Assembly: GCA_020184695.1 (NCBI GenBank)
Contig: JAANOX010000242.1
Span: forward strand, 62,001-126,000
Source: Histomonas meleagridis 2922-C6/04-290x
Taxonomy: Eukaryota; Protista; Parabasalia
Length of the DNA: 64,000 nt
Direction: 5' to 3'
Below, piece after piece: positions 1 to 64,000 of this stretch. The position numbers and the translations under genes were made by a program. Numbering within the stretch: position 1 is the first letter of the stretch; each line of letters begins with the position of its first letter. A model generated the notes under the pieces. That model had not been told where the DNA came from. It saw only the letters and a list, made by a program, of their open reading frames with translations, and made no database searches.

Positions 1-1
1 A

Positions 2-1198
2 GAATTTATTGATCCAAATCCTCCTGATTGGGATGACACGTGTAAGCAAAGAGTTTTTAAGGATATAATTAAAGAAGAAAACAAAGAAAATGAAAATCAA
101 GTTGAACAACCAATTATTGAAACACCTAAAAAACAGATTAAACCAAAACAAAACAATACTACTAGAAGATCATCATTAAAACAAAATGAGTCACGAAAAT
201 TAACTCGAAGACAAAATGAATCAAATTCATCAATCTCAAAACAATTCGAAAGAAGGTCATCATTAAAGTCAAATTTAAGCTCATCATTACCCAAACCAGC
301 CGAAAATCTGAATAACAACAATTCATTAACACAAGCAAATAATAATAATAATTCAATATCAAAACAAAATGAACCTAATGCACAAGTAAGTTCATATGAA
401 ATTGCACCAGAACCTAATTACCGCATAATAAATGCTAAACCGAAAGACATATTTTTATATGTTAATGCAATATCCGATTTGATTCGTTACCAAATTGACA
501 CTCGCGAAATCACATTTTCGCCGACTATGATGTACCAGTCTCGTGTCTATGACGTCAAACTTACGAATACTTCGCAAATCCGACTTGACTACAAATGGAT
601 CTTCGAAAGTTTCACGTCGACAAACAACAACGAAAACCCATTTTCGATAACTCCCAATTGCGGATCCATAAACAGCGGACAAACGCTTACGTTTAAAGTC
701 CGTTTTTCACCGATTGAAGCCGACGACTTCAGTGCTACGTATAAATGCCAAATTCCGTTTCTCTCTGTTATGAAGCCTCCTCTTCTAAATCTTTCGGGGA
801 TATCGAAGCGCCCTTTGTGTCATTTCAATGTGCAAATGAGCGATTACTTAACTGCGAACCGAAGAAGTCCTTTGTACAAAGATAAGTTGCCGGACAATGT
901 TCAAGTCTTCGAAATAATATCAAAAAGAATCAACGAAAAAGTCTTAAAGAACTTCGACATCATTAACCCGACTGCGATTCCTTACGAAGTCGATTGGAAT
1001 CAAGTGACGAAAGATAAAAATTGTCCGATAAAATGTTTGGTGCCCCACGCGCTGATATCGAGCGGAAAGAAATACAATTTCGCGTTTTCGTTTTGCCCAA
1101 ATTCCATGAAAACTGTGGAAACGCTGTGGGTGTTCACAATCAAGGAACACGATATTAGAATAAATTTCTTGATTGTTGGTAGAATATTACCAGAATAA
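2..1198 (+). CDS. 3' part of a large HYDIN-like axonemal protein with ASH/Ig-like domains; 5' end lies outside the window
   Basis: The frame of track ORF 479-1198 is open from position 2 (EFIDPNPPDWDDTCKQRVFK...PEPNY). The PPDWDD and PEP motifs and the Ig-like FSITPNCGSINSGQTLTFKVRFSP segment resemble HYDIN. Stop TAA at 1196-1198. Confidence 0.6.
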   Translation, partial: EFIDPNPPDWDDTCKQRVFKDIIKEENKENENQVEQPIIETPKKQIKPKQNNTTRRSSLKQNESRKLTRRQNESNSSISKQFERRSSLKSNLSSSLPKPAENLNNNNSLTQANNNNNSISKQNEPNAQVSSYEIAPEPNYRIINAKPKDIFLYVNAISDLIRYQIDTREITFSPTMMYQSRVYDVKLTNTSQIRLDYKWIFESFTSTNNNENPFSITPNCGSINSGQTLTFKVRFSPIEADDFSATYKCQIPFLSVMKPPLLNLSGISKRPLCHFNVQMSDYLTANRRSPLYKDKLPDNVQVFEIISKRINEKVLKNFDIINPTAIPYEVDWNQVTKDKNCPIKCLVPHALISSGKKYNFAFSFCPNSMKTVETLWVFTIKEHDIRINFLIVGRILPE

Positions 1199-1223
1199 AT
1201 AAATATATTATGTTTGATATAAA

Positions 1224-1958
1224 TTTGATTTTATATACATTATCTAATTATAAAGAAACAGAGTAAAATTGTATTTGATTTTATATATACATTATCTAAT
1301 TATAAAGAAACAGGGTAAAATTGTATTTGATTTTATATATACATTATCTAATTATAAAGAAACAGAGTAAAATTGTATTTGATTTTATATATACATGTAT
1401 CTAATTATAAAGAAACAGAGTAAAATTGTATTTGATTTTATATATACATTATCTAATTATAAAGAAACAGAGTAAAATTGTATTTGATTTTATATATACA
1501 TTATCTAATTATAAAGAAACAGGGTAAAATTGTATTTGATTTTATATATACATTATCTAATTATAAAGAAACAGAGTAAAATTGTATTTGATTTTATATA
1601 TACATGTATCTAATTATAAAGAAACAGAGTAAAATTGTATTTGATTTTATATATACATGTATCTAATTATAAAGAAACAGGGTAAAATTGTATTTGATTT
1701 TATATATACATTATCTAATTATAAAGAAACAGAGTAAAATTGTATTTGATTTTATATATACATTATCTAATTATAAAGAAACAGAGTAAAATTGTATTTG
1801 ATTTTATATATACATTATCTAATTATAAAGAAACAGGGTAAAATTGTATTTGATTTTATATATACATTATCTAATTATAAAGAAACAGGGTAAAATTGTA
1901 TTTGATTTTATATATACATTATCTAATTATAAAGAAACAGGGTAAAATTGTATTTGAT
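1224..1958. repeat. Tandem array, 14 copies of a 52/53-bp unit (TTTGATTTTATATATACATTATCTAATTATAAAGAAACAG[A/G]GTAAAATTGTA)
   Basis: Counted directly. Variants are an A/G substitution and a 1-nt insertion (CATGTATC) in copies 4, 8 and 9. Confidence 0.95.
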
Positions 1959-2596
1959 ATAACAACTTTTAAAGTGATCAATAAAAAAAGATAACTCATA
2001 AATTTTCAAAAGCAAATTAAATGTATATATTAATTAGGTATACAGTATTACGCTGTATTTATATATGTTTTATTAAAGAAAAAATAATTAATTAAAATTA
2101 CCAAATAAAAAATACTTTGGGTTTCAGTCATATAAATTTTAGATGTAATCACATGAAGTAATCTTTCAAAAATTAATGTTTTCCCTTCAAATCAAATAAC
2201 CATCAAAAACGACATTTTTATTTAAGTTGTAAATCATTATTCAATCCTCTTTGGCTTTGAAAGCATAAAAAGATCGTTACTTTTATTTCAAGAGTTTTTA
2301 TCAGAAATTTAAATGCATTTGAAGATGTTTCTCTTTCAATTTTTAGTAGAAAAGACAAACTCGATTGCAATCATCTCTTTGAATATTCAATGATAATTCA
2401 TTTTATGTTAAATTCAGTTGAAAAATTCATTGCGTCATTTTTAGTCATCATACAAAAATTAAACAAATTTATACCAAAGCTGGGATATTCAATACATTAA
2501 TAAAATAACTTAATTTTGATTATATCGGTCGATATATTTAATAAAAAAATAAAACTATAGAATTCTTAGAAATGTACTGATCCGTCATATTTCCAA

Positions 2597-3517
2597 ATGA
2601 ATTCTGAAATGTTTCCTTTGTTGTCAATTGCTTACTTATGGGTAGACCAATTAAGTGAAAATAAATCACGTGAACAAACAGACATTGCAAAAAATGCAGT
2701 ACGTCAATATATATATCACATGATAAACTACAATGACGCAGCGAAAATATGTCAAGATTCCATTGGTTCAACAGCACCTGTAAATAAGCTTCAAGCAATC
2801 CTTAATATTATCAAAAGTCAAGAATATCCAAAGAAAGAAGAAGAGCAACAAATTACAAATCGAAATACAAGAAATTGGTCGCTACCAGAAGATTTTCGAT
2901 TGCTTGCTGCAATTCATATTTTTGGTTTAGGGAAATGGAAAAGAATTGCAGAGTTTGTAGGGTTCGGAAGAACGCGTTCACAATGTTCTCAAAGATGGAC
3001 AAGAGCATTAAATCCACGTTTAATGAAAACAGTTTGGTCTACAGAAGAAGAGGAAAAATTACTTACTTTAGTAAGAAAATATGGATCACATTCTTGGTCA
3101 ACAATCTCAAAAGAAATGGTTGGAAGAAGTGATGTTCAATGTAGATATAAATATATGCAAATGAAGAAAAAGAAGAAAACATTTGTTTGTTGTAGTCATG
3201 ACGTTAAACAGGAAGAAAAAAATGAAACACCTGAAGCATTCATTCAAGATCCAATTAAGATGCTTAATTCACATCCTTCTTTCCATACGTTTCCGAATCA
3301 ACAAATTCCAGTTCTTCAACAACACTTTCCAGAAAATATCGGCTTGAAGCCACTTTTACCAAGTCTAACAAATACTATATTAAGTAATCCATATTTCTTG
3401 CCAAATGGAGGTATTAATTTACCAATTTTGGTTCCAATAAGACATCCAACTTTTTATAATGCTGGTCCAGATTCAAAAATTCATATTCAACAATTAAATA
3501 ATCAAAGAACAAATTGA
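2597..3517 (+). CDS. R2R3 Myb DNA-binding protein
   Basis: Two Myb repeats: WSLPEDFRLLAAIHIFGLGKWKRIAEFVGFGRTRSQCSQRW and WSTEEEEKLLTLVRKYGSHSWSTISKEMVGRSDVQCRYKY. Inr-like TCATA upstream. Confidence 0.92.
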   Translation: MNSEMFPLLSIAYLWVDQLSENKSREQTDIAKNAVRQYIYHMINYNDAAKICQDSIGSTAPVNKLQAILNIIKSQEYPKKEEEQQITNRNTRNWSLPEDFRLLAAIHIFGLGKWKRIAEFVGFGRTRSQCSQRWTRALNPRLMKTVWSTEEEEKLLTLVRKYGSHSWSTISKEMVGRSDVQCRYKYMQMKKKKKTFVCCSHDVKQEEKNETPEAFIQDPIKMLNSHPSFHTFPNQQIPVLQQHFPENIGLKPLLPSLTNTILSNPYFLPNGGINLPILVPIRHPTFYNAGPDSKIHIQQLNNQRTN

Positions 3518-3739
3518 CTGTGTTCTCGATAAATTCTGATAAATAAAAATATTCAACGAATTCTTTTAAACGATTCAACAAGTGTTTAGGGTGATTTGAA
3601 AATACGCCAAATTAAAAACGATCAGATACACAAAACATCACAGCAACTTTTTGTTTATTAATTGAATGAATTCAAATATTTTCAATAATCCATTGAATTC
3701 TTTGTGAGCGAAATCGATTTAGTTCACTTTGTTTGAAAC

Positions 3740-4300
3740 ATGAAATTTCAAAAGTTGGGTTTGGAACATGAAGTGTATCTGAATCAGGTTTGGTTGAAAA
3801 CACAGTCAAATAAGACCAAGGCAGGCTATCTCCATACCTATTGCGCATTTTCTTATCAAAATGAAGCACCAATCGGTAGTGTATCAAATATGTTATTGAC
3901 ACAGGATTTGCTAACACGTGAAGAACTTTGGGTTACATCTAAGTTATAGTGGATACATCATGATTAAGTGTTCTGCAACGTTGAATCAAGTATCCACGAA
4001 TCACTTCAAGATATTCAACGTGATTACCTTGACTTATTCTTTGCTCATTAGCCACTTGGTTTTGAATATAGCCCACAAGAATTATTATCAAAATGAATCA
4101 AGAAAAATTAAACTCGTCTCATTTCAATGGTTGACACACGGAAGGCAATGGAACAATTAGTTGAAAAAGGATTAACACGCCAGATTGGAATGTGAGAAGT
4201 CTCCATTGAACTTTCAAAAAATTCCGATCCACACCCGTAACCAAGATCCGACCATATGCAGTCCAATGCAAATGCCATCCATGCCTTCAAAAAGATGCAA
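3740..4300 (+). pseudogene. Aldo-keto reductase pseudogene
   Basis: Collinear AKR motifs across frames: AGYLHTYCAFSYQNEAPIG, REELWVTSKL*, DYLDLFFAH*P, KAMEQLVEKGLTRQIG, KIRPYAVQ..CHP. Several stops and frameshifts. Confidence 0.8.
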
Positions 4301-4613
4301 TTAACTCGAATTCGAAGTCGAAGAAAAAATTCCAAAAGAACTTAAACTGCTCTGGAAGAATTTTCGGTTCCAGGGAATGCTCGGAACTGAATTCTATGGT
4401 AACGGATACTAAACAAGTTAAGTAATTATCATGTTTTAATAATAACATTAATTTTCGAATATAACTAAGCTTGTAATTGTACAATAATGTTTAATTATCA
4501 TATGTATAAAACGAATATGAAAAGGATATAAGCCACAAAAGAAGAAAAAATTTTTCACTTTCCTTATGTACGTTTATAATATTTTTGAAATTGTAATTTC
4601 AAATAACTCATAA

Positions 4614-4895
4614 ATGAATTCAGTAAAAGAACAAAACGACCAAGCATTAAACACAACAAGTTACAATAGCTATGTGTCAGATATTGATGAAAGTTTTTCA
4701 TTCTCAGATTCTAATTCTGACAACAAAGTATTACCAAAAGGCACACTCCCATCCCAAACCAGAATAGAGAATATGCTTCAAAAGATGTTATCGCAAATCC
4801 AAATTCTTACTCAAACAGTCGGAATGCTCGATTCAAGACTTGACATTTTGCAAAGCGAAGTTAATCGTCTTTCAAAGCAGAACAACATCGAATAA
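4614..4895 (+). CDS. 93-aa protein with a C-terminal coiled coil resembling the POC1 C-terminal motif
   Basis: ATG-initiated ORF after TCATAA; contains LQKMLSQIQILTQTVGMLDSRL. Confidence 0.55.
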   Translation: MNSVKEQNDQALNTTSYNSYVSDIDESFSFSDSNSDNKVLPKGTLPSQTRIENMLQKMLSQIQILTQTVGMLDSRLDILQSEVNRLSKQNNIE

Positions 4896-5008
4896 ATTTC
4901 ATATCCAAAGACATAACTTGTAATTATAACGCATGAAATAAAAGATCGATAATCGATTATTTCCTTTAAAAAAAAATCTTTTTTAATTCAAACAATTTTT
5001 GTTACTCT

Positions 5009-6565
5009 TTATTGATTATTTATAATTCCTTTTCCTTTCTCAAGTAGAAATATTTTATAATCTGATGGACTGCATCCAGTGTTATCTATCCTCAGTTCCA
5101 ATTTATTTGCCATTATCAATGTCGACAAGAATATTCGCGACACTTCATGTTGTTCCAAGTCCGCCGTCAATTGTTTAAATGTAATTTGTCCGTCATGTGC
5201 CTCGAGCATATCCTTGATCCACTGCGAAACTTCATCCATTCGAAATGGTTTTCGCTTTTTCTCATTCTCTAAAACTGGTGTTAACTTACTTTCCCATTCA
5301 CTAAGTGTCGCAGCAACTTGACTTGTAACTACTTCTTGTTTACCCATTTGGATCATCTTTTGGATTGCGTTAATACATAGCTCTAAGTACGTTTGATTTC
5401 GACCTGGAATTGTTGAAAATGTTTGAGATGAATTTTCGTTAAAATCATCATCATCTGGTGGTGCATCAATTTGGTAATCATCTTCCATGTAAACATCTAT
5501 GTCATTAAGAACTTGATCTCGTCCACTTTCTTCGGGGACATTTAATGTGACTTCATGTTTCTTCTTTTGTATCTCAGTAAGATGACGAAATTGTTTGAGA
5601 TATGTAAAGAGTTCTTCAAATATATCACTATGGAATGGATGTCTTAATGAATTCTTTGATCGAATTTCCACATTTTCAAACGAATTAGGAAGATGGCGAA
5701 CGTTTAGCTTCTTAAACGGTTTCAATAGACTTGGAATTGATGAATCGGGATCAAGACTCTTGATTTGTTCGACTGATGGCGTTTCTTTTGTGTCTTCTTC
5801 ATCATCAGTACTAGGAATAGCTGGTTGAACAAATTCAGCTTCTGACTCTCCTTCTTCTGATTCTTTTTCTTTTTCTTCTTTTTGTTCAATTGGATTTTCT
5901 TGTTGTTCTTCTTCCTCAGGATTTATAATTGGTGGTGGGTTTGGAATTTCTTCATCACTATTAATATCAGAAAAATTCACAGGATCTTCATCACCAAAAT
6001 TGATGGATGGATCAAGTAAAATGACAGAGTACTTTTCATCTGGAATTGTGTTCACTCGAAATGAAGATAATTTATCATCATTCGTATTTGAATCTAAGGA
6101 ATGTAATAAACAAAATGGCATTTTTGGCATTGTTGTGATTTCAAGGCGTGGTCTATCTTCAATAAGTTGGGTTGATTCACATACATCTGGATCATCAATT
6201 GGAATTAATTTATCATCAACAACCCAATCAACAAACTTCCTCTTTCTTTTTTTCTTGTCTTTATCATCTGGATCAGCGTTTTCAGATGCCATTCTTGATA
6301 CTGCTAAATCATATAAATGTTTAACTTTTTTAGCGAAAATATTTGTTGTACCTTGGAGAAAAAGTCCAGCTTGAGAAAAATTGAGAATATCTGGATTGTA
6401 ATCATCTCCAATTTCAATATTTGCAATATTTTCAAGATAAGAATCTAGATAATCAGAAAGTGGAATATCCCAAACGGCAGATAGCTCACGGATTGGTCTA
6501 AGAATTTCTTGGAGCTTTTCTGTATCAAGAACTTGAGAATGATCTTCTTGACTGGAGATAGACAT
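5009..6565 (-). CDS. NCAPH2: Condensin II kleisin subunit H2
   Basis: N-terminal ILRPIRELSAVWDI...LNFSQAGLFLQGTTNIFAKKVKHLYDL and C-terminal WESKLTPVLENE..RKPF..EVSRIFLSTLIMAN match the CNDH2 N and C domains. Confidence 0.85.
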   Translation of the reverse strand: MSISSQEDHSQVLDTEKLQEILRPIRELSAVWDIPLSDYLDSYLENIANIEIGDDYNPDILNFSQAGLFLQGTTNIFAKKVKHLYDLAVSRMASENADPDDKDKKKRKRKFVDWVVDDKLIPIDDPDVCESTQLIEDRPRLEITTMPKMPFCLLHSLDSNTNDDKLSSFRVNTIPDEKYSVILLDPSINFGDEDPVNFSDINSDEEIPNPPPIINPEEEEQQENPIEQKEEKEKESEEGESEAEFVQPAIPSTDDEEDTKETPSVEQIKSLDPDSSIPSLLKPFKKLNVRHLPNSFENVEIRSKNSLRHPFHSDIFEELFTYLKQFRHLTEIQKKKHEVTLNVPEESGRDQVLNDIDVYMEDDYQIDAPPDDDDFNENSSQTFSTIPGRNQTYLELCINAIQKMIQMGKQEVVTSQVAATLSEWESKLTPVLENEKKRKPFRMDEVSQWIKDMLEAHDGQITFKQLTADLEQHEVSRIFLSTLIMANKLELRIDNTGCSPSDYKIFLLEKGKGIINNQ

Positions 6566-6746
6566 GAGAAAACCTGCTTAAAATAATAAACGGCATAGGA
6601 TTTAAAACGTTCAAAAAATCAATATTTTGAATTCGATTTAATCGTTTTCAAAAATGCCATTCAAAAAAAAATTCATTTCACATTTCTTGCATCCAAACAA
6701 ACACATTCAAAATAATAGCCCGTTTACTTCCTTTTCCAAATTAAAA

Positions 6747-8486
6747 ATGGAAAACACAGAACCAAATCCAGTTATTACAGATCCATCTATTGAAAAAAAT
6801 ATTGCTAGATGGAACAAATACGTAGGGAGGATAAAAACAGCATTCGAAAATGCAAATGCAGAAAATCTTAATGATGTAATTATTGACCTTTTTCGTTCAT
6901 ATTTAACTTGGACTTGGGCCGTTTTTTCCAGGGAATGTTTTAACATGAGTGCAGGTTCTAGAGATAATGCTCAATTATGTGCAACTATTCTTGCAATCAT
7001 AAATTCAAAAATTGGTGAAGTTGGACGAAATACTCTTATATATTCACTTTATCGTTTTAACCAAGGTATGAAAAACCACAAAACCAATGAAATACAAAAA
7101 GCTACTATTTTTCTTGGTGAATGTTATCGTCAACAATTAATCACATCAACCCTCATTAACGAGCTTATAATCACTCTTCTTAATGAAGGCCGTCGTTATT
7201 TACTTATTGTTATTAAGCTTCTTTGGAATGTAGCTCCACTTTTATATGATGACGATACATCCAGCCTTTCACTTATTTTTCAAACAGTTCTTAAGTATTC
7301 AGAAGATGACGAATTTGCCAGTCACATTGAGCGTCTAACTAAATGGCGTCAAAACAAATGGTGTTTTTATACAAAAGATGGCACTCGAATTCAATACTTC
7401 CGTATCCCCAAAAAGTACGACATCCTTGAAGGTGACATCATTACCCATGATAGTCTTAGTTTTGAAGATGTTCCAGAAGAAGATATTACCGAAAATTATA
7501 TTCAACCACATAAACTTGAAGTTTTCGACGAAATACGCGCTGAATACAAAGCCTTTCTCCAAGAGATCCTTCCTGATGAGGAAGAAGAAGAATCTGGGGA
7601 AAATGAACAATCAAATATATCTCTTGATTCTGCCTCTTTAAAGAGTACAGAGCAAGCCGTTGAAGCCAATAAACGAATGAAAGAAGAAAAAGAGTATCAG
7701 CGTCAAGTATATTTACATATTGTATCATCAGCGACATCTGCAGAAGCAGCGCATACTATCATTAAACTTCAACAGGAGAATCCAGGGTTTGACAACATCA
7801 TAGTTAACACGTGTATTAACTATGTTGGTATGGAAAAAACGTTTAATCGAAATCTTGGCACGATGATTCATTATCTTTGCAGTGTAAGTGACAACAACGT
7901 TTCCATTGTCGAGAAAGGATTTTACACGAGTTATACACAATGCCATACATATTCCATGCATCGAATTACTAATCTTGCAAACTTATATGCATATCTTTTG
8001 TCGCAAGATGCGATTTCATGGAAAGTATTAAGTATTGTTCGACTTACTGAAGATGAAACTAATTCTGCGCAACGTGTTTTCATTCGATTCCTAATGGAAG
8101 AACTTGCAAAGAACCTTTCATACGCGGGACTTTTAAAGAAACTCAATAATGATAACGTTGCGCAATGGACAAGCGGAATATTCCTTACTGATACACTTGA
8201 GCACGCGGAATTTGTCGTCATGTTCTTCACGCAAATTAAATTGGAGTTTCTGCTCGAGAAAGTGAATAAAGAAGTGATGAGAATGACCGAAGAAGTTAAC
8301 AGGAAACGCGAAGAAGAACTCGCGCTGTTAAGGAAACAAAACGTTGAAACAGTGGACGAAGTTCAAGTTGTTGATGATAATGATAATGACAATAAAATGG
8401 AAAACGTCGATGAGTTCTATGAAGAAATAGAAGTCGACGAGGGAAGAAGAAGACATCGTCATAGACACCATCATAGACATCATTGA
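6747..8486 (+). CDS. CWC22: Pre-mRNA splicing factor CWC22 (MIF4G + MA3); an upstream in-frame ATG at 6654 is also possible
   Basis: HRITNLANLYAYLLSQDAISWKVLSIVRLTEDETNSAQRVFIRFLMEEL matches the CWC22 MA3 region. Confidence 0.85.
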   Translation: MENTEPNPVITDPSIEKNIARWNKYVGRIKTAFENANAENLNDVIIDLFRSYLTWTWAVFSRECFNMSAGSRDNAQLCATILAIINSKIGEVGRNTLIYSLYRFNQGMKNHKTNEIQKATIFLGECYRQQLITSTLINELIITLLNEGRRYLLIVIKLLWNVAPLLYDDDTSSLSLIFQTVLKYSEDDEFASHIERLTKWRQNKWCFYTKDGTRIQYFRIPKKYDILEGDIITHDSLSFEDVPEEDITENYIQPHKLEVFDEIRAEYKAFLQEILPDEEEEESGENEQSNISLDSASLKSTEQAVEANKRMKEEKEYQRQVYLHIVSSATSAEAAHTIIKLQQENPGFDNIIVNTCINYVGMEKTFNRNLGTMIHYLCSVSDNNVSIVEKGFYTSYTQCHTYSMHRITNLANLYAYLLSQDAISWKVLSIVRLTEDETNSAQRVFIRFLMEELAKNLSYAGLLKKLNNDNVAQWTSGIFLTDTLEHAEFVVMFFTQIKLEFLLEKVNKEVMRMTEEVNRKREEELALLRKQNVETVDEVQVVDDNDNDNKMENVDEFYEEIEVDEGRRRHRHRHHHRHH

Positions 8487-8789
8487 GGAGTTATGAATAA
8501 AGATTTAAATATAATTCATGTGATGATATTTGGAATATTTTTTATTATATATATATAAAAATGTTTTGATATAAAATGTATGTTTCGGAGGTATAGGAAA
8601 CATTTTATTGATGCTTTGGGTTTATCTTCAATATCAAATCATTCTTGAAATGTATGTCCAAGTAGAAAAGAATAGTAACAAACAATTGTCGTATTTGGAG
8701 ATATTGAGCCAAGTTGATTTTTACCTTTGAGATTTAAATAACTTAACTAACTTCATGATAAATAATTTTATTATTACAAAAATAATCGC

Positions 8790-9122
8790 TTATGCTACTA
8801 AACTCATGAGTATTGGGTTATCTGACTTTGCGTTTTCATCTCTTTCTTTCTCAACTTCCTTTAGTCTTCGACAATACATTATAACAAACCCGCCAAAAAC
8901 AAACAAAGAGAGAAAAAGTGTACCAAGAATTACTATGGTAGGTATTAAATTGGCCTTGGTTGCCATTATTCCAGATGTTTTTGTGGAATTTGAAGAAATT
9001 TTATCTTGAGATTTTTTATACATTAGGATGTTTTTGTCTTTTTCAGTTAGATGTGTTCTCTGTAATTTTGTTGATATTGCATTTGATTTTGTTTTGAAGA
9101 AAAATAAAATCAAAATCATCAT
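8790..9122 (-). CDS. Small putative single-pass membrane protein
   Basis: 110-aa ORF with a hydrophobic N-terminus, a TM-like LIPTIVILGTLFLSLFVFGGFVIMYC segment and a basic tail. Confidence 0.4.
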   Translation of the reverse strand: MMILILFFFKTKSNAISTKLQRTHLTEKDKNILMYKKSQDKISSNSTKTSGIMATKANLIPTIVILGTLFLSLFVFGGFVIMYCRRLKEVEKERDENAKSDNPILMSLVA

Positions 9123-9209
9123 TTGACATATGTAAACTGCTCAAAACCTTTCAAAAAGTATTTTTCAGGGAAATATGAATCGTTCATTTCGAATCAAAAT
9201 CGTTTCATT

Positions 9210-12173
9210 ATGAAGACTGAAAGCACACGGACCCTTGAATCAGAAAATAAAGTAAATAATACATCAATTAATAACCAATCTGTACATATGCAAAAACTGA
9301 TTTCTTTAGAACAGATCATATTTAATCTTACAGAAAAAAACTTTGAGATTTCTGTTGCAAAAACAATGAATTTATTTGATAAAGATTTTCCTTTTACATT
9401 TAATTATTGTATAATTGTTTTAGTTTATTCAGCATTTTCATCTCAAAGAGAATCAATCCAAACATATTTCAATCATTTACAAGAAATTCAAACTAAAGAA
9501 GAAGCAATTCTTCACAACAATCCAAAAATTGTTGAAATTTTTACTAATTATATATCACAATTTAATACACAAGAGACATATTATATCATTGAAAAAATGA
9601 TTGAAAAAGAATTAATTAATATAAATATTACCAAAAACTTTAATACAAATTATTTTGCTCATTATAAAACTGAAGAAGAAAACAAGAAAAACGATTCTAA
9701 AGATTCATTTAATGAAGAATTTAAAAATAATTATGAAAAATTATCAAAGAATGATTGGGAACTTCATAAGCAATTAGTTAAAGAAGGAGTTAATCCGAAT
9801 GAAATATCAAAAATCATTCGAAATGATGATATAGAGAAACTTCAAGAAATATCAACACAAGAAGATTTCGATTTTAATCAAATCATTAAACCATCACTTT
9901 ATGAAAGATATTCATTTATTAACAAAGAAAATGTCACATTAATTGATTTTGCAGCATTTTTTGGAGCAATTCAATGTTTTAAATATTTATTAATGAATAA
10001 TGCAAAAGTTGAAAACACAGGTAAATATGCAATTGCAGGTGGAAATCTTGAAATTATTTATTTATGTGAACAAAATCATTCGACATTTGACGATGTTTAT
10101 GAAATAGCAATTAAATTTCATCGAAATGACATCTTTAAATATATTTATGAAAACAAAATCGAAAAATTAGATAAAAACAATCAACAACATTTATTAACAT
10201 ATGTAATTACAAATAAAATTCCATTTAAAAACTTTGGATATTATATAAGTAACACACAAACATTGACTGATATTAAATTCCAAGAACAAATTTATCATTG
10301 CATTAACATTGGTAATTATGAAATTCTTTCATTTTTAGAAGAAGAAATCAAATTCGATGAATATATAATTAATGTATCAGCGAAAACAGGTAATTTATAT
10401 CTTGTCGAATATTTTCTTGATCATAATCAAATTCCGAAAAACATTTTAGTTTTTGCATCAGAATCAGGAAATATTGAACTTGTTAAATATATTATTAAAC
10501 AAGAAGGGATTGATATTAATGCTAAAAATATTAATTTGTTTGTATTAAAATATGTTTTAATGTTTTGATATTTTAAAATAATATTTGGAATTTTATTAAA
10601 TTATTTAGAACATCATTAATGATAGCAACTATAAAAGGTTATATAGGAATTGTTCAATTTCTTATAGAACAAGAAGGAATTAACTTTAAACTAAAAGATA
10701 TTCGTATGTATTATAAAAAATTGATATTAAAATTTTTTGGGTTTTAATCAGAAATTTGGAATTTAATTGTTATATTTGATACCGCACTTTTATTGGCATA
10801 ACGCAATGATCAAACTGAAATATTTAAAATACTTCTTAAAAAAGAAGAAAACATTAATAATAAAAACATTGTTTCTGTTTATTTTATGTTTATTACAATA
10901 AATTGATATTTTAAATATGTATTAGGTAATTATTCTCATTATTTAAATCATTATTATATTATGAAACTGAAAAAAATCACATCGAAATGGTTAAATTACT
11001 TCTTGAACAAGAAAAAATTGATATTAATGTTAAAGATGTTAATTCGTTTTATTTAATATATATTTCAATAATTTACAATTTAAAAATAATATTTGGAAAT
11101 TATTTAAATTATTTAAAACACCACTTATTATAGCAGTTTCAAATAGATATTTTGAAATGGTTAAGTTACTTCTTGCGCAAGAAGGAATTGACATTAATGC
11201 TAAAGATATTTATTTGATTTATTTAATATTTATTTTAATAATTTTATGTTTAAAAATAATATTTGGAAAATATTTAAATTATTTGATACAACACTTATAT
11301 TAGTATCTCAATTTGGTTACATAGAAATAGTTAAATTACTTCTTGAACAAAAAGGAATTAATATTAATGCTAAAAATATTTATTTGTTTTATTTGACATT
11401 TATTTTAATAATTTGGGATTTCAAAATAATATTTGGAAATTATTTAAATTATTTAAAACAGCACTTATTATAGCATCTTCAAATGGTTATACAGAAATAG
11501 TTAAATTACTTCTTGAACAAAAAGGAATTGATATTAATGCTAAAGATATTTATTTGTTTTATTTAATATTTGTTTTAATAATTTATTATTTCAAAATAAT
11601 ATTTGGAAATTATTTAAATTATTTTATACAGCACTTATTATAGCATCTGAAATAGGTTATACAGAAATAGTTAAATTACTTCTTGAACAAGAAGGAATTG
11701 ATATTAATGCTAAAAATATTTATTTGTTTTATTTGATATTTATTTTAATAATTTGGGATTTCAAAATAATATTTGGAAATTATTTAAATTATTTTATACA
11801 CCACTTATTTATGCATCTTCAAATGGTCAAATAGAAATACTTAAAATACTTCTTGAACAAAAAGGAATTGATATTAATGCTAAAGATAAAATTTATTTTA
11901 ATAATTTTATATTTCAAAATAATATTTGGAAATTATTTAAATTATTTAATACAGCACTTATTTTGGCATCTGTAAAAGGTTATACAGAAATAGTTAAATT
12001 ACTTCTTGAACAAAAAGGAATTGATATTAATGCTAAAGATATTTATTTGTTTTAATAATTTTATATTTCAAAATAATATTTGGAAATTATTTAAATTATT
12101 TAAAACGGCACTTATGTTAGCATCGAGAGGAGGTCATACAGAAATAGTTAAATTATTAAATTCTCAAATCTAG
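9210..12173 (+). CDS. DUF3447-ankyrin gene; ten ankyrin modules each preceded by a 54-72-nt frame-disrupting spacer; one in-frame TAA at 10799-10801
   Basis: DUF3447-type core (IRNDDIEKLQ..TLIDFAAFFGAIQCFKYLL..AIAGGNLEII). Removing the spacers gives contiguous FxTALxxASxxGxxEIVKLLLEQKGIDINAKD repeats ending at TAG 12171-12173. Confidence 0.75.
10533..12098 (+). repeat. 170-bp periodic array (99-nt ankyrin module + ~71-nt AT-rich spacer), 10 spacers
   Basis: Spacers at 10533-10603, 10703-10774, 10871-10941, 11041-11111, 11211-11281, 11381-11451, 11551-11621, 11721-11791, 11891-11944 and 12044-12098, delimited between the I/V/K codon after NAKD/N and the TTT codon. Confidence 0.92.
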
Positions 12174-12276
12174 AGATTCTAGAAATGATTTATATATAAA
12201 TTCCTTTTCTAAAAAGTTTACATATATAAAAAAAATTAATTTCCTGTCACAATTTGAATTAAATGCAGATAAAAAA

Positions 12277-13236
12277 TTATCTAAATGTATTATTTTTTTG
12301 CAAAATTGTATTTCCTCCGTATCGTTCGCCGATGGACTCATTCTGAGGTTTATCAAAAACACAATTTTTGATTTCTATGAAGCACTCTGAGCTATAAACA
12401 TAGATATAACTTGGTGATTTACCATTGGAACCTGAGAAGAAGCAATCTTCAACATGTGATCTGTTCATCCAGTGAAAGAAAGTAATTGCTGATCCTTCAG
12501 AGCCAGACGTATTATTATAAAATTGACAGTGATGATATTGTGCTAAGGCAGGTTTTTCAGACCAGTCCCAAATTGCACCAAAATTAGGAGCATAAGTATT
12601 TTTGATTATAACAAATTTCATTATTGGTACTGTGAACTCGAAACGCACGCCAGCAATGTAAGTTTTGGCTTCACAATAAGTCAAGTTTGTATAAGAAATA
12701 CTTGAAGTATATGATGTTTCTTTTGGTGATCCTGAAAATATTGCCCCAAATCTTTCAGCAAAACTCCCAGTGATCGAAGAGTACTCAAGAGAAAAAGGTT
12801 GTGAAAACTTGCTATAAATAGATCCACCGTAGAGAGATGAACAGTTCGTGAAAATACAATTGTGGATTGTTATGTTTGAATCAGAAGCTTTAATAGCTCC
12901 TCCACATTCACTTGATACGCATTTATTAAACACGCAGCTATCAAAGCGAATACAAACATTATTATAAACCTGTTGATTTCTTTTCAAACCTGTTGCCGAT
13001 TTACATTTCAATCCAGCACTGAACTCTAATGCAGTGCTACTTATAAACTGTGTGTAAAACGAGTTGATTGATAAAGATTTCGGAATTAAAGAGTATTGAA
13101 TTATATTTTTATAAAAATTTTTAAATTTTGATTTGTCTAAATTAAATAAAATATGGTTAGATTGTTTTGTTATTTGGAACAGAGGAGATTGAAATGAGTC
13201 TGATCCCAGAAATAGAAAACAAATGGTTAAATTCAT
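12277..13236 (-). CDS. Pmp-like right-handed beta-helix protein, probably secreted
   Basis: GGAI/GGSI and FxxN motifs (CGGAIKASDSNITIHNCIFTNC, FYNNTSGSEGSAI) and a hydrophobic N-terminus. Confidence 0.7.
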   Translation of the reverse strand: MNLTICFLFLGSDSFQSPLFQITKQSNHILFNLDKSKFKNFYKNIIQYSLIPKSLSINSFYTQFISSTALEFSAGLKCKSATGLKRNQQVYNNVCIRFDSCVFNKCVSSECGGAIKASDSNITIHNCIFTNCSSLYGGSIYSKFSQPFSLEYSSITGSFAERFGAIFSGSPKETSYTSSISYTNLTYCEAKTYIAGVRFEFTVPIMKFVIIKNTYAPNFGAIWDWSEKPALAQYHHCQFYNNTSGSEGSAITFFHWMNRSHVEDCFFSGSNGKSPSYIYVYSSECFIEIKNCVFDKPQNESIGERYGGNTILQKNNTFR

Positions 13237-13929
13237 CTAATGAATTGTTACGTGAAAAATAATTTTCTTGAATTACAACTTCTCGGTTCTTTAAATACAT
13301 TTTTTAAAAATATTATGGCTAATATTCTACTCATAAACCTTTTTAAAGTTCTCTTTTTATGTTTCAAAGAATTGGGTCAAGGTAAAAATGATTTCTAAAT
13401 TTACCAATTGTTATAACAATTTGTGTGTGCAATAAAAATATAAAATTTCAACCAACCCTTCCCTCACAAAAGCATTTGCTTTCAACAATATTATTTAAAA
13501 AAAAAAAAATTAGCTAATCAAAAAATTAAATCATTTGAAAAATATATATTTATTAAATAATCCAATTATTTTACTGACAAATTAAAATACTGTTCATATT
13601 CTAAATCTCAAAGCATTAACTAGTTATAGTGATTTCATAAAACTTTATAAAGTTGAGAGATTTGTACAAAAAAAATAATCTAAGATAAATCAGAAAAATA
13701 TTGGATTCCGAATGGGTAATAATATCTATGATATTAATTCTCTAATAATATCCACAAAAAACTATATTTTATTAATTATATATTTCGAAGATTTAATAAA
13801 TAATTGTTTTTTAAAGAAATGGAATAAATAAAGTCAATAAAATATGAATATCACCGGTTTTATTTCCAGTTCTTTGTATGCTTTTTTATTTTTATTTTTA
13901 TTATTTTTTTATTATTTTATTTTTTTGAT

Positions 13930-14371
13930 ACAAACGAAATTAGATTTCATTTGAATGCGTTATTATGAAGCATTCTATTTGTCACCACTTAAATCAAAAT
14001 TTCCTTGTTTTTCACCTGGATAAATTTCCATTGATGGAGATAAATCAGTTCCTGGAATATCCATTTGCTCAATTACAAGAGAAGTTTTGCAGTAGCACCA
14101 ACGAATTAGTGGAAAACATGGGAATTCTTATTTCTCTCATCTTTGGTTATAAGTGTTGAAACTTTTGGTGGACATTATGCATGATTAACGATTTCAACTT
14201 TTTTAATACTTCATCAATTTTTTTTTTTTGTAAATCAAAAATGATAAATGAGAACTTTTTTTAGGTAATACTTTAGGATGATTCCTGCATATGGGTAATG
14301 TACCACTACCTCTTGATACTGACTCTTCAAGCATTTTGACAACCAGTAGCTCCAATAACAGCAACTTTCAT
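13930..14371 (-). pseudogene. Degraded NAD(P)-dependent oxidoreductase, bacterial YwnB/COG2910-like
   Basis: Inr TCATTT then ATG KVAVIGATG, EESVSRG..ICRNHPK and LSPSMEIYPGEKQGNFDLSGD; many stops and frameshifts. Confidence 0.65.
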
Positions 14372-14661
14372 CCTAAAAAATGAAGTGGTTAATTGATTAG
14401 ATTGAACTAAAATTCAGCCCGTGACCTCGATTTCTTCCGATTAACTTAGGAATTCTATAAACGTGAAATGATATTTACAAGCAAAGTTATTTTACATAAT
14501 GGATTTGGAATTTCAAAAAAATCTACAAACAAATTTAGAGCAAACACCCTCAAATAAAGACAAAGAATGGGAAGAAATTTAATCAATTTATTCAAATTAC
14601 GAATTTGTAAAAATTTAAAAAAATTAATTAATCAACAAACATTTACAAATTTTAAAGAAAA

Positions 14662-15249
14662 CTATTGTTGTGCTTCTACGCAAGGCAAGTCCTCTATTGG
14701 AGTGAAGTTATCTTCTCGTGGTTTACATAATGATTTTAGTTTTCCTATTAATTTGATTAAAACATGCAAAATTAAATTAGAGAGAAGAGACACGCATAAA
14801 TCTAACCAAAATGTTTTGAAATAGAAAGTGTATTGAACAAGGGCAATAACATAAAGATATGTATCGGTAAAATTAATTTGAAAAAATTTCAAATATAAAT
14901 ATGGCTTGTGAATGCACAAAAATGTTAAAAATGAAGAAAATACAACAAATGAAGGACCATGCGCATTGTAACCAATGATTAATCTGAAAACAAATAAAAA
15001 TAAATATGTCCATATCATCCAAATACCAAATTTAATGGAACCAACAGAAGCTTCTATTCCACTAAGAAGCAACATTAACACCAATGAAAAAGATAATAAT
15101 CCAAGATCTGAATCTCCAAATAAATTTAAAATTTTTTGTAAAAACTTTTGTTTAATAGAAACAAAATTTAGAACTATTGAAACAACTATATTGATTCCTA
15201 TGATAATTGTAGTGAATAAATGGGTTTTAATCCAATTTACAAACATCAT
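14662..15249 (-). CDS. Rhomboid-like multipass membrane protein (UBAC2/Dsc2-like)
   Basis: Several TM segments; IEASVGSIKF, HGPSFVVFSSF and FFQINFTDTYLYVIALVQ resemble UBAC2-type pseudoproteases. Confidence 0.55.
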   Translation of the reverse strand: MMFVNWIKTHLFTTIIIGINIVVSIVLNFVSIKQKFLQKILNLFGDSDLGLLSFSLVLMLLLSGIEASVGSIKFGIWMIWTYLFLFVFRLIIGYNAHGPSFVVFSSFLTFLCIHKPYLYLKFFQINFTDTYLYVIALVQYTFYFKTFWLDLCVSLLSNLILHVLIKLIGKLKSLCKPREDNFTPIEDLPCVEAQQ

Positions 15250-15318
15250 TTGACCGTTACACACGGTTATTACGGTTATTCAACGGTTAAATTTTTTCTC
15301 GAGTTTCTAAATTTTTAT

Positions 15319-15921
15319 TCATGCAATCAAACCAATACTTAAAAGCATTTCACCAAATCTGGTGTGCTGATACTTTTCCATAAAAATAATTGCGTATCTG
15401 AGACGATCAAACTTGACAAATCCAAATCTTTTAAATCCAACTTCATCACGAGGAACAATAACACGAACAAAATAATTACAGCCATTTTCTTTCAAAAATT
15501 CTTCTAGCTTGTATTTATCTACTCCATCTGGCAAATTATCAACACGGACAGTGAATAAATCATCATGATATATAAATGGATTAACTGTTGTTATTTGTTC
15601 ATCAACCCACTTCGTCTTGTCTTGTATTAATCCACTTTCAGCCATTGCTTTCTGTACTTGATTTTGCCAACTTTGATTATCAAATTGTTTTTTAATTAAA
15701 TCATCAATTGTAATTTCCTTACCACTTTCAACGCTGCTTGTAGGTATTAAATGAAGATTTACTTTAGCTGGAACGTAATCTGGAAATTGATTTGTTGTAA
15801 ATTCTGGATTTTTTAATCTTTCGTTAATTTCATTTGGAATAGAAACGCTAAGTGTATGAGATTTTGTATCATATTTTTGGATGAAAGGCGCTAGAATTGG
15901 CAAAGGAAGCTGTTCGGCCAT
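15319..15921 (-). CDS. C-terminal RRM protein, possibly eIF3g-like
   Basis: RNP2 TVRVDNLP and RNP1 RFGFVKF. Likely start MAEQLP at 15921. Confidence 0.6.
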   Translation of the reverse strand: MAEQLPLPILAPFIQKYDTKSHTLSVSIPNEINERLKNPEFTTNQFPDYVPAKVNLHLIPTSSVESGKEITIDDLIKKQFDNQSWQNQVQKAMAESGLIQDKTKWVDEQITTVNPFIYHDDLFTVRVDNLPDGVDKYKLEEFLKENGCNYFVRVIVPRDEVGFKRFGFVKFDRLRYAIIFMEKYQHTRFGEMLLSIGLIA

Positions 15922-16057
15922 GATTTGAGATAACCGCCTGCTTACGAAAAGTGCCATGAAGAATCGACCGTTTAAAAACCTATTTTTTTTGGTCGTGCAA
16001 CTTTTTGAATGCCATTCCAATGACCAAGATTTTACGACTTGAGTCATTCGATTTGCA

Positions 16058-17614
16058 ATGGAGGGAAGTGGACCATCGCTTGGCCCTTATGCATTAATTG
16101 GGAAATTGGGCCAAGGTCAAAGTGGGCAGGTTAGACTTGCAATTAATGTTGAAACAAAACAAAAAGTCGCAATCAAAATCATTAACAAGGAAATATTTGC
16201 TTCAAAGCCAAATTTACAAGTGAAAGTACAGAGAGAAATTGCTTTGATGCATCTTGCAGATCACCCACATTTATTAAAACTTATCGATGTATTAGAATCT
16301 CCTCGACACCTTTATATTGTTGTTGAATATGCAGCTAAAGGTGAGTTGTTTAACTTCTTAGTTGAACACAAATCGTTGGATGAAAGTATGGCAATGAAAT
16401 TCTTCAGACAAATTATTTATGGGTTAGAATACCTTCATTCGCTTGGCATTTGTCATCGAGATTTAAAACTAGAAAACATCCTTTTGGATGAGAACCTAAA
16501 CATTAAAATTGCTGATTTCGGTTTTGCCAGATTTGTAAAATACAATATCGCAGAAACATCATGCGGATCACCACATTATGCAGCTCCAGAGGTCATTGGA
16601 GGTCATCCTTATGATGGCAGAATGGCTGACGTTTGGAGTTGTGGTGTAATTTTATATGCATTATTAGCAGTATGTTTTTTCAAGCACTGTATTTACGGTG
16701 CTTGTTTACATGAATCTAACACATAGGGTTATCTTCCATTTGATGATAAGACTATAAGAGGTCTTCTTACCAAAGTTAAAAGAGGCGTATATCAGATGCC
16801 GAACTTTTCAGAACCCGCCAAAAACTTCATTTCGAGGATCTTAGTTCTAGATCCAACAAAACGACTTACCATTCCTGCTATGAAGATGCATCCATTCTTT
16901 AGAATCAACCTCCCATCGGAGTACGTTATCCCGACACCGTTACCGATCCCGTCACTTTTGGAGCCGATAGACCCATCGACGGTTACCGCTGAAGTTCTTG
17001 ATGTGCTTCATAAGATTGGATACACTAATGATCAAGAACTATTCACCGATATAACGTCAAATCAACACTCGATGGCAAAGGTTTTCTACTATATGCTCAC
17101 AGCTAAACTTTCTCTGGAGCAAATTGATTGGAGCAAGTCAATGAGTAATACATTTAACCCTCAGATAGGAAATGACGATGTTTATGCTTTTGATGGCATG
17201 AATTCGTATTCAGGTTTGTATAATGATTCTTTTCAAGGATCAGTTCAATCAGCAGATTTATCGACTTCTGTAGCTCATCGTGTTGAATGGGCATTTACAG
17301 AAGAGCCTCGGTTAACAGAAGACATTCAAAAGTTTAACATTATTGCGAATATGTCTCGAGTATATGCACTTTTAGCTATGCAAAGGTTAATGAGGCAACT
17401 TGAAATGCAATGGTTTCATTCCGACGATTTTGTCATACTTGCTCGGAGGGAACAAACGTATATTCTCATTTCTTGTTTGGATATGATTGATGAGGAAAAA
17501 GTGACAATTCAAATTCAGCTCCTTAACGGTCCCAGCGAATTTTTCTCGCATATTTGTCATTGTGCAGATGAAATTATCAATCAAATGAATATGAGCTATT
17601 GGTATTGTAATTGA
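16058..17614 (+). CDS. CAMK-group (BRSK/Nim1/SNF1-like) Ser/Thr kinase, join(16058..16669,16727..17614)
   Basis: GQGQSG, VAIK, HRDLKLEN, DFG, CGSPHYAAPE. Splicing joins LYALLA to GYLPFDD and merges two track ORFs. Confidence 0.93.
16670..16726 (+). other. 57-nt spliceosomal intron of trichomonad type
   Basis: GTATGT donor and fused branch/acceptor TCTAACACATAG; removal restores kinase subdomain IX. Confidence 0.95.
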
Positions 17615-17756
17615 AAATAAACTATGGTACGATCAAATTATTCATTTTTCATTATCGAAAAATTTTGGGGTACACCAAATAAGGTGTCATTATACTCCCA
17701 TAAATATTAAATGAAGTTTATGTTGATATGAGTTTTTATTTCTTTTAGAGATAGCT

Positions 17757-18557
17757 TTAGTAAATGAATGGGAAAATACGCTTTGGGTTAAGCTCAGCAA
17801 ATTCTTCTTTGAATTGTACTTTATAGTGTTTCCATATGGAATTAGCACGTGGAACAAGATTGGCAGATGTCCATATAACAAAGACAAGTCCTGATTTGGA
17901 CCATGTAAGGATGGCAAAACCAGTCCATTCTACGATTTCTCCAAAGTAATTTGCAGACGTAACATACTTATACATTCCGCGTTTAGGAAGATAATGCCTA
18001 GTATCTCCTGGTTTGCGAAGAGACCTAATGACGTGGTCTGAATGCCAGTTAATAGCCATTCCAACGAAAAACATTATTGTCCCAAATATGAATTGTGGAG
18101 TGTGAAGCCATTGAGATGTATACATATCTTCAGGAGATACGTAGAAGAGCCATTTTCCTTGGATGTACCCATTGAATAAATTGAAAGTGACACCCATGAG
18201 CATAATTGAAATTGGCATTTTAGATTTGGTTTTGAATAGCATTGGGAAAACAAATGATCTTTGGAAATAGTGAAGTTCGAAAAACAAGAAAATAATCGTT
18301 AAGGTTATATTCTTTCTTGAAGATCTAAGATAAGAAAAGAGCATAATAAAGAAAACCGGAGATTCCATAAGAACCCAAGCAATTCTGTTTGGAATAGCAA
18401 TTCCCCATGATTTTGATGTAAACATACCATAACCAGCATTTATAAAATAAAGTGCTATAAAAACAATAACTGCAATAATAGTCATGAAAATCAAAACAGC
18501 ATCAAGATTTTGTGGATCATTGCTTGTGATAAAAGAAATGATTGATTCCAATCCCAT
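17757..18557 (-). CDS. 3-oxo-5-alpha-steroid 4-dehydrogenase (steroid 5-alpha-reductase), Bacteroidetes-like
   Basis: AGYG, AWVLMESPVF, HYFQRSFVFP, NGYIQG, INWHSDHVIRSLRKPGDTRHYLP, VTSANYFGEIVEW, ANLVPRA. Confidence 0.9.
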   Translation of the reverse strand: MGLESIISFITSNDPQNLDAVLIFMTIIAVIVFIALYFINAGYGMFTSKSWGIAIPNRIAWVLMESPVFFIMLFSYLRSSRKNITLTIIFLFFELHYFQRSFVFPMLFKTKSKMPISIMLMGVTFNLFNGYIQGKWLFYVSPEDMYTSQWLHTPQFIFGTIMFFVGMAINWHSDHVIRSLRKPGDTRHYLPKRGMYKYVTSANYFGEIVEWTGFAILTWSKSGLVFVIWTSANLVPRANSIWKHYKVQFKEEFAELNPKRIFPFIY

Positions 18558-18628
18558 TTGACACGAAGAACGTTTATTTCAACTGAAAAAATTGACAAGC
18601 TTTGTTATGAACAAAAAAGTCTTATAAA

Positions 18629-19072
18629 ATGCTTTTTTTGACTTTATTTCTAATGATATATGATATGTTCCCAGGTCAAATCATGAATTTTAATCATGCG
18701 ATTAAATATGATGAATTGGTTTCAACTGAATTTAATTTAAAAAATCTAATAATTGGAAAAAATTATGAATTTAGAGTTTCTTGGCCTTCAACATCACCTA
18801 TAAAAGTATACTTCAAAATGGGTAATTCTTTATCAAGTTCTGATGAAAAAATTGTTTTTCAATCTGAATTAGAAGAAGAAAAGTTAGAAATTTGTATTAA
18901 AGGAATAGGCATTTCAAGGTTTTCTAAAAACTATATATATCAAGTTCCAATTAATGTTTCATTAGAACAGCAATATTTTGGAATTACGATTCATGTTTGG
19001 CGACTTGTTACGTTTTTGCTTCCAACTTTACTATGCGTTTTTGTAATCACACATTTCTTAGGTTTCATTTAA
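18629..19072 (+). CDS. Hypothetical membrane protein (signal peptide + C-terminal TM)
   Basis: 147-aa ATG ORF with hydrophobic N- and C-termini. Confidence 0.65.
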   Translation: MLFLTLFLMIYDMFPGQIMNFNHAIKYDELVSTEFNLKNLIIGKNYEFRVSWPSTSPIKVYFKMGNSLSSSDEKIVFQSELEEEKLEICIKGIGISRFSKNYIYQVPINVSLEQQYFGITIHVWRLVTFLLPTLLCVFVITHFLGFI

Positions 19073-19232
19073 AAATGTTTTTTTATCTGGTTTTATTTTG
19101 AATGAGAAGTTTTATGCATAAAACAAGTATAAACGAAAGTTAGTCCTAGCTATCATGTGATATAAGACTTCACATGAATTGAAATGTTCGAAATATTGTA
19201 ATTAAAATTCGATATTTTTTATTTATAGATAT

Positions 19233-21413
19233 CTAATTATTTTGATCAATTCCTCTGTGTTCAAGAAGTAAATTAACTATTTCTGTATAACCATTTTTAA
19301 GTGCTTTCATAAGTGCTGTATAAAATAATTTAAATAATTTCCAAATATTATTTTGAAATCCCAAATTATTAAAATAAATCCAAAATAAAACAAATAAATA
19401 TCTTTAGCATTAATATCAATTCCTTTTTGTTCAAGAAGTAATTTGATTATTTCTGTATTACCTTTTTCTGATGCATAAATAAGTGCTGTTTTAAATAATT
19501 TAAATAATTTCCAAATATTATTTTGAAATAAAAAATTATTAAAATAAATATTAAATAAAACAAATAAAAATTTTTAGCATTAATATCAATTCCTTCTTGT
19601 TCAAGAAGTAATTTAACTATTTCTGTATAACCATTTTTAGATGCCAACATAAGTGCTGTATAAAATAATTTAAATAATTTCCAAATATTATTTTGAAATA
19701 CCAAATTATTAAAATAAATTCTAAACAAAACAAATAAATATCTTTAGCATTAATATCAATTCCTTCTTGTTCAAGAAGTAATTTAACCATTTCTGTGTGA
19801 CCATCTCTAGATGCATAAATAAGTGCTGTTACGAATAATTTAAATAATTTCCAAATATTATTTTGAAATAGAAAATTATTAATATAAATATTAAATAAAA
19901 CAAATAAATATCTTTAGCATTAATATCAATTCCTTTTTGTTCAAGAAGTATTTTAAGTATTTCTATTTGACCATTTGAAGATGCTAACATAAGTGCTGTT
20001 CTAAATAATTTAAATAATTTCCAAATATTATTTTGAAATAATAAATTATTAAAATAAATATAAAATAAAATAAACAAATATTTTTAACATTAATATTAAT
20101 TCCTTTTTGTTCAAGAAGTAATTTAACTATTTCTGTATGACCATTTGAAGATGCTATCATAAGTGCTGTATAAAATAATTTAAATAATTTCCAAATATTA
20201 TTTTGAAATCCCAAATTATTAAAATAAATATTAAATAAAACATATAAATATTTTTAGCATTAATATCAATTCCTTTTTGTTCAAGAATAAATTTTATTAA
20301 TTCGAAATTTCCTGACTCTGTTGCACAAGTTAAAGTTTTCTTTTGAAGTTTACAATCATTCATAAAATATTTCACTAAATTACCAATTTTTGCTGTTTCA
20401 TTAATGATATTTATATAAAATCTTGACTTTATATTATCTAATAAAGATACAAATAAAGAATAATTATCATTTTTAATACATTCAATTTCTAATTGAGTGA
20501 ATTCTTTGATTTTAATCGTGTTTTTCTTATAAAAATAATCAAAGACATCATTCCGATGAAATTCTAAAGCAATTTCATGAACTTGGTTAAAAGAACAATT
20601 ATTTTGTTCACATAAATGAATAATCTCTATATTTCCACCTGCAACTGCATATTTACCTATATTATTTAAATTGGAACCATTCATAAGTAAATATTTAAAA
20701 CATTTAACTGATCCAAAAAATGCTGCATATGCAATTAATGTAACATTTTCATTTTTTTGATTAACAAATGAAAACATTTCATAAAGTGATGGTTCAATTA
20801 TTTGATTAAAATCAAAATTATCTCGTGATGAAATTTCTTGAAGTTGATCAATATCATCATTACGAATCGCTTTAATAACAGGCATAGGATTAATTCCTTC
20901 TTTAATAAGTTGTTTATGTAGTTTCCAATTATCTTTTTTAAGATCTTCAATATCTATAAAGAAATTTAAATATGTTTTTTCAGAATTTCTAAATTGATTA
21001 ATTTTTGTTTCAGTAAAATAATGTGCAAAATATAAAGTGTTTTTTGTTTGAACTATATTAGAAGAAATATAATTTTCTTCAATCATGTTTTCTAGAAAAT
21101 AATATGATTCTTGTGAATTTAATTGAAGAAGAAAATGTGTAAAAGTTTCGATTATGTTATAATTTCCTTGAATTGATTCTTCTTTTGACTTCATTATATT
21201 TATGAATAATAAATATATTTTAATATCTTTCTTTTGAACTATAAAAGATTGATATATTAAACGTGATATGATAAGATTAGTAGAATATGGGAAATTAATA
21301 TCAAATAAATTCATAACACTTTCACCTTTTGATTCAATATTATCTTCATTTAAGTCAAAGATAATTGATTCAAGGTCTTTTAATAATGTAATATAGTTAT
21401 CTTTTTGGCTCAT
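19233..21413 (-). CDS. DUF3447-ankyrin gene with six stop-free ankyrin modules separated by six 71-nt spacers
   Basis: Intact 418-aa ORF into the first spacer. Spacers at 20176-20246, 20006-20076, 19836-19906, 19666-19736, 19496-19566 and 19326-19396; final TAG at 19233-19235. Confidence 0.8.
19326..20246 (-). repeat. Exact 170-bp periodic ankyrin-module/spacer array
   Basis: AAGTGCTGT recurs on the + strand at 19311, 19481, 19651, 19821, 19991 and 20161. Confidence 0.95.
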
Positions 21414-21824
21414 TCAAGAAGAAATGAACACATTAATTCAATTGTTTATTATTAAAACGTTTTAATATATTTATAAATATTGAAAAGTGTTGAATGTGGT
21501 GATCGTTCATATTCAAATAACTTTTTGATTGATTAAAAAAGGCGCCATTATTTTGTCACCTAACTGCGCAGGAAGAAAACTTTATTATTTTTAAGACACC
21601 AGTATTTTTTCGTTAAATTTTATCTAATTATTTAAAGATTCAATTAAAAAATATTCATAAACATTATTGATTTTAATTAACATCAGTCGTATTGATTAGG
21701 ACATGAAGTTAATTTTATCTGCTTCGATATAAATTTTCAGAAAGGGAGCAGTTGCATTCAAATAACCGCCAATTTTCACATTGGCCTTTTGACTTTTTGA
21801 ACATTATTTGATCCTCATTTGAGG

Positions 21825-23441
21825 ATGGGAGGTAGACGACTTGGAAGGCGAGGCAACGCTGCGCCACCTCTTTCACGAGCTAAAAGAATACCAACCCGCT
21901 GGCTTTCATGCCCAGAATGCGGCCAACCAATAACAATTCCAAATAATCCCAATCTAATCTTTCTCCCAATGAAGTCACCACTACCTGATGCATATTCCGA
22001 AGCCCTTGGTGTTGTTTATGGCTGGACTGTTTCTAAAGCCATTGACAAAGCCAAATCACTTATTTCATCTCCAAATCCATATTTTCATGCAATAAATGTT
22101 TCACACAAAAATGAAATAATCAGTGAAGGAGATTGGTCTGAATTCAACATCACATATTCTAGGGTTCCTATTTCGAAAGAGTACAAAGCAGAGTCCATTG
22201 AAGCTTTTTGCCAAATTATTGGAGACAAACTAAACAAAACTACCGACGGAACTCTTGTTTGTTTATTGTATTGTGGCTCAGGACTCAATAGAATTGGATT
22301 TTGCCTATCAGCCATCCTCACGAAAGAATATGGTTTTTCCTTAAAAGAGTCTTTACAAATTTGTGAAGAATCCTCGCCCAGGTTAATCTGTAAGCAGAGA
22401 CCATTGGATGTTTTGTGCGATTATTTTAAGGAAGGAATAATATCTCGTGGGCCATCACCGGAATGGGTTAAATCAGACACAAAACCAGGCCCAATTGGAG
22501 ACATTCCTTTACCGCTTGAAAAGTTCAACATTCTATCGAAGCTTTCCAAGAAAAATTTCACTCTTGAAGAGAAATACGAAGTTTTGAAAATTCTTGACTC
22601 TGTTACTTCTGAAAACTGGCTTAAGACTGAAGAATCATTTCCTGTTTTGAACACAACTGTTTGGAATTCCCATAGTTTAAACGAGATTCAAACTAATCCA
22701 TTTTTGTGCACTTTTGAGCCCAGAGGAGACCGTTTATTTTTGATAGTAACCGGAGTTTCAAATGTTTACATTGTCGAACCGTCGATGATCGTCACGCCGA
22801 TACGTGTCAAGGCTAAATGTGATTTTCCTGTAGTTGTTAGTTGTATATTAATTGAAGAAAAGAAAACGCGACCTGTTTTTCTTTTGACTGATATTCTTCT
22901 TTATGGTTCTGTACCAACTTTTCAACTTCCATTGAAAGAACGTCTTTCATATTTAGCAAATGAATTTGCTTTGGATACATCTGAACTAAAAGAGTTCGGT
23001 GTTCAATTCATCTTTAGGCCAATGGCTGATGTATCGAATGCATCGAAGCTTAGGAGGGATTTAAATTCATTATTTGTTAAATCGGATGGAATTTCATTCT
23101 TTAATTGTAATGAGGAAGCTGGAAAGTCACTTTTCTTGCCGATCAAACCGTCGTTTATCTTTCAATTTGTTTACAACGGAAACGATAGGGCGGTTTTGTA
23201 CGCAAGAAATAATGTTCCAGTGGGAATTTATAAGTCCCCAAATTCGAAGTATAATGGAATGGATGAAAGAACAAATAGGTTCGTATATGATACCGATAAA
23301 CAAGAATGGGTGGCTATATCTGTAGGAAGTAACAGCTTGCCATCGACGATAGAGGAGGTTAAGGCGGTTGTGGCTTTCCAAAAAAATCCACCGCCAATAG
23401 ACGAAATATTCCAAAAACTTGATAAAATATCATATGAATAA
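21825..23441 (+). CDS. Metazoan/plant-type bifunctional mRNA capping enzyme homolog (triphosphatase + guanylyltransferase folds) with degenerate active sites
   Basis: FLPMKSPL and LLYCGSGLNRIGF (cf. HCTHGFNRTG); TFEPRGDR in place of KxDGxR; LLTDIL; KSDGISF. Inr TCATTT at 21815. Confidence 0.75.
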   Translation: MGGRRLGRRGNAAPPLSRAKRIPTRWLSCPECGQPITIPNNPNLIFLPMKSPLPDAYSEALGVVYGWTVSKAIDKAKSLISSPNPYFHAINVSHKNEIISEGDWSEFNITYSRVPISKEYKAESIEAFCQIIGDKLNKTTDGTLVCLLYCGSGLNRIGFCLSAILTKEYGFSLKESLQICEESSPRLICKQRPLDVLCDYFKEGIISRGPSPEWVKSDTKPGPIGDIPLPLEKFNILSKLSKKNFTLEEKYEVLKILDSVTSENWLKTEESFPVLNTTVWNSHSLNEIQTNPFLCTFEPRGDRLFLIVTGVSNVYIVEPSMIVTPIRVKAKCDFPVVVSCILIEEKKTRPVFLLTDILLYGSVPTFQLPLKERLSYLANEFALDTSELKEFGVQFIFRPMADVSNASKLRRDLNSLFVKSDGISFFNCNEEAGKSLFLPIKPSFIFQFVYNGNDRAVLYARNNVPVGIYKSPNSKYNGMDERTNRFVYDTDKQEWVAISVGSNSLPSTIEEVKAVVAFQKNPPPIDEIFQKLDKISYE

Positions 23442-23896
23442 AAAATAAATTGGAGTTTTATTAAAAGCTTTTGATGATTTTGTGTATGAATTCTGAACGG
23501 TTTTAATTTAACTTGTTTTTTCCTGCAAAAAATGTTGTGCTAACAAATTTTTAAATCACTATCCTTAAATAAGTTTGTATTTTCAAGTTGAATTAAAAAT
23601 AATGCTAAAAATTTTAAAACAAAGTCATCAGTTTAGCAAAATTAATTTGCACTGACAACGAATTCATAAAGGTAGTGGGGAAGTTGCTTAAATTATGTAA
23701 TTCTTTGAGTTAATTTTTTATTATCAATTTTGATCAGATCTAAAATTCTAAATATTTACTTCTTGTGTTTAAGAAAGATATTAAAAATTCTTATTTTTTT
23801 ATCATTGTTCACATCGTTCTTTTTAATAGTTGTCAACATTTGATGTTTTTTTGCATCCTTAAAAAATATTTGAGTACCTCTGTTTGAACACAGCAA

Positions 23897-24370
23897 ATGG
23901 CTGAACTCCCTCATAAGGTCACTTTCGGGCCTGTTGATAAATCAAGTGTTGGACTCTTAAAGATTATCCATCGTAATTTGCTTCCAGTTCATTATTCAAA
24001 TGATACTTATGAAACAATTAAAGAAGGTATTAATGCAAAAGGTATTCTTGCTTATTATAACGATGACACAGCTGTAGGTGAAATTTGTTACCGTAAAGAA
24101 GAAGTTGATGGAGTTAAAAAAATGTACATTTTAACAATTGGAGTTCTTCCAACATATCAAAGACAAGGTATTGCAACAATGCTAATAAACAAGGCACTAG
24201 AGGATATAAAAGACGTGACCGAGGTTTATTTACATGTTCATGTTGATAATGAAAAAGCAATTCAATTTTACACAAAACTTGGGTTTACTAATACATCTAG
24301 AGTTGAAGGATATTATAAATCCTTTGAAAATAAAGATGCATATTTATTTAGCAAAAAAATCAATCAGTAA
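23897..24370 (+). CDS. NAA50: N-alpha-acetyltransferase 50 (NatE, GNAT family)
   Basis: LLPVHYS, LAYYND..VGEIC, MYILTIGVLPTYQRQGIA, VYLHVHVDNEKAIQFYTKLGF. Confidence 0.85.
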   Translation: MAELPHKVTFGPVDKSSVGLLKIIHRNLLPVHYSNDTYETIKEGINAKGILAYYNDDTAVGEICYRKEEVDGVKKMYILTIGVLPTYQRQGIATMLINKALEDIKDVTEVYLHVHVDNEKAIQFYTKLGFTNTSRVEGYYKSFENKDAYLFSKKINQ

Positions 24371-24589
24371 ATTTTGAGTTTTAACAAATGATAATAAAGA
24401 GGAACGTATATACAATTTTTTTAAAAAAAACAAGCTTTTTTGTTATTATTGATTGATCCAAATTATTTGTATCATACATGAACTTCATTTAGGAAAGTGG
24501 TTTTCATTGTACAAAACTTTTTAGCAACTAAAACATTTGCAGGAATATCTTTTGACTCATCATTTAAAAAACATAAAATAAATCTCTTG

Positions 24590-24965
24590 GAAAATTTCGA
24601 AGAATATTTGTGAACTTCATGAAAAGAAAACTGAAGATGCACATTCTCCATTTCAGATCAGAAATTGCGAGCACGGTTCAAAAATAATGTTAAAAAACTT
24701 CAAGAAATTTCATTACAAGAAAATTTTGATTTTAATCAAGTAGTAGTCTTCAGATTAAGAAAGTTGTTTAACTGTTAACTATGTTTTACTAACTGATTAT
24801 GCAGCATTTTTTGGATAAGTAGAATGTTTTAAATACTTAATGTGAATGCTGAATATGTATATTTGTTTCATATAAAATTTGGGAATTACCATAAAATATT
24901 TTGAACAGAACTTATAAGTATGCTTCACAAAAGGGATATACAGAAATTGCAAAATTGCTTTATAA
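24590..24965 (+). pseudogene. Collapsed DUF3447-ankyrin remnant with an internally deleted 39-nt spacer (24859-24897)
   Basis: KLQEISLQENFDFNQ, LTDYAAFFG*VECFKYL, VNAE-[TATTTGTTT...ATTTGGGAATTA...]-F*TEL and YASQKGYTEIAKLL. Confidence 0.7.
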
Positions 24966-25370
24966 CGGAGTTAGCCAAAAAGGAAATTTTAGCTTTTTTA
25001 AGCTATTTTAATTATATTTATTGAAACTTTTTATAGGGCAATGATACTTATGAAACAATGAATTTATTTTTGTTAACATCAATATTATGTATTTCTTTAT
25101 AAAAAACAAACAAAAAATCTTTTTAAATTGGTTTTGAAGTTTAATTTTATTAGATAATTGAATTCAATTCTGCTGAGGCAAAATCAACAATTTTCAATTT
25201 AAGATGTTCTTCTGCATAATTTACTCAATCATATTTATTCAATAACTTTATTATCATTTATTCCCAATTAATACTTTGTTTTCATTTTAATCTAGATAAT
25301 ATTAGATTATGTTTTCAAGAAAAATGCAAAAACTATTTGGAAGACAAAAAGTGCCAAAAACGTTTTTTTA

Positions 25371-27365
25371 ATGAACCAGTTTCCTCAATATAACAATCCT
25401 TTTTTTCGAGAAAGTTTAAGACCTTTAAAGGCTGACGTTCATCACTTAAAAGATAGACGCTACAAACCAACAGTTGAGGCAATATATTATAAGAGATCCC
25501 AGGATCCTGAAACTGAAATTACATCCAAACTTCCTCCGGAAATATCCATCAAAAAATCAAAATCTAAAGAGCGAGCCAATAAGTTTAATCGCACCAATGC
25601 TAAAATTGAAGAAAAAGAGGATGAATATATTGACTTTCAAAATTATGAGCAACAATTTAAAGATCTCCAAATGAGGATTCAACAAATTCGAGAAAAGTCT
25701 GCTATTTATCCTGTTTGGGCAAGTGATTCACCTTCAATTCCAAACAAAATCTCACGAAAAATCTCCGAACTTAATCAACAGATGTTTTCATTAAAAAAAT
25801 GTTTTATCTCTCCTGAAGAAATAATGCTTGATAATAATGCTATCATTATTCAAAGGTTTTGGAGAAAAATTTACAACCGTCAAATTTTTAAACGTTCGCA
25901 AATGTCACTTTTACGTTACAAAACAAGAGAACTTTCCAATGTATATCGCACATTAAACTCATGGCTTGCTCAAATGGAATATTTTGATTCACAAGCACAA
26001 CAACTTAGATATAAAAGTATATCTCGTTTTTCAATATTAGCACTAAATTATTGGCAAAAATGGGCTGTTAAAGAATCAATCAAAAGTAGCCACATTGAAG
26101 CGAAAGCAAACGAATTTTATACAAAAAATATACTTAACAAGCGAATTCATAAAATTCTTCAAAATTGGTGTGATGTTGCAACAGGTCCACGATCTCGAAA
26201 AAGCCTTGGGAAATGGCGCCAATCAATGATTCCAATTATGAAGCTTGAGCTAGAGTCTAATAATATTTCTATACCACTTAATTTCCATGAATTAGTAATA
26301 GCTTATGTTAGCCTGAAATCAAAACGAACTTTTCTTTTTTCTGTCTTTCGTGCATGGAGGTCCATTTTCAGCTCAAAATCCATGCGCCAAAAGTTAATTT
26401 CTCGAAATGCATTAATATTCCGAAAAACTCAATTACTTCGTTATGGATTCCGGAATTGGCATAACACTGTCTGCGAAACTAAAACATTTCTTGGCTCCAA
26501 AGAGAAATATTCCAAGTATCTTAACTTGATGAAAAGGGTTTTTTCATCTGAAACATCACGAGCCAAATATATATTGAAAAAGTGGAGCCGATATGCAACG
26601 ATACAAATTTCTGTAAGATCAAAAACTCAAACTAAGTCACGCTTCTTGATTAAAAACGCATTTTTAGGATGGAAAAATACAACTGAACGAAATCGTGAGA
26701 TTCTAATCAACACAATTTTAATATGGAAGCAATATATCCAAGATCCAAAAATTAATATATTTCGAAACTGGAATTTATATACAATCAAGCGGAAGGTACA
26801 CCGCGAAGTTCTTACACGACTTGATGCATCATACCAACGTTGGCATAACAAATTCCAGTTAGAAATATTCTTTGGAAATTGGCAATTAAAACTTCATCAG
26901 CGTTCAAACGCTTCTTCGTCAATTTCATTCGAACGAAAACGTTGGCAACTTCAGTCAGCAAAACGTCGCACAACGCAATTAAGAGAACAATATGTGAAAG
27001 GACGAGATGCAGTTATGGAACTCGAAAATGAACTTGGAAAAATTACAAGTGAATTCATTGCAAGTGAAGAAGAAGTGACAAAACTCGAAGAACTTTCTAC
27101 GAGTTGGAGAATCGCGTTACAGACAATGAAAATGGAATTGACAAGAATCGGCTTAACTGTGCAAATGTGTGAGAAAAATGAGAACGTGAGAAAAAGAAGG
27201 TTTTCGAATGATATGAATGAAAATGAGTTAAGTGGAAATAAGAGAAATATTTTGGAAACATTGAAAATCGATGACAAGATTTTGGGTAATTGGAAAAGAA
27301 GAAATTCCGACCCTGAAATGGATGATGCTGTAGACATTGTCAAAGTGAAGCCAACTTTTGTTTAA
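25371..27365 (+). CDS. IQ-motif and Trp-repeat (Sfi1-like, centrin-binding) coiled-coil protein
   Basis: IIIQRFWR IQ motif; periodic (F/L)xxW repeats (FRAWR, FRNWH, FLGWK, FRNWN, FGNWQ). Confidence 0.6.
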   Translation: MNQFPQYNNPFFRESLRPLKADVHHLKDRRYKPTVEAIYYKRSQDPETEITSKLPPEISIKKSKSKERANKFNRTNAKIEEKEDEYIDFQNYEQQFKDLQMRIQQIREKSAIYPVWASDSPSIPNKISRKISELNQQMFSLKKCFISPEEIMLDNNAIIIQRFWRKIYNRQIFKRSQMSLLRYKTRELSNVYRTLNSWLAQMEYFDSQAQQLRYKSISRFSILALNYWQKWAVKESIKSSHIEAKANEFYTKNILNKRIHKILQNWCDVATGPRSRKSLGKWRQSMIPIMKLELESNNISIPLNFHELVIAYVSLKSKRTFLFSVFRAWRSIFSSKSMRQKLISRNALIFRKTQLLRYGFRNWHNTVCETKTFLGSKEKYSKYLNLMKRVFSSETSRAKYILKKWSRYATIQISVRSKTQTKSRFLIKNAFLGWKNTTERNREILINTILIWKQYIQDPKINIFRNWNLYTIKRKVHREVLTRLDASYQRWHNKFQLEIFFGNWQLKLHQRSNASSSISFERKRWQLQSAKRRTTQLREQYVKGRDAVMELENELGKITSEFIASEEEVTKLEELSTSWRIALQTMKMELTRIGLTVQMCEKNENVRKRRFSNDMNENELSGNKRNILETLKIDDKILGNWKRRNSDPEMDDAVDIVKVKPTFV

Positions 27366-27584
27366 TAAATAAAAAATAGAAAATTCGGTAAATGTTACGG
27401 GATTTTCATTTCAATTCTTTCGAAAGGTCAATAAATTTTTTAGCCTATGATAAGCCAAATTGGGTATTTAGGATTGTGCTGGGAAAATGTCATTTACAAA
27501 TCGAAATAAGGAACTCAGACAAAGTCTTGTGCAAATTGAACATGATAATAATGGGGCACCCTTAGAACGCGCCGATAAGCTCAA

Positions 27585-28592
27585 ATGAAAAAAAAGGAAA
27601 ATAAACAAGAAACAGATACAAATATTTTTTCGCAGGATGAATTTATGATTCTTCGCGATGACACATACAATTTAGTGCTTGGAAGTGATAGTCGTCTCAC
27701 ATTTGTACCAACAATATTATATTTAACGAATAAACAAATTTATATACGTCCAACAACTGAACCATCTGAACCAATACATGTGTCACTCTTCCAAATTTCA
27801 TCGTTTACACAAAAACAATTAAATGATTATCCAATTTTATATGTATTTCGAACAAATCAACCGCCGATTAGAATTTTCAACCCAAATACAGAGCTGCAAA
27901 CAGCATTTGCAAAAGTTCTTACCAAACTATGTGCTGCATCTGAAATTGGAAGTTTTGAGTGTGATATGTTATCTTTATCTCTTCAAAAGAAAGTTATCAG
28001 CTCTCCTACACTTCAAGACTTTTTCAAATCATTCGTCAAGGAAGAGAATAAAGCAACTGTTAATACACCTGTTCCTGAAGAATCAATTCCACAGAAAGCA
28101 TCTCCACCCACAAAACAACTCAAAGCCATTGACATCATCAATGGTCTTATTGGAGAAAGTGAGCTTCTATTTTTCGGTGTTATTGTCACAATCATTCTTA
28201 TCTTATCCGTTATATTTATTTTTATTCCGATTGGTAATTTCCTTTGTTCTATTGTGTTCATATTTATTGCTCACTGTGGGTTTAAAATGCTCTTTTGTGA
28301 CGAAGATGAAGATGAAACATCTGGAAAAAATGATCTTGAGAAACAACTTAGTCACATTCGAGAGTTTGCTCAGTTCAAGGAAAACATTAAGAACAGGTTC
28401 ATGTGGAGGAACCCCAGACACACTTTGGAGGTGGCACTGTTCCTCTTTGCGTCCGCATTGCTATTTTCTTGTTATCATCCGGCATTCATATTAGCGGTGT
28501 CACTTTTCGGTTTCGGTTTTATTGAACGATGGAACCCTTTTGGCTTTGGATCACTTGTGGAGATAATCACAAATTTGTTTGACTTTAGCTGA
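27585..28592 (+). CDS. Hypothetical protein with an N-terminal PH/GRAM-like region and C-terminal TM hairpins
   Basis: 335-aa ORF; LYLTNKQIYI beta-strand pattern and two long hydrophobic blocks. Confidence 0.7.
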   Translation: MKKKENKQETDTNIFSQDEFMILRDDTYNLVLGSDSRLTFVPTILYLTNKQIYIRPTTEPSEPIHVSLFQISSFTQKQLNDYPILYVFRTNQPPIRIFNPNTELQTAFAKVLTKLCAASEIGSFECDMLSLSLQKKVISSPTLQDFFKSFVKEENKATVNTPVPEESIPQKASPPTKQLKAIDIINGLIGESELLFFGVIVTIILILSVIFIFIPIGNFLCSIVFIFIAHCGFKMLFCDEDEDETSGKNDLEKQLSHIREFAQFKENIKNRFMWRNPRHTLEVALFLFASALLFSCYHPAFILAVSLFGFGFIERWNPFGFGSLVEIITNLFDFS

Positions 28593-29094
28593 TGCGTCAG
28601 CATTTGGAACCAGGGTATACATTGTAAGCAATGTAGCTAATTTTGGGTGTTTCTTTGCAGTTGTTAAATTAAGTGCTATGTAAAAATTTCATGATGAAGA
28701 GTGAACTAATTGTTGGTAATTAGACTTTAATGTTATCTATTTCTTCTAAAATTCACCAAGCCATTGAAATCATTATTTATCAGATTTTTCTAGATAAATT
28801 TACCGATGTTTAATTTAATTTTTCCATCATAAAAATCGCATGGAATTTTTATTCATATAGGTATATAATAGAGGTTTTCGTATTTTAATTAGATTCGTGG
28901 ATACTTAGTATATTTGAATGAAGAACCGATCTAAGCAGTCGCGTGCAACAACCCCCAATTTTCGGGGCTACCCCAAATTGACGATAGATATACGATATGA
29001 CTTTTTGACCCAAATGTTTAACGGTCGTATTTACTGAAGATTCATGATATGTAATTTCTTCTTTTGGAAATTAAAAAAATTTACAAAATGTTAA

Positions 29095-29590
29095 TTTACT
29101 AAATTTAGAAGAAATACAACAAAATTCATTTAATAATTATTACAACGACAATAGTCTTTCATTAACATATGTTTAATTTCTGAATGTTTCAATAATCAAA
29201 TATTCTGTTTTCGAAAATTGTATAAATTTAGAAATAATTAATCTGACTTATGTAAAAGAAATTGGATCGAAATGTGTCTCAAATTGTTCCAAGTTAAAAC
29301 ACATTTTTTTAGAAAACGTTCGTTTACAACATTAACACCTGAAGAATGGAACCAAATTCTAAAGATTCAAAATCAAACCAAAAAGGTTTAATTATTGGAG
29401 TAACAATTGGTGTTGCTTTGGTTGCAATCATGTTATGGTTTCTATACTGTTAAATTCTATTAGTTTCATGAAACAAGTAAATAAAATATTATATGAGATA
29501 TATCAAAATAATTTTTCATAACTTTACATCTAATCCACATGATGATGCTCAAAACGAAAATATCGTATTTTCCTTATTAAAATCAAAAAT
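29095..29590 (+). pseudogene. BspA-like LRR surface-protein remnant with a TM segment
   Basis: LEEIQQNSFN, VFENCINLEIINLTYVKEIGSKCVSNCSKLKHI (LRR_5 pattern) and GLIIGVTIGVALVAIMLWFLYC*; contains stops. Confidence 0.65.
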
Positions 29591-29786
29591 TTAAAAATAA
29601 AAACATTACGGTACAATAATAATTTGGAACTTTTTTCTGATCAAATTGTTAAAATTTATAAAGAAAAATGAATGCATCAAAATAAGTTAAAAAGTCTCCG
29701 TCTATAATGTGAAAAACATTTAAAAAATACATTGTGAGTTATCATTTATGCATTTAAAAATGATAAGAAGGGAATCAATGTGTCTT

Positions 29787-30194
29787 TTATTGTTCTTCCT
29801 TCTTCATTCTGCAGCCAGCATTGTAAACGAAAATGTTCTTTTCTTGAGCTGCCTTTTCTATTTGACGGCGAAGTTTTCCACCAACAGCGTGATGAATAAC
29901 TGCACAGTACTTTGTGTTATTTGTAAATAATGGTTCAAGTTCCTTTACGTTGTGAACAATAACTGGTCTGAAGCCATTAGGAAGCATATACTTTGTTTCT
30001 TTGTCACTTCCATAACCACATTTTGGATGAGCTGGTGTTCCACGTTGGTTTTTACGGAATCTTGAATCAATACCACGGGTAAGACGCCAGCTTGACTTGA
30101 CACGAACGAAAAGGTCTGATTGGATACGGTTGAACCTTGTCTTCTTCTTCTTGATGATCGGCTTGTGTTCAGCAGCAACAACGGTGGTAGACAT
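29787..30194 (-). CDS. RPL32: 60S ribosomal protein L32 (eL32)
   Basis: KKKKTRFNRIQSD..SWRLTRGIDSRFRK..GYGSDKETKYMLPNGF..VHNVKELE. Confidence 0.96.
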   Translation of the reverse strand: MSTTVVAAEHKPIIKKKKTRFNRIQSDLFVRVKSSWRLTRGIDSRFRKNQRGTPAHPKCGYGSDKETKYMLPNGFRPVIVHNVKELEPLFTNNTKYCAVIHHAVGGKLRRQIEKAAQEKNIFVYNAGCRMKKEEQ

Positions 30195-30197
30195 TGG

Positions 30198-30202
30198 AAA
30201 GG
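30198..30202 (-). promoter_or_regulatory. CCTTT (trichomonad motif-5-like initiator) three bases before the RPL32 ATG
   Basis: The minus strand reads GACCTTTCCAATG. CCTTT is described as an alternative initiator of ribosomal-protein genes in T. vaginalis. Confidence 0.55.
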
Positions 30203-31362
30203 TCGGCCAAACCGTAAATTGAATTGAAATTAACGGTCGCCATCAAGAATCTAATTTGGTTCGAAGCTGTTTAAAAGTATTAATCAAATGTGAAATTGTA
30301 TCACATGATTTTTTATAGAAAATGATAATATACTTCGGTAATTCAACGAGACAAATCATGATTAAATGTCTATTGCCTTCAAACACATTTTTTTATGTGC
30401 AAATAACTTTACAAATTAAGTGTTCATTAAGACAAATCATGTAATTGGGAAAAAAATTCTTATTGTTTCTTCGAAAGAAATCTTTATAATATTATAATGT
30501 ACATGCTGAATATAAATTTTTGTAACAAAACTTTCCAATGTGTAACGCTATTGTTTTTGCTGAGCCGCAAAAGCAGCCATATGATTTTATGATTAAAAAA
30601 ACTTATGCATCAAATATTTGATACACCAGTTTGCATGCTGATGCATTTGTATCGTGAAGAATTGTAATTTTTACATAGAAAAATTGAGAATGGCATTTGG
30701 CGCTATTAGTTACTCGTCCTGCTGCTCTGACTTCAATGATTCTATCCTGAACCTTATTCTCTGGCGTTTTGAATCTTCATATGCGATATTTGGTGACCAC
30801 ATTGTTCATGTTCATCAGAGAGTTTGATTAAATATCCGCAAGAAGCAATCTTCTTCATAGCACAAAGGCCCATAGAATGAAGAATAAGCTTTGGTAAGTA
30901 TTCATCTTCTTTTTTAAGTTGTGCTTTTCTTCGTTCAAAATTCTCAGTCCTCTTTTGTTCAGCCAAGGAATCATACTCCGTTTGAGCTTCAGCTTTTTCA
31001 ACTGCTTTTGTTGTTTTCTTTGCACGTTCTTCAAGTTGTAGTGTCTGCTTGCAAAACATACAATTAGATTTAATAATGATATATGCAATTTTTTGGATTT
31101 GGAAAGTATAACAACACAAATCAAAAGAAGAAATTCTTAATAAATTTATAATTTTATTCTAATGTATCATACTGTTTAAATTGATGATCTGTTCTTTCTG
31201 TATCGGGATTTCTTTAATTTTCAGCCCAAAACGGGTTTTTATTTGATAGCATTATTACGGTTAACCAGAAAATTCAAAACCAAATACAGTAAGATACAGT
31301 CGTTGCATTGAATCTTTTGGAACTGTTCTCCTTGAAAAAACCGTCCAATTAAAATTGATATT

Positions 31363-32007
31363 ATGTTGGAAGGATCCTCAGAAACACAAGTAATAAAAAC
31401 AACAAGTATCATAAACAAACTTTTGGGAACTCTTTACTTCCTAGGATTGACATTTTCATGTATGGTTGGAGCACAATGGCTGAATGAAGGGACATTTTAT
31501 CCTTTATTCAATTCAGAAGGAACTGTATCCAAAGACATTGAACTATTTGGTTATCCTCTTTTTATATTGGTATTGACACCAATCGAGTTATTTTTTGCAG
31601 GAATAACTTTATGTATTTATTGCTGCTGCTCAAAACCAAATAAAATCGCCGTTAGGATATTTGTGTGGCTAACTGCTATTGCTAGCATTGGGCCAATTGT
31701 TATCCATGCATGTTCTATTCCTCCAACAGAACCCGAAAAATGTGCTAAATATTACAATTTAACAACCACATATTACAAGCATAAGGTTATTGGAGGCTGC
31801 TTTGTGGCTAATACAATGAATACAGCAGTTTTAACTTTTCTTGTAATATCTCATGTAATTCTTTTTGTTTACTTAATGATAACAAACTATGGCCTACCCA
31901 GAGATCCTGAACAAGTTCCACCCGAGTCAATATTAATGGGCGAAGATACTGGTCTTCTATACGGACAGAATTCTCCACAAACAACAAACATTAATCAATT
32001 TAACTAA
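31363..32007 (+). CDS. Four-TM membrane protein with a Cys-containing extracellular loop
   Basis: 214-aa ATG ORF with four hydrophobic segments. Confidence 0.7.
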   Translation: MLEGSSETQVIKTTSIINKLLGTLYFLGLTFSCMVGAQWLNEGTFYPLFNSEGTVSKDIELFGYPLFILVLTPIELFFAGITLCIYCCCSKPNKIAVRIFVWLTAIASIGPIVIHACSIPPTEPEKCAKYYNLTTTYYKHKVIGGCFVANTMNTAVLTFLVISHVILFVYLMITNYGLPRDPEQVPPESILMGEDTGLLYGQNSPQTTNINQFN

Positions 32008-32263
32008 AAATCGATTTTAGGTTGTAGTTTGTTTTTTGTTTAAATTCGTTTTGAAAAATATTAAAATTTCAGATTAAATGTATTTCATTATTTGTTGGAA
32101 ATGGTTTTTGTCAAATGCTTTGAGAAAGCAATTTATGTGGATGAAGGACATTAACTTAGTTTCTTTCATTGATTATGTCTTTTACTGATTTTAATGTTGA
32201 TGATAATTTTTGTGTGGAATAAAAATAAACGGGTTCCTTTAACGTTCCTTTTTTTCTGTTTGA

Positions 32264-32932
32264 ATGAAACAAAAACAACAAACAGAATCAAAGAAGTATG
32301 GAATCGAAATTTTCTTGGTCTTGGTTTCATTTATGCCACCAATGTTTTATTTAACACTGCTTATAATTTTTATTTTGGAAGGAAGATGGGCGGGATATCT
32401 TCCAACTATTTCTGAGACAGGTACAGAGTTTCCAAATACTTCTTTTATGTTTGCTTTCTTCACTATAATTTCAGGAACAATTTTTTTTGAAATGATATTT
32501 CATTCACTCTATGTTTTCAATAATTTCAAAGTTACAAAAGTCTACAAAGGTTTAGCATTATTCACTACGCTTTTAAGTATTTTTTTCTTTTGCTTGATTT
32601 CAGTTTTTCCATGTAATACATCACCAATAATGCATTTCACATCCACTTTTATTGGATTTTCTGGAATTGTCTTATTCCAAATTATTGTTGAACTTATTAC
32701 ATGCAAGAATTCATCTAAAACAAAGAATTTTTTCAGAATTTTTTCGATTATTATGCAAATCTTATCGCTACTAACTGTTGCATTGAGCCCAAAGTTGTTC
32801 AGTACAAGAATAAATGTCACCACTTCTGCCATTGGGGAGTACGGAATTGTCACATTTTTGCCAATTTTTTTCATGTCTTTTAGTAGCGAAATGTCTAAAT
32901 CGAATACATTTTTGATGTTCTTAAATATTTAG
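32264..32932 (+). CDS. Frag1/DRAM/Sfk1 (TMEM150-like) multipass protein
   Basis: YLPTISETGTEFP motif and about six TM segments. Confidence 0.8.
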   Translation: MKQKQQTESKKYGIEIFLVLVSFMPPMFYLTLLIIFILEGRWAGYLPTISETGTEFPNTSFMFAFFTIISGTIFFEMIFHSLYVFNNFKVTKVYKGLALFTTLLSIFFFCLISVFPCNTSPIMHFTSTFIGFSGIVLFQIIVELITCKNSSKTKNFFRIFSIIMQILSLLTVALSPKLFSTRINVTTSAIGEYGIVTFLPIFFMSFSSEMSKSNTFLMFLNI

Positions 32933-33276
32933 AAAAATATACAAAACCTCTTTATAATATTAAATAAAACTTATATAAATGCGCGTTTTTTATAATCTGA
33001 AACAATTGTTTTCATGAAAATTTTAATAAATCTCGAACATATACAAATGAAGTTTCAAATACTGATATATTTTTTTATTTTGTACTAATTTATCTGTAAA
33101 ACATTTTTATTTATCAATAATGGCTTTTTCAAGATAACTTTGATTTATTTATTTTAAAAATTTAATCTATTTAATAGATAAACTTAATTTAATATTTATC
33201 AAGATAAATGAAGACTCTAATTAGAGTTATCAACACTAAAAAAATAAGAAGAAAAACAGAAAGAATTTATATTTAT

Positions 33277-35694
33277 TTAAGCAAATTGTTTCATATACAA
33301 ATAAGTCTTTGAAGCCGCTCTAATTTTTTCATTATAAATTGACATTTTCCTAATTTCATCAATGTTTGGATCCATTAAATCAGTGTGCACGAACGAAATA
33401 ATTATTTCTGGATCCATCACATTCGCCAACACATGTCTAAAGATATTTATATATCTTTGGAAATCCTTTTTCGCGAAATTAAACAAAATGTCTGTTTCTC
33501 TCAAACCATATGAAAGTATTATATTAAAAGTCATTATCCAAAACTCATCGCTCAAAAACGTATATACATTATCGAACATTATATTTAAAGTTTCGAAAAT
33601 TTTAGAGAAAATTTCTTCGAAAATTTTCGCGGTATTGAACATATACATTAAAAGGTCAGCAATAAATCGATATGAATATTCGGTACATAAAACAGCTTTC
33701 AATTTATGTTCCATACATAAGGTACCAATAAGTTGAAATATTTTTATAGGCAAATTCGGCCTCATTTTAATTTGCCTAAAAATCAATTCTGTTACAATTG
33801 GATGAAGAAGTTCGATTCCTATTTTTAATGCTCGTTTTATATAGTCATCATGTTCATCATCTGCGCAAACCCAATTTAATGTTTGCGTTAATATTTCGAT
33901 GACAAATTGCGGATTTTTCGATGATATTTTTAACGCATCTGAATATAAATGTCGATTTACCATTTCTCTAACAAATGGTTCAACATTAATTTCGATTTTT
34001 TCTTTTAATAATCCACAAATTAAAGATGAAGCAATTCGGATTTCATTATCACTTTGTGTCATTAATTGCGAAATTAATAAAAACGTGTTTTGTGATGGTG
34101 AAATCGATACAATTGTTTCAAGGATTTTAGGACTTAATGGCGCATTTTGTGGAATCGCTTCTAATTGAATATTATTAACTTTCGCAAAATTAATCGTTGC
34201 ATCCATAACATCATCGTCATCAGCATAATTTTGTAACATGAAATTGAACACTGATTGCGCGCTATCGTTTGGAGGAAGGTCTTTGTAAACTATACAAATT
34301 GTCTGTGATATTAATGAAGAAGAAATTGCGTATTTCATCATTATTGGTGATGTTATTATGTTTAACGTAATACCTGCTATTTGATTATAAAAGTTTTGAA
34401 ATCCTTCTGAATCTATGTAATGTGTAAGAAAAGTATCTAAATATTTTGTCGATAAATAGCATTGCATTAATGTCATGTTTTCATTATAAGAATTAACAAT
34501 GATATTTAATGATGTAATTGGATCACTTTGACATACATATACAATATTATCAATGAGAAAATCAAATACATCAACAACGTCTTCATCATATTCTTTAATT
34601 GTGGCAATTTGTTTAGTAATAAGTTGTGGTATAAATGCAATTATACGTTGATCGGGTGCTTGCATTGTCATTTCATAACGGGAAACAATTGTTACAAGAC
34701 ATAAAATTGTGGAATTTAATTCACTATATTGATTAGATTCTGCAAAAAATAATGATAAGGAAAATAATAACTTGTACAATGGATCTGATGGATCATATTC
34801 TTTAAACACTTTAAGAATTTTATTGATGACATCAATGACTGGCTCAAATTGAAGTTGCATTGAAACGCTTAAAATGCTCTCAAAAAGTGGAATTATTTGT
34901 GTTGAATCGTTAACGATAGGTATTGAAATCGAAAAGAACTGAAGAACATATGACTTTTGGATTTCATTAAGATCAGGTCGAAACAAGACTTCTGGGATTT
35001 GGGTGACCTTTGAAGAAATTTGTATCCTCATTTGTTCAAGGAATTCTGGAATATTGAAATTAATTTGAAATGAAATCGATTTTAACAAAGTAACAAGAGA
35101 AGGCTGTGTGTATTCAATGATATAAAAGCTAAGAATATCAAGCGCAGGTCGAGATGGAGAAGCATAAAAATAATTAATTATTGTTTCTAAAAATGTAGGG
35201 AAAATTTGTACGATAACAATGAAATTAACATCGCCAAATATAGGAACATCATGAGCAATTTGAAGTACATTACAAAGCTCTGAGAAAAATATAATTGCTA
35301 TTGGTGGTGGGAAACTTTGAATTAAAGGAAGAATTTCTGGAACATTATTTGGATTAAGCAAATGAAAACATCCAACTGCTATGCACCTGCAAACAGCAGT
35401 AAGAACAATATTGTTTGAAACTGATAAAGAATATGATATTAATACTTGAATAACATTTTGAAGAAAATCACGTGGAACAAGTGGGTGAAGCAAGCTTGCT
35501 AAAACAGTGAAAATGTAATATTGAGCATTTGGATTTAAACCTTTATTCATTGAGAATAATGTCAATTGCCAAACTTGTTCGATCCCAAGCGACCTCATTT
35601 GATTTTTCATTTCTAAAATGTCGTCTGTCCATTTCTCTTGTTCCTTAGTTTTTTGATCAAAGACCTCCAAGAATTGTTCTGGACTGTTCTGCAT
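33277..35694 (-). CDS. HEAT/ARM solenoid protein, importin-beta/exportin-like
   Basis: 805-aa helical ORF; no specific family motif recognised. Confidence 0.65.
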   Translation of the reverse strand: MQNSPEQFLEVFDQKTKEQEKWTDDILEMKNQMRSLGIEQVWQLTLFSMNKGLNPNAQYYIFTVLASLLHPLVPRDFLQNVIQVLISYSLSVSNNIVLTAVCRCIAVGCFHLLNPNNVPEILPLIQSFPPPIAIIFFSELCNVLQIAHDVPIFGDVNFIVIVQIFPTFLETIINYFYASPSRPALDILSFYIIEYTQPSLVTLLKSISFQINFNIPEFLEQMRIQISSKVTQIPEVLFRPDLNEIQKSYVLQFFSISIPIVNDSTQIIPLFESILSVSMQLQFEPVIDVINKILKVFKEYDPSDPLYKLLFSLSLFFAESNQYSELNSTILCLVTIVSRYEMTMQAPDQRIIAFIPQLITKQIATIKEYDEDVVDVFDFLIDNIVYVCQSDPITSLNIIVNSYNENMTLMQCYLSTKYLDTFLTHYIDSEGFQNFYNQIAGITLNIITSPIMMKYAISSSLISQTICIVYKDLPPNDSAQSVFNFMLQNYADDDDVMDATINFAKVNNIQLEAIPQNAPLSPKILETIVSISPSQNTFLLISQLMTQSDNEIRIASSLICGLLKEKIEINVEPFVREMVNRHLYSDALKISSKNPQFVIEILTQTLNWVCADDEHDDYIKRALKIGIELLHPIVTELIFRQIKMRPNLPIKIFQLIGTLCMEHKLKAVLCTEYSYRFIADLLMYMFNTAKIFEEIFSKIFETLNIMFDNVYTFLSDEFWIMTFNIILSYGLRETDILFNFAKKDFQRYINIFRHVLANVMDPEIIISFVHTDLMDPNIDEIRKMSIYNEKIRAASKTYLYMKQFA

Positions 35695-35762
35695 CCCAAA
35701 AATTATTTAACGTTCGCTTGATCAAGTTTTGACCGTTTATTCTTCTTCACCTTAAAAAAATT

Positions 35763-37229
35763 GTGAAACCAAAACCATTACCACCATTTGTAGATAAGTT
35801 CATACAAAAGAAAAAAATTAAAATTGGTGCTAAGAAGAGAGAGATTCCATTAAGATTAAATGATGAAAAAACAATTATCGCAAAAACCATTGAAAACATT
35901 TATAAAGTCAGGTCTCCAAAGATTGTTCGCCAAGGGTACGCAATGTTTAGAAGCATATCTTTAAATTCACTTGGTTTTTTGCACAATGATTATTTTCAAA
36001 TTTTATTTCCTTTTTTTATTCATTCTTCTCGAGAGTTTTTAGTAATGGAAATCCAACAAGAATTTCAAGAATTTGTTACAAAATATAGATATGATTTTGA
36101 TATTGAACAACAAAAAATCATTGATTCATTGATATCCCAAGGCAAAAAATATTCCGATCTAACGTTTGAAGTGTGCCTTACCAGTTATGGATATCATCAA
36201 ATAGTATCAAGTCTACAAAAAGTAAAATCAAATTTTTTATCAACTATATTTGAAAATTACATAGAAGTCACCACTCTCCCTCATGAAAATCCCATACAGT
36301 CCCTAGGCGTCAACACTCCAATCATCCATACCACCCAAATGCCATTACCAAATTATGCTCATTTTACAATATACAATCATTACTCCAAAGTTTCCAATCT
36401 TTGTATATCACCATCAGCCCAGCTTCTCTCCATATCAAGTGGTTCTACAGTAACCTTACATACTTTAGATCCGTCTTCACATTTTCCAAATCAATCACCA
36501 TCAACCACAATTTTACATCACAATTCCCCTATTCTTTCGGCCACCTTTTCGCCAAACTCTTCTTTTATAGCATCGTCATCCTATGATTGTGAAATGCGCA
36601 TTGCGCATACCGAAGTTTGTCGTGAAATTTGTCATTTTAAATTTCACATTTTGCCTATTCTTGACTTACAATATGATAATAAAAGTTTTTTTATCTCTGC
36701 TTGTTCACAAGATCGAACTATTTCACTTTGGACAACTTCTTGTCACACTGCGCTTCGACAATTTGTTGGACATCAACAAGCAGTTCTTCAGTCCTGTTTC
36801 TCGTCTAACTCGAGAAATCTTTTTTCGATTTCTTTGGATTCGTCGATAAAGATGTGGGACATTGGAAAAGCCGAATGCATAACGCAATTTAAACTTAATT
36901 CTTCATTTGTTCCGACTTCAATTGATTCACATCCAATGAAAAACATTATTGCATGTGGTGACAAGTCGGGGAAAGTGTTAATTTATGATTTCGATAATAA
37001 TTGTCCATTTTTTGAGCCACAACAATTGTTGGACGGCGTGTCAAGTGTTAAATTTATTAATAATGGAAATGTTATAGCGGTGAGTGCATTGTGCGGTGAA
37101 ATAAGGTTTATCGACTTGCAAAATAAGCAAATGAGTGAGTTAATTGAGATTAATGACTCGACAATTGATAATATTTGTAAGGGTAATTATGAAAATATGT
37201 TAATTACTGTCGGAAAATCTACAAGATAA
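35763..37229 (+). CDS. TAF5-like WD40 protein; start codon uncertain (ATT 35760 / GTG 35763 versus first ATG 35943)
   Basis: NTD2-like YAMFRSISLNSL..ILFPFFIH, LPNYAHFTIYN and several WD repeats (SQDRTISLW, SLDSSIKMWD). Confidence 0.7.
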   Translation: MKPKPLPPFVDKFIQKKKIKIGAKKREIPLRLNDEKTIIAKTIENIYKVRSPKIVRQGYAMFRSISLNSLGFLHNDYFQILFPFFIHSSREFLVMEIQQEFQEFVTKYRYDFDIEQQKIIDSLISQGKKYSDLTFEVCLTSYGYHQIVSSLQKVKSNFLSTIFENYIEVTTLPHENPIQSLGVNTPIIHTTQMPLPNYAHFTIYNHYSKVSNLCISPSAQLLSISSGSTVTLHTLDPSSHFPNQSPSTTILHHNSPILSATFSPNSSFIASSSYDCEMRIAHTEVCREICHFKFHILPILDLQYDNKSFFISACSQDRTISLWTTSCHTALRQFVGHQQAVLQSCFSSNSRNLFSISLDSSIKMWDIGKAECITQFKLNSSFVPTSIDSHPMKNIIACGDKSGKVLIYDFDNNCPFFEPQQLLDGVSSVKFINNGNVIAVSALCGEIRFIDLQNKQMSELIEINDSTIDNICKGNYENMLITVGKSTR

Positions 37230-37861
37230 TAAATCTGTTAAAATTATTCTTTTGATTTTGTTGATATGATTTTAAATTATTTGTTTTGTAAATAAAAAAG
37301 AATTTAATAAAAACAATACTAAAAATTATTAGAACTAATAATTAAATTAAAGAACATATTACATCATAGAAAATAATTATTATACATTTAAAAACAAAAT
37401 TGATAATTTTATTTAATAAAATATTAATCATTTAGAATATATAGAGAAAAATCTGCGAATAGAGGAAAAATATGTAAACGCCTCAAAAAAATCGAAATAG
37501 GATACTGAAAATTAAAAAAATTTTATGTTGGCATTTTCAATATTCATCATTTTTTGTTTAAAATTTTTACATCACCATATTATTCTTATAAAGATTTAAG
37601 TTGATACTTTTTGTTCTCAATGTATTGAACATTATTAATTATTCTCTATTAAGATAAGATAAATCAAACATTTGGTAATTTTTTTTTTAAATGATTTTGA
37701 CAGTGTTTTTTCTACTTTCTTTGCTTTCTTTTTTTGGTAACTTCTCATTAAAAAAATCCAAAATTTACAAAAAATAGAAAAAATTACAGCTTATTTGGCT
37801 ATAGCAATAGCTTAAACGCATTAGAAACGGCACATATTTATTATATAATTTTTGAAGATAT

Positions 37862-38857
37862 TCACGCAAAATAGAATGATACAACAGGTGTTTCTTCAGG
37901 TGTTGGTCGAACATAATTTTCATCTTGTTCAAAGATGTGAAGACTGTATGGCTCTTCTTCATCCTCGAATCTTAATTTCATTATTGAAGCGACATTACCA
38001 GATCGATATGCATAATTCGGCGCTGACCAAACTGTGATCAATTGAACGTCAGGTTCTGATGTTATATTTCCGAAGTATTTTTCATATCCTTTCATTGCGA
38101 GTTGATGTGATCTGCATATCGCTCTGAGGCGGTTGAGGCGGTTAAATTTTACAACTTGCGGTTTTCCAAACAAATAACCGGCGCCGCGGCCGTTTGATTT
38201 GAACCGTTTAACTTCGTCGGGATCGCTCCAGCACAAATCGGCAAATGGGCCCGTTTCCGGCACTTCGACCTTGCGATTGTACATGCTAATGCACTCTATA
38301 AGAGGAATATCCGGTGATAATCCACCATGAACACAAAAAATGTCGTTATCAATGAGTGCCGCCATCGGAAGAAGATCAAAAACATCATTACACATGATCC
38401 AAAGACTACTGTGTCCATACTTAAGCATTATTTCATTGTAAAAGCCATATGTATATGAAACACGTCGACATTCATGATTACCACGAAGGAGAAAAATTTT
38501 ATCTGGATTTTGAAGTTTGAGACAACAAAGAAGAAGAAATGTATTAAGAGAGTAGTAGCCTCTGTCAACATAATCACCCATAAATAAATACTTTTGGCCT
38601 TTAAAAATGAGGGTTGAATCAACAATATCAATTCCACCTGAAATTTGGAAAAGTTTTAATAAGTCATCGAATTGCCCATGAATGTCACCGCAAATAACAA
38701 TTGGAGATTTGATCAACAAAACATTATTTTCTTTTATCAAAATTTCAAGCATTTTAAATAAAATTTTTGTTACGATTGATTCTGGTACTGTTTCATGTTT
38801 GATTAACATTTCCATGATGGAGCCATAATCCCATTTATCTTCATCGATTTGGTTCAT
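37862..38857 (-). CDS. PPP-family Ser/Thr phosphatase catalytic subunit (PP2A/PP4/PP6-like)
   Basis: GDIHGQ, GDYVDRG, RGNHE, HGGLSP, WSDP, RSHQL, WSAPNY. Confidence 0.95.
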   Translation of the reverse strand: MNQIDEDKWDYGSIMEMLIKHETVPESIVTKILFKMLEILIKENNVLLIKSPIVICGDIHGQFDDLLKLFQISGGIDIVDSTLIFKGQKYLFMGDYVDRGYYSLNTFLLLCCLKLQNPDKIFLLRGNHECRRVSYTYGFYNEIMLKYGHSSLWIMCNDVFDLLPMAALIDNDIFCVHGGLSPDIPLIECISMYNRKVEVPETGPFADLCWSDPDEVKRFKSNGRGAGYLFGKPQVVKFNRLNRLRAICRSHQLAMKGYEKYFGNITSEPDVQLITVWSAPNYAYRSGNVASIMKLRFEDEEEPYSLHIFEQDENYVRPTPEETPVVSFYFA

Positions 38858-39218
38858 CTTCTTTTAGGTCAGATAGCTCCTAATTTAAATTGGAAGAGAT
38901 AAACGATAAATTTATTCAAAAAGTAACAGTTATAATCAAATATGTTTGTAAATCTTTTAAAAATGCGCGTTTTTCTATTTTCAAATAAAAAAATTTCGTT
39001 ATTAAGCAAACATTATTAATAAAAAATTGGTTAAGAATCTTATCGAGATATTCTCCTTTTATATGTTAAAAAGAATGAGTTCAATTTTCTGGTCAGAAAG
39101 GATATTTACATGTTAATAGAATTAGCAATAAAATTTGAACAGCCACAAAATTCAACAAAATAATGACTTTTTCAAAAGTGCTTTCTGAAAAAAAGTAGGC
39201 ATTTTAAAATTAAAAAAT

Positions 39219-39290
39219 CTCGCTGACCGGGAATCGAACCCGGATCACAGGAACGACAATCCTACATGATAACCATTACACTATCAGCGA
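39219..39290 (-). tRNA. tRNA-Asp(GTC)
   Basis: TCGCTGA/TCAGCGA acceptor stem, TAGGA-TTGTCGT-TCCTG anticodon arm, GGTTCGATTCC T-arm and a downstream T6 Pol III terminator. Confidence 0.95.
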
Positions 39291-39428
39291 CATCTGTTTG
39301 AAAATAAGGAGGAAAGTTCGTTATAAACAATTTTAAAAAAGTTTGAAAACCTCACTGGGTTAAATTGGCAATATAGTTTTAATATTGATGATCATACACT
39401 CGGTTTTAGTTCCTGGAGCTATAAGTAG

Positions 39429-40810
39429 TTTAACGAAAAAAACTGGTGTCTTAAAAATAATAAAGTTTTCTTCCTGCGCAGTTAGGTGACAAAATAATGG
39501 CGCCTTTTTTAATCAATCAAAAAGTTATTTGAATATGAACGATCACCACATTCAACACTTTTCAATACTTATAAATATATTAAAACGTTTTAATAATAAA
39601 CAATTGAATTAATGTGTTCATTTCTTCTTGAATGAGCCAAAAAGATAACTATATTACATTATTAAAAAGACCTTGAATCAATTATCTTTGACTTAAATGA
39701 AGATAATATTAAATCAAAAGTTGAAAGTGTTATGAATTTATTTGATATTAATTTCCCATATTCTACTAATCTTATCATATCACGTTTAATATATCAATTT
39801 TTTATAGTTCAAAAGAAAGATATTAAAATATAATTATTATTCATAAATATAATGAAGTCAAAAAGAAGAATCAATTCAAGGAAATTATAACATAATCGAA
39901 ACTTTTTACACATTTTTCTTCTTCAATTAAATTCACAAGAATCATATTATTTTCTAGAAAACATGATTGAAGAAAAATTATATTTCTTCTAATATAGTTC
40001 AAACAAAAAAACACTTTATATTTTTGCACATTATTTTACTGAAACAAAAAAATTAATCAATTTAGAAATTCTGAAAAAACATATTTAAATTTCTTTATAG
40101 ATATTGAAGATCTTAAAAAAGATAATTGGAAACTACATAAACAACTTATTAAAGAAGGAATTAATCCTATGCCTGTTATTAAAGCGATTCGTAATGATGA
40201 TATTGATCAACTTCAAGAAATTTCATCACGAGATAATTTTGATTTTAATCAAATAATTGAACCATCACTTTATGAAATGTTTTCATTTGTTAATCAAAAA
40301 AATGAAAATGTTACATTAATTGCATATGCAGCATTTTTTGGATCAGTTAAATGTTTTAAATATTTACTTATGAATGGTTCCAATTTAAATAATATAGGTA
40401 AATATGCAGTTGCAGGTGGAAATATAGAGATTATTCATTTATGTGAACAAAATAATTGTTCTTTTAACCAAGTTCATGAAATTGCTTTAGAATTTCATCG
40501 GAATGATGTCTTTGATTATTTTTATAAGAAAAACACGATTAAAATCAAAGAATTCACTCAATTAGAAATTGAATGTATTAAAAATGATAATTATTCTTTA
40601 TTTGTATCTTTATTAGATAATATAAAGTCAAGATTTTATATAAATATCATTAATGAAACAGCAAAAATTGGTAATATTTTTTTAGTGAAATATTTTATGA
40701 ATGATTGTAAACTTCAAAAGAAAACTTTAACTTGTGCAACAGAGTCAGGAAATTTCGAATTAATGAAATTTATTCTTAAACAAAAAGGAATTGATATTAA
40801 TGCTAAAAAT
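39429..40810 (+). repeat. Near-identical inverted duplicate of 20250-21617 (5' flank + DUF3447 region); weaker homology continues through the array and 3' flank to about 41470
   Basis: TTTAACGAAAAAA..CTGGTGTCTTAAAAATAATAAAGTTTTCTTCCTGCGCAGTTAGGTGACAAAATAATGGCGCC occurs at both loci; a 168-aa stretch of protein is identical. Confidence 0.93.
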
Positions 40811-41311
40811 ATTTATTTGTTTTATTTATAATTTATTTTAATAATTTGGTATTTCAAAATAATATTTGGAAATTATTTAAATTATTTTATACAGCACTTA
40901 TGATAGCATCTTCAAATGGTCATACAGAAATAGTTAAATTACTTCTTGAACAAAAAGGAATTGATATTAATGCTAAAGATATTTATTAGTTTTATTTAAT
41001 ATTTATTTTAATAATTTTTTATTTCAAAATAATATTTGGAAATTATTTAAATCATTTTATACAGCACTTATTTTAGCATCTTCAAATGGTTATACAGAAA
41101 TAGTTAAATTACTTCTTGAACAAAAAGGTATTGATATTAATGCTAAAGATATTTATTAGTTTTATTGAAAATTTATTTTAATAATTTCTTATTTCAAAAT
41201 AATATTTGGAAATTATTTAAATTATTTTATACAGCACTTATGATAGCATCTTCAAATGGTTATACAGAAATAGTTAAATTACTTCTTGAGCACCAAGAAA
41301 TTTCTAGATAG
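39632..41311 (+). pseudogene. Duplicate DUF3447-ankyrin copy with a disrupted 5' region and three 71-nt spacers (40814-40884, 40984-41054, 41154-41224)
   Basis: TAT>TAA at 39831 plus five homopolymer expansions relative to the 21413 copy; the ORF is intact from 40169 and the three modules are stop-free. Confidence 0.8.
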
Positions 41312-41979
41312 TTATTAAATGAATAAGCAATTGCTTCTAAATAAAATATCGAATTTTAATTACCACATTTGGAACATTTGAAATAAAAACGCATACATCT
41401 GAAGATGATCACATTATAGCCAATATAAGGACTATCTTTAGTTTGTGCTTTGTTTCGTGCATACCTACATTACATGTATATACACTATTTTTAAATAAGT
41501 TGTAGAACGATAAAAATGGTCGTTGCATATCGGCTTTATTTACATAAGTCAAATGCCACAAGGAAAAACAAAAAGATAAGCATTTAAAAGATTATTGGAA
41601 GGTGGAAAGAAAACAGAAGACATAATAACAGTTCTTCATGTTTCAAAACAATTTCTGAAGTTCGCCAATAAATCCAAAATAATCCTCAAGAACCAACAAA
41701 AGATTGTTCAGGAAATAATAAATAAGACAGAAGAAAGAACATCAGATCCAAGCCTTTTTCATGCAATAAATCGGTAGCATTCAAAAAGTTGACACGTCAC
41801 TTTTTTCGATATAAAAATTAATATCAAGAATTGATATTAAGAGAAATTAAATTTTAATGAAAGGTTCAAACTCCCCCATTATCCCATGAAGCATCAACCC
41901 CTAGTGGTAATGCAAGTTCAGTGCATTTTTGACACGATTTTCAAAACGAAAATTTCAAAATTTGATTTTTACTTCAAAG

Positions 41980-43280
41980 AAATTTTTACTCATTTTTGGA
42001 ATTTGTTTGGATGCATGTTAGCTAACATGTAAATTGAGTGCGATTCTCATTATCAGGTTTGTAAATTCCATAAAAGATCTCGGCGCTTCCTGGTTTATAT
42101 TCATTTCCAAATTCTTCCGTTGTTATTATATCAATAAAATGGGTAATTCAGATTTTTCTACCAAATGTGGATGATCAACTATTCTAAACATAATATAACT
42201 TTTCTTTTTCGGGTGATTATTCCACCAACCATTATATAATCATTTATGCATTATTCACCAACATCTTTTGGTGAAAGAATTCCTTCAGATGACATATTTT
42301 CAACCTCTGATATTTCATTATCATATTTGTGATGCTTATAAATAAATCTTGCAATTAAATGCCTTTCATTTTCAATGCATAAACGAAATCGATTGATCAT
42401 TGATTTGATTAGATTGTTGGTTATGTTTTGATCGATCTTCTGTTAATATTTCTTTTATTTGATCCCAATGATCTCTCATTCTGTCATTAATCTTTAATTT
42501 TGATATCGATCATAAATTTTCTATTGGCGATAAATGGACTTTTAGACATTTCATTGTATTTGATGCATTATGGCATGGTGCCCCATCTTGTTGAGAATGG
42601 ACTTTGCTTCATTTTGATTTAATATCTTCTATTATATTGTTTCTCTTCAACATTTCAACATATCCTTTTGAATCAACATTTTTCTTTATAAATATCAATG
42701 GTGTTCTATAATTGTAACCTATTCCCGTACAAACCATTATAGATTTATTAAACTTCGCTTCTTCTGCAAAGCCACATTAATTAAAAACACCTCTTCTGAT
42801 CCACCTTCTTGAATGATCAGGGGATGAAGAAAACCTTAACTCATTTGCGATTATTACTTCACAGTTACAATCTATATAATTTTCTAGCAAAATTCAATTT
42901 TTTTCTTAATATGCATATCTGTCAAAACAGGTTTTTTCATTGGTGTTGTGAAATTAAATCCCAATTTGTGCCTTATTTGATCGACAGATCTTCATGAAAT
43001 ATTAATATTATATGTCGACAAAATGTTTTGGGATATACAAATTGAAGATTCAGTTGGGTCTTTTATTTTATTGACATATACCAGCTGTTGATTCAACGCC
43101 TAAAATTTTTGTAGGCCTTTCCCATCTTAAGTGGTGATGGGGAATTATTGGTTTTCTTATCCTCATTACTAACGCGAGAAATTATAGAGTATTACACATG
43201 CAATTCGATTGAGATATCTCTGTATGTTTTTCCATACTTGAGTTTTTCGGGGATCAAGTCCTCAATTGTGCATTTTCGCT
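41980..43280 (-). mobile_element. Inactive Tc1/mariner-superfamily transposase remnant
   Basis: HTH-like GKTYRDISIELHV, IRHKLGF, IIANELRF (degenerate first D), QQDGAPCH and LSPIENL*; many stops; no TIRs found. Confidence 0.8.
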
Positions 43281-43901
43281 TCGCTTCAGAAAAAAATTGC
43301 GCCAAAAATTGAATCAATAAAAAGACAGGAGCACGATATGTTTTTAAAAAGTTAGTTTAGATCTTTCAAGTGATCATCTTTCAACTTGATCATCTTTCAA
43401 ATTCTAATTTATAAATGATTTATTTTTTCAAATACAAAAAAATTGATCGTATCATCCTACCGACATTTTGCCTTAAGATTATATTAATTCTTATTTTTAA
43501 AAATTAAGATTTTAATATATCATAAATGAATTTCGAGAGATACAAAAATTAATATTGTAAAAATTATATATAAATTATATGATATAAAATTGGAAAAAAT
43601 TTCATAACACATAGAGAAATTATTGAATAATTCATTATCCATTATAAATCTTAATCTTTTTTTCCTTTCTCAATGTTAATTTAGCTTTTTAAGAAAAATC
43701 ATATTGTAATGCAAAAATAAGTGCTCTATTAAATAATTTATTCATCAACATTATCTCATTTTTATTTAACAGAAAAAGTTTTTACAGAAGATAAAATTTC
43801 TATTTTCCTGCTAATCACTCCAATAATTATTTGATTTTTAAGATAATTTATTCACTTAATAAATTCCAAATATCATTTTTTTTACAAAACATTATAATTA
43901 A

Positions 43902-45278
43902 TTATATCGATATAATATTTTTTGTTTCTGCTTCCCATTGACTCATTAGCCTATTTGTACCAGAGTGTTGTTCAAGTGATCCCTCACCACACTCGAAAAC
44001 CAAAACTTTTCCATCACTACATCCCACGATCAATGTTCCAGGAAAGCTTTCATCCCATTTTACTTTCACTGCGTTTAATGCATCGAACGTTATTAATGGT
44101 TCCGAGAAGCTTTTATACAAATCCAATATTGCAACTCTATCAACGAGCGCTAGTGCGACAACGGAAGGGAAACTTGCCGACCATGCGACATCTTTTATTT
44201 GTGAGTTAATAATTTTGGTTGATTTCAATGGGTCTTTCGATACACTATTATGCATACACAATGTCTCATCGATACCAACAGAAAGAAATAGCCCCGGAGC
44301 AAGAGGACATATCGAAATAGAAAGAACTGGTCCTGTGTGACCCGTATGAAATTGTCTTTCCCGTGCAACAAGAGAAGATTCAAATGGAAGTGGAATTCTT
44401 ACAATTGCTCCACTTTCAAGTCCAACTAACGCATCAGTCGTGTTTGGTATGACTGAAAGACATATAATGGACCCGTCCTTCTCAGAAACACGAAGAGTTG
44501 TACACTGCTCAAGAAACTTTGTCCGCGAGTTCCGCCCTTTAAGTGTCCAAACACACATCAAACCGCCAATCGACGCTGAAACAAGAGCAAGAACAGTCTG
44601 TCTATCAGAGAGCCAATCAAGGGAAACAATCTCATCAACGTGAGTTTCGCCGAGTTTAGTTTGCGCCCATTTATCGTTGTTTCGAATTATTGTGATTTCC
44701 CCCGTATGATGTCCAACAGAAATAATGGCTGGATAATGTGGATGGAACTTTATGGAAGTAACACATGCTTCAAGAGGAATTTGATGTTTGGTAGAACTAA
44801 CTGTGGAGAGAAGATATAATTGTGAATTATGCCTGCAAAATCCATAATGATTTTGAAGCTTAAGACCAACAGCAACAGTGGAACCTGTGCAGTTGCAATC
44901 AAGAGATGTAACAGTGTATTGAGGATTTGTATCAAATTGATTTTTAAGATTAATGCTTTGGTGGGTGGACTTCTTCTCAAGATATTGATATGCTGATGTA
45001 GGAGTTAACTCTTTTAAAACAATTGGTTCAACTTTGCGGAGAAATTTGTAAAGATCTTTTTCATTAACATTGATTGTTTCATAGCGAGGTGCTGAATAAT
45101 TAATTCCCTTGTCTTCTCTGGAATTTGATGATGTTTCTTCATCAACTTTAGACGAAATTAAATCATCTGACGTTTGAACTTCAACTGTTTTAAATTTTTT
45201 CTTTGAAGAAACTCCAACAGCTCCAGAGTCAAATGAAACTGTATCTTGTGAATTATCATTAAAAGTTCTTGAAGACAT
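43902..45278 (-). CDS. WDR34: WD40 dynein-2 intermediate chain (WDR34-like)
   Basis: LC8-binding-like VEVQT, FLRKVEPIVLKEL, LDCNCTGSTVAVG, FHPHYPAII, HTGPVLSISICP..GLFLSVGID. Confidence 0.75.
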   Translation of the reverse strand: MSSRTFNDNSQDTVSFDSGAVGVSSKKKFKTVEVQTSDDLISSKVDEETSSNSREDKGINYSAPRYETINVNEKDLYKFLRKVEPIVLKELTPTSAYQYLEKKSTHQSINLKNQFDTNPQYTVTSLDCNCTGSTVAVGLKLQNHYGFCRHNSQLYLLSTVSSTKHQIPLEACVTSIKFHPHYPAIISVGHHTGEITIIRNNDKWAQTKLGETHVDEIVSLDWLSDRQTVLALVSASIGGLMCVWTLKGRNSRTKFLEQCTTLRVSEKDGSIICLSVIPNTTDALVGLESGAIVRIPLPFESSLVARERQFHTGHTGPVLSISICPLAPGLFLSVGIDETLCMHNSVSKDPLKSTKIINSQIKDVAWSASFPSVVALALVDRVAILDLYKSFSEPLITFDALNAVKVKWDESFPGTLIVGCSDGKVLVFECGEGSLEQHSGTNRLMSQWEAETKNIISI

Positions 45279-45464
45279 ATTTTTGTAATTTTTTCCTTAT
45301 TAACGTTTTTTTGGCTTAAACGTTCGCTATCTTTTATGTGTTTTATCAAACTACAAACATGAACAAATCGTAATTATTTAGAAATAAACGCATGCTTCAG
45401 CACGATGACATGATTTTAAACTTTTATGAAGAATTTAATAACACTAATTTTTATTACAAATTTA

Positions 45465-48400
45465 TTATTTAATAACATTTCCATAAACAGGAATTTTCAT
45501 TTCTCCTTGATTTGAAATCAATAAGAAATACGTGTCTATTTCACCGATTTTCTTTGGTTCAATTTCCAACTTAATCTTAAGTTTAAGTCCTGGTGCCACT
45601 ATTCCAGGCACTGTTAGAACTCTAACAGAAGTATTTTTTGGCTTTGAGAAGCTATATTTTAAAGGTGCTTTTCCTATATTTGTTAATATGAATTGTGCAT
45701 GTGCTTTTTTTCCTAATTTTACATCACCAAAATCAACATAATCTTGTTTTGATGTTGTCTGTGGTCGTGATACCTCAGTTTTATAAAATCCTAAATCAGC
45801 TGGTCTTCTTGGAGAAATAATCATTTTTGTTGGTCTGAATGATACAGGATCTTTTGGAGGTTTATCCATTCTAACATTAGGGTCAGGCATATCATAAAGC
45901 TTTGCACTCTTTGGGATTGGCTTTGGGAGACATTTTTTACATTCTGGAAGAACAACGAATTCGGATTCGGGCGATAGCCAATAATTCAATGGTTTATTGC
46001 GCTTGACGAAGTTCATTTGACTTTGAGCGATTTGTAGTCTTGGCTCAGGTGTAAGCACTGGAACTCGAATAATTTCAGGAGGTTCTACTTTAGGGTTTAT
46101 TTCCTCTAAGTAAACTTTTTCATTTTCTTTCATTATTTGTTGTATTTTTTCTCTCAGATCATGAAAAAACAGATTAAATTCTATTTGATCCGATAAAATT
46201 TGATTTACATCTTCTTTTGCTTCATCCAAATTTCTTTTTCTTCTCGAAGAAGATTTTGGTATTTGTAATTTCCGCAATATATTATTACGTGTAATTTTAT
46301 CAATAAAATCATGTTTTAAATATGCTTTATTATTATTTAATGTTTTTATATCATGAGTCGTAATTATATTAAACTTTTGATTTAATAATATAAATTCTTT
46401 ATTCTTTTGTGTTAAATTTCGTGTTTTGTTCATAAAGAAATTCTCATGAACAAATTCTGTTGATGATAAATCAGAACGAACAGCAAAGAATCTTGGCGTC
46501 AAGTCAGAAAGAATTAAATTCATTTGTTGTTCATTCATTGTATCTTTAAATGGCTGAATTTTACCCCATTTAGATTCGACAAAATTTGTTTTTCTCTTTG
46601 GATTTAAATTTGCTAATATACCAAACGATTGTACACCTGATTTATTAGCGAAAAATATTTTTTCATTTGATTTAATTTGACAACAATCAAATGTTAATGA
46701 AAGAGTTTTATCATTCTTTAAATTCATATCAATTATTTTATTTTTATATTCTATTAATGAATCGTTAACAGAAATTTTTTGTTTATCTAAAACAAATTTA
46801 TATTTATTAAAAGAAAAAATATATTCATTAGATTTATATGTAATAATTGGAAAATTATAAATTTCATATGTACAATAATTTTTATATTGATGAATTTTAA
46901 TATTATCTGTAATTATTATTGTTCTACTTTCATCTTTATTAATATAAATATGTATATATTCATCATCGCGAATAATTTGTTTTGTTTTTGTATCGAAATT
47001 TTTTACTAAAATTTGTTTTGTTTTTGTGTATTCTAAATTATTTGTTCCTTTAATACATGTATCACCATTTAAGTCAATCCAAATCCATTTATTTTGATCA
47101 TATTTTCCAATTTCTCCTTTTTTAGTAATTATAATTTTTATTTCATTTATTTCACATATGAAATTTCCATTACTTATTATATATTTTTTATTATTTGATG
47201 TCAAATTTAAGTTTATAAAATTATATACAAGTGAAAAATTATTTATTAAAATAGTAAAATCATTTTCTTTAAAATATAAATTCATTTTTGGATCTTTAAT
47301 ATAAACATTAATTGAATCTTTTGTCGATTGAATTTTTTTGTTTTTTAATGTAATTTCATATGAAAAAGAATATAACTCATTAATTATACTTCTTTTTATA
47401 TTAACTCTAATTCCATTCTCAATATAATATGGATAATTGTATTCAATTGTTTTGTTATATTTCATTGGAAGTTTATAAAAATGTTTTTCTGTTTCTAATT
47501 GCTTTAAAAAAGATGGAAATATTTGGTCAACATCAAAATTCGTTGTCAAGACAAAATTTCGTTGTTTTTTATCATTTTCTGTTTTTTCTGGTTCTTTCAT
47601 ACTCATAAAATCTGTGGCGCCTTCGCTTGTTGGAGGCATAAAAAATGTTACTTTTGGCCTACCAACAAATCTGGTGATTGATGGAATTACTAAAATCCAT
47701 AATACACCAGCAGGTTCTTCCAAAAATGTATCAAAAATGTAATTGTCTTTATCAATTTCTTTTAAGGCTTCTGTGATATGTTTATACTCGATGGTATATT
47801 GGAATAATTTCCACTCATTAAAATTTGATGGGTATCCAAGTTTCATTTTTTTGTTCAAATTGGAGATCATTAGCTCATATCTATGGCCTGCTGAAGCACG
47901 AAAATTTTCAAAATCATGGTAAAATTTAAATAATAATTTCGAAATTTTATAGTTTTCTTCTTTTAATTTCCATTTTACAATTGGATATAGTATCCAATAA
48001 TATTGTTCAGCAACTTTATTATAATAGGTAAATGGTTTTCCTGTATTTGTGTAAATGTAAGTTTTGTGAAGATTTGAGCGGCCGTTTAAAAATATTTTGT
48101 CTATCGGTGACGGTTTTGATCGGACACTAACGGTTTCCCAATTATTGGATTGAAGGTAACACAACATATTTTTAATGGGACTTTCGTCATTTTGCTTATG
48201 AAACTCTTCTAAATCAGCCATGCACTGTAAAATCTGTGGGATTATATGGAAAGTTGAATTGCCAATTGAATTGAAATATCTATTTCTACAATCAGTAATG
48301 AGTGAAATATAATGCTGAAGTGATTTCCAAGCTTCGTTAGTTGTTGCTACATTCTCGATTTCACTAAAAACAATTGATGGATCACATGTGGATTGTAATG

Positions 48401-48986
48401 AATTCCATCTTAGAGGAGGAAATGTGTTTGCATTAAAGATCGAATCAAGTTCGCTTCCTTTGATGAAAGTCTTTTTGGATATTTGTTTCGAGCGACGAAT
48501 AATTGGTTCTTCTTTATTTATCTCGTTTGATTGCTTATGTACTGCGATAAACGCTGATATGTTAATCACTTTGCACATTCGTTTGAGTTGTTTTGGAACA
48601 TAGGGAAATCCAATAATACAAAATACAATGTCTGCTTTTCCTTCATAAAGTTGATTTTCCTCAGTAACGCGAGTTGCAGCTAATGACGAGTTACCTCGAG
48701 TTTGCTTTTTTTCTAACATCATTTGGATTTTCTTTTTATGATCCCTAACTTTTGAAATTTCTGTTTCGATTTTTCCGGAAATTCCTTTAACTATACTATG
48801 AGTTTGATGCTTTTTTCCCCCTTTGAATGATCTTCCTGATGACTCAAGATAATCGTTTGCATTGATAGGAATAAAAGTTTTTTTTGAATTTGTTTTTGCA
48901 TAATCAATAAAATCTTGGATTCCGAAAGCAGGGTGAACAACATCTAAAGTGAAAACAAATGCACGAATTAATGTTTCTTCGCACAT
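45465..48986 (-). CDS. SPAG17/PF6-like central-pair protein with a C-terminal PapD/ASH domain
   Basis: C-terminal VDFGDVKLG..FILTNIG..PGIVAPGLKLKIKLEI; 1173-aa ORF. Confidence 0.55.
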   Translation of the reverse strand: MCEETLIRAFVFTLDVVHPAFGIQDFIDYAKTNSKKTFIPINANDYLESSGRSFKGGKKHQTHSIVKGISGKIETEISKVRDHKKKIQMMLEKKQTRGNSSLAATRVTEENQLYEGKADIVFCIIGFPYVPKQLKRMCKVINISAFIAVHKQSNEINKEEPIIRRSKQISKKTFIKGSELDSIFNANTFPPLRWNSLQSTCDPSIVFSEIENVATTNEAWKSLQHYISLITDCRNRYFNSIGNSTFHIIPQILQCMADLEEFHKQNDESPIKNMLCYLQSNNWETVSVRSKPSPIDKIFLNGRSNLHKTYIYTNTGKPFTYYNKVAEQYYWILYPIVKWKLKEENYKISKLLFKFYHDFENFRASAGHRYELMISNLNKKMKLGYPSNFNEWKLFQYTIEYKHITEALKEIDKDNYIFDTFLEEPAGVLWILVIPSITRFVGRPKVTFFMPPTSEGATDFMSMKEPEKTENDKKQRNFVLTTNFDVDQIFPSFLKQLETEKHFYKLPMKYNKTIEYNYPYYIENGIRVNIKRSIINELYSFSYEITLKNKKIQSTKDSINVYIKDPKMNLYFKENDFTILINNFSLVYNFINLNLTSNNKKYIISNGNFICEINEIKIIITKKGEIGKYDQNKWIWIDLNGDTCIKGTNNLEYTKTKQILVKNFDTKTKQIIRDDEYIHIYINKDESRTIIITDNIKIHQYKNYCTYEIYNFPIITYKSNEYIFSFNKYKFVLDKQKISVNDSLIEYKNKIIDMNLKNDKTLSLTFDCCQIKSNEKIFFANKSGVQSFGILANLNPKRKTNFVESKWGKIQPFKDTMNEQQMNLILSDLTPRFFAVRSDLSSTEFVHENFFMNKTRNLTQKNKEFILLNQKFNIITTHDIKTLNNNKAYLKHDFIDKITRNNILRKLQIPKSSSRRKRNLDEAKEDVNQILSDQIEFNLFFHDLREKIQQIMKENEKVYLEEINPKVEPPEIIRVPVLTPEPRLQIAQSQMNFVKRNKPLNYWLSPESEFVVLPECKKCLPKPIPKSAKLYDMPDPNVRMDKPPKDPVSFRPTKMIISPRRPADLGFYKTEVSRPQTTSKQDYVDFGDVKLGKKAHAQFILTNIGKAPLKYSFSKPKNTSVRVLTVPGIVAPGLKLKIKLEIEPKKIGEIDTYFLLISNQGEMKIPVYGNVIK

Positions 48987-49154
48987 CTCTTTCTAAACGG
49001 CAATCCCATTGTAAAATATACGTTAGCAAATTCATGGTAAACTCACTTTCAAACAGCAAATCCACAGCGTCAATTTCACCACAAATCAAATCACAACTCA
49101 AATTTCTCTATAATCAAACAGCAGCTTGCACCAAATTCGCATTCACCAGCAGCC

Positions 49155-49497
49155 ACATAGTACTTACGCCACAAATATAATCACACAAACTTCTATAACC
49201 AAATTCACATTCACACAGTACTTACGCCACAAATATAATCACTCAAACTTCTATAACCAAATTCACATTCACACAGTACTTACGCCACAAATATAATCAC
49301 ACAAACTTCTATAACCAAATTCACATTCACACAGTACTTACGCCACAAATATAATCACACAAACTTCTATAACCAAATTCACATTCACACAGTACTTACG
49401 CCACAAATATAATCACTCAAACTTCTATAACCAAATTCACATTCACACAGTACTTACGCCACAAATATAATCACTCAAACTTCTATAACCAAATTCG
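49155..49497. repeat. Tandem array, 6 copies of a 58-bp C/A-rich unit, flanked by an 18-bp direct repeat
   Basis: AGTACTTACGCC recurs at 49159, 49217, 49275, 49333, 49391 and 49449; CCACAGCGTCAATTTCAC occurs at 49062 and 49503. Confidence 0.95.
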
Positions 49498-49641
49498 CAC
49501 AGCCACAGCGTCAATTTCACAGATCGAATCACTCAAACTTCTCTTTACTTTCACTATATGCCGCAATTTGCTCTTTTCGAGCTGAGAGAAACTAAAAACG
49601 TATAAACGTATAACAAATTTCTATTTATTCATTAACAAATT

Positions 49642-51066
49642 TTACTTTAAAGTTCTGTACATATGTTCGTCGTCCATTGTCATTTTCTTCTCTTTCTTTT
49701 TCTTTCTGTCCTTGTCCGTCCTCATTATCGGCAGCGTGTGCGCGTAGTTCTTTTTGGTATATCTGAATCCGATGAACGCCATATTAATTATTTGGTTTTG
49801 TTCTATTTCGGGCGTATCTTCGCGTGGGACAAACTCGTCGAAGTTCGAAGTGTCCCAATCGCCGTTTAACTTTGGGACTATTGGCGGTACCATTTCCCGA
49901 ATATGATCGAAATCGATTCCCTCAAAAAACGGGTGTTCTTTGATTTGTTCGTAGTTAAACCGATATTCCTTCGAACATAACAACCTTTGGATCAACTTAA
50001 TTGCGTTTAAGCTGACATTTGTATTTGCTGGAAATTTCAAAGTTTCTCTCCACTTGACAATATTTATCGCAGTTTCGCGTGCTGTGTTAGCCATGAATGG
50101 CGGAGACCCGAACAATACTTCATATAATATGATACCGAAACTCCAATAGTCCACACTTTGGTCATATGGCTTCTTCAGGAGTATTTCAGGAGCAATATAA
50201 TCCGGTGTTCCGACTGTCGAATATAATGCCTTCCGTTGGTTCATTGAATCCTTCCGTAAAAAGATGTCATTCGCGTACTTAACGTGCTGCATGTACGTAT
50301 CGGGATAACCGTCGGATTTTGCCGATAGACCAAAGTCGGTTAGTTTGATGTGCCCTGTTTTTGTGAACAACAAATTGTCGGGTTTAATGTCGCGGTGAAT
50401 GAAACCAGACTCATGTACGCTATGTATTGCTAACAATGTTTCCGCCAAATAAAATCGTGCTTCTGATTCAGTTAGGGTACCACGTTTGATTAACAAATTC
50501 ATCATATCTCCACCAGGTAAATATTCCATAACAAAATATAAGTGATTTTCATCTTGGAATGAATGAATTAATTCAACAATCCATGGATTAGTATTTGTAT
50601 CTGATGATGTTAAAACATCTCTCTCGGATATGGTGTTGTAGATTTGTTTCTTCGCGACAAGTTCACTTTTTTTTAATATCTTCATCGCATAATGATTCTT
50701 TGTAATTATGTCTTTCACTAGCCAAACATCAGCAAACGCACCACGTCCAATCTGTCGGATACGTCGGAATTGATCTTGACTAAGTTTCCTTCGTTGCTCC
50801 CTAAGAATATTTGACATCTTCTCCGCATATTCAATCTGTGATAGGCTGTTGTTGCTACGATTATCTGTCTGTTGTAAAGATTTACTTTTTTCTTCGTTCT
50901 CTTTGATGAGATTTTCATAATATGTTTCTATGAAATGTTTCACAAGCTCCACTTTGACTAACGTCTCTCGAGATGGATGAAACGGATCCGTTGAGACAGT
51001 AACCGGACCATGTTGAAGGATATTTTCTTGGTTAAATCGCCCAAAGAGTTGATCAAACCAAGTCAT
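49642..51066 (-). CDS. NDR/LATS-family AGC kinase
   Basis: IGRGAFADV, HRDIKPDNLL, DFGLS, YSTVGTPDYIAPE and the AGC C-terminal DTSNFDEF..AFIGFRY. Confidence 0.93.
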   Translation of the reverse strand: MTWFDQLFGRFNQENILQHGPVTVSTDPFHPSRETLVKVELVKHFIETYYENLIKENEEKSKSLQQTDNRSNNSLSQIEYAEKMSNILREQRRKLSQDQFRRIRQIGRGAFADVWLVKDIITKNHYAMKILKKSELVAKKQIYNTISERDVLTSSDTNTNPWIVELIHSFQDENHLYFVMEYLPGGDMMNLLIKRGTLTESEARFYLAETLLAIHSVHESGFIHRDIKPDNLLFTKTGHIKLTDFGLSAKSDGYPDTYMQHVKYANDIFLRKDSMNQRKALYSTVGTPDYIAPEILLKKPYDQSVDYWSFGIILYEVLFGSPPFMANTARETAINIVKWRETLKFPANTNVSLNAIKLIQRLLCSKEYRFNYEQIKEHPFFEGIDFDHIREMVPPIVPKLNGDWDTSNFDEFVPREDTPEIEQNQIINMAFIGFRYTKKNYAHTLPIMRTDKDRKKKKEKKMTMDDEHMYRTLK

Positions 51067-51747
51067 CAGATCTGTAAAATTAAACGGTTATTGGATTTGA
51101 GTGGTTAAATGGTCAGTGCAAATTTTTGAATTGTTTTAGTTTTTGAATGTAATATTTTACGATAAGTGGCAGAAAGAAAATAGAATTGAAACAAAGAGCG
51201 AAAACAAAGTGAAAATAATTTCAATTGTACTGTTTTTCGAAAACTGTACTTTGAAGTAACACAAATTCTAATTCAAGATTTCATAAAAAATTAAAATATA
51301 ATTTTGAAATTGAAATTAATAAGTTAAAATGCAAATTGATATTTATAAATATTATATTTTTAAAGCGCCTTTTAAGTAAAATTTATGAAAATGTAAAAAT
51401 TAATTGATTTGATAATTTTGAAATAATTTATTTGATTTTTTAAAAAATGTATAATTTTGTATTTAATTTGTTATAAATAATTATTCAATTCACTAACAAC
51501 ATTTTATAATATTTGAAATTATAATGATTTCTGATTTTGAATTATCACATGTAAATCAATTTCGATATTAATTTAATTTGATTCATTTTGCGTAACATCG
51601 AATTTAATCCAATTTTTCTAATAACAATACATATAATCATCAAACACATAAATAAAATTAAATGTTTTTTTTGCCCTTTCCGCCTGACATGATTTCCTCT
51701 GAAATATTGAATGCCCGTCAAAATTGAATGCAAAATTTTTGATTTGA

Positions 51748-52122
51748 ATGTCAAACGGCATCACCAAAAGCATTTGGGACCACTTCACATCAATGAAAGC
51801 AGGAAGGCCAACATACCACGTCAAAGCAAAGTGGATCTCCGTGTGTAATCAGGACGGCACGTCATCGTATTACGAGCTCGACAACAAAGGAAATTTGACC
51901 GACATCAAATTATTGAAAAGCAAGAATAAGGTCAGAAGCCAAAATGCCATCACGCACGCAACCAGCATGCCATGCATCGCAAAGACATCGCTCCCAATGA
52001 AGACAGAACCATCACAAATCACCCCGATATTTAACGAGAATTCAGAAGAAGTTGAAATCGACCTCCTCGAGGACTTCTTTTTTTCAAATGATTTCAACGC
52101 GTTCGAAGAGAGTTATTTCTGA
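51748..52122 (+). CDS. Small hypothetical protein with an acidic C-terminus
   Basis: 124-aa ATG ORF, GC-richer than its flanks. Confidence 0.6.
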   Translation: MSNGITKSIWDHFTSMKAGRPTYHVKAKWISVCNQDGTSSYYELDNKGNLTDIKLLKSKNKVRSQNAITHATSMPCIAKTSLPMKTEPSQITPIFNENSEEVEIDLLEDFFFSNDFNAFEESYF

Positions 52123-52166
52123 CTTTTCAATTCTTTGATACCGATATAAAATGTTTGTTAATAAAG

Positions 52167-54002
52167 TCAGTAATATGTTTCATTGAGCTCACCGTACGTT
52201 GGGCCGTATTTGATTTTACTCGGAATCGGTATCTTTAATCCTAACATTGATGAACAATTTGCATAATTTGTTATTTGATTTAACAACTCATTAAATTCAT
52301 TAGCATCAGACATAACTTCTGTTTGGAATAACCATTCGTCATGTAATTGTAATAATGGTTCAATTTCATTGATGTTATCTAAAATATGAATCAACGCAAA
52401 CTTAACAAAATCTGCTGCGCTTCCTTGGATTAATGTATTGATGGCAATTCTTTGATCTCGTTTTCGTTCGAATGATGAATTACTTTTAATGTTTGGTAAT
52501 ATTCTTCTTTTCCCACATAACGTTTTAACATATCCATCTTTCGTAACTTGAGAAGTAATTTTTTCAACAAATTTTTTGATGTTTGGAAATGTCTTTAATA
52601 AAGAACTTAATTTTTGCCCTTTTTCATTTCCATCTTTTGTCCAACTTTTTCCATATATTGTTGCATACACAGCTTGTTTAGCTTCTTTTCTTTGTTCTTT
52701 AGTAACTTCATTAATGTCATTCAAATTATATATCAGCATAGCAATATGTGAATGAACATCGATTTGTAAATTATTACATAGTTCTGTTAATTTATTATCT
52801 TCGACATAATGTGCTAAGATACGTAATTCAAGTTGTGAATAATCTAATGATATTAATATATAATTAGAATTAATTGGAAAAAATAATTTTCGTATATTAA
52901 TTTCAGTGTTTGTTGGAATGTTTTGAAGATTCGGTGACGTTATCGATATTCGTCCTGTTGATGTTGAACAAGGATGGAAAAATGGATGTAAATTACAATC
53001 ATTGTCACAATATTCATTGAAGTTTAACCAATTCGATGATATTTTTTGTAATGTTCGATATCGTAATATTAATGGTATTATTGGATGTTGAATCTTTGAT
53101 ATGAATTGAAAACTTGTTGGAGCAAAGTTACGATGATGTGTAATGACTTGATGACGACTATTAATTGATATTGGATTATTCTTTTGTAAGAACTCATTTG
53201 GAATTTGTAAATGTAATGTATTAAATAATATATTACTAACTTCATATGGTGATAATATATTAAATTCTTCTTTTGAGATTTTATAGATTTCATTCCGTAA
53301 TTCCATTAGTTGTCTTTCTATGTCTTCTTTTATTATTAATGATTCAGTGACATTATATGATAATGATTTTAAATGCATTTGCCCAAGTATCCGAATATGT
53401 TTCATTTCGATTAAATTTATCCATTTTAATGAATTGTTTTTTTGGATTTCGTCATATATGGAAATGAATATATTAAACCATTGTTGAATATTATTAGTGT
53501 TTGTAATACTAGAAATTGGATATATGACTTCCGATTTTTGATATGATTCTGTGTTATTAAACCATACGCCAATGATTGGGTCAAAAAATTCAATATTGGA
53601 ACAAAAATCTGGTTCCATAGAAAAAACCCATGAAGAATTCGGTAAAAAATGGATACATGTTTCATCAAATAATACATTAGTTAAATAAGGATCCATATTT
53701 ATAGGCTCTACTTCATTTTCTAAATGAAATCTAATTTGTGTTATTGTTTCAATTGGTTGAATTTTAGGCACTTTGTTATATTCTAAGTTTGAAATAGAAT
53801 CATTAGATATAATTTCCCATATTATTTTCCCAGAAAAAATTCGATTTTCATCATCAGACAAAAATTGAATATCTTCAAAATTATGTGAACTAGAATCTAA
53901 TGGCGGAATCGGGCCTTCCCATTCAGGAAATGCAAATCTAAACAAAGTTTCGTATGGAAACTCTTTTGTCATTTGATTTGATGTTACAACATCAAAGTGC
54001 AT
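52167..54002 (-). CDS. Family A DNA polymerase (Pol theta/nu-like polymerase domain, no helicase)
   Basis: TGRISITSPNLQNIP, motif A DYSQLELRILAH, motif B RKEAKQAVYATIYG, NTLIQGSAAD and motif C LQLHDE. Confidence 0.9.
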   Translation of the reverse strand: MHFDVVTSNQMTKEFPYETLFRFAFPEWEGPIPPLDSSSHNFEDIQFLSDDENRIFSGKIIWEIISNDSISNLEYNKVPKIQPIETITQIRFHLENEVEPINMDPYLTNVLFDETCIHFLPNSSWVFSMEPDFCSNIEFFDPIIGVWFNNTESYQKSEVIYPISSITNTNNIQQWFNIFISIYDEIQKNNSLKWINLIEMKHIRILGQMHLKSLSYNVTESLIIKEDIERQLMELRNEIYKISKEEFNILSPYEVSNILFNTLHLQIPNEFLQKNNPISINSRHQVITHHRNFAPTSFQFISKIQHPIIPLILRYRTLQKISSNWLNFNEYCDNDCNLHPFFHPCSTSTGRISITSPNLQNIPTNTEINIRKLFFPINSNYILISLDYSQLELRILAHYVEDNKLTELCNNLQIDVHSHIAMLIYNLNDINEVTKEQRKEAKQAVYATIYGKSWTKDGNEKGQKLSSLLKTFPNIKKFVEKITSQVTKDGYVKTLCGKRRILPNIKSNSSFERKRDQRIAINTLIQGSAADFVKFALIHILDNINEIEPLLQLHDEWLFQTEVMSDANEFNELLNQITNYANCSSMLGLKIPIPSKIKYGPTYGELNETYY

Positions 54003-54053
54003 TCAAAAATTCAATTATTTACATGGGGCACCCCATTTAATCAAATCAATTTT

Positions 54054-55298
54054 TTAATTATGTGAACGAAGAACTTGTGTTAAGGAGTGAACACCCCCAT
54101 ACATTGCCGTCATTTCACTTAAGTCAGCGTAAACAATGTTGCCATTAAAACCATGACTTTTAAGTGTTCTTTCAACTTCAGGATTAATTGCAAGAATCTT
54201 AACATGTCCATAAACATCTCTACCAAGTTGTAAGTTATTCATGAAATAATCTTTTTGTTGATCAAGTGAAGCCATTACAATTGTATATCCTTGATTTCTT
54301 AACCATTTACCAAATGGCATCTGCAATTCTTGAACATATTGACCATCTCTTCTAACAAACTCATGAACAATACGTATGTACCTTGGATCATCTTGTGCAA
54401 CTTTGTCTAAACAAATACAAACTTGATCATCAAGTGGTGAGAAAATCGTATCAAGATGAGTTCTTTGACTACTAAGATCTCGTACATCTTCAACAATGAC
54501 AAATCGTTCTGTACCAACCAAATCTTCGCGCATTAATTGTCTTGCAGCAACCATATTTGTACGTAATCCAACTCCGAGTAAAGCTAATTCTCTACCAAGA
54601 GGAATGAAGTCACCTCCTTCAAGTACGCCTGGTGTATATATTTGTCCAATTGGTGTTATTCCAAGTTGATTCCATACATGTTTCATCAATATGTTTTCGA
54701 AAGAACGTTGTGGAGCTGCAAAGCGACCCATGACAACTCCTTTTGCGGTAGTAATTTGTTGATCTCTAGTAAACATAAAATTAGAAAGTGGAGATACTGG
54801 AATCGTTGTTGCACTAAATCCTGTACTTGATTGATCTATTTTGATTGTTACTGTTGGGTGTAACATGAGTAAGTCAATGAGATTATCTTTGTTAAGTTTT
54901 GAGAGAGAATAGTCAAAATAATTTCGTGACATCTTCTTTGAAAGATTATCTAATTTAGCGTTAGGAGAAATCTCAAACTTACAATCTGCTGAGTCAAGAA
55001 GTAAGGACCTTAATTTTTCTTCTGACATTTGAGATAATATTTCACGTACAGTCCATACTCTAGCACCAGATTCTTTTGCAAGAAGAGCGCACATCTTCTT
55101 ATGCGATTCAATAACACGTTCTGGACTAGGAGGTGATTGATAAAGGAAAGCATCAAGATGAAAAGGAAATCGTTCAGCTAATGAAGGGCAATGAGCGACT
55201 ATATCTGTTGGCGTATCGAACACCGACACTTGGTGCGTGCTTCCGACCTGTAGAATCTTCCTTGCTATTCCTCTTGAGTGTGAAATGCTTTTAAGCAT
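54054..55298 (-). CDS. ADI: Arginine deiminase
   Basis: NFMFTRDQQITT, LEGGDF, HLDTIF and GGVHSLTQVL. Start at MLKSISHSR (55298). Confidence 0.9.
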   Translation of the reverse strand: MLKSISHSRGIARKILQVGSTHQVSVFDTPTDIVAHCPSLAERFPFHLDAFLYQSPPSPERVIESHKKMCALLAKESGARVWTVREILSQMSEEKLRSLLLDSADCKFEISPNAKLDNLSKKMSRNYFDYSLSKLNKDNLIDLLMLHPTVTIKIDQSSTGFSATTIPVSPLSNFMFTRDQQITTAKGVVMGRFAAPQRSFENILMKHVWNQLGITPIGQIYTPGVLEGGDFIPLGRELALLGVGLRTNMVAARQLMREDLVGTERFVIVEDVRDLSSQRTHLDTIFSPLDDQVCICLDKVAQDDPRYIRIVHEFVRRDGQYVQELQMPFGKWLRNQGYTIVMASLDQQKDYFMNNLQLGRDVYGHVKILAINPEVERTLKSHGFNGNIVYADLSEMTAMYGGVHSLTQVLRSHN

Positions 55299-55565
55299 TC
55301 TAACAATTGAGATAAACCCTTTAAATTGTTTTATCGTTTTATTTATCGTCCAATGAACCGTTAAGAGTGACCTCACAAACCGAAAATGTCATTTCATTTA
55401 CAACTAATTTACTGATTTCGACAAATATGCGCATTAATTTATTTTCAACATAAATCTTATCAAGCACTTAATTTGATAATTATGCTTTATTTTTCATAAT
55501 TCAACAAATCTTTATTTAGTACAACTGCCATTTTTCATGTTCAAACATCAAATTTAATGAAGAAA

Positions 55566-55930
55566 ATTTCGAAATTTTATAATTTTGGCACCTCCTGTGA
55601 AAGGTTTTTATTTTTTATTGGAAATTTTCACATTTAAAAAACATATAAATAAATAGAAAACAGAATTCATTTACTTTTTCATTAAGATTTTCAGTATAAA
55701 TTCAATCAAAGTGCACTTTGTTTTTCATAGTTCTTTATTTGCCACTTTTCATGATCTACAACAAATTTATTGCAGAAAATTCCAAAATTTTATAATTTTC
55801 GTGCATCCTGTAAAATATTTTTATGTTTCCACATTTAAAATAAAAAAATAAATCGAAGACAGAATTCATTTACTTTTTGTTTATTATTAGTTAAATAGAA
55901 TTCTTGCCGAGTGCACTGTTGTTTCCAACA
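55566..55930. repeat. Diverged 199-bp-period duplication of the WASHC4 3' end and flank
   Basis: CAGAATTCATTTACTTTT, AAATTTTATAATTTT and AGTGCACT each recur about 199 bp apart. Confidence 0.6.
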
Positions 55931-58900
55931 ACTGATATTCTTTTGATTGTTTTTGGATCAATTGCAGCGCCAACTTTTGAGTTTGTGCCTTATTTCCAGA
56001 GCCTTTTTTAATGAAGAACGCCGATTTATTTGCGTTATTTTTGACGTCTTCTATTTGTTCATTTGTATGTTGTTTCAAAGAATCGAACCAATGCAATGTA
56101 TCGAACACCTCATCCTGTGCCAACAACTTTAATATGTAAGCGATTCCAAGTGGGAAACCATCATCGCTATAAGATGAGTTCTTATTTTCGATCATTGCCT
56201 TATCTTTTAATTGCATTATATGATCGATATAAGACAAAGTCAATGATGGAATTATTGCAAAGAAGTTATGTAAATGTGTATTATTCTTATCACGGAAAGG
56301 ACCAGCGAATACATCGACGAGCATCTTAAAGAAGCTATCATTACTATTGAACAATTCCTTTAACTTTCCGACAATCGAATCAAGTCGTTTAGTTGCATCC
56401 ATTGTAGCATCTGGTAATTGGACTTCTTTAGCAAATTCATAAAATGATAAACTTTCATCTTCATCATATACAAAATCATTCGCCTTATTTAAGTATCGTG
56501 TTCCACCATTTTTAACCATACGAACAAATCCTAATGCATTCCCGATCTCTGTAATTAACACACGGAACTTATCTAATGGCGATGGACTTTGTGCATTTTC
56601 TGCAAATCGTTTCATATCAGTAACAAATTTCTCTGCTCGTTTATAAGGCCATAAACCATTGACTTCTTCTTTATGTGTTTCGAACCAAGAAATATCATTA
56701 ATTAATCGACTTTTAACATTTTCATCGAATAAAAACTTCGAAAATATATTAAATTTCGTTCTTAAAAAGCGATACGTGAAATCAACAGTTGTATTCATTA
56801 TACCTATACCATGAGATCTATATGAAGAAAAGATATGAGGAATACCTACAATTGATATATAATGTGAACCTTCAGCACGTTGAATAAAGACTTGTGAATT
56901 TAAGTCATAATTATAACATGAAACAAAGACATTAATATTACGCATGATCTCTAATACATCAATATCTTGTTGCATCATAGAGCCTGGTAAATGACAATCT
57001 AAAACATTAATTCCATATAATTCATTGGCCATATTTGCCATCTCTGTATATGTTTCCCAAACTTGTGGTGATACTGAAGTCTCTTTATAAAATGTTTGCG
57101 TGAAATAATAACTTGCTTCATATTGGATATCTATAAATCGTGTCATTATACGGAATGGTGGAATTGTTAAGAATTTATCGAAATCAGAAAATTGTTTCTT
57201 TAATGGATTTCGTTCTGATACTGATAAATGTTCATGTGTATGAAAACGTAATTCTGTTTCAATTTGACTTAAGATTGGTGATATGAATTCTTTTCGTATC
57301 ATTTCAATGAATATTTTCTCAAATGTTAAATATAATTCATTATTCTTCTTAACCATATCTGCAACATCATTCATTGCTTGCGCTAAAAAGATAATACGTC
57401 TTGGAGCTGATATAATTGCCTTTAAAAAGTATCGGAAGTTATCAATGGAATCAATTAAATATGAACAATTACATGCATCATCAATATATTCATTACAATT
57501 TTGTAACAAATTAATCTTTCGTAAGTTTTGGATGATATCATTACGTGTAAAACCTAATCCATTTAATGGCTTCGATGAAAACAAATCAGAAATAATTTCT
57601 AAACATGGTGCACTATATGAACTTGATATAAATCGTACACAATGATATGCAAGTTTTGTTAAATTACTTGCGCGTGATCGAATTGATCGATATTGTTTCT
57701 TTTTCATAGTTTGTGCAGTACTTTTAAGTTGTGTATGAAATATTTGGACAATAGTATCAACAACTTTTGGTAAGTTATGTGATATAGCTGATTGATTTAA
57801 GAAGAACGTATGTTGTACCGCTTTTAATAACTCAATCATTCTACCAATATGTTCAATGCTTGTTTTACCTATTGGTTTATCAAATGATTGATGTAAATCA
57901 GCTGTACGACATATAGAACTACGTATGAAATAACATAACTCAATTCCTTCAATGATATTGTTTTGACATCGACTTTGCCAACTACTAAACATTGTAAATA
58001 ACTTCATACATAATTGTCCTAATGTTGAATTAGTGGCATTAAGTTGTTGTAATAACTTTTGGTTTGATGATTTATGTTCATTAACACCTATAACTTGTAA
58101 TAATAATTTTGTCATATTCTCTCTCATATACATTATTTGTGAGAATAATGCATAATGATATAACTTTACGATTGGTATGATTTGATATGTTGAAAAGATA
58201 TTTGAGATGATCTTTGGTTTAATGTTAGGTTTAAATAATGTTAAAAAATGTAATAATAATGTAATATCACAAATCTCATCATCATGCTCACAAAATTCAA
58301 CATTCTTTGATCGCTTGGTATAAAAGATAATTTCATTTTCTAAATAACGTTCAAGCATTTGAGAAAATAATTTCGGTGCGATAGGAATAAACTTCTCAAT
58401 TGCATTGAAAAATAATTGAAGTAAATCCCCGCCAAAAACAATTCGATGAATTTGATTAATGATCGGCTCAGCATATGATAAGTCATCTTCAGTAACGCCA
58501 AAGCCAGACGGATCTTTGCGTATCGTAATCATCATCTTCCGATATTCTGTCCATCCAGTAATTAATGTAGGATTTTCATTAATTAATGTTGTAAGAATAT
58601 ATAATAATTTAAGAAAACGACCAAGCGCTGAAAAAGCAGATGAGAGGACAGTAGACTGGAAATAATCATTGTATAATGGATTCTCAGGTGAATATAAAAA
58701 TAAGATGTATTCAATAAATCGTTGACCAACTGAAAAGTATTCGGGTAAGAAACTGGCTAACGATTTAAGCATTGGAAGGATCTTCGAAGTGAGTTCTTCT
58801 AATTGACCAGCAGGAATATCACAATCATTGTTCATAAGACTATCATGTGGTGGAACAATTGGTTCTGCTGTTTCACCAAAAACAGAGATCTCTGAGTAGT

Positions 58901-59360
58901 ACTCTTCCTTGGCCTTCTTCTCGGCTTTGTTGATATAATCAATAAACTGGGTTAATAATTTGATTGGATATATGATATCATCATCATGTTCTTCGAAAAA
59001 TTGATCAATAGTTCTCTCAGTTGGATATGGGTAGTGAAGACTTACAGGTGAGGAAGAAACACCCCATGTACGGCAAGGGTTTTGATCAATAGCTTCATAT
59101 AAATTTTCAAGTTTTTCGGAAAATTGGGTTAAAAATGTGGATAAATCCTCACGTACATTTTGGGAAACTTTGGTAAATGATTCTTTCTCGATGACAGGAA
59201 AGAGAAATTCCCATTGAGTTGTAGTAGTCTCTGAAGAGATTGGAAGAGGTGATGGGATTGGTACATCAGCTGGAACTTCTGGTGGTGGTGGTTCTACTGG
59301 TGCTTCGGGTTGTTCTACTGGTTCCTCAGGTTGCTCTGTTGGTGTTTCCGGTTGATCCAT
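55887..59360 (-). CDS. WASHC4: WASH complex subunit 4 (SWIP)
   Basis: HLPGSMMQQDIDVLEIMRNI, HGIGIMNTTVDFTYRFL, EIGNALGFVRMV, DDGFPLGIAYILKLL. Confidence 0.92.
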   Translation of the reverse strand: MDQPETPTEQPEEPVEQPEAPVEPPPPEVPADVPIPSPLPISSETTTTQWEFLFPVIEKESFTKVSQNVREDLSTFLTQFSEKLENLYEAIDQNPCRTWGVSSSPVSLHYPYPTERTIDQFFEEHDDDIIYPIKLLTQFIDYINKAEKKAKEEYYSEISVFGETAEPIVPPHDSLMNNDCDIPAGQLEELTSKILPMLKSLASFLPEYFSVGQRFIEYILFLYSPENPLYNDYFQSTVLSSAFSALGRFLKLLYILTTLINENPTLITGWTEYRKMMITIRKDPSGFGVTEDDLSYAEPIINQIHRIVFGGDLLQLFFNAIEKFIPIAPKLFSQMLERYLENEIIFYTKRSKNVEFCEHDDEICDITLLLHFLTLFKPNIKPKIISNIFSTYQIIPIVKLYHYALFSQIMYMRENMTKLLLQVIGVNEHKSSNQKLLQQLNATNSTLGQLCMKLFTMFSSWQSRCQNNIIEGIELCYFIRSSICRTADLHQSFDKPIGKTSIEHIGRMIELLKAVQHTFFLNQSAISHNLPKVVDTIVQIFHTQLKSTAQTMKKKQYRSIRSRASNLTKLAYHCVRFISSSYSAPCLEIISDLFSSKPLNGLGFTRNDIIQNLRKINLLQNCNEYIDDACNCSYLIDSIDNFRYFLKAIISAPRRIIFLAQAMNDVADMVKKNNELYLTFEKIFIEMIRKEFISPILSQIETELRFHTHEHLSVSERNPLKKQFSDFDKFLTIPPFRIMTRFIDIQYEASYYFTQTFYKETSVSPQVWETYTEMANMANELYGINVLDCHLPGSMMQQDIDVLEIMRNINVFVSCYNYDLNSQVFIQRAEGSHYISIVGIPHIFSSYRSHGIGIMNTTVDFTYRFLRTKFNIFSKFLFDENVKSRLINDISWFETHKEEVNGLWPYKRAEKFVTDMKRFAENAQSPSPLDKFRVLITEIGNALGFVRMVKNGGTRYLNKANDFVYDEDESLSFYEFAKEVQLPDATMDATKRLDSIVGKLKELFNSNDSFFKMLVDVFAGPFRDKNNTHLHNFFAIIPSLTLSYIDHIMQLKDKAMIENKNSSYSDDGFPLGIAYILKLLAQDEVFDTLHWFDSLKQHTNEQIEDVKNNANKSAFFIKKGSGNKAQTQKLALQLIQKQSKEYQLLETTVHSARILFN

Positions 59361-59654
59361 CGTTACGAAGTGCGGTTAACCTCAGAAAAATTCAGATAAA
59401 CAATAAAGGAGAAAAAGATTAACTCAGGTTGCATCATAACGAAGTTAAGAATATAATTCAAATAAAATGACTGGAGACAAATCAAATCATATGATATGTT
59501 TTAATCATTAATGGTAAAAATCTTATTTCTTTACGTAAAAAAATCAGATTTCTTATTTTGCTAAAAAGTGACAATATTTCCAAAAATGAACTTGTAACCC
59601 ATTGTGTGGTTATGATTTTTCTAAAATATTATAATATCTTATCTAAATTAATCA

Positions 59655-60961
59655 TCAAAAAATTACTTGGTTAATGAATTTTAAAATATATTTCATAACG
59701 TTGAAATTACCAATTGAAGAAGCTGAAATTATTGCAGGTTCAAAACAAACAAATAAATTCCAAACATTACATAGAAATATAACATATATAAAATAAACTT
59801 TAAAATAAAACAAAAAATATTAGTAGCTTTAATATCTATTTTAATTTTTTCAATTAAATACTTGAAAAACTCAAAATTTCTTGAATAAATGGAATTATAT
59901 AAAATATCTTTTGGTAATTGTTTTGTATGATAAAAATATAAAAACAAATACAAATTACCAATTTTTGCCGATTCATTTAATAAATCATCATTATATATTA
60001 AACCATTATCTATTAAAAATGCTAAAATTTCATAATTATAATATATTATACATTTCTTTCCATATTTATTAATATCTTCAGGTTTAAATATATTTGGCTT
60101 ATTCTCAAATAGATATCTAATTATATCATTTCGATGATATTCTATACATACTTCAATCGAATCATTAAAATCAACTTTTTCTTGTTCACATAAATGAATT
60201 ATCCCAAGATTTCCACCAGCAGCTGCATAAGGGCCTGTTGAACTTACATCAGAACCATTTAATAATAAATATTTAAAACATTTAATAGATCCAAAAAAAG
60301 CTGCATAATCTGCTAATGAAATTGGCTTTTCATTGACTAATGAAAATCGTTCATATAATGATGGATCAATCTTTTGATTAAAATCAAATTCATTTTGCGA
60401 TGTCATTTCTTGAAGTTTTTCAATGTTATCATTTCGAATTACTTTCGCTAATTCATTGGGATTTACACCTTCATGTATTAATTGTTTATGTAATGCCCAA
60501 TTGTCTTTTCTTAAGTTTTCAATTTTTCGACTATAGTCACCATATTTTTCATAATGTTCATCTGTTAAATAATGTACAAAATAACATGTTTTTAATGATT
60601 TGACATTTATGGGATCAATCATCTTTTCTTCTATCATCGCCTCTAAAAGATATCGTGATTCTTGTGGCTTATAAGCAAAATTTAGTGTGGAAAGAATATC
60701 ATCCCTAAAATCAAATACAATGTTTTTCTTTTCTTGAATGGATTTTAAAAAAGTTATCAGAACATTTGGTACTCCCTTTTGTGAAAAGAAGGAAGAAAAT
60801 ACTAATTGACATATAACATGAATAAATGTTTGTGGATTTTCATCATCAAAAATATTCAAAATATTTTCAACTGAAGCTTCAATATTTGATTCACACAAAT
60901 TATAGATTATGCTTTGTAGTGTTTCAAGGGTAGATAAATATTTTATATTATTTGTTTTCAT
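59655..60961 (-). CDS. DUF3447-ankyrin gene with one diverged 71-nt spacer (59745-59815) before a last ankyrin half-repeat
   Basis: DUF3447 core (IRNDNIEKLQ, LADYAAFFGSIKCFKYLL); after the spacer the -1 frame reads FEPAIISASSIGNFNVMKYILKF..TGA. Confidence 0.75.
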
Positions 60962-61442
60962 TTGATGAAAATTTTGTGTTTTGGCTTGGTGGTTCAATTG
61001 AATGCTATTGCACTGAAAAAGACCAAACCGATGGCCGTTTATTAATTTGTCTCAACAAATAAAAATCATTTTCCATTTTTGTTTTTCATGAAATTTTAAA
61101 TGAAATACTAATTCATTAATAGTTTGCACTAATTTTTTGAAATTAATTTCATTGCATCAAAAAAATATTTTGAAACATTAATGTCAACAAATTTTCATCA
61201 CTAACATCATAAAAATAAGGTTTACATATAATTTCGTGCTTTCTGGGGTAAGCGGTGCTTTTATTTTACATATATAAACGATGTAATTTGATTCTCTCCA
61301 TGTGCAAATAACATCTTTTTATATTGAATGAACTTTTCTCACTCTCTTTATTAATTAAAAACAAGTCTTATTGGAATTGTGAAAAAATCATGATTATTAT
61401 TTTATTCAAAATATAAAAATATTTGTATATCCTAAATTAGTA

Positions 61443-62078
61443 TTACAAATTACTCCTTTTTGTTTGGATGTTCCTCTTCTTTTTGTAATCGCCAAGGATT
61501 TCTAGAGAAAGCTTCTTGTCTCCATCATAGAGTGGAGCCGCCAGTGCTTGATCAGCTGCAGCTTCACTAAAGAAAACAACAATTGCTGATCCAGTAAATA
61601 TCCTATCTCCATCATCATTTAGTGTATATTGGAATATTATACTTTCTGGCTCTTCTGCCTCAGCTATAAAGATGTCATAAAGATTATCGACAGTTATATC
61701 TTTGTTTAAACCACATACTCTAACAGATCGAAATTTCCTCCTAACATCTTTTGAATATGGTACTTTAGATCTAATTCTTTGATTGTTCATATCAACTTCA
61801 AGGAAATGTGAATGTGAGCATGCTAACAAAAGATCATCTGAAGTGATACCAATTTGTTTGATTCGTTTGCAATTCATAAAAACATTAACATTAACATAAC
61901 GGTCTTTGGTTTTTAAAACTTGTTCTCGCATAAATTCATCATTATCAAGATTTGTGTTACAAAGATAAAATTCAATCTGGTCCTTAGCTGATTGCATTAT
62001 GTCTGTCATTTCAAAGTCATCGCTTTTACCTTCTGCTTCTTTGTCTAAAGCGAAAAGTGATCCAAGTCTCTTTATCAT
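61443..62078 (-). CDS. La-motif + RRM protein (La/LARP-like)
   Basis: QIEFYLCNTNLDNDEFM..YVNVNVFMNCKRIK La motif, followed by an RRM (RSVRVCGL, FTGSAIVVF). Confidence 0.8.
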   Translation of the reverse strand: MIKRLGSLFALDKEAEGKSDDFEMTDIMQSAKDQIEFYLCNTNLDNDEFMREQVLKTKDRYVNVNVFMNCKRIKQIGITSDDLLLACSHSHFLEVDMNNQRIRSKVPYSKDVRRKFRSVRVCGLNKDITVDNLYDIFIAEAEEPESIIFQYTLNDDGDRIFTGSAIVVFFSEAAADQALAAPLYDGDKKLSLEILGDYKKKRNIQTKRSNL

Positions 62079-62971
62079 TTTTTTTCTTTTTTTCACTTCA
62101 CTTTTGAATTTTTTTTTAAATTGCTTAAATAAATCGAGAAAAACAAACGAGACCTAATTTTAGTATTATTGGAAGAAAAGATTTTCTCAATAATACAAAA
62201 ATTACAAATACGAAATACTTATCAACACCCTATTGTCGACAAAAAATTTTCCTCTAGGCCTTTATCGCAAAATGATATGCTCCAAGAGGTTTAAAATCAA
62301 AATAACACAAAATAAAAGCAACAACGAATATATCACATCAAAATCTTCAAGTTAATTAATTGCTGAATTTAATAAACCACGTATAATGTATAACACTAAA
62401 AAATTAACATGGAATCAAAAAAAATTCAGCAAGCTGAAAAAAGCATCCAATTTACGATAGGTAAAAAGTATACTAAAGATTTAAAGAAACTTAAAGAAAC
62501 ATATATACAAAGGTCAAATCAATCAGATGGCCTTCAATTTAATATTGTTAAAATGCGTGAAGAAGTAACTCGATTTGAAATAGAATGGAATACAGACGAA
62601 GCGACCAAAATTTTCCTAAATATCAAAATCCTTGAAAATGATATTACAAATAATTTAATATAATTTAATATTACAAATTCGAGAAGTTGAAGCTCGGAAA
62701 GACATTTTGGCTGAAGCACAAGAAAACAAAAACAATTTGCATAGAGAGATTGGATGATGAGATGGAAAAGTTGGAAAAGAATAAGAAAAAAGAACTTGGC
62801 CAATAAAGCAAAGAATCGAAGAAATACTCAAACAATTACAAGAACAACAAATATAATGATATCAGTAGTTGTTTGCTCATGAAAAAAACACCAACATGCG
62901 AAAAGATAAGTAATTTGAATGAACATTTATACAATTTATGATGTGTCAATATACATAAGTGCTTTCCAAAA

Positions 62972-63042
62972 TAATTTGAATAATTTCCAAATATTATTTT
63001 GAAAAATCAAATTATTAAAATCAATTTTAAATAAAACAAACA
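62972..63042 (-). other. Solo 71-nt ankyrin spacer with only a few codons of ankyrin flank
   Basis: TGTTTGTTTTATTTAAAATTGATTTTAATAATTTGATTTTTCAAAATAATATTTGGAAATTATTCAAATTA between NVEIYI and FWKALM. Confidence 0.85.
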
Positions 63043-63213
63043 AATATATATTTCAACATTTAAGTAAAAATATTTATATAGTTAATTAAACTTTTTATTT
63101 TTTATCATTATCATGGAAACCGTTAATATTTCAATACTTTAAATGGTCGGATATTTAAATTGAATCATTAAATGCTCAACCAAAAAATGCCTTCATAAGA
63201 TCATTTTTTTATT

Positions 63214-64000
63214 ATGTCAGCAATTGGTATTGATCTTGGTACAACTTATAGTTGTGTCGGTGTCTTCAGGCACGGTCGTGTCGATATTATAGCAAATGAT
63301 ATGGGTAATCGTACAACACCATCTTATGTTGCATTCACCGAAGATGAACGTCTTGTTGGTGATGCTGCAAAGAACCAAGCAGCCATGAATCCAACAAATA
63401 CAGTATTTGATGCCAAGCGTATGATTGGCCGTAAGTTTAGTGATCCAGTTGTTCAAAAAGATATGCAACATTGGCCATTTAAGGTTGTTCGTGGCGATGC
63501 AGATCGTCCAAGGATTCAAGTTCAATGGAAGGGTGAAACCAAACAATTCTATCCAGAAGAAATCTCAGCTATGGTCTTAGGCAAAATGAAGGAAATCGCT
63601 GAAAGCCAACTTTCTAACAAAGTTACTGATGCTGTTGTTACAGTTCCAGCCTATTTCAACGATGGTCAACGTCAAGCCACAAAAGATGCAGGCGTTATTG
63701 CCGGATTAAATGTTCTTCGTATCATCAACGAACCAACAGCCGCTGCTATTGCATTTGGTCTTAACGAAAAATCTGATAACGAACGTCATGTTCTTATCTT
63801 CGATCTTGGCGGCGGTACATTTGATGTTTCGTTACTTGATATTGATGGCGGCATGTTCGAAGTTCGTGCCACAGCAGGCGATACACATCTTGGCGGTGAA
63901 GATTTTGATAATCGTATGGTTAATTACTTTGCAGATCGTTTCCAAAAGAAGTTCAAATGTGACTTAAGACAATCACCACGTGCACTCCGTACATTAAGAA
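63214..64000 (+). CDS. HSP70: Cytosolic-type Hsp70, 5' part; runs off the window (absent from the ORF track because it has no stop)
   Basis: [58 protein letters not shown]; no signal peptide; Inr TCATTT at 63201. Confidence 0.96.

Follow-up and report, generated by a model that had tools for sequence, protein, structure and literature searches.

Ankyrin genes in the window, a 64,000-nt stretch of DNA, carry repeats whose beta-hairpin codons are separated by 17-nt T-rich elements. We consider it fairly probable that these single codons act as micro-exons of 3 nt, and that the 17-nt elements on either side, which have no GT-AG ends, are removed from RNA. Our data demonstrated the 17+3 anatomy itself, as well as the coding behavior of the single codons (blocks) and of the modules. 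The first-pass annotation of this DNA had described ankyrin tails that look functional and are interrupted by non-GT-AG segments, and on this we agree.

Anatomy of the interrupted hairpins

The distance from the D/N codon to the T codon of TAL was 80 nt, comprising four 20-nt sub-units. Each sub-unit consisted of a 17-nt T-rich element, R-T-T-T...A-T-T-T, and then a 3-nt block; the element consensus was R-T-T-T-A...A-T-T-T, and the elements sat precisely between codons. The first-pass annotation had instead placed one spacer at each junction, with all spacers 71 nt long and modules of exactly 99 nt. The “71-nt spacer” proved to be a composite of 14 + 3 + 17 + 3 + 17 + 3 + 14 nt; that is, each junction held four 17-nt elements split by single codons. 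The I codon (ATT) assigned to the module was the first 3 nt of element 1, and the F codon (TTT) was the last 3 nt of element 4. By that annotation's own definition, the spacers of array 1 measured 71, 72, 68, 71 (five times), 54 and 55 nt. Its statement that spacers break the frame did not hold for the 54-nt spacer, which allowed in-frame readthrough without a stop.

We divided 31 distinct 80-nt junctions by a 4x(17+3) partition that was fixed, without any fitting; with 17-nt elements it suited all 31 junctions of the 170-nt period. Stop codons were absent from the blocks (0/124) versus 49/124 one base leftward, and GC content was 0.32 in blocks versus a mean of 0.09 in elements. Slot 3 held GGN in 25/31 junctions; block 3 was glycine, with GGA, GGT, GGG and GGC all found. 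Blocks 1, 2 and 4 were hypervariable and never showed a stop codon. Diversity among 11 near-identical window units reached 0.547 for blocks 1, 2 and 4, and the glycine block did not vary at all (0). Element diversity was 0.040 versus 0.122 at the third codon positions of the modules, three times less. Blocks were more diverse than elements (p = 1e-9), and elements were less diverse than third positions (p = 0.005). The 17-nt elements were shown to be under sequence constraint.

Of the element lengths from 11 to 25 nt, 17 nt performed best and explained 47 of the 53 junction lengths. Elements were gained or lost singly and exactly, as seen in 153-nt units without one of them and in hairpins with 1, 3, 5 or 7. 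Parser counts, which are partly built into the parser's scoring, gave 192/198 elements of 17 nt and no stop blocks. In the window DNA we parsed 17 interrupted junctions plus a few diverged ones, and found no contiguous hairpin of this ankyrin family.

Interrupted genes in the window

Tandem Repeats Finder returned a 170-nt period at 10471–12155 (10.1 copies), 19245–20294 (6.2 copies) and 40766–41289 (3.1 copies). The 10-, 6- and 3-unit arrays of the first-pass annotation were therefore real, with a period of 170 nt at all three. A 30-nt spacer core occurred 18 times in the window, on the stated strands. Its single copies at 59.8 kb (diverged) and 63.0 kb (a remnant) were present, and the one at 24.9 kb was a decayed remnant. 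Coordinates of the features are collected in Table 1.

Table 1. Interrupted ankyrin loci of the window and a canonical intron for contrast.
Feature	Position	Strand	Basis
Gene 1, uninterrupted part: DUF3447 and first ankyrin helix pair, ending ...GIDINAKN	9210–10529	+	ORF; Pfam Ank_2/DUF3447 matches
Hairpin 1, array 1: elements 10530–46, 10550–66, 10570–86, 10590–606	10530–10609	+	Fixed 4x(17+3) partition, parser
Two damaged units, array 1 (hairpins 2 and 3)	10700–10947	+	Manual sequence parse
Hairpin 4, array 1: blocks AAT, ACA, GGA, AAA, giving D-N-T-G-K-T-P-L	11038–11117	+	
Hairpin 7, array 1 (typical): element 1 11548–11564, AAT, element 2 11568–11584, ATT, element 3 11588–11604, GGA 11605–11607, element 4 11608–11624, TAT	11548–11627	+	
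Hairpin 9, array 1: 63 nt, three elements left, in-frame readthrough	11888–11950	+	
Hairpin 10, array 1: 64 nt, elements 1 and 2 merged into one 21-nt element, block 1 gone	12041–12104	+	
Canonical 57-nt trichomonad intron GTATGT...TCTAACACATAG in protein kinase gene (contrast case)	16670–16726	+	
Gene 2: ORF, then six hairpins (24 elements)	19236–21413	-	
Gene 3: near-copy of gene 2, 5'-truncated, three hairpins (12 elements)	40169–41308	+	
Gene with one diverged hairpin, then last module	59658–60997	-	
Orphan hairpin remnant with blocks AAA, GAT, GGA, TGG, no gene in front	62966–63045	-	

Hairpin 1 of array 1 had the blocks AAA, GAT, GGA and AGA, which give N-K-D-G-R-T-S-L, and the first ORF of gene 1 met its stop within element 2 of this hairpin (10566–10568). 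Hairpin 2 was 81 nt long, so one element there must be 18 nt, and module 2 contained an in-frame TAA at 10799–10801. Hairpin 3 (77 nt) was without block 1, with two elements abutting, and its block 3 was GGT. Directly 3' of hairpin 7 lay a 90-nt module (T...D, 11628–11717). Element 1 was precisely missing from hairpin 9, and GAT thus adjoins AAA; the last module of the array ended in a terminal stop at 12171–12173. Because of the module 2 stop and the 18-nt element, which would block it, the array of gene 1 may itself be decaying.

Spacer removal had been said to yield clean ORFs. This failed for array 1, with its in-frame TAA, and held for genes 2 and 3 when the 17-mers were deleted. Without elements, gene 2 read as an ORF of 590 aa that encodes seven ankyrin repeats and closes with a natural stop, and gene 3 became a clean ORF of 312 aa. 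The diverged hairpin at 59739–59818 had four 17-mers and the blocks AAA, TAT, GGA and GAA, giving N-K-Y-G-E-P-A-I.

Predicted ankyrin product

Deleting the 17-mers alone produced clean ORFs with D-x-x-G-x-T-A-L, the canonical ankyrin hairpin, and the predicted hairpins were textbook-like (DNIGY-TAL, NDGGK-TAL, DNNGK-TAL). The modules aligned to positions 4–32 of 33 in the Pfam Ank profile (PF00023); thus, four residues are missing per module, and the blocks supply them. We take the glycine of block 3 to be position 2 of this profile. The predicted products fit an ankyrin repeat, a 33–34 residue unit with G-x-T-P/A-L-H/x and a helix pair, with the blocks giving x-x-G-x. The first-pass annotation had predicted INAKDIF-x-TAL in a 33-aa repeat, whereas D-x-x-G-x-T-A-L in a 34-aa repeat is expected. 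Peptides from downstream modules and hairpins, such as NNGGYTALMIASSNGHTEIVK, would also be expected.

A module profile search against 1.8 billion representatives matched only generic giant ankyrin proteins, and the uninterrupted relatives elsewhere had the same 30+4 geometry. In protein collections, the gene 1 ORF matched only paralogues of at most 58% identity, ending at the first hairpin, and no record was an exact match. Framework codons were under only moderate constraint, their pN/pS being 0.74 for the window and 0.58 for Histomonas; the whole pN/pS among window copies was ~1.

The same design in Histomonas meleagridis loci

Loci of Histomonas meleagridis showed the same element/codon design, in which a hairpin carried between 0 and 7 elements, and without the 17-mers they contained stop-free stretches of 332 aa and 642 aa. 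We deleted the elements from 29 consecutive modules that were 25% diverged from their consensus, and none contained a stop. A neutral simulation for 29 modules gave 20.3 with stops, and stop-free runs in 0/2000. This indicates selection against stops. A 505-aa ORF ran straight on from the last module of one locus (L002, 6097–7614) and had no match in protein collections. The Histomonas annotation ends ankyrin genes at the first hairpin, and an 8-kb run of ~48 modules was unannotated. In a third relative, two loci (L004 and L005) were without ankyrin modules.

Tests against known signals

Among 149 distinct 17-mers, the +1 base was mostly A (60%), followed by G (34%) and T (5%), which does not fit the trichomonad 5' GT (GYAYGY/GTWYWD); only 2/24 distinct elements in the window begin with G. 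An AG 3' end occurred in 1/149, and the last base was T in 86%. C was nearly absent from the elements, which had A-rich, TAAT-like centres with A at position 14 in 81%. A scan for the (A/T)CTAAC branch motif at the 3' end found only the kinase intron (16715–16726). At 17 nt, the elements were also below the 23-nt minimum of trichomonad spliceosomal introns. The motif scan bore out the claim that the spacer has no conserved AG and no ACTAAC-type branch motif, and the intron that had been called genuine at 16670 was indeed a canonical trichomonad intron inside the kinase domain.

No in-frame AT...AC pair of the U12 type (ATATCCTT 5' end, TCCTTAAC branch site, 3' AC) was found in the consensus. 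In-frame GT-AG removal was rejected because hand-checked consensus pairs spanned 60, 72, 76 or 88 nt and the frame needs 2 mod 3; AT-AC and TA-TA ends were rejected as well, neither being at the correct spacing. Folding of six spacers revealed no stable RNA structure, whether bulge-helix-bulge or end pairing (z ~0, range -0.45 to +0.24), and Rfam detected only one tRNA in the window. We also discarded the zero-frame tail (IYLFYLIFILII...) as a C-terminal membrane anchor: it was too short at gene 1, and its translations varied widely between copies (12 to ~30 residues). Our literature search found no description of such elements, in agreement with the earlier suggestion of an undescribed class.

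RNA and DNA reads

The RNA runs are presumed to be RNA, and they covered intergenic DNA at low depth as well. Contigs from these runs gave indirect evidence of removal: they linked module ends via codon-like letters, e.g. GAT GAT GGA and AAA GAT GGA AAA. The contiguous joints all came from paralogues, with 0 assigned to this locus, and the shorter side matches were 19–26 nt. Depth was 0 for 14 such joints in the DNA run X1, counts for which are incomplete. At element position 10917, RNA depth was 0, 5 and 19 versus a DNA depth of 18685. Spacer sequence was present in the contigs of the DNA run, and a DNA-level joint, as the first-pass annotation had allowed, is therefore unlikely. The joints listed were flooded with ankyrin paralogues, and the kinase-intron control joint was not among them.

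Proposed explanation and its alternatives

We propose that each ankyrin beta-hairpin (D-x-x-G-x before T-A-L) would be encoded by four separate, micro-exon-like single codons, every one preceded by one 17-nt T-rich element. The elements would be taken out of the transcript one by one, and the resulting mRNA would encode a normal 34-residue ankyrin repeat. Removal appears to occur at the RNA level, perhaps by a length-measuring derivative of the spliceosome, and the elements may be akin to trichomonad introns of the very short type B, with GT and CAG ends that decay has turned into AT and TTT. The 20-nt unit of element and codon presumably spreads via tandem duplication, which would gain or lose loop residues at the binding surface. 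Because T-rich 17-nt inserts without normal intron ends lie between codons, the cell probably excises tiny inserts by an undescribed route to make these ankyrin proteins. We know of no machinery that excises 17-nt segments whose +1 base is A or G and whose -1 base is T, and 3-nt exons between 17-nt segments look sterically difficult. More speculatively, and with considerable doubt, a dedicated excision system other than the canonical spliceosome might recognise the sequence and length of the U-rich 17-nt elements and rejoin the single codons; duplication, loss or optional skipping of 20-nt units would then vary binding-loop length and sequence across probably thousands of ankyrin repeats.

The coding evidence from blocks and modules needs the elements to be untranslated, not excised, and the ribosome could in principle skip 17-mers kept in the mRNA by a 17-nt translational bypass, four times per repeat. 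The constant length of 17 nt would fit a ribosome-sized ruler. However, the hypervariable flanking blocks provide no matching take-off and landing codons, no stable hairpin was predicted (z ~0) and RNA contigs held contiguous hairpins. The ~24 to 40 successive events per protein would also require near-perfect efficiency, and we regard bypassing as quite improbable. Open upstream and downstream frames across the consensus spacer, and T-TTA-AAT in the zero frame, would suit a programmed -1 ribosomal frameshift once per unit at the TTTAAAT heptamer, with the spacer translated (e.g. NNIWKLFKLF). Yet 72-, 54- and 55-nt spacers demand 0 or +1 shifts, a zero-frame stop precedes the opening of the downstream frame in hairpin 1 of array 1 and in 2/4 junctions of Histomonas L002, and with ten shifts in series hardly any product would remain. 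We dropped this reading, to which we give next to no chance, because spacers of 54, 55, 68 and 72 nt exist and because Histomonas has junctions whose two frames never overlap; recoding by frameshift, one form of the recoding signal suggested by the first-pass annotation, is excluded with it.

A pseudogenic minisatellite, with the arrays as untranslated tails that decay behind a real stop in the first spacer, is unlikely. Such decay would account for the first ORF stop (10566–10568), the stop in module 2 and the overall pN/pS of ~1 among window copies, and the Histomonas annotation terminates genes at the same point. Nonetheless, it conflicts with stops in 0/29 diverged Histomonas modules versus ~20 expected, with synonymous glycine codons at one fixed slot and with the 505-aa ORF straight out of the last L002 module. 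The block diversity was 14 times that of the adjacent elements, which neutral decay cannot yield. One 71-nt non-canonical intron per repeat, giving INAKDIF-x-TAL, would restore the frame and the 33-aa period, but would leave the hairpin without its glycine. It also leaves unexplained the hypervariable triplets and invariant GGA inside the intron and the 17-nt steps in spacer length, and the RNA contigs had x-x-G-x between D and T, not I-F-x; we judge it very improbable. Removal of the elements from the DNA of expressing nuclei, like ciliate eliminated sequences, would fit the exact, length-defined excision units, and contiguous forms appeared only in RNA runs, which may include DNA. It is scarcely credible given the spacer in the DNA run's contigs, the listed contiguous joints unseen in X1 (counts incomplete) and the lack of a TA-TA pair at the required spacing; to our knowledge, nuclear dualism is not known in parabasalids.

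Significance and comparison with known systems

If RNA-level removal of the 17-nt elements is correct, no nuclear genome would have a shorter class of removed segments lacking GT-AG ends, and the blocks would be the first tandem single-codon exons, in great numbers. Either a spliceosome would act without AG using a 17-nt ruler, or another RNA cut-and-join system would act on mRNAs. Current gene models would be truncated in the serious poultry pathogen Histomonas meleagridis and in its relatives, with such ankyrin genes cut at the first hairpin. In each repeat the hypervariable codons occupy the ligand-binding tip, and the element/codon system may therefore be a device that generates variable binding surfaces.

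Among the closest known systems are the type B spliceosomal introns found in Trichomonas vaginalis and T. stableri, which are 23–28 nt long and occur once per gene in T. vaginalis, with three T. stableri genes carrying two (PMC12316389). Type B introns and the elements are both very short, T-rich and of near-fixed length, and occur in repeat-protein genes of the same phylum. The element 5' hexamer RTTTAT matches the type B GTWYWD if position 1 is G, and many elements hold a TAAT or TAAAT similar to the branch site CTAAC. In contrast, the elements are 17 nt versus at least 23, have A at +1 in 60% and end in TTT rather than AG (1/149). They also lack TCTAAC...AACAG; a hairpin can hold up to seven of them, and there are four to a repeat.

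Introns of 15–16 nt in Stentor coeruleus and 18–21 nt in the Bigelowiella nucleomorph share the extreme shortness and tightly fixed length of the elements, which puts most positions under constraint. These introns have GT-AG ends and ordinary exons between them, whereas the elements are without GT-AG ends and are separated by single codons. The nonconventional introns of euglenids, of variable length and defined by end pairing, are likewise abundant in nuclear genes and free of GT-AG ends, but the elements had no significant predicted structure. Bypassing in phage T4 gene 60 and at the byp of Magnusiomyces mitochondria depends on a hairpin and on take-off and landing codons that match each other. 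Like byp, the elements are short non-coding ORF inserts without intron ends, spread over many genes; unlike these bypass systems, they have no matched codons or stem-loop, and the indirect RNA evidence points toward removal. Lastly, micro-exons of animals and plants are 3–30 nt long and lie singly between long canonical introns. The blocks resemble them in being as short as one codon and in changing protein surface loops, but differ in that every repeat across a large gene family has four of them in a row, spaced 17 nt from one another.

Anatomy of the spacers

Near-identical spacers varied almost exclusively at three triplets, spaced 20 and 40 nt, and Tandem Repeats Finder detected a 20-nt sub-period within them. 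The 80 nt from the D/N codon that closes one ankyrin module (the 90-nt repeat body) to the T codon of the next T-A-L equal four units of 17 + 3 nt. In one example the junction reads GAT, ATTTATTTGTTTTATTT, AAT, ATTTGTTTTAATAATTT, ATT, ATTTCAAAATAATATTT, GGA, AATTATTTAAATTATTT, TAT, ACA, in which T-rich 17-nt elements alternate with triplets, here called blocks; joined alone, the triplets encode D-N-I-G-Y-T-A-L. A similar textbook ankyrin hairpin came from every other junction, including the diverged ones at 10530–10609 and 59.8 kb and four of four at L002, a Histomonas meleagridis locus (GCA_020186115.1).

We applied a fixed, unfitted partition to 31 distinct 80-nt junctions. No stop codon occurred among the 124 triplets in register, versus 49 of 124 one base leftward; G+C was highest in the triplet register (0.32; elements average 0.09), and GGN filled slot 3 in 25 of the 31 junctions, with none in other registers. 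Because GGA, GGT, GGG and GGC were each present there, slot 3 shows synonymous variation, in a genome of 28–29% G+C. The Pfam Ank model covers the module at profile positions 4–32 of 33; therefore four residues are missing, and the blocks supply them. The slot-3 glycine we take to be position 2 of the profile, going by the Pfam consensus. An identical 30 + 4 layout was found in other organisms, in ankyrin proteins of this sub-type that are not interrupted.

The first-pass annotation had described one-repeat modules parted by 71-nt spacers that break the frame and whose removal leaves clean ORFs. Repeat arrays and spacers do exist, with 170-nt periods (Tandem Repeats Finder) and a 30-nt spacer core that occurs 18 times in the window. 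Three details did not hold: by that definition the spacers of array 1 measure 71, 72, 68, 71 (five times), 54 and 55 nt, the 54-nt spacer is open and in frame, and module 2 contains an in-frame TAA (10799–10801). The flanking I and F, assigned to the modules, belong to the elements: I comes from the three bases that open element 1 and F from the three that close element 4.

Genomic setting

The window has a G+C content of 29.4% and is dense in genes under the standard code. Upstream of each array lies an ORF of a trichomonad type that combines DUF3447 with ankyrin repeats. Gene 3 repeats gene 2 almost identically on the opposite strand, is truncated at its 5' end and has three hairpins versus six; the pair looks like a recent segmental duplication. 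Gene 1 is blocked at its unit 2, so array 1 may be in decay.

Features of the window
Feature	Position	Strand	Remarks
52-nt tandem repeat	1223–1958		14 copies, 98% identity, nested in 209-nt period
Gene 1, uninterrupted part	9210–10529	+	followed by array 1
Array 1, 170-nt period	10471–12155		Tandem Repeats Finder
Protein kinase gene	16058–17614		canonical 57-nt intron
Gene 2	19236–21413	-	
Array 2, 170-nt period	19245–20294		Tandem Repeats Finder
Decayed DUF3447-ankyrin pseudogene	24480–25010		frames broken; last hairpin with 18-nt element, TGA in block 4
tRNA gene	39219–39290	-	sole Rfam match in the window
Gene 3	40169–41308	+	
Array 3, 170-nt period	40766–41289		Tandem Repeats Finder
58-nt tandem repeat	49154–49496		5.9 copies, 98% identity, just upstream of protein kinase gene
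Protein kinase gene	49642–51066	-	

The closest named proteins were Histomonas meleagridis paralogues (50–63% identity), and unnamed metagenome proteins were about as close. The proteins of the window themselves were absent from the collection searched, and its DNA polymerase A had no match better than 54% identity; the source is therefore taken to be a relative of Histomonas and distinct from that assembly. A spacer on a metagenome contig was nearly identical to the window spacer. L002 also has a 170-nt period, with spacers far more diverged than those of the window, and a further Histomonas locus, L003 (11267–21266), carries ~48 modules across 8 kb without any gene call.

Elements as separate units

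In array 1, element 1 and nothing else is missing from hairpin 9, hairpin 3 is short of one block and no more, and in hairpin 10 elements 1 and 2 are merged into 21 nt, the intervening block being gone. Histomonas hairpins hold 1, 3, 4, 5 or 7 elements, always positioned between codons, and module-to-module distances of 113, 116, 153, 170, 173, 190 and 230 nt equal 90 + 17a + 3b. Among element lengths of 11–25 nt, 17 was the best, accounting for 47 of 53 junctions; the parser for variable hairpins is weighted towards 17 nt and against stop blocks, which predetermines its counts in part, a bias of which the fixed-partition test is free.

The consensus of 149 distinct elements was R-T-T-T-A...A-T-T-T, with A (60%) or G (34%) at +1, A at position 14 (81%) and T as last base (86%); an AG terminus occurred in 1 of the 149. 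L002 has a hairpin with seven single-codon blocks, A-G-W-E-A-N-F (135–275), and another with five, R-I-E-Y-F (365–465), a 17-mer preceding each block; loop length appears to grow through added 20-nt units.

Constraint and evidence for translation

Across 11 close window units, nucleotide diversity was 0.547 in blocks 1, 2 and 4, 0 in the glycine block, 0.040 in the 17-nt elements and 0.122 at third codon positions of the modules. The triplets vary in the manner of hypervariable surface codons in ankyrin repeats, and constraint on the elements exceeds that on silent sites.

Removing only the elements gave a 590-aa ORF with seven repeats from gene 2, a 312-aa ORF from gene 3 and, in Histomonas, two stretches without a stop (332 and 642 residues). 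The 29 consecutive modules of these last two stretches contain no stops at a mean divergence of 25% from consensus; neutral change of equal size gave 20.3 modules with stops, and a zero-stop outcome in 0 of 2000 simulations. At surface codons pN/pS was 1.55 (window) and 0.84 (Histomonas), and at framework codons 0.74 and 0.58, respectively, a modest constraint, as expected for repeats inside one protein. The last L002 module continues directly into a 505-aa ORF (6097–7614).

In the public annotation that ORF is its own gene, with an ATG start inside element 4, and ankyrin genes end at the first hairpin (L002 and L003, GCA_020186115.1). All five TAA triplets of the consensus spacer (10530–12104, 19320–20249, 40811–41230) lie in the frame unused by upstream or downstream modules; an unprocessed transcript would therefore read ~30 codons further, giving a hydrophobic tail, IYLFYLIFILII...

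RNA-run contigs

We compared assembled contigs from three RNA runs and one DNA run; those drawn to the array must come from thousands of paralogues. The best-supported RNA joints, in paralogue contigs, led from the end of one module to the start of the following one via, for example, GAT-GAT-GGA, AAA-GAT-GGA-AAA and AAA-CTT-GGA-ATA, forming contiguous D-x-x-G-x-T-A-L hairpins with a matched side of just 19–26 nt and no contig from the window locus. Fourteen contiguous-hairpin joints had depth 0 in the DNA run, for which counts are incomplete; an unrelated 775-nt joint was found in DNA and RNA runs alike. At element position 10917, RNA depths were 0, 5 and 19 versus 18685 in DNA (contigs of paralogues; DNA-run counts incomplete), and at ordinary genes the RNA-to-DNA depth ratio was 0.02–0.18. 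These joints and depths fit removal of the elements from RNA.

A kinase domain is interrupted at 16670–16726 by a canonical 57-nt trichomonad intron (GTATGT...TCTAACACATAG); the ordinary intron type is therefore present in this genome. The exon 2 boundary, 16727, is the exact start of one RNA contig, and a second contig spans the intron unspliced. The spliced joint of this control intron was absent among the joints listed for the RNA runs.

Mechanism and comparison with known introns

Ribosomes might shift frame across the spacer, since both frames are open through its consensus and the zero frame contains T-TTA-AAT, but frameshifting fails on the spacer lengths and on junctions without frame overlap. 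Translational bypassing lacks its requirements, the flanking codons being unmatched and no hairpin being present, and with a folding z of ~0 structure-guided cutting finds no support. Elimination of the elements at the DNA level conflicts with the DNA-run contigs. Removal from RNA remains as the mechanism left standing.

Our full-text literature search on trichomonad introns found no description of 17-nt elements, and nothing in the literature searched describes them. Trichomonad introns are described as GT–AG and at least 23 nt long (PMC12316389), with at most one per gene in T. vaginalis, two in three genes of T. stableri (PMC12316389) and at most one per gene in Histomonas (Histomonas genome paper). 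Many Histomonas elements start GTTTAT or GTTTTA, and many have a TAAT-like centre; from such GTWYWD-like starts and TAAT-like centres, we infer that the elements most likely descend from very short spliceosomal introns. On this descent from introns, the ends would have drifted to A...TTT, and fixed length would have taken over from AG as the 3' signal. The likeness is to the type-B introns of Trichomonas, whose 5' motif, GTWYWD, is matched by the GTTTAT and GTTTTA starts of the Histomonas elements (PMC12316389).
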